23,727 nt of DNA from a virus (lineage: Duplodnaviria > Heunggongvirae > Uroviricota > Caudoviricetes), in IMG/VR virus record IMGVR_UViG_2671180283_000006. The stretch is one strand, 5' to 3'. The notes under the pieces are model-generated. The model worked only from the letters and a program-made list of their open reading frames with translations. It made no database searches and was not told where the DNA came from. Both the position numbers and the translations under genes were made by a program. The number at the start of each line of letters is the position of its first letter. The stretch's first letter is position 1. This document shows positions 1 through 23,727 of this stretch, in pieces.

Positions 1-6226: not shown

Positions 6227-8326
6227 ATGGGTTTTTCATCAGCCCGAAATTTGGGAAGGGACATATCGGCAGGATTTTCCCCACCACGTCGCATGCCGAT
6301 TTCGGAGGCTGTTAAAAAATTCATGCGTGTTCCCAAGGGGGCTGGTAACTCGGTGCCATGGGATCCTGAACTGACACCCTACATCATTGAGCCCATGAAC
6401 TGCCTGGCATCGCGTGAATACGATGCGGTGATTTTTGTTGGTCCTGCGCGAACAGGGAAGACCATTGGTCTGATCGATGGATGGATTGTCTATACCATCG
6501 TTTGCGATCCTTCGGACATGCTCGTTGTGCAGATGACCGAAGATAAGGCCCGCGAGCATTCTAAAAAGCGCCTTGACAGAACGTTCAGAAGCAGTGCGGC
6601 GGTAAAGAAAAGAATGAGTCCACGTCGTAACGACAATAATGTCCATGATAAGACGTTCAGGGATGGCTCGTTCCTTAAAATTGGTTGGCCCTCGGTCAAT
6701 ATTATGTCGTCGTCGGATTACCGGTTTGTCGCCTTAACCGATTACGACCGTTTTCCGGAGAATATCGACAGCGAGGGTGATGGTTTCTCCCTGGCCTCAA
6801 AACGTACCACCACATTTATGTCCGCCGGGATGACTCTGGTGGAGAGCTCGCCGGGACGTGACATCTGCGACAGCAAATGGCGACGTAAGTCGCCTCATGA
6901 AGCGCCACCGACGACTGGTATTCTTTCCCTTTACAATCGTGGTGACCGCCGCCGCTGGTACTGGCCATGTCCGCACTGCGGTGAATATTTTCAGCCAGCT
7001 ATGGATGCCATGACCGGCTACCGTAATGAACCGGATCCCTTTAAAGCCAGTGAGGCGGCGTATCTACTTTGCCCGCACTGCAGCGGCATTATCACTGCGG
7101 AGAAAAAGCGTGAGCTCAATAGTGCAGGAGTCTGGTTGCGTGAAGGTCAGGTCATTGATCGTAACGGCAACGTTTCCGGTGAACCGCGCCGCTCCCGTAT
7201 CGCCAGTTTCTGGATGGAAGGGCCAGCTGCTGCGTATCAGACCTGGGCGCAACTGGTTTACAAATTACTGACTGCAGAACAGGAGTATGAAGCGACAGGA
7301 AGCGAAGAAACACTCAGGGCGGTTATCAACACCGACTGGGGATTGCCTTATCTTCCTCGTGCCAGCATGGAGCAACGAGAAAGTGAACTGCTTGAGCAGC
7401 GGGCAGAGCCAGTTCCTTCCCGCAGTGTGCCGGATGGCGTTAATTTCCTTGTGGCGACAGTGGATGTGCAGGCGGGACGTCATCGCCGTTTTGTGGTTCA
7501 GGTAACGGGCTATGGCAGCCGTGGCGAACGCTGGATTATTGATCGTTACAACATCACGCAGTCATTGCGCAGTGACTGCGACGGGGAGAGCCAGCGAATT
7601 GATCCGGCCAGCTATCCGGAAGACTGGGATGTCCTGCTGACGGATGTTTTTCATAAAAGCTGGCCGCTGGCCTCCGATCCTTCTCAACAAATGCGACTGA
7701 TGGCAATGGCGGTGGACTCCGGCGGTGAAGACGGGGTCACTGATAATGCCTATAAATTCTGGCGTCGTTGCCGTCGTGATGGCCTTGGTAAACGTATTTA
7801 CCTGTTTAAGGGCGACAGCATCCGGCGCGCAAAACTGATCAGCCGTACATTCCCTGATAACACCGGACGAACGGGCCGCCGGGCGCAGGCCGCAGGTGAT
7901 GTGCCGCTCTGGCTTCTTCAGACGGATGCCCTGAAAGACCGGGTGAATAACGCGTTATGGCGTGACTCGCCAGGTCCAGGCTATGTGCATTTCCCTGACT
8001 GGCTGGGGAGCTGGTTTTACGACGAACTGACGTATGAAGAGCGGAGCAGTGACGGGAAATGGAGTAAGCCGGGTCGCGGTGCCAACGAAGCTTTTGACCT
8101 GATGGTGTATGCCGAGGCTCTGGTCATTCTGCATGGATACGAAAAGATCCGCTGGCCGGATGCACCGGAGTGGGCGAGCCGGGAAACCTGGCTGGAGTGT
8201 GTCCCGGACAGTACCGAACCGTCACCCTCACCGGAACCGGTACCCACGCCTGTTAAAAAACAAAAACGGAAGAAAACAGTAACTGACGATGTTAACCCCT
8301 GGCTGACTTCCGGAGGATGGTTATGA
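6227..8326 (+). CDS. A: Terminase large subunit (lambda gpA family)
   Basis: 699 aa; Walker A VGPARTGKT; zinc motif WYWPCPHCGEYFQ matching lambda gpA ACPHCGE; GGAGG RBS. Confidence 0.9.
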   Translation: MGFSSARNLGRDISAGFSPPRRMPISEAVKKFMRVPKGAGNSVPWDPELTPYIIEPMNCLASREYDAVIFVGPARTGKTIGLIDGWIVYTIVCDPSDMLVVQMTEDKAREHSKKRLDRTFRSSAAVKKRMSPRRNDNNVHDKTFRDGSFLKIGWPSVNIMSSSDYRFVALTDYDRFPENIDSEGDGFSLASKRTTTFMSAGMTLVESSPGRDICDSKWRRKSPHEAPPTTGILSLYNRGDRRRWYWPCPHCGEYFQPAMDAMTGYRNEPDPFKASEAAYLLCPHCSGIITAEKKRELNSAGVWLREGQVIDRNGNVSGEPRRSRIASFWMEGPAAAYQTWAQLVYKLLTAEQEYEATGSEETLRAVINTDWGLPYLPRASMEQRESELLEQRAEPVPSRSVPDGVNFLVATVDVQAGRHRRFVVQVTGYGSRGERWIIDRYNITQSLRSDCDGESQRIDPASYPEDWDVLLTDVFHKSWPLASDPSQQMRLMAMAVDSGGEDGVTDNAYKFWRRCRRDGLGKRIYLFKGDSIRRAKLISRTFPDNTGRTGRRAQAAGDVPLWLLQTDALKDRVNNALWRDSPGPGYVHFPDWLGSWFYDELTYEERSSDGKWSKPGRGANEAFDLMVYAEALVILHGYEKIRWPDAPEWASRETWLECVPDSTEPSPSPEPVPTPVKKQKRKKTVTDDVNPWLTSGGWL

Positions 8327-8535
8327 ATCAGAATGATATTGAAGCCATGATTCAGCGTTATACGGAAGCTGAAATGGCGGTGCTGGACGGAAAATCCGTC
8401 ACTTTTAATGGTCAGCAGATGACCATGGAAAACTTATCTGAGATCCGGCAGGGGCGGCAGGAGTGGGAGCGCCGCCTTGCGGCTCTGATTACACGACGAC
8501 GGGGGCATCCCGGGTACCGGCTGGCGAGGTTCTGA
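8323..8535 (+). CDS. W: Head-tail joining protein (lambda gpW-like)
   Basis: About 70 aa; C-terminal RRRG motif and overall pattern like lambda W; ATG overlaps the terminase stop (ATGA); GGAGGA RBS. Confidence 0.7.
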   Translation: MNQNDIEAMIQRYTEAEMAVLDGKSVTFNGQQMTMENLSEIRQGRQEWERRLAALITRRRGHPGYRLARF

Positions 8536-10043
8536 TGGCAATTCTTGATGATGTGATTGGCGTTTTTTCACCTGGATGGAAAGCGGCAAGGCTGCGTTCC
8601 CGTGCGGTGATCCAGGCTTATGAGGCCGTAAAAACGACGCGGACACATAAAGCCCGACGGGAGAGCCGAACTGCCGACCAGTTAAGCCAGTACGGGGCCG
8701 TGTCGTTACGTGAGCAGGCCCGTTACCTTGATAACAACCACGATCTGGTCATTGGTGTATTTGACAAGCTGGAAGAACGGGTGGTGGGGAAAAACGGGAT
8801 TATTGTCGAGCCACATCCGGTATTACGCAATGGGGCCATTGCCCGTGATCTGGCAGCGGAGATTCGCACCCGATGGAGTGAATGGTCTGTCAGTCCGGAG
8901 GTCACCGGGCAGTTTACCCGTCCGATGCTGGAACGTCTGATGCTGCGTACCTGGCTGCGCGATGGTGAGGTGTTTGCCCAGATGGTTTCCGGGCGCATAA
9001 ACAGCTTGACGCCTTCTGCCGGTGTTCATTTCTGGCTGGAGGCGCTCGAGCCGGACTTTATTCCCATGACCAGTGATGAGAGCAACAGGCTGAATCAGGG
9101 CGTGTTTGTTGATGACTGGGGGCGTCCCGAAAAATATCTGGTGTATAAAAGCCGTCCCGTATCCGGGCGGCAGATGGAAACCAAAGAAGTGGATGCAGAG
9201 CGAATGCTGCATCTTAAATTTGTTCGCCGTCTGCACCAGATGCGCGGGACGTCTTTGTTGTCCGGTGTGCTGATCCGCCTCAGTGCTCTGAAAGAGTATG
9301 AAGATTCTGAGCTGACTGCAGCAAGGATCGCCGCTGCTCTGGGGATGTACATCCGGAAAGGCGACGGACAGAGCTATGAAACGGATGGTAATGACAGCAA
9401 GGAGAATGAACGCGAGCTTACCATTCAGCCAGGCATTATTTACGACGATCTGAAACCCGGCGAAGAAATCGGAATGGTGAAGTCGGATCGCCCCAATCCT
9501 AACCTTGAAACTTTTCGTAATGGTCAGTTGCGTGCCGTGGCTGCGGGCAGTCGTCTGAGTTTTTCCAGTACAGCGCGCAACTATAACGGCACTTACAGCG
9601 CCCAGCGTCAGGAGCTGGTTGAATCTACTGATGGCTACCTGATCCTGCAGGACTGGTTTATTGGTGCCGTCACCCGCCCGATGTACCGTGCCTGGCTGAA
9701 ACAGGCTGTGGCATCCGGTGTTATCAGGCTACCCCGCGATCTGGACCGATCTTCACTGTATACCGCGGTGTATTCCGGACCGGTGATGCCGTGGATTGAC
9801 CCTGTTAAGGAGGCTGAGGCCTGGAAAATTCAGATTCGTGGTGGAGCGGCGACAGAATCAGACTGGGTACGTGCAGGTGGTCGTAATCCGGATGATGTCA
9901 AACGTCGGCGCAAGGCCGAAATTGATGAAAACCGCAAGCTGGATCTGGTATTTGATACCGATCCGGCCAGTGATAAAGGAGGCAGCAGTGCCGCAACGAA
10001 ACGACAGGAGCCGCAGCACACCGACGACCAGTCCGAAGAATAA
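8535..10043 (+). CDS. Portal protein
   Basis: About 502 aa from ATG overlapping the W stop (TGATG); placed between W and the protease-capsid gene. Track ORF start 8463 is an upstream extension overlapping W. Confidence 0.8.
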   Translation: MAILDDVIGVFSPGWKAARLRSRAVIQAYEAVKTTRTHKARRESRTADQLSQYGAVSLREQARYLDNNHDLVIGVFDKLEERVVGKNGIIVEPHPVLRNGAIARDLAAEIRTRWSEWSVSPEVTGQFTRPMLERLMLRTWLRDGEVFAQMVSGRINSLTPSAGVHFWLEALEPDFIPMTSDESNRLNQGVFVDDWGRPEKYLVYKSRPVSGRQMETKEVDAERMLHLKFVRRLHQMRGTSLLSGVLIRLSALKEYEDSELTAARIAAALGMYIRKGDGQSYETDGNDSKENERELTIQPGIIYDDLKPGEEIGMVKSDRPNPNLETFRNGQLRAVAAGSRLSFSSTARNYNGTYSAQRQELVESTDGYLILQDWFIGAVTRPMYRAWLKQAVASGVIRLPRDLDRSSLYTAVYSGPVMPWIDPVKEAEAWKIQIRGGAATESDWVRAGGRNPDDVKRRRKAEIDENRKLDLVFDTDPASDKGGSSAATKRQEPQHTDDQSEE

Positions 10044-10056
10044 TTCCTGGTTCAGG

Positions 10057-12015
10057 ATGCAGGCAGGTCACCAGAGTGACGCGGATATTTATATTTATGA
10101 CGAGATTGGTTTCTGGGGTGTTACAGCGAAGCAGTTTATCAGTGATCTGAATGCACTGGGCGATATCACCCACATTAATCTCCATATTAATTCACCGGGT
10201 GGCGATGTCTTTGAAGGCATCGCCATTTTTAATGCACTGAAAACACATGGTGCGTCCATTACCGTTTATGTCGACGGTGTGGCGGCGTCAATGGCGTCGG
10301 TCATTGCGATGGTGGGAAACCCGATCATTATGCCGGAAAACTCCTTCATGATGATTCATAAACCATTTGGCTTTACGGGCGGTGATGCGGAGGACATGCG
10401 CACCTATGCCGACCTGCTCGATAAAGTTGAGGCGGTTCTGTTACCCGCTTATGCACAGAAAACCGGGAAAACCACCGATGAAATTGCTGCCATGCTGGCG
10501 GATGAGACCTGGATGTCCGGTGCCGAATGTCTGGCACAGGGATTTGCTGATCAGGTGACACCAGCCGTTAAGGCAATGGCATGTATTCAGTCAAAACGTA
10601 CAGAGGAATTTAAAAAGATGCCGGAATCCATTCGAAACATGATTACTCCGCCACGCAACAGTGCTCCACGCGTACAGGATGATGAACCTGCAGCCTCCCG
10701 GACGCCAGTGCAGGCAGCAGCACCCGTGGTGGATGAAAACAGTATCCGTGCGCAGGTACTGGCAGAGCAAAAAGCGCGTGTAAACGGTATTAATGATCTG
10801 TTTGCCATGTTTGGCGGGCGTTATCAGATGCTGCAGGCCCAGTGTCTTGCCGATCCTGAATGTTCGCTGGAGCAGGCCCGTGAAAAGCTGTTGAACGAGA
10901 TGGGGCGCGAGTCCACGCCATCCAATAAAAATACCCCGGCTCATATTTATGCCGGTAACGGTAATTTTGTGGGGGACGGGATCCGCCAGGCGCTGATGGC
11001 GCGTGCCGGATTTGAAAAAACCGAACGTGATAATGTCTACAACGGGATGACCCTGCGTGAATATGCCCGTATGTCACTAACTGAACGGGGTATTGGGGTT
11101 TCCGGTTATAACCCGATGCAGATGGTCGGTGCGGCGTTCACACACAGTACGTCTGACTTCGGTAATATTCTGCTGGATGTTGCGAACAAAGCCATTCTGC
11201 AGGGCTGGGAAGATGCCCCTGAAACCTATGAACAGTGGACGCGGAAAGGTCAGTTGTCTGATTTTAAAATTGCCCATCGTGTGGGTATGGGGGGCTTCAG
11301 TGCTCTGCGTCAGGTGCGTGAAGGGGCGGAATATAAATACGTCACCACCGGAGATAAACAGGCCACTATTGCACTGGCGACCTATGGCGAGCTGTTCAGT
11401 ATCACCCGTCAGGCCATTATCAATGATGATCTGAATATGCTGACCGATGTCCCGATGAAACTGGGCCGTGCGGCGAAATCCACTATTGCCGATCTGGTTT
11501 ATGCCATTCTGACGTCTAACCCGAAAATCTCCACAGATAATGTAAGTCTGTTCGATAAAGCGAAACATGCAAACGTACTGGAGAGCGCTGCAATGGACGT
11601 GGCATCGCTGGATAAAGCCCGCCAGTTGATGCGCGTTCAGAAAGAGGGGGAGCGTCATCTGAATATTCGTCCTGCGTTCGTACTGGTACCGACGGCGATG
11701 GAGTCTGTTGCTAACCAGGTCATTCGCTCCTCAAGTGTCAAGGGGGCTGACATTAACGCCGGTATTATTAACCCGGTGAAAGATTTTGCGACCGTTATTG
11801 CAGAGCCTCGTCTTGATGATAACAGCCAGACCACCTTCTACCTGGCTGCGTCAAAAGGCTCCGATACGATTGAAGTGGCTTATCTCAACGGTGTGGATAC
11901 GCCATATATTGATCAGATGGAGGGCTTCAGTGTGGATGGCGTGACAACGAAAGTGCGTATTGACGCCGGTGTCGCGCCAGTTGATCACCGCGGTCTGGTG
12001 AAATGTACGGCGTAA
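10057..12015 (+). CDS. Fused prohead protease - scaffold - major capsid protein (Gifsy-2-type tripartite capsid gene)
   Basis: About 652 aa from ATG at 10057; N-terminal ClpP-like serine protease domain (INSPGGDVFEGIAIFNALKTHGASITVYVDGVAASMASVIAMVG), Ala/Pro/Gln-rich linker, C-terminal capsid-like domain of about 330 aa. Confidence 0.8.
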   Translation: MQAGHQSDADIYIYDEIGFWGVTAKQFISDLNALGDITHINLHINSPGGDVFEGIAIFNALKTHGASITVYVDGVAASMASVIAMVGNPIIMPENSFMMIHKPFGFTGGDAEDMRTYADLLDKVEAVLLPAYAQKTGKTTDEIAAMLADETWMSGAECLAQGFADQVTPAVKAMACIQSKRTEEFKKMPESIRNMITPPRNSAPRVQDDEPAASRTPVQAAAPVVDENSIRAQVLAEQKARVNGINDLFAMFGGRYQMLQAQCLADPECSLEQAREKLLNEMGRESTPSNKNTPAHIYAGNGNFVGDGIRQALMARAGFEKTERDNVYNGMTLREYARMSLTERGIGVSGYNPMQMVGAAFTHSTSDFGNILLDVANKAILQGWEDAPETYEQWTRKGQLSDFKIAHRVGMGGFSALRQVREGAEYKYVTTGDKQATIALATYGELFSITRQAIINDDLNMLTDVPMKLGRAAKSTIADLVYAILTSNPKISTDNVSLFDKAKHANVLESAAMDVASLDKARQLMRVQKEGERHLNIRPAFVLVPTAMESVANQVIRSSSVKGADINAGIINPVKDFATVIAEPRLDDNSQTTFYLAASKGSDTIEVAYLNGVDTPYIDQMEGFSVDGVTTKVRIDAGVAPVDHRGLVKCTA

Positions 12016-12038
12016 ACGTCGCAGACAACAACTCTGAT

Positions 12039-12058
12039 GGCCCGTAAGGGCTTTTTTT
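12039..12058 (+). terminator. Terminator-like hairpin after the capsid gene
   Basis: gccc-gtaa-gggc followed by ttttttt. Confidence 0.5.
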
Positions 12059-12101
12059 GTACCTGAAATCAGCCCCTGAACGGGGCTGTGCGGAGACAGT
12101 T

Positions 12102-12425
12102 ATGGCAAAGAATTTTGTAGAAGAAGGAAAAACGGTGGCGATTGTTGCCAGTGCAGCCATCAGCAGCGGAGATCTGGTGCAGGTGGGCGATGTTTTTGCG
12201 GTGGCGCTGACCGATATTCCACAGGGTGAAACAGGCGACGGCATGACCGAAGGTGTGTTTATGCTGCCTAAGCTGAAAACGGATGACATGAAAACGGGTA
12301 AGAAGGTTTATCTGAAGTCCGGAAAAGTTCAGCTGACTAACAGCGACTCTGATCCGCTGGTCGGGGTTGTCTGGGCAGATGCCGGAACCAGTGCAGAAGA
12401 AGTGCCGGTAAAACTCAATGTCTGA
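12102..12425 (+). CDS. Putative head decoration/cement protein (DUF2190-like)
   Basis: 107 aa from ATG at 12102 (MAKNFVEEGKTVAIVASAAISSGDLVQVGD...) with GGAGACAG upstream; located directly after the capsid gene; not lambda gpD-like. Confidence 0.45.
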   Translation: MAKNFVEEGKTVAIVASAAISSGDLVQVGDVFAVALTDIPQGETGDGMTEGVFMLPKLKTDDMKTGKKVYLKSGKVQLTNSDSDPLVGVVWADAGTSAEEVPVKLNV

Positions 12426-12693
12426 TCCCTTTTCCCGGCTGGCAGCGCGTATGGATGCTATCACGGTTAGAAAGATGGGAAAGACAGCCTCGATTAATGA
12501 TGTCGATATGACTGTGATCCCGGGAGAAACACTGGCAGAGCTGAATGCTCTGTCCGGACCTGCGGTCTCTCTGGTGGTGTTTTCTTCGGGATACCGCCCA
12601 CGGCGCGGGGATCGCGTTGTTTATGACGGACAACAATGGACGGTCACACGGCATGAACGTTTTAACGGTAAGCCAATGATCTTTATTGAGTAA
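12418..12693 (+). CDS. Head-tail attachment protein (lambda FII-like)
   Basis: 91 aa; pattern ...RRGDRVVYDGQQWTVTRHE... parallels lambda FII ...RRGDTLTIGEENFWVDR...; start overlaps the upstream stop. Confidence 0.6.
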   Translation: MSDPFSRLAARMDAITVRKMGKTASINDVDMTVIPGETLAELNALSGPAVSLVVFSSGYRPRRGDRVVYDGQQWTVTRHERFNGKPMIFIE

Positions 12694-12704
12694 AGAGGTG
12701 TGGG

Positions 12705-13283
12705 ATGAAGGGGCTTGAGAATGCCATCCGTAATCTGAACAGCCTTGATACCCGTATGGTGCCACAGGCCAGCGCATGGGCGATAAACCGTGTGGCACAG
12801 AAAGCGGTCTCGGTCGCCACCCGGCAGGTTGCCGGGAATACCGTTGCGGGAGATAACCAGGTGAAAGGGATCCCCCTGAAACTGGTACGTCAGCGTGTCC
12901 GGGTGTTTAAAGCCAGTCCGTCAGGAAAAATGACGGCCAGGATCCGCGTTAACCGGGGCAATCTGCCCGCTATTAAGCTGGGGACAGCCCGGGTCAGACT
13001 GGCCCGGCGTGGTGGAAAACTGCAGTACCGTGGCAGTGTGCTGAAGGTGGGTAAATATCTTTTCCGGGATGCGTTTATTCAGCAACTGGCGAATGGTCGC
13101 TGGCATGTGATGCGGCGTATTGATGGCAAAAATCGTTACCCCATTGATGTGGTGAAAGTCCCGCTGTCCGGACCGCTGACACAGGCATTTGAAGATGCCC
13201 GCGACCGCATTATTGCTGCGGAAATGCCGAAACAGCTGGGGTATGCACTGAAACAACAACTGAGGTTATGGCTGACCCGATGA
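12705..13283 (+). CDS. Z: Tail completion protein (lambda gpZ-like)
   Basis: 192 aa, same length and position as lambda Z; AAGAGG RBS. Confidence 0.65.
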   Translation: MKGLENAIRNLNSLDTRMVPQASAWAINRVAQKAVSVATRQVAGNTVAGDNQVKGIPLKLVRQRVRVFKASPSGKMTARIRVNRGNLPAIKLGTARVRLARRGGKLQYRGSVLKVGKYLFRDAFIQQLANGRWHVMRRIDGKNRYPIDVVKVPLSGPLTQAFEDARDRIIAAEMPKQLGYALKQQLRLWLTR

Positions 13284-13681
13284 ACCGACATACACAAATC
13301 CGCCAGGCCGTACTGGCACGCCTTCGGGAACAGTGTGGAGACAGCGCCACGTTTTTTGACGGGCTTCCGGCATTTATTGATGCGCAGGAACTGCCTGCCG
13401 TGGCGGTGTGGCTGAGTGATGCTCAGTACACCGGAAAAATGACGGATGAAGATGACTGGCAGGCTGTTCTGCATATTGCTGTCTTCATCCGGGCACAGGC
13501 ACCGGATTCAGAGCTGGATATGTGGATGGAGAGCACCATTTTCCCGGCCCTGAATGATATACCGGCACTTTCCGGACTCATCGACACCCTGATCCCTCTC
13601 GGTTTTAACTATCAACGTGATAATGAGATGGCCACCTGGGCGATGGCGGAAATCACGTACCAGATCACGTACACGAATTAA
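13280..13681 (+). CDS. U: Tail terminator protein (lambda gpU-like)
   Basis: ATFFDGLPAF...ELPAVAVWLSDAQYTGK...WQAVLHIAVFIRAQAPDSELDMWMES...DIPALSGLI closely parallels lambda U; start 13280 chosen by alignment to lambda U, upstream ATG at 13268 is an alternative. Confidence 0.8.
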   Translation: MNRHTQIRQAVLARLREQCGDSATFFDGLPAFIDAQELPAVAVWLSDAQYTGKMTDEDDWQAVLHIAVFIRAQAPDSELDMWMESTIFPALNDIPALSGLIDTLIPLGFNYQRDNEMATWAMAEITYQITYTN

Positions 13682-13686
13682 AGGAG

Positions 13687-14436
13687 GTGGCAATGACCAC
13701 ACCAAATCCACTGGCAAAAACGAAAGGTGCGGGAACGACGTTCTGGATGTACACCGGCAAGGGCGATGCGTTTGCGAACCCTTTATCGGACACTGACTGG
13801 CTGCGTCTTGCGATGGTGAAGGATCTGCAACCTGGCGAAATGACCGCTGATGCAGAAGATGACACTTATCTCGATGATGAAGATGCAGACTGGAAAACGA
13901 CAACCCAGGGGCAGAAATCCGTTGGTGATACTTCGGCGACGCTGGCCTGGCGTCCGGGTGACAGCGGGCAGAAAAAACTGGTTCAGTTGTTCGACTCCGG
14001 TGAAGTCTGCGCGTTTCGTATCAAATATCCCAACGGCACTGTTGATGTTTTCCGTGGCTGGCTGAGCTCACTGGGTAAAACCATTGCCTCAAAAGACGTG
14101 ATGACCCGCACAGTGAAAATCAGCGGTGTGGGGCGTCCGTATCTGGCAGAGGAAGGCACTGAAACAGTGAGCGTTACCGGGCTGACGGTGGCACCGGCAT
14201 CTGCCAGTGTAAAAGTGGGAGCAACCACCACGCTGACCTTTACAGTAAAACCTGACGGAGCCAGTGACAAAGCGATCAGTGTGCATTCGACAGATCCACA
14301 GACTGCCACGGTGACCCTGAACGGGCTTGTGGCCACGGTGAAAGGCGTGAAGCAGGGCAGTGTCAGCATTGTGGGCATGACTTCTGACGGCGATTTTGTG
14401 GCAGTGGCTGCGGTGGCTGTCAGCGCCGCAGGTTAA
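13687..14436 (+). CDS. V: Major tail protein (lambda gpV-like) with C-terminal Ig-like domain
   Basis: KGAGTTFWMY...ANPLSDTDW...YLDDEDADW...PNGTVDVFRGW closely matches lambda V; GGAGGTGG RBS. Confidence 0.9.
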   Translation: MAMTTPNPLAKTKGAGTTFWMYTGKGDAFANPLSDTDWLRLAMVKDLQPGEMTADAEDDTYLDDEDADWKTTTQGQKSVGDTSATLAWRPGDSGQKKLVQLFDSGEVCAFRIKYPNGTVDVFRGWLSSLGKTIASKDVMTRTVKISGVGRPYLAEEGTETVSVTGLTVAPASASVKVGATTTLTFTVKPDGASDKAISVHSTDPQTATVTLNGLVATVKGVKQGSVSIVGMTSDGDFVAVAAVAVSAAG

Positions 14437-14456
14437 CAGGACGATACTCATCATTT

Positions 14457-14480
14457 GCCCCGGTTATCCGGGGCTTTTTT
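14457..14480 (+). terminator. Intrinsic terminator between V and G
   Basis: gccccgg-ttat-ccggggc followed by tttttt. Confidence 0.6.
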
Positions 14481-14496
14481 GCAGGTGGAGAACATG

Positions 14497-14883
14497 ATGT
14501 TTCTGAAACAGGGCACGTTTAATTATGAAAAGCAGTCCGTGGTGCTCAGTGAGCTGTCCGGGCTGCAGAGAATTGAATATCTGGCGTTTGTTCAGCAGCG
14601 AACGGCAAAGTTTGATGCCGAAGAGGGAGAACTGCCGGAGGCTGAACGACAGATTGCTTTTCTGCGGATGGGGATGGATATCAATGCCTGGCTGGTTTCC
14701 CGCTCACTGTGGAATGCGGAACAGTCTCAGGATGTTGAGACGCTTTGCGCATCCGTTATTACAACATGGTCGTATGATGCCCTGGGAGCGGGGGCGGAGA
14801 TGGTTCTGTCGCTGAGCGGTATGGGAGTCATTGAGAATGCCGGGGATTTGGAGCATGAGGTGCTGACGCCGGAAAAGTCCTGA
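14497..14883 (+). CDS. G: Tail assembly chaperone (lambda gpG-like)
   Basis: MFLKQGTFNYEKQSVVLSELSGLQRIEYLAF parallels lambda G MFLKTESFEHNGVTVTLSELSALQRIEHLAL; track start 14455 is an upstream extension. Confidence 0.8.
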   Translation: MFLKQGTFNYEKQSVVLSELSGLQRIEYLAFVQQRTAKFDAEEGELPEAERQIAFLRMGMDINAWLVSRSLWNAEQSQDVETLCASVITTWSYDALGAGAEMVLSLSGMGVIENAGDLEHEVLTPEKS

Positions 14884-15221
14884 CGCGGGAAATGCAGTTT
14901 GTCATGCGGCTTGCCCGGGAGTTCCGGCGGGCAGACTGGCGGCGGATGCTGTCGGAAATGTCGGCCACTGAGCTTGGTGAGTGGGGCGATTATTTCCGGA
15001 TGCAGAGCTTCAGTGATGTGTGGATGGATGCGCAGTTTGCCTCGCTGAAGGCATTGATCGTGAGAATGGTGTCCGGTAGCAGTGATGCTGCGGTGGCTGA
15101 TTTCAGCCTTTTACCGGAAGAGAACGGGATACCGGAGCGAACGGACGAAGAACTGATGCATCTTGGGGAAGGTATTTCCGGAGGTGTGCGTTATGGACCA
15201 GATAGCCAACCTGGTCATTGA
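14497..15221 (+). CDS. gpGT-like fusion via programmed -1 ribosomal frameshift (T segment 14859-15221)
   Basis: The -1 frame opens at 14859 (stop TGA at 14856-14858) and G ends at 14883, so the slip must occur in 14859-14880; only candidate is CCGGAAAAG (slip on A AAG to AAA). Downstream frame encodes a T-like tail. Confidence 0.55.
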
Positions 15222-18200
15222 TTTGGGGATTGATGCGGCAGAGTTTAAAAATGAAATTCCCCGTATCAAAAACCTTCTGAATGGTGCAGCCAGCGATGCA
15301 GAACGGTCTTCTGCCCGTATGCAGCGTTTTATGGAGCGTCAGACTCAGGCCGCCCGGCAGACAACGCAGGCAGCTTCTTCGGCTGCAACAGCCGCATCCG
15401 TCCATGCGCAGACGGTGGAGAAGAACGCACAGGCTCATGAACGCATGGCCCGCGAGGTGGAGAAAACCCGCCAGCGCATGGAGGCACTGAGCCAGAAAAT
15501 GCGCGAGGAACAGGCGCAGGCCATGGCTCTGGCGGAGGCTCAGGATAAAGCGGCTGCTGCGTTTTATCGTCAGATTGACAGTGTGAAACAGGCCAGTGCG
15601 GGGCTGCAGGAATTACAGCGTATTCAGCAGCAGATCCGACAGGCCAGAAACAGTGGCGGGATTGGTCAGCAGGATTATCTGGCGCTGATTTCTGAGGTTA
15701 CTGCGAAAACTCGTGTTCTTACACAGGCTGAGGAAGAGGCTACCCGACAGAAAGTGGCGTTTATCCGTCAGCTTAAAGAGCAGGCAACCCGCCAGAATCT
15801 TTCTTCTTCTGAGTTGCTTCGTGCTAAGGCTGCCCAGCTGGGGGTAAGCAGTGCTGCAGAAGTGTATATCCGCAAAATGGAGCAGGCAGGAAAAGCCACG
15901 CATTCGCTGGGTCTGAAAAGTGCAGCGGCCCGCCAGGAGATAGGCGTTCTGATAGGTGAACTGGCTCGCGGCAATTTAGGTGCGCTGAGGGGATCCGGGA
16001 TAACGCTGGCTAACCGTGCCGGATGGATAGACACACTGATGTCACCGAAAGGCATGATGCTGGGCGGGGTTATTGGCGGTATTGCCGCGGCCGTCTATGG
16101 TCTGGGTAAAGCCTGGTATGATGGTCAGAAGGAGGGGGAAGAATTTAACCGCCAGTTGTCGCTGACGGGGCATTATGCCGGAGTCACTGCCGGGCAGCTG
16201 TGGACGCTCAGTCGTGCTATTTCCGGGAATGGTATCACGCAACATGCTGCAGCCGGTGCGCTGGCTCAGGTGGTGGGGAGTGGTGCATTTCGTGGAAACG
16301 ATATCGGTATGGTGGCGAGAGCTGCCGCACAGATGGAGCGATCGGTTGGCCAGTCGGTCAGCGATACCATAAATCAGTTTAAGCGGCTGAAGGATGATCC
16401 TGTAAATGCCGCGAAGGCTCTGGACAATGAGCTGCATTTTCTTACTGCCACTCAGCTTGAGCAGATACGCGTCCTTGGGGAACAGGGGCGGTCCAGTGAT
16501 GCGGCACGGATAGCCATGTCTGCACTGGCAGAGGAAACCGGTCGGCGTACTGCGGATATTGATAATAACCTCAATGCGCTGGGCAGTACGCTGAAGTATC
16601 TGTCTGATTTATGGAGTCGTTTCTGGGATGCGGCCATGAATATTGGTCGTGAAGACTCGCTGGATGAACAGATTTCCGCTTTACAGGAGAAAGTGTCGCG
16701 GGCGAAAAGACTCCCCTGGACGGCATCATCTTCTCAGGTTGAGTACGATCAGCAGCGTCTTAACGAGCTTCAGAAGAAAAAACGCCAGAAGGATTTGCAG
16801 GATGCAAAAGAGCAGGCAGAGCAGAATTATCAGGAGCAACAGAAACGCCGTAATGCTGAAAATGCTGCACTGAACCGGATGAATGAAACGGAAGCAGCAC
16901 GACATCAGCGTGAAATTGCGCGTATTAATTCCATGCAGTACGCCGATCAGGCTGTCAGGGATGCGGCGATACAACGTGAAAATGAACGTTACGAGAAAGC
17001 CCTGGCATCCGGTAAGAAAAAAACACGCGAACCCCGTAATGATGAGGCCACCCGGTTATTGCTGCAGTACAGTCAGCAACAGGCACAGGTGGAAGGACAG
17101 ATTGCTGCTGCCAGACAGTCAGCAGGCATTGCCACGGAAAGGATGACAGAAGCGCATAAACAGCTTCTGGCTCTGCAGCAGCGCATCAGCGACCTGGACG
17201 GGAAAAAACTGACGGCAGATGAAAAGAGTGTGCTGGCCCGTAAAGATGAACTGATTCAGGCACTGACGCTGCTGGATGTAAAACAGCAGGAGCTTCAGAA
17301 ACAGACGGCACTCAACGAGCTGAAGAAAAAAACAATTCAGCTGACCAGTCAACTGGCTGAAGAAGAGCGCGCTCAGCGTCAGCAACATGACCTGGATATC
17401 GCCACGGTGGGTATGGGTGATCAGCAGCGGCAGCGATATCAGGTACAACTGAGTCTTCGCCAGAAATACCAGCAACAGCTGGAGCAGTTGAGGCGGGATA
17501 GTGAGCAGAAAGGAACATATAACACGGATGACTACAGAAAGGCCGAGCAGGCGCTGACGGAGAGCCTGAACCGACAACTGAATGAGAATCGCCGTTACTG
17601 GCAACAGCTTGAAGTTGTGCAGGGTAACTGGAAAAACGGAGTCCTGCGTGCATTTCAGAATTTTACCGTGGATGCAGATAATACGGCAGGAACAGCAGAA
17701 CAGGTGTTCTCGTCAGCCTTCAGCAACATGGGAAATGGCCTGGCAACTTTTGTCACTACCGGCAAACTCAATTTCAAATCCTTCACCTCTTCTGTGCTGT
17801 CAGATATGGCGAAAATCCTGGCGCAGGCAACCATGATGAAATCGATAAAAGGGATTGGCAGTGTACTGGGATTTGATCTCAGCAGCCTTTCCCTGAATGC
17901 CAATGGGGGGATTTATCAGTCTGCTGATTTGAGTCGTTACAGTGGCACGGTGGTTAACCGTCCGACGTTTTTTGCTTTTGCAAAAGGCGCGGGTGTGATG
18001 GGGGAAGCGGGACCTGAAGCCATTCTGCCACTGCGTCGTGGTGCTGACGGTAAGCTGGGGGTTGTGGCGGATATTGGTGGTTCAGGTATGGCGATGTTTG
18101 CCCCGCAGTACAACATCGAGATCAATAACGATGGCACGAACGGGCAGATAGGTCCGGCTGCCCTGAAGGTGGTTTATGACCTCGGGAAAAAAGCGGCAGC

Positions 18201-18258
18201 GGACTTTATGCAACAGCAGGCCCGTGATGGTGGTCGGTTAAGTGGAGCATATCGGTAA
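15193..18258 (+). CDS. H: Tail tape measure protein (lambda gpH-like)
   Basis: About 1021 aa from ATG at 15193 with GGAGG upstream; N-terminus MDQIANLVIDLGIDAAEF vs lambda MAEPVGDLVVDLSLDAARF; C-terminus INNDGTNGQIGPAALKVVYD...DGGRLSG matches lambda H; long central coiled-coil. Confidence 0.9.
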   Translation: MDQIANLVIDLGIDAAEFKNEIPRIKNLLNGAASDAERSSARMQRFMERQTQAARQTTQAASSAATAASVHAQTVEKNAQAHERMAREVEKTRQRMEALSQKMREEQAQAMALAEAQDKAAAAFYRQIDSVKQASAGLQELQRIQQQIRQARNSGGIGQQDYLALISEVTAKTRVLTQAEEEATRQKVAFIRQLKEQATRQNLSSSELLRAKAAQLGVSSAAEVYIRKMEQAGKATHSLGLKSAAARQEIGVLIGELARGNLGALRGSGITLANRAGWIDTLMSPKGMMLGGVIGGIAAAVYGLGKAWYDGQKEGEEFNRQLSLTGHYAGVTAGQLWTLSRAISGNGITQHAAAGALAQVVGSGAFRGNDIGMVARAAAQMERSVGQSVSDTINQFKRLKDDPVNAAKALDNELHFLTATQLEQIRVLGEQGRSSDAARIAMSALAEETGRRTADIDNNLNALGSTLKYLSDLWSRFWDAAMNIGREDSLDEQISALQEKVSRAKRLPWTASSSQVEYDQQRLNELQKKKRQKDLQDAKEQAEQNYQEQQKRRNAENAALNRMNETEAARHQREIARINSMQYADQAVRDAAIQRENERYEKALASGKKKTREPRNDEATRLLLQYSQQQAQVEGQIAAARQSAGIATERMTEAHKQLLALQQRISDLDGKKLTADEKSVLARKDELIQALTLLDVKQQELQKQTALNELKKKTIQLTSQLAEEERAQRQQHDLDIATVGMGDQQRQRYQVQLSLRQKYQQQLEQLRRDSEQKGTYNTDDYRKAEQALTESLNRQLNENRRYWQQLEVVQGNWKNGVLRAFQNFTVDADNTAGTAEQVFSSAFSNMGNGLATFVTTGKLNFKSFTSSVLSDMAKILAQATMMKSIKGIGSVLGFDLSSLSLNANGGIYQSADLSRYSGTVVNRPTFFAFAKGAGVMGEAGPEAILPLRRGADGKLGVVADIGGSGMAMFAPQYNIEINNDGTNGQIGPAALKVVYDLGKKAAADFMQQQARDGGRLSGAYR

Positions 18259-18587
18259 TGGAGACGTTTCACTGGAAAGTGCGCCCGGATATGAATGTGG
18301 TATCAGAGCCGAAAGTGGTGACAGTGAAGCTGGGCGATGGTTATGAACAGCGTCGTGCGGCGGGACTGAATAACCAGTTGTCGATTTACAGCGTGACGAT
18401 ACGTGTTCGTAAATGTGAACACCCATCTTTAAAAGCCTTTCTGGAACGGCACGGTGGCGTCCGCGCATTTCAGTGGACGCCACCTTATGACTGGAAGCCG
18501 ATCAGGGTGGTTTGTCGTAAATGGTCGGCAAGCGTGGGGGCGCTGTGGGTAACCATAACGGCAGATTTTGAACAGGTCGTGGCATAG
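18258..18587 (+). CDS. M: Minor tail protein M
   Basis: 109 aa, same length as lambda M; FHWKVRPDM...GDGYEQR...HGG...WTPPYDWK...FEQVV pattern; start overlaps the H stop (TAATG). Confidence 0.9.
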   Translation: METFHWKVRPDMNVVSEPKVVTVKLGDGYEQRRAAGLNNQLSIYSVTIRVRKCEHPSLKAFLERHGGVRAFQWTPPYDWKPIRVVCRKWSASVGALWVTITADFEQVVA

Positions 18588-18596
18588 GAGGCCCTG

Positions 18597-19295
18597 ATGC
18601 AGGATATTTCACAGGAAACACATCATGAGACGACACGCCTCACTCAGTCAGCCCAGGTGGTGCTCTGGGAAATCGATCTGACAGTGGTCGGTGGTGAACG
18701 TTATTTTTTCTGTAATGAGCAGAACGATAAAGGTGAGCCGGTCACCTGGCAGGGGCGACAGTATCAGGCGTATCCCATTCAGGGGACGGGATTTGAACTG
18801 AACGGCAAAGGCAGTGCTGCCCGTCCGACACTGACGGTTTCTAACCTGCACGGCATGGTCACCGGGATGGCGGAAGACCTGCAGAGTCTGGTCGGAGGAA
18901 CGGTGGTCCGGCGTAAGGTTTACGCCCGTTTTCTGGATGCGGTGAACTTCGTCAACGGAAACAGTGACGCCGATCCGGAGCAGGAGGTGATCAGCCGCTG
19001 GCGCATCGAGCAGTGCAGTGAACTGAGCGCGGTGAGTGCCTCTTTTGTACTGTCCACGCCGACGGAAACGGACGGTGCCGTTTTTCCGGGACGTATCATG
19101 CTGGCCAACACCTGCACCTGGACCTATCGCGGTGATGAGTGCGGTTATCACGGTCCGGCGGTCGCGGATGAATATGATCAGCCGACGTCCGATATCACGA
19201 AGGATAAATGCAGCAAATGCCTGAGCGGCTGTAAGTTTCGCAATAACGTCGGCAACTTTGGCGGCTTCCTTTCCATTAACAAACTTTCGCAGTGA
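18597..19295 (+). CDS. L: Minor tail protein L
   Basis: 232 aa, same length as lambda L; C-terminal cysteine cluster CTWTYRGDECGY...CSKCLSGC. Confidence 0.9.
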   Translation: MQDISQETHHETTRLTQSAQVVLWEIDLTVVGGERYFFCNEQNDKGEPVTWQGRQYQAYPIQGTGFELNGKGSAARPTLTVSNLHGMVTGMAEDLQSLVGGTVVRRKVYARFLDAVNFVNGNSDADPEQEVISRWRIEQCSELSAVSASFVLSTPTETDGAVFPGRIMLANTCTWTYRGDECGYHGPAVADEYDQPTSDITKDKCSKCLSGCKFRNNVGNFGGFLSINKLSQ

Positions 19296-19300
19296 ATCCC

Positions 19301-20044
19301 ATGACAGAGACAGAATCAGCGATTCTGGCGCACGCCCGGCGATGTGCGCCAGCGGAGTCGTGCGGCTTCGTGGTGAGAACACCGGAGGGGGAAAGATATT
19401 TTCCCTGCGTGAATATATCCGGTGAGCCGGAGGAGTATTTCCGGATGTCGCCGGAGGACTGGCTGAGTGCAGAAATGCAGGGAGAGATTGTGGCGCTGGT
19501 CCACAGCCACCCCGGTGGTCTGCCCTGGCTGAGTGAGGCCGACCGGCGGCTGCAGGTGCAGAGTGATTTGCCGTGGTGGCTGGTCTGCCGGGGGGCGATT
19601 CATAAATTCCGCTGTGTGCCGCATCTCACCGGGCGGCGCTTTGAGCACGGGGTGACGGACTGTTACACGCTGTTCCGGGACGCTTACCATCTGGCGGGAA
19701 TTGAGATGCCGGATTTTCATCGCGGGGATGACTGGTGGCGTCACGGTCAGAATCTCTATCTGGATAATCTGGAGGCCACAGGGCTGTATCAGGTGCCGTT
19801 GTCATCAGCACAACCGGGCGATGTGCTGCTGTGCTGCTTTGGTTCATCGGTGCCGAATCATGCCGCCATTTACTGTGGTGACGGCGAGCTGCTGCACCAT
19901 ATTCCTGAACAACTGAGCAAACGAGAGAGGTATACCGACAAATGGCAGCGACGCACACACTCCCTCTGGCGTCACCGGGCATGGCGCGCATCTGCCTTTA
20001 CGGGGATTTACAACGATTTGGCCGCCGCATCGATCTGCGTGTGA
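19301..20044 (+). CDS. K: Tail assembly protein K (MPN/JAB plus NlpC/P60 domains)
   Basis: MTETESAILAHARRCAPAESCGFVV... near-identical to lambda K; metal-binding HSHPGG motif; track start 19292 is a GTG upstream extension. Confidence 0.9.
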   Translation: MTETESAILAHARRCAPAESCGFVVRTPEGERYFPCVNISGEPEEYFRMSPEDWLSAEMQGEIVALVHSHPGGLPWLSEADRRLQVQSDLPWWLVCRGAIHKFRCVPHLTGRRFEHGVTDCYTLFRDAYHLAGIEMPDFHRGDDWWRHGQNLYLDNLEATGLYQVPLSSAQPGDVLLCCFGSSVPNHAAIYCGDGELLHHIPEQLSKRERYTDKWQRRTHSLWRHRAWRASAFTGIYNDLAAASICV

Positions 20045-20583
20045 AAACGGGGGCCGAAGCCATCCGGGCGCTGGCCATGCAGATCCCGGCGTTTCGTCAG
20101 AAGCTGAGCGACGGCTGGTATCAGGTACGCATTGCCGGGCGTGATACAGGTGAAACGGAATTATCAGCCCGTCTTAATGAACCGCTGGCAAATGGTGCTG
20201 TGATCCATATCGTGCCGCGTCTGGCGGGAGCCAAAAGTGGCGGTGTGTTTCAGGCTGTGCTGGGGGCGGCTGTTATGGCGGTTGCTATATGGATGCCGGG
20301 GGTAGGAATTATGGCGAGTAATCTGCTGTTTTCTCTCGGTGCCAGTATGACGCTTGGCGGTGTTGCACAGATGCTGGCCCCTAAACCCAAAACCCCCCGC
20401 ACACAGACAACGGATAACGGCAAACAGAACACCTATTTTTCTTCACTGGATAACATGGTTGCCCAGGGCAATGTTCTGCCTGTTCTGTACGGTGAAATGC
20501 GCGTGGGGTCACGCGTGGTTTCTCAGGAGATCAGCACGGCAGACGAAGGGGATGGTGGTCAGGTTGTGGTGATTGGTCGCTGA
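19942..20583 (+). CDS. I: Tail assembly protein I
   Basis: MAATHTLPLASPGMARICLYGDLQRFGRRIDLRVKTGAEAIRALA... and C-terminus ...GEMRVGSRVVSQEISTADEGDGGQVVVIGR match lambda I; overlaps the 3' end of K as in lambda. Confidence 0.9.
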   Translation: MAATHTLPLASPGMARICLYGDLQRFGRRIDLRVKTGAEAIRALAMQIPAFRQKLSDGWYQVRIAGRDTGETELSARLNEPLANGAVIHIVPRLAGAKSGGVFQAVLGAAVMAVAIWMPGVGIMASNLLFSLGASMTLGGVAQMLAPKPKTPRTQTTDNGKQNTYFSSLDNMVAQGNVLPVLYGEMRVGSRVVSQEISTADEGDGGQVVVIGR

Positions 20584-20602
20584 TGCAAAATGTTTTATGT
20601 GA

Positions 20603-20628
20603 AACCGCCTGCGGGCGGTTTTGTCGTT
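20603..20628 (+). terminator. Terminator-like hairpin between I and J
   Basis: aaccgcc-tgcg-ggcggtt followed by ttgtcgttt (T-rich but interrupted); may attenuate rather than terminate. Confidence 0.35.
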
Positions 20629-20643
20629 TATGGAGCGTGAGGA

Positions 20644-23600
20644 ATGGGTAAAGGAAGCAGTAAGGGGCATACCCCGCGCGAAGCGAAGGACAACCTGAAG
20701 TCCACGCAGTTGCTGAGTGTGATTGATGCCATCAGCGAAGGGCCGGTTGAAGGTCCGGTGGATGGATTAAAAAGCGTGCTGCTGAACAGTACGCCGGTGC
20801 TGGACAGTGATGGGAATACCAACATCGCCGGTGTCACGGTGGTGTTCCGGGCTGGTGAGCAGGAGCAGACTCCGCCGGAGGGATTTGAATCCTCCGGCTC
20901 CGAGACGGTGTTGGGTACGGAAGTGAAATACGACACGCCGATCACCCGCGCCATCACGTCGGCAAACATCGACCGACTGCGCTTTACCTTCGGTGTGCAG
21001 GCACTGGTGGAAACCACCTCAAAGGGGGACCGGAATCCGTCGGAAGTTCGCCTGCTGGTTCAGATACAGCGTAATGGTGGCTGGGTGACGGAAAAAGACA
21101 TCACCATTAAGGGCAAAACCACCTCGCAGTATCTGGCCTCGGTGGTGGTGGATAACCTGCCGCCGCGCCCGTTTAATATCCGGATGCGCAGAATGACGCC
21201 GGACAGCACCACAGACCAGCTGCAGAACAAAACGCTCTGGTCGTCATACACCGAAATCATCGATGTGAAACAGTGCTACCCGAACACGGCACTGGTCGGC
21301 GTGCAGGTGGACTCGGAACAGTTCGGCAGCCAGCAGGTGAGCCGTAATTATCATCTTCGCGGGCGCATTCTGCAGGTGCCGTCGAACTATAACCCGCAGA
21401 CGCGGCAATACAGCGGTATCTGGGACGGAACGTTTAAGCCAGCATACAGCAACAACATGGCCTGGTGTCTGTGGGATATGCTGACCCATCCGCGCTACGG
21501 CATGGGGAAGCGTCTCGGTGCGGCGGATGTGGACAAATGGGCGCTGTATGTCATCGGCCAGAATTGCGACCAGTCGGTGCCGGATGGCTTTGGTGGCACG
21601 GAGCCGCGCATCACCTGTAATGCCTGGCTGACCACACAGCGCAAGGCGTGGGATGTTCTCAGTGATTTCTGCTCGGCGATGCGCTGTATGCCGGTATGGA
21701 ACGGGCAGACGCTGACGTTCGTGCAGGACCGACCGTCGGATAAGGTGTGGACCTATAACCGCAGTAATGTGGTGATGCCGGATGATGGCGCGCCGTTCCG
21801 CTACAGCTTCAGTGCCCTGAAGGACCGTCATAATGCCGTTGAGGTGAACTGGATTGACCCGGATAACGGCTGGGAGACGGCGACAGAGCTTGTGGAGGAC
21901 ACGCAGGCCATTGCCCGTTACGGTCGTAACGTCACGAAGATGGATGCCTTTGGCTGTACCAGCCGGGGGCAGGCACACCGCGCCGGGCTGTGGCTGATTA
22001 AAACGGAACTGCTGGAAACGCAGACCGTGGACTTCAGCGTGGGTGCCGAAGGGCTTCGCCATGTACCAGGTGATGTCATTGAAATCTGTGATGATGACTA
22101 TGCGGGGATCAGCACCGGCGGGCGCGTGCTGGCGGTGAACAGCCAGACCCGGACGCTGACGCTCGACCGTGAAATCACGCTGCCATCCTCCGGTACCACG
22201 CTGATAAGCCTGGTTGACGGAAGTGGCAATCCGGTCAGCGTGGAGGTCCAGTCCGTCACCGACGGCGTGAAGGTAAAAGTGAGCCGTGTTCCTGACGGCG
22301 TTGCCGGATACAGCGTGTGGGGGCTGAAGCTGCCGACGCTGCGCCAGCGCCTGTTCCGCTGCGTGAGTATCCGTGAGAACGACGACGGCACGTATGCCAT
22401 CACCGCCGTGCAGCATGTACCGGAAAAAGAAGCCATCGTGGATAACGGGGCGCACTTTGACGGCGACCAGAGCGGCACGGTGAATGGTGTCACGCCGCCA
22501 GCAGTGCAGCACCTGACTGCCGAAGTCACCGCAGACAGCGGGGAATATCAGGTGCTGGCGCGCTGGGACACGCCGAAGGTGGTGAAGGGGGTGAGCTTTA
22601 TGCTTCGCCTGACCGTAACAGCGGACGACGGCAGTGAGCGGCTGGTCAGCACGGCCCGGACGACAGAAACCACATACCGCTTCAGGCAGCTGGCGCTGGG
22701 GCGTTACACGCTGACGGTCCGGGCGGTAAATGCGTGGGGACAGCAGGGCGATCCGGCATCGGTATCGTTCCGGATTGCCGCACCGGCAGCGCCGTCGCAG
22801 ATTGAGCTGACACCCGGGTATTTTCAGATAACCGCCACGCCGCATCTTGCGGTTTATGATCCGACGGTACAGTTTGAGTTCTGGTTCTCGGAAAAGCGGA
22901 TTGCGGATATCAGGCAGGTTGAAACCAGCGCGCGTTATCTTGGTACGGCGCTGTACTGGATAGCCGCCAGTATCAATATCAGGCCGGGCCATGATTATTA
23001 TTTTTACGTTCGCAGTGTGAATACCGTTGGCAAATCGGCATTCGTGGAGGCTGTTGGTCGGCCGAGTGATGATGCTTCCGGCTATCTGGATTTTTTCAAA
23101 GGCGAGATAGGGAAAAGCCATCTGGCTCAGGAGTTGTGGACGCAGATTGATAACGGTCAGCTTGCGCCTGACCTGGCTGAAATCAGGACGTCCATTACGG
23201 ATGTCAGCAATGAAATCACACAGACCGTCAATAAGAAACTGGAAGATCAGAGTGCAGCGATCCAGCAGATACAGAAGGTTCAGGTTGATACAAATAATAA
23301 CCTGAACAGCATGTGGGCTGTGAAGCTGCAGCAGATGCAGGACGGACGCCTTTATATCGCGGGTATCGGTGCCGGTATTGAGAATACGCCAGCAGGAATG
23401 CAGAGTCAGGTGCTGCTGGCGGCAGACAGGATTGCGATGATTAATCCTGCAAATGGCAACACAAAACCGATGTTTGTTGGTCAGGGTGATCAGATATTCA
23501 TGAATGAAGTGTTCCTGAAATATCTGACGGCTCCCACCATTACCAGCGGCGGTAATCCTCCTGCATTTTCCCTGACACCGGACGGAAAGCTGACCGCTAA

Positions 23601-23652
23601 AAATGCAGATATCAGTGGCAGTGTGAATGCGAACTGTAACCGGCTCATTTAA
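20644..23652 (+). CDS. J: Central tail fibre / host specificity protein J, C-terminally truncated relative to lambda J
   Basis: 1002 aa; near-identical to lambda J from [24 protein letters not shown] through ...[14 protein letters not shown], then ends as CNRLI-stop, whereas lambda J (about 1132 aa as recalled) continues with the receptor-binding domain. Confidence 0.9.
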
Positions 23653-23727
23653 ACCGTCTGGTCTGTTTCCTCCGGCTCTACAAAAATAATGTCCATCATT
23701 TTTAATGGACACTATCGTATGAAACAC

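What the first reader, a model, noticed from the sequence alone, without database searches (positions are those of the whole stretch)
14856..14895. G-T frameshift window of only eight codons with a non-canonical slippery site
The T reading frame (-1 relative to G) is closed by TGA at 14856-14858 and G ends at 14881-14883, so any fusion must form within 14859-14880. Lambda's G GGA AAG is absent there; the only slip-prone sequence is CCGGAAAAG (G GAA AAG, clean A-site slip AAG to AAA, imperfect P-site re-pairing). A lambda-like GGGAAA lies at 14887-14892, just after the G stop where it cannot act in the G frame. This suggests a mutated or relocated frameshift signal, possibly with altered G to GT ratio.
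Basis: seen in the sequence. Interest (0 to 1): 0.45.

Follow-up and report, generated by a model that had tools for sequence, protein, structure and literature searches.

The report
Ordinary lambda-type G-T tail frameshift site
This is the usual programmed -1 ribosomal frameshift site that lambda-like phages use to make a little G-T tail-assembly fusion protein; its GGAAAAG slip sequence is the commonest natural variant in this gene family, not a damaged or relocated copy of lambda's GGGAAAG.

Summary
G (14494-14883) ends at TGA 14881-83. The -1 (T) frame is open only from 14859. The only slip-prone sequence in that 22-nt overlap is G GAA AAG (14871-14877).

The interpretation of a mutated or relocated signal is not supported.
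- The window is an mEp460/cdtI/Ayreon-type E. coli prophage. The junction is identical in 83/83 close relatives.
- In 30 non-redundant G/T junctions from Enterobacterales prophages and phages, 25 carry G GAA AAG and 5 carry lambda's G GGA AAG.
- Six of the seven heptamer positions are invariant while the flanks vary.
- The T-frame protein aligns without a gap from the slip site onward in every junction, so the site sits at the position homologous to lambda's.
- G stops 0, 1 or 5 codons after AAG and overlaps range from 13 to 160 nt, so a 22-nt window is ordinary.
- The phage N15 GenBank record already annotates GGAAAAG as the -1 slippery sequence.

No conserved downstream RNA structure was found. 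An SD-like GAGGUG lies upstream at dnaX-like spacing, but it is not significant. Whether the G:GT ratio differs from lambda's cannot be computed.

Verdict: already known, low interest.

The parts
13687..14436 (+). Major tail tube gene (lambda V homologue with C-terminal Ig-like domain); upstream neighbour that defines the gene-order context.
   Evidence: Pfam Phage_TTP_12 6e-67 and Big_2 2e-11.
14457..14480 (+). Intrinsic terminator-like hairpin (GCCCCGG TTAT CCGGGGC followed by TTTTTT) between V and G.
   Evidence: Terminator scan. Annotated as a terminator at the same place in mEp460 and Ayreon and in N15.
14494..14883 (+). Gene G, tail assembly chaperone (129 aa), the product of standard decoding.
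   Evidence: Pfam Phage_TAC_2 9e-40. NCBIfam TIGR01674 phage_lambda_G equivalog 1.9e-55. Annotated start in Ayreon, mEp460 and RefSeq.
14856..14858 (+). TGA that closes the -1 (T) frame upstream; 5' limit of the frameshift window.
14857..14862 (+). SD-like GAGGUG. GAGG ends 10 nt before the heptamer, the same spacing as the dnaX AGGGAG stimulator. A possible but unproven frameshift stimulator.
   Evidence: Anti-SD duplex -6.9 kcal/mol. An equally strong site occurs by chance in 8% of comparable spans of this window. GAGG at this register is present in only 8/30 non-redundant relatives. The dnaX spacing is read from the mRNA sequence in PMC6924986. The 9-14 nt rule is from PMC5009743.
14871..14877 (+). 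Slip site G GAA AAG. Inferred events: tRNA-Lys slips from AAG to AAA in the A site, and tRNA-Glu slips from GAA to GGA in the P site (G:U at the second position).
   Evidence: The only slip-prone motif in the overlap. Identical in 83/83 close loci. Positions 1, 2 and 4-7 are invariant in 30/30 non-redundant junctions. Codon choice departs from the background of the same genes. The same heptamer is annotated as the slippery sequence in N15.
14881..14883 (+). G stop codon (TGA), one codon after the slip site; 3' limit of the frameshift window.
   Evidence: In the family the stop lies 0, 1 or 5 codons after AAG.
14877..15221 (+). T segment, read in the -1 frame from GTC 14877-14879 to the stop at 15219-15221 (114 aa). 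Expressed only as the C-terminal part of the 242-aa G-T fusion.
   Evidence: Pfam Phage_tail_T 5e-15. The modelled fusion hits TIGR01674 (residues 2-129) and TIGR01715 phage_lam_T (residues 133-239, full profile). The T parts of all junctions align without gaps from the slip site.
15193..18258 (+). Tape measure gene (lambda H homologue); downstream neighbour. Its start overlaps the end of T by 29 nt.
   Evidence: Pfam TMP_2 2.7e-49 and Tape_meas_lam_C 3e-22. Annotated start in relatives.

Best explanation
This is the programmed -1 ribosomal frameshift site of a lambda-type tail assembly chaperone gene pair in an mEp460/cdtI/Ayreon-type E. coli prophage. Most ribosomes read G to its stop at 14881-83 and make the 129-aa chaperone. 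A small fraction slip back one base on G GAA AAG (14871-77), continue in the T frame, and make a 242-aa G-T fusion (...TPEK|VLTREMQFVMRLAREF...). By analogy with lambda, this fusion links the tape measure protein to the major tail protein.

Shown here: gene order V-G-T-H, homology of both halves, the single possible slip site, its strict nucleotide-level conservation, and its fixed position relative to the T domain.

Inferred: that the shift is a tandem slip. In this model the A-site tRNA-Lys (mnm5s2UUU) moves from AAG to AAA, and the P-site tRNA-Glu moves from GAA to GGA with a G:U pair at the second position. The efficiency is expected to be low (a few per cent or less). The shift needs no conserved RNA structure. 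The upstream GAGGUG may give a modest boost in this lineage.
For: Family membership and context:
- Pfam and NCBIfam hits identify V, G, T and H.
- The window is 97.4-99.7% identical to the 17 matching phage records, among them mEp460, cdtI and Ayreon.
- Lambda-type phage O276 annotates the G-T join.
- Gifsy-2 annotates T as part of a frameshift hybrid.
- N15 annotates GGAAAAG as the 'slippery sequence for -1 translational frameshift'.

Selection on nucleotides:
- The heptamer is identical in 83/83 close loci.
- G GAA AAG occurs in 45 and G GGA AAG in 8 of 53 distinct junctions. In the non-redundant set the split is 25 and 5.
- Lys is AAG in 30/30 junctions, against 35% of Lys codons elsewhere in the same G genes.
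- Glu is GAA in 25/25, against 57% elsewhere.
- The preceding codon ends in G in 30/30, although it encodes Pro, Ala, Leu or Thr; the background is 32-57%.
- Gifsy-2 G is only 55-57% identical in protein yet shares ACG CCG GAA AAG TCC TGA exactly.

Position:
- The T-frame proteins align with no gap from the first post-slip codon in all junctions.

Precedent for the non-canonical P-site codon:
- The review PMC5009743 lists 'G_GA' among known departures from X_XX, and A_AAG as the most shift-prone tetramer in E. coli (PMC4066793).
Against: - No protein-level evidence for a G-T fusion in this phage group was found. Every GenBank and RefSeq record examined for the group annotates T as a separate CDS.
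- In a reconstituted E. coli system, AUG GAA AAG gave mainly 0-frame product. It was chosen by the authors as the unfavourable sequence because of the second-position mismatch (PMC6924986).
- Tetramer-only A_AAG sites need a strong stimulator in vivo (PMC4066793), and no conserved stimulator was found here.
- In-frame G GAA AAG also occurs in another long ORF of the window (22890), so the heptamer alone is evidently tolerated and cannot be very slippery.
Confidence: 0.85

Rival explanations
1. Same frameshift, different mechanics. Only the tRNA-Lys slips (a single-tRNA A_AAG tetramer shift) and the P-site tRNA-Glu does not re-pair. Useful efficiency then depends on a stimulator such as the upstream SD-like GAGGUG.
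For: [quoted passage not shown] A_AAG is the best tetramer in E. coli but needs a stimulator (PMC4066793). GAGG lies 10 nt upstream, as in dnaX.
Against: Heptamer position 1 is G in 30/30 non-redundant junctions across four different codons and amino acids, against 32-57% background. This is what tandem re-pairing on GGA predicts and what a pure tetramer model does not require. GAGG is absent from 22/30 relatives that carry a conserved heptamer. No conserved downstream structure exists.
Confidence: 0.2
2. T is translated on its own from ATG 14892, as annotated in GenBank and RefSeq, and no fusion is made.
For: T is annotated as a separate CDS in mEp460, Tritos and RefSeq E. coli. An ATG exists at 14892-14894 with GGGA three bases upstream.
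Against: The Met at that column is confined to this lineage and one other. Relatives have Leu, Arg, His or Val there. T-frame conservation runs without a gap back to the slip site. The spacing of GGGA to the ATG is too short for a normal RBS. Ayreon annotates yet another start, which shows the starts are arbitrary calls. From general knowledge of Levin et al. 1993 (cited in PMC5009743), lambda T is made only as G-T.
Confidence: 0.05
3. One reading: a degenerated or relocated lambda signal (G GGA AAG mutated to G GAA AAG, with the 'real' GGGAAA displaced past the stop), that is, a decaying prophage feature.
For: The sequence differs from lambda by one base. GGGAAA occurs 10 nt downstream. The in vitro slipperiness of G GAA AAG is low.
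Against: G GAA AAG is the majority state across species and is invariant in 83/83 close relatives. It is at the homologous position. It is present in viable phages: N15, phi80, mEp460 and Ayreon. The downstream GGGAAA is CGG GAA in the T frame and is out of register for either frame.
Confidence: 0.03
4. The fusion arises by transcriptional slippage (RNA polymerase stuttering on the A run) rather than by ribosomal slippage.
For: An A run is present at 14873-14876.
Against: The run is only four A's. Known slippage-prone runs are considerably longer (general knowledge). The invariant AAG and the preceding G are features of tRNA re-pairing, not of polymerase slippage.
Confidence: 0.01

Closest known systems
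Phage lambda G / G-T programmed -1 frameshift (Levin, Hendrix & Casjens 1993; the conserved tail assembly chaperone frameshift of Xu, Hendrix & Duda 2004)
   Same: Same gene order V-G-T-H. Both halves are homologous (TIGR01674 and TIGR01715). The T ORF is in the -1 frame. The slip site is at the same position relative to the T domain. The A-site codon is the same (AAG to AAA). No conserved downstream structure is present.
   Different: The P-site codon is GAA (Glu) instead of GGA (Gly), so re-pairing on GGA has a G:U at the second position. G stops 1 codon rather than 5 codons after the slip site. The overlap is 22 nt against 61 nt in lambda.
Phage N15 genes 14/15 (also phi80, mEp043, Gifsy-2)
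   Same: Identical heptamer GGAAAAG at the homologous place. In N15 it is explicitly annotated as the slippery sequence for the -1 frameshift. Gifsy-2 shares the whole ACGCCGGAAAAGTCCTGA, including the stop one codon after the slip site.
   Different: N15, phi80 and mEp043 keep the lambda-like five codons between slip site and G stop. The G proteins are only 34-57% identical to the window's.
E. coli dnaX -1 frameshift (A AAA AAG with an upstream SD-like AGGGAG and a downstream hairpin)
   Same: The A-site codon AAG is read by the single tRNA-Lys. In this window an SD-like GAGG lies 10 nt upstream, the same spacing as in dnaX.
   Different: No supported downstream hairpin. The SD-like element is not conserved across the family and is not statistically unusual. 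The expected efficiency is far lower than the ~50% of dnaX. The shift extends the protein rather than truncating it.
Non-canonical 'G_GA' heptamers and NNA_AAG hexamers (for example G_GAU_UUY of insect-specific flaviviruses, G_CGA_AAG of IS1222), as reviewed in PMC5009743
   Same: The P-site codon does not fit X_XXY, but the first base of the heptamer still matches. The A_AAG A-site slip is the same.
   Different: Those examples are in other hosts or elements and usually have a strong 3' stimulator.

Membership tests
Lambda-type tail assembly chaperone G / G-T programmed -1 frameshift | Two overlapping ORFs located between the major tail protein gene and the tape measure gene | tested here: met
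   V 13687-14436, G 14494-14883, T frame 14859-15221, H 15193-18258.
Lambda-type tail assembly chaperone G / G-T programmed -1 frameshift | The upstream ORF is a gpG homologue | tested here: met
   PF06894 9e-40. TIGR01674 equivalog 186.6 bits against a cut-off of 74.45.
Lambda-type tail assembly chaperone G / G-T programmed -1 frameshift | The downstream ORF is in the -1 frame, is a gpT homologue, and has no conserved start of its own | tested here: met
   PF06223 5e-15. TIGR01715 134.1 bits against a cut-off of 77.35. The frame relation is shown. The Met at 14892 is not conserved and the alignment is gap-free from the slip site.
Lambda-type tail assembly chaperone G / G-T programmed -1 frameshift | A conserved slip-prone sequence lies inside the overlap | tested here: met
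   G GAA AAG at 14871-14877. It is invariant in close relatives and conserved at 6/7 positions in 30 non-redundant junctions with non-background codon choice.
Lambda-type tail assembly chaperone G / G-T programmed -1 frameshift | A G-T fusion is actually produced at a low, fixed ratio and is required for tail assembly | not testable with these tools
   Needs expression plus western blot or mass spectrometry, and phage genetics.
Canonical X XXY YYZ tandem-slippage heptamer | Positions 1-3 are identical, so the P-site tRNA re-pairs with only a wobble-position change | tested here: not met
   Positions 1-3 are G, G, A. Re-pairing of tRNA-Glu on GGA has a second-position G:U, described as a mismatch in PMC6924986. 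The site belongs to the known 'G_GA' class of departures (PMC5009743).
Canonical X XXY YYZ tandem-slippage heptamer | Positions 4-6 are identical and, in E. coli, the A-site tRNA re-pairs as cognate (A AAG) | tested here: met
   AAAG at 14874-14877. A_AAG is the top tetramer in E. coli (PMC4066793).
dnaX-type stimulated -1 frameshift | An SD-like sequence lies 9-14 nt upstream of the shift site | tested here: inconclusive
   GAGG ends 10 nt upstream and GAGGUG pairs with the anti-SD at -6.9 kcal/mol. However, chance expectation is 8% and the element is present in only 8/30 relatives.
dnaX-type stimulated -1 frameshift | A stable stem-loop or pseudoknot lies 5-9 nt downstream | tested here: not met
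   Window folds give z = -0.96 and +0.05 against shuffles. The family consensus structure is -1.26 kcal/mol with no covarying pairs. There is no Rfam hit.

The most novel reading that the evidence does not exclude
The slip site that dominates natural lambda-type G-T junctions (G GAA AAG, 25 of 30 non-redundant junctions) is one that a reconstituted E. coli translation system classes as essentially non-slippery. If that holds in vivo, one of two things follows. These phages may run tail assembly at a much lower GT:G ratio than lambda's roughly 1:30. Alternatively, they may rely on an unrecognised stimulator, such as tolerance of a second-position G:U by mnm5s2U-modified tRNA-Glu in the P site, lineage-specific SD-like elements such as GAGGUG here, or the closely following stop codon. 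This would also make both slipping tRNAs targets of the same s2U34 modification pathway that is known to tune lambda's frameshift.
Probability: 0.2. Interest if true: 0.4.

Novelty: already known. Interest (0 to 1): 0.12.

Why it matters
It matters little for discovery. It mainly corrects an expectation: lambda's G GGA AAG is the textbook case but the minority variant, and G GAA AAG is the norm among enterobacterial lambda-type tail modules.

There is a practical consequence for annotation. None of the records for this phage group examined here (Ayreon, mEp460, Tritos and one RefSeq E. coli genome) joins G and T. They give T arbitrary starts instead, and the module matches 1848 of 5426 complete E. 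coli genomes. Frameshift predictors restricted to XXXYYYZ motifs will also miss it.

A measured efficiency for G GAA AAG against G GGA AAG in vivo would be a small but useful datum for models of P-site re-pairing.

Tried and rejected
- Sequencing error or indel restoring a canonical heptamer: rejected. The junction is identical in 83/83 independent close loci, and the region matches 1848 complete E. coli genomes.
- Downstream stimulatory RNA structure: not supported. Single-sequence folds are not better than shuffles, RNAalifold over 30 diverse junctions finds nothing, and Rfam finds nothing relevant.
- SD-like stimulator as a family feature: not supported. GAGG is present in 8/30 junctions (8/25 of GAA sites against 0/5 of GGA sites, too few to test) and chance expectation is 8%.
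- The GGGAAA after the stop as a displaced signal: rejected. It is out of register in both the G and T frames and encodes Arg-Glu of T.
- Literature search for an explicit discussion or measurement of G GAA AAG in phage tail genes: none found in the held library. Xu et al. 2004 is not held. The only direct measurement found is the in vitro control in PMC6924986.
- Uniqueness of the 7-mer: rejected as an argument. There are 9 copies in the window against 3.6 expected.

Full report
**1. Checking the observation**

The sequence at 14840-14900 reads CCGGGGATTTGGAGCATGAGGTGCTGACGCCGGAAAAGTCCTGACGCGGGAAATGCAGTTT.

- In the G frame it reads ...CAT GAG GTG CTG ACG CCG GAA AAG TCC TGA, with the stop at 14881-14883.
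- In the -1 frame there is a TGA at 14856-14858. That frame then stays open to the stop at 15219-15221.
- The overlap in which a fusion can form is therefore 14859-14880 (22 nt).
- The only sequence in that overlap on which a tRNA can re-pair one base back is G GAA AAG at 14871-14877.
- GGGAAA is present at 14887-14892, after the G stop.

One addition concerns the start of G. G starts at ATG 14494, as annotated in relatives. The TTG at 14455 reported by the ORF lister lies inside a terminator hairpin.

As a bare 7-mer, GGAAAAG is not unusual. The window holds 9 copies against 3.6 expected, and the motif is in frame in at least one other long ORF (22890). Its meaning therefore has to come from context and conservation.

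**2. What the locus is**

The flanking genes are the lambda tail module.
- Lambda-type tail tube protein with an Ig-like domain: 13687-14436.
- gpG chaperone (PF06894, 9e-40).
- gpT (PF06223, 5e-15).
- Lambda-type tape measure protein: 15193-18258.

I modelled the fusion made by slipping at AAG. It has 128 residues from G followed by 114 from T, with the junction ...VLTPEK|VLTREMQFVMRLAREF... This 242-aa protein hits both NCBIfam equivalog models well above their cut-offs. These are TIGR01674 phage_lambda_G (residues 2-129) and TIGR01715 phage_lam_T (residues 133-239, full profile length).

At the DNA level, window 14455-15225 is 97.4-99.7% identical to the 17 matching phage records. These include Escherichia phages Ayreon, mEp460, cdtI and Tritos. 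The same stretch matches 1848 of 5426 complete E. coli genomes. It is a very common prophage tail module.

**3. Is the signal mutated or relocated?**

No.

*Close relatives.* The stretch 14845-14900 is identical in 77 of 83 loci, and the slip site with its surroundings is identical in all 83. This excludes a sequencing error or a private mutation.

*Distant relatives.*
- Gifsy-2 has a G protein only 55-57% identical. It carries exactly ACG CCG GAA AAG TCC TGA while the flanks differ.
- phi80 and mEp043 have GCG GAA AAG where lambda-type O276 has GCG GGA AAG.
- N15 has GCG GAA AAG. Its GenBank record marks those seven bases (10027-10033) as the 'slippery sequence for -1 translational frameshift'.

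*Species-dereplicated scan.* A scan of bacterial genomes with a G-protein alignment returned 68 loci.
- After removing duplicates there were 53 distinct junctions: 45 with G GAA AAG and 8 with G GGA AAG.
- After thinning to below 90% nucleotide identity there were 30 junctions: 25 with G GAA AAG and 5 with G GGA AAG.

Lambda's heptamer is therefore the minority form.

*Position.* The T-frame proteins, translated from the first codon after the slip, align without a single gap through the conserved F..LAREF.R.DWR motif in every junction. The slip site is therefore at a fixed distance from the T domain, and the window's site is exactly homologous to lambda's.

*G stop and overlap length.* What varies is where G stops.
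- 0 codons after AAG in four Proteus junctions, all G GAA AAG.
- 1 codon after in 18 junctions (14 G GAA AAG, 4 G GGA AAG). These include this window, Gifsy-2 and prophages of Serratia, Edwardsiella, Xenorhabdus, Erwinia and Yokenella.
- 5 codons after in 31 junctions (27 G GAA AAG, 4 G GGA AAG). The lambda-type loci are here, and N15 has the same spacing.

The overlap ranges from 13 to 160 nt. A 22-nt window is ordinary.

*The GGGAAA after the stop.* It is CGG GAA (Arg-Glu) in the T frame. It is out of register as a heptamer in both the G and T frames. It is coincidental.

**4. Evidence that the heptamer is selected as nucleotides**

In the 30 non-redundant junctions, positions 1, 2 and 4-7 of the heptamer are invariant. 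The upstream 45 nt are highly variable.

| Feature at the slip site | At the site | Elsewhere in the same G genes |
|---|---|---|
| Lys codon is AAG | 30/30 | 35% of Lys codons |
| Glu codon is GAA | 25/25 | 57% of Glu codons |
| Preceding codon ends in G | 30/30 | 32-57% |

The preceding codon is GCG, CCG, CTG or ACG, encoding four different amino acids. These lineages are not independent, so I give no p-value, but the pattern is uniform.

The invariant first G is what tandem re-pairing predicts, because tRNA-Glu must find G at the first position of GGA. A pure single-tRNA A_AAG slip would not require it.

**5. Mechanism and stimulators**

E. coli has one tRNA-Lys, and it pairs better with AAA than with AAG. 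A_AAG is the most shift-prone tetramer in E. coli (PMC4066793; PMC5009743). The P-site move from GAA to GGA leaves a G:U at the second position. The review PMC5009743 lists 'G_GA' among known departures from X_XX.

Against high efficiency:
- Peng et al. (PMC6924986) used AUG GAA AAG as their unfavourable control. They obtained mainly 0-frame product, whereas AUG GGA AAG shifted readily when EF-G was limiting.
- Sharma et al. found that tetramers need a strong stimulator.

I looked for stimulators.
- Downstream folds are no better than shuffles (z = -0.96 and +0.05).
- RNAalifold over the 30 junctions gives -1.26 kcal/mol with four non-covarying pairs.
- Rfam finds nothing relevant.
- Upstream, GAGGUG (14857-62) can pair with the anti-SD at -6.9 kcal/mol. 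GAGG ends 10 nt before the heptamer. This equals the dnaX spacing, read from the dnaX-mimic mRNA, and lies within the 9-14 nt rule.
- However, an equally strong site occurs by chance in 8% of comparable spans of this window. GAGG at that register is present in only 8/30 relatives.

I therefore treat GAGGUG as a possible lineage-specific enhancer, not as part of the conserved signal. From memory only, not verified here: Levin et al. 1993 reported about 4% frameshifting in lambda without a classical downstream structure. The roughly 96:4 figure is quoted in PMC3296357.

**6. Rivals**

*Independent initiation of T at ATG 14892.* This is what the examined records for this group annotate, and Ayreon uses yet another start. 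The comparative data contradict it.
- That Met is Leu, Arg, His or Val in other lineages.
- T-frame conservation runs back to the slip site.

*Transcriptional slippage.* This is implausible on a run of four A's.

*A decayed signal.* This is contradicted by its majority status and by its presence in viable phages.

**7. Comparison, novelty and verdict**

The locus is a member of the lambda G/G-T programmed frameshift family. It carries the N15/phi80/Gifsy-2-type heptamer and the Gifsy-2-type early G stop. It fails the strict X XXY YYZ definition but belongs to a recognised class of near-cognate heptamers.

The heptamer is already annotated as the slip site in a public record dating from the N15 genome, so the feature is already known.

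The residual point of interest is quantitative. The commonest natural variant is one that behaves as poorly slippery in vitro. Its in vivo efficiency, and whether it depends on context, appear not to be documented in the literature I could search. Xu et al. 2004 was not available.

Interest: low.

Noticed in passing
window 14457-14480: A strong intrinsic terminator-like hairpin (7 G-C pairs followed by TTTTTT) sits between the major tail gene V and G. The same feature is annotated in mEp460, Ayreon and N15. It would lower transcription of G, T, H and the distal tail genes relative to V.
   Followed up: partly
window 9796-12015 (+): A single 739-aa ORF combines a ClpP-type protease domain (residues 95-255, 8e-36) with a phage major capsid domain (residues 441-736, 1e-54). 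This looks like a prohead protease-capsid fusion gene. The true start codon was not examined.
   Followed up: partly
window 14892-15221; L001, L002, L003, L157: None of the records examined for this phage group (Ayreon, mEp460 and Tritos in GenBank; one PGAP-annotated RefSeq E. coli genome) joins G and T. T is given an independent start (ATG 14892, or a later one in Ayreon). The homologous lambda-type O276 record has the join and N15 marks the slippery sequence. This looks like a systematic annotation gap in a module that matches 1848 of 5426 complete E. coli genomes.
   Followed up: partly
L131-L143 (genome-contig hits): Lambda-identical G genes (all 33% identical to the query with identical statistics) appear on short or low-coverage contigs. 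Several are ~48.4 kb contigs. The assemblies are labelled Kitasatospora, Pseudomonas, Oceanobacillus, Neobacillus, Shewanella, Leeuwenhoekiella, Chromatium, Pseudoxanthomonas, Psychrobacter and Paenibacillus. This is almost certainly lambda control-DNA contamination of those assemblies.
   Followed up: no
L088 (JAEWTL010000010.1) and H59 (MW057783.1): A contig binned as 'MAG: Bacillota bacterium' carries this E. coli prophage G gene at 98% identity, probably a binning error. A record named 'Campylobacter phage CJLB-4' (48,361 bp) has a lambda-like G at lambda-like coordinates (9630-9989), which suggests it is lambda itself.
   Followed up: no
window 22890-22896 (also 2724 and 5972): G GAA AAG also occurs in frame inside the ~1000-codon ORF 20641-23652, and possibly in two shorter ORFs. 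There the -1 frame closes within about 10 codons after the motif. The heptamer by itself is evidently tolerated inside genes, which is consistent with low intrinsic slipperiness.
   Followed up: partly
window 15180-15221: The tape measure gene starts at ATG 15193, behind a strong GGAGGTG Shine-Dalgarno sequence at 15180-15186. It overlaps the last 29 nt of the T frame, so ribosomes finishing G-T terminate inside the start of H.
   Followed up: no

Follow-up and report, generated by a model that had tools for sequence, protein, structure and literature searches.

A lambda-like Escherichia coli prophage J gene that breaks off at the terminus of an IS66-family insertion sequence

Introduction

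In phage lambda, the C-terminal domain of gpJ is the receptor-binding part of the protein: its loops are inserted into LamB, and opening of the tail is triggered (PMC11101478). Insertion sequences (ISs) are a recognized class of defect in lambdoid prophages, and recombination with sibling prophages can mobilize or repair them (PMC2669165). One group of such elements is the IS66 family, whose members carry the genes tnpA, tnpB, and tnpC and are associated with an 8-bp duplication of the target (PMC6778807).

Here we analyze a J gene at the end of virus record IMGVR_UViG_2671180283_000006 (Caudoviricetes), a stretch of 23,727 nucleotides that we refer to as the window. The encoded protein shares its domain order with lambda gpJ (PDB 8IYK, 8XCG, 8XCJ, and 8XCK), but it is a mosaic relative. 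Because the receptor-binding domain that belongs to this J is only 46% identical to that of lambda, its receptor need not be LamB. The element at which the gene breaks off is the same in kind as IS66-family ISs of Enterobacteriaceae (relatives IS679, ISEc8, and ISEc22). Compared with these known elements, the insertion site alone is particular to this isolate, and the junction occurs in no complete E. coli genome. The prophage falls in the same class of defect as those lambdoid prophages of E. coli O157 Sakai that ISs have inactivated (PMC2669165).

Results

To locate the breakpoint in J, we combined the boundary of megablast matches with base-level alignment. Both placed the end of J homology at 23635 and the beginning of unrelated DNA at 23636. 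An earlier note on this DNA, made from the letters alone, had put the breakpoint at about 23637, which is within 1 to 2 bases of the exact place, and had correctly read the end of the open reading frame (Table 1). With positions 23200 to 23727 as the query, megablast returned matches in 4,487 of 5,426 complete E. coli genomes. For most of the best-matching E. coli records, the match ended at query base 436, corresponding to window position 23635, and matches to phage records likewise ended there. The last 92 bases were covered in only four E. coli records, where they lie beside a gene annotated as "IS66-like element accessory protein TnpA."

Table 1. Features around the breakpoint in J, followed by the segments of J in relation to lambda J (positions are those of the window)
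Feature	Position	Strand	Details
Truncated J open reading frame	20644..23652	+	1002 aa, ending ...CNRLI-stop (open reading frame list and sequence)
5' part of prophage J (tip attachment/host specificity protein)	20644..23635	+	Codons 1-997 plus first base of codon 998
Target site TGCGAACT	23628..23635	+	8 bp, expected to be duplicated beyond the IS; right junction in contig L007
Fusion tail of truncated J	23635..23652	+	TGT AAC CGG CTC ATT TAA = CNRLI-stop, from IS terminal repeat
IS left end	23636..23727	+	First 92 bp of 2,699-bp IS66-family element; same orientation as J; contig ends there
Left terminal inverted repeat GTAACCGGCTCATTTAAACCGT	23636..23657	+	Imperfect: 16/22 positions match right end GTAAGCGACTCGTCAGAACCGT
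Palindrome TGTCCAT-CATTTTTA-ATGGACA	23690..23711	+	N8 loop; directly upstream of conserved tnpA start
ATGAAACAC = ATG AAA CAC	23719..23727	+	First three tnpA codons, inside the IS
J residues 1-835			Lambda J 1-835, 95.8% identity
J residues 836-997			Lambda J up to 969, about 55% identity, 28-residue insertion
J residues 998-1159 (missing here)			Lambda J 970-1132, 46% identity

At the level of single bases, the window agrees with an intact J (L002) as far as ...GTGAATGCGAACT (...GCGAACT) and then continues with the left end of the IS, while the intact J reads ...AACTCCGGGACGCTCAAC past the breakpoint. The switch coincides exactly with the start of the IS terminal repeat. Up to 23635, 3433 of 3436 bases were identical between the window and an intact J of 1,159 aa. 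J sequences matching up to the breakpoint are found in thousands of genomes, and the relatives examined (L002 and L129) run on for another 162 to 163 residues. The exact left junction was absent from the 5,426 complete E. coli genomes, from a one-genome-per-species set, and from IMG/VR, so that this insertion has no counterpart in an independent closed genome. The breakpoint is far beyond chance: the 92 bases that follow it are identical (92/92) to the start of a complete IS copy (L003), and the best database copies match with an E value of 1e-41.

The earlier note had suggested a search for IS ends past 23637. That search was decisive and recovered an IS66-family terminus. When positions 23630 to 23727 were used alone, we found 5,307 places in 1,736 of the 5,426 E. 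coli genomes, on chromosomes as well as plasmids, and an IS66-type tnpA adjoined the matching tail in every one of these places. The same IS end was present in 1,398 plasmid records and had 73 distinct flanks among prophage contigs. Three copies lie in unrelated contexts, one within silC, another within a helicase gene, and the third in the shufflon of a plasmid, and every IS copy starts with GTAACCGGCTCATTTAAACC (GTAACCGG...) whatever precedes it. With the same sequence recurring in unrelated genomic contexts, the IS66-family element is both multicopy and mobile.

Complete copies of the element are 2,699 bp long (2,698 bp in L005). We compared the terminal repeats across IS ends in L001 and L003 to L005. 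Complete copies finish in the reverse complement of the right-end repeat GTAAGCGACTCGTCAGAACCGT, and a GTAA(G/C)CG-type start of the terminal repeat is present at both ends, the left in the window and the right in the complete copies. Ends of the GTAA type are reportedly typical of the IS66 family. All four complete copies are flanked by 8-bp target duplications (CGCTCAAC, GCCGAAAT, TACGAAGT, and GATCGAAC). Pfam domains in the L003 copy were HTH_Tnp_1 in TnpA (1.8e-14), TnpB_IS66 in TnpB (4.7e-40), and DDE_Tnp_IS66 in TnpC (2.5e-103), the last together with zf-IS66, LZ_Tnp_IS66, and DDE_Tnp_IS66_C; the NCBI label of the transposase is "ISCro1 family." The gene order tnpA-tnpB-tnpC was seen in these reference copies; in the window copy, tnpA is visible for no more than its first 3 (or 13) codons. 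Our direct view of the element in the window is thus 92 bp, and we infer the rest of the copy and its right flank.

The window corresponds to the whole of contig CYDQ01000043.1 (23,727 bp) from draft assembly GCA_001283605.2, the only contig with an exact match to the truncated J protein. Because the last 92 bp of this draft contig lie in a multicopy repeat, the end of the sequence at the window edge is technical, not biological. Among 79 prophage-contig copies of the IS end in IMG/VR, 19 also run out 55 to 92 bp into the IS, where the stored stretch itself finishes. Stops of this kind are typical of short-read assemblies that fail at a repeat, which is probably what happened here as well. The protein deposited as CTX11878.1 ("Host specificity protein J") is the truncated J-IS fusion product.

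From the anatomy of the IS, we predicted the right-hand junction as the IS right end (...GAGTCGCTTAC, ...GACGAGTCGCTTAC) followed by TGCGAACT and the continuation of J. The predicted 33-mer had exactly one occurrence in IMG/VR, at the end of a 4,740-bp contig (L007). The minus strand of L007 carries 90 bp of the IS right end, TGCGAACT, and then CCGGGACGCTCAAC... (CCGGGACGCTC...) to the J stop codon, and the 3' remnant of J includes ...GGTAAGGCTTTCCCGCGGGAC... Downstream of the J 3' end are a lom homologue of 199 aa and then a side tail fiber gene (stf) of 1,132 aa. When positions 20644 to 23635 of the window were joined to L007 so that a single copy of the duplication remained, the result was an open J of 1,159 aa, in frame, with 2 residue differences from the intact J of strain 504838. 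The 8-bp duplication that goes with this insertion is found by way of L007, a contig that is not proven to be from the same genome.

Several observations bear on the origin of L007. In a collection of 15 billion proteins, its tail fiber protein was on exactly one contig (4,740 bp), and the J protein of the window was likewise on exactly one (23,727 bp), which lends indirect support to a common origin. The 131-aa J remnant is CTX23552.1, which shares its accession prefix with CTX11878.1 from the window, the two being about 11,700 numbers apart; this speaks neither for nor against a single genome. The IS portion is 92 bp long at the end of the window and 90 bp at the end of L007. The variant pair C20736/G20746 in the J gene of the window is carried by at least 120 viral contigs and is uninformative here. 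On the other side, the left junction is missing from IMG/VR, in which L007 is present. There is a strong case, short of demonstration, that L007 comes from the same genome as the window or from a clonal one. If so, the event would be a simple insertion, with the 3' fragment of J, lom, and stf lying 2.7 kb downstream.

It is also conceivable, with a small chance of being correct, that the IS lies at this site but has recombined with a second IS copy, so that through deletion or inversion the 3' end of J, lom, and stf were lost or are now elsewhere. In its favor, IS66 copies are known to cause deletions of this sort, which mismatched 8-bp flanks reveal (PMC6778807); the window stops inside the IS with its right flank unseen, and the link between L007 and assembly GCA_001283605.2 is unproven. 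Against it, L007 has an exactly matching duplication together with the rest of J. Its junction is as rare as that of the window, each being on one contig, and the two stops inside the IS look like the two halves of a single assembly break. The same contig argues against the junction being an assembly chimera with J intact in the isolate, which we consider very improbable. Although the assembly is a draft and the junction is 92 bp from the contig end, the J sequence gives way at the exact first base of the IS terminal repeat, and the reciprocal junction, with a perfect 8-bp duplication, was recovered at exactly the predicted base.

We give hardly any credence to a small in-frame deletion joining AAC TGT A(CG) of J to unrelated DNA at 23637, or to a J whose natural length is about 1000 aa, followed by a swapped or separate receptor-binding module, both of which the alignment refutes: AACTGTAC is present 33 bp further on in lambda J, but GTAACCGG... 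is the invariant IS start, the DNA downstream of the breakpoint is IS end and tnpA with no receptor-binding gene, and the relatives examined continue past the breakpoint. The deletion had been proposed in the earlier note on the grounds that AACTGTA matches AAC TGT ACG of lambda. Lambda J has that motif at nt 2941, yet the alignment was wrong, since AACT is J sequence (AAC TCC) and GTA represents the first three bases of the IS. No deletion is needed because only AACT must come from J, where it is contiguous with the preceding sequence up to the IS start, and the IS start is invariant in every context. The swapped module suggested in the same note gave way to IS repeat, leader, and the start of tnpA, which together make up the sequence after 23635.

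With high confidence, we interpret the locus as an IS66-family insertion, oriented like J itself, into codon 998 of that gene in a lambda-like E. coli prophage. The proposed course of events is that a 2.7-kb IS (tnpA-tnpB-tnpC, ISCro1 family) transposed into codon 998. J is uninterrupted as far as 23635; its reading frame then enters the IS repeat, runs for five codons, and stops. The truncated protein retains the hub, the FNIII/Ig domains, and the central-fiber prism and lacks the whole C-terminal receptor-binding domain. The assembler probably failed on the repeat, leaving just 92 bp of the IS in the contig. With L007 as the other half, removal of the IS and one copy of the 8-bp duplication restores an intact J.

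We used lambda J as a reference for what the protein has lost. The window J matched the lambda J chains 8iyk_J with an E value of 0 and aligned to lambda J residues 1 to 835 and 838 to 972. The description of this J as near-identical to that of lambda holds for the first 835 residues and not for residues 836 to 997 (Table 1), although roughly the last 47 residues before the breakpoint are identical to lambda J. Lambda J does continue with NSGTLSNVTIAENCTINGTL, as the earlier note had stated. The breakpoint corresponds to residue 969 of 1132 in lambda J. The same note was right that J lacks its receptor-binding C terminus, but its count of about 130 lost residues was too low, as 163 are missing when lambda J is the reference and 162 when the nearest intact J (1,159 aa) is used.

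The domain content of the protein fits this alignment. The portion of J in positions 20644 to 23635 keeps the hub, the FNIII/Ig domains, and Phage_Tail_Tip, and the C-terminal receptor-binding domain is gone. Pfam families in the window J were FNIII-A_GpJ, Phage-tail_3, Ig_J, Ig_J_second, and Phage_Tail_Tip (residues 872 to 999, nearly complete), and Ig_GpJ_C (PF12421) was absent from the 1002-aa open reading frame. In the 162-aa segment beyond the IS, as rebuilt from L007, Ig_GpJ_C was complete (profile positions 1 to 135 of 135, E = 1.7e-38). With the receptor-binding domain PF12421 missing, the gene in the window is a disrupted J and not a functional one.

We then considered the state of the rest of the prophage, transferring annotation from strain 162.2, the nearest relative that is complete (98% coverage, 99.6% identity). 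The other 25 complete late genes were full length, with 98.6 to 100% amino acid identity. They extend from RusA and Q across the genes for lysis, terminase, portal, capsid, tail tube, and tape measure to M, L, K, and I. At base 1, the other end of the contig truncates a DUF968 gene; J is the sole disrupted gene in the window. Virions of this prophage probably cannot bind their receptor, and the suggestion of a defective prophage in the earlier note is supported to that extent. Rescue could come from a second lambdoid prophage that recombines with J and so repairs it or, rarely, from loss of the IS.

The last bases of the window belong to the leader of the element. A hairpin (TGTCCAT/ATGGACA) and a possible new start at the window edge, both pointed out in the earlier note, are present, but they are internal to the IS, and the start codon belongs to tnpA. 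The inverted repeat pairs in the minimum-energy structure, and the 92-nt leader folds modestly better than shuffled sequences (z = -2.3). In L003 and L004, the RefSeq start of tnpA maps to ATG 23689, which is 10 codons earlier than 23719 and in frame with it. We compared these positions with diverged left ends of the IS66 family (92% in Shigella and E. coli; about 75% in Pantoea and Enterobacter; and Providencia). The codon at 23719 was ATG, ATG, GTG, or TTG in four of five diverged copies, and the PGAP start of the Pantoea tnpA is at the equivalent position. Given this conservation, tnpA most likely begins at ATG 23719. The block TGTCCATCATTTTTAATGGACACTATCG was kept base for base, loop included, in the diverged left ends while its flanks drifted. 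The palindrome is a conserved element of the IS leader and would act either as an operator-like site or as a hairpin for translational control. No covariation for an RNA hairpin was found in the diverged IS66-family copies, the sequence itself being conserved, and for this reason the comparison does not choose between an operator and a translational hairpin.

Finally, we asked whether distal J is a favored target. In E. coli Z1322HEC0005 (NZ_CP148578.1), a gpJ pseudogene is interrupted in the same part of J by the same IS in the same orientation, and the 3' remnant of J, lom, and stf follow immediately after it. The J genes of this strain and of the window share 98.7% identity (2952/2992 bases). 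The insertion is 14 bp further downstream and has the duplication CGCTCAAC instead of TGCGAACT, indicating an independent event. This IS end lay no more than about 760 bp downstream of the J segment in only four complete genomes. In prophages, the element is inserted at scattered places, in terminase, in lysis genes, in J and lom, and in the spacer between these two, and the 73 distinct prophage-contig sites share a weak G at -8 and a weak A at -4 and -3. A target preference of nnCGAAnT, derived from the first five duplications, was dropped because the 73 sites gave only this weak pattern. We treat the 14-bp closeness of the two J insertions as coincidence or mild local preference. It seems distinctly improbable that distal J is a preferred or selected landing site of the IS, with loss of the receptor domain as a recurrent means for E. 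coli to domesticate lambdoid prophages but retain their cargo genes, and, separately, that the palindrome is an undescribed IS66 operator or translational control element.

Discussion

An IS66-family insertion in J within an otherwise intact-looking lambdoid late region is an already known phenomenon. With respect to receptor binding, the outcome is a clean negative: the locus holds no new receptor-binding architecture but a routine IS insertion and a break in a draft assembly. Two practical points follow from the analysis. For annotation, this prophage is to be scored as adsorption defective. More generally, a truncated gene at the end of a contig should be tested first for an IS terminus. 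For the biology of lambdoid prophages, the locus adds one more case of IS-mediated decay, one that is potentially reversible by recombination with a sibling prophage (PMC2669165).

A second insertion of the same element in J

The J gene of Escherichia coli Z1322HEC0005 is 98.7% identical to that in the window and is broken by the same 2,699-bp insertion sequence (IS) in the same orientation. The site in Z1322HEC0005 lies 14 bp downstream of the insertion site in the window, the target duplication is CGCTCAAC, and the element is followed by the J remnant, lom, and stf. The insertion in Z1322HEC0005 is an event independent of that in the window. The late region of the prophage is also found, at 99.0 to 99.2% identity, in chicken E. 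coli GPEC strains (hits H67 to H71), where it carries different IS66-family elements, either ISEc8 or ISEc22. Because these elements are present and the tape measure gene appears twice in the gene lists of the GPEC copies, we suggest that an IS insertion has split that gene in these lineages.

Positions of features in the window and in other sequences
Feature	Sequence	Position	Strand	Detail
DUF968 protein gene, partial	Window	1-311		Residues 247-349 only
Four tandem tRNA genes	Window	1663-1972		Met-CAT, Lys-TTT, Thr-TGT, Gly-TCC
827-aa ORF	Window	21244-23727	Minus	Antisense to J; runs across J/IS junction
Mosaic boundary in J	Window	23146-23236		Codons 835-865
Palindrome plus CTATCG	Window	23690-23718		TGTCCAT-N8-ATGGACA
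IS insertion in J	L001 (Z1322HEC0005, NZ_CP148578.1)	6437-9157
131-aa ORF downstream of IS	L007 (4,740-bp IMG/VR contig)	4155-4550	Minus	GTG start at J residue 1029

Reading frames and a possible control sequence around the insertion

The GTG start of the 131-aa remnant coincides exactly with the start of the Pfam Ig_GpJ_C receptor-binding domain. GenBank gives it as a free-standing "fibronectin type III domain-containing protein" (CTX23552.1), a form in which it is probably not expressed. Since two unrelated pieces of DNA make up the 827-aa frame, it is most simply a shadow of J rather than a gene.

Within the element, the palindrome and adjoining CTATCG are conserved at the sequence level, loop included, in an alignment of IS66-family left ends (A2; L130 to L134) whose divergence reaches Pantoea and Providencia. 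The conserved start codon corresponds to 23719, which suggests that RefSeq, by starting tnpA at the equivalent of 23689, begins the gene 10 codons too early. The palindrome upstream of tnpA may act in control, either as an operator or at the level of translation.

Organization and mosaicism of the prophage

The base 1 side of the window likewise cuts a gene, encoding the DUF968 protein, and the assembly therefore breaks at both ends, probably in sequence common to lambdoid prophages. The tRNA array lies directly 3' of the Q antiterminator gene, a position occupied in the closest complete relative (strain 162.2) not by four tRNA genes but by one tRNA-Met and TolA-like cargo genes.

J itself has a sharp mosaic boundary, with 95.8% identity to lambda J up to residue 835 and approximately 55% beyond it, along with a 28-residue insertion. 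This drop in identity sits at the boundary between the FNIII region and the alpha-helical shaft and suggests that the whole distal fiber has been swapped as a module.
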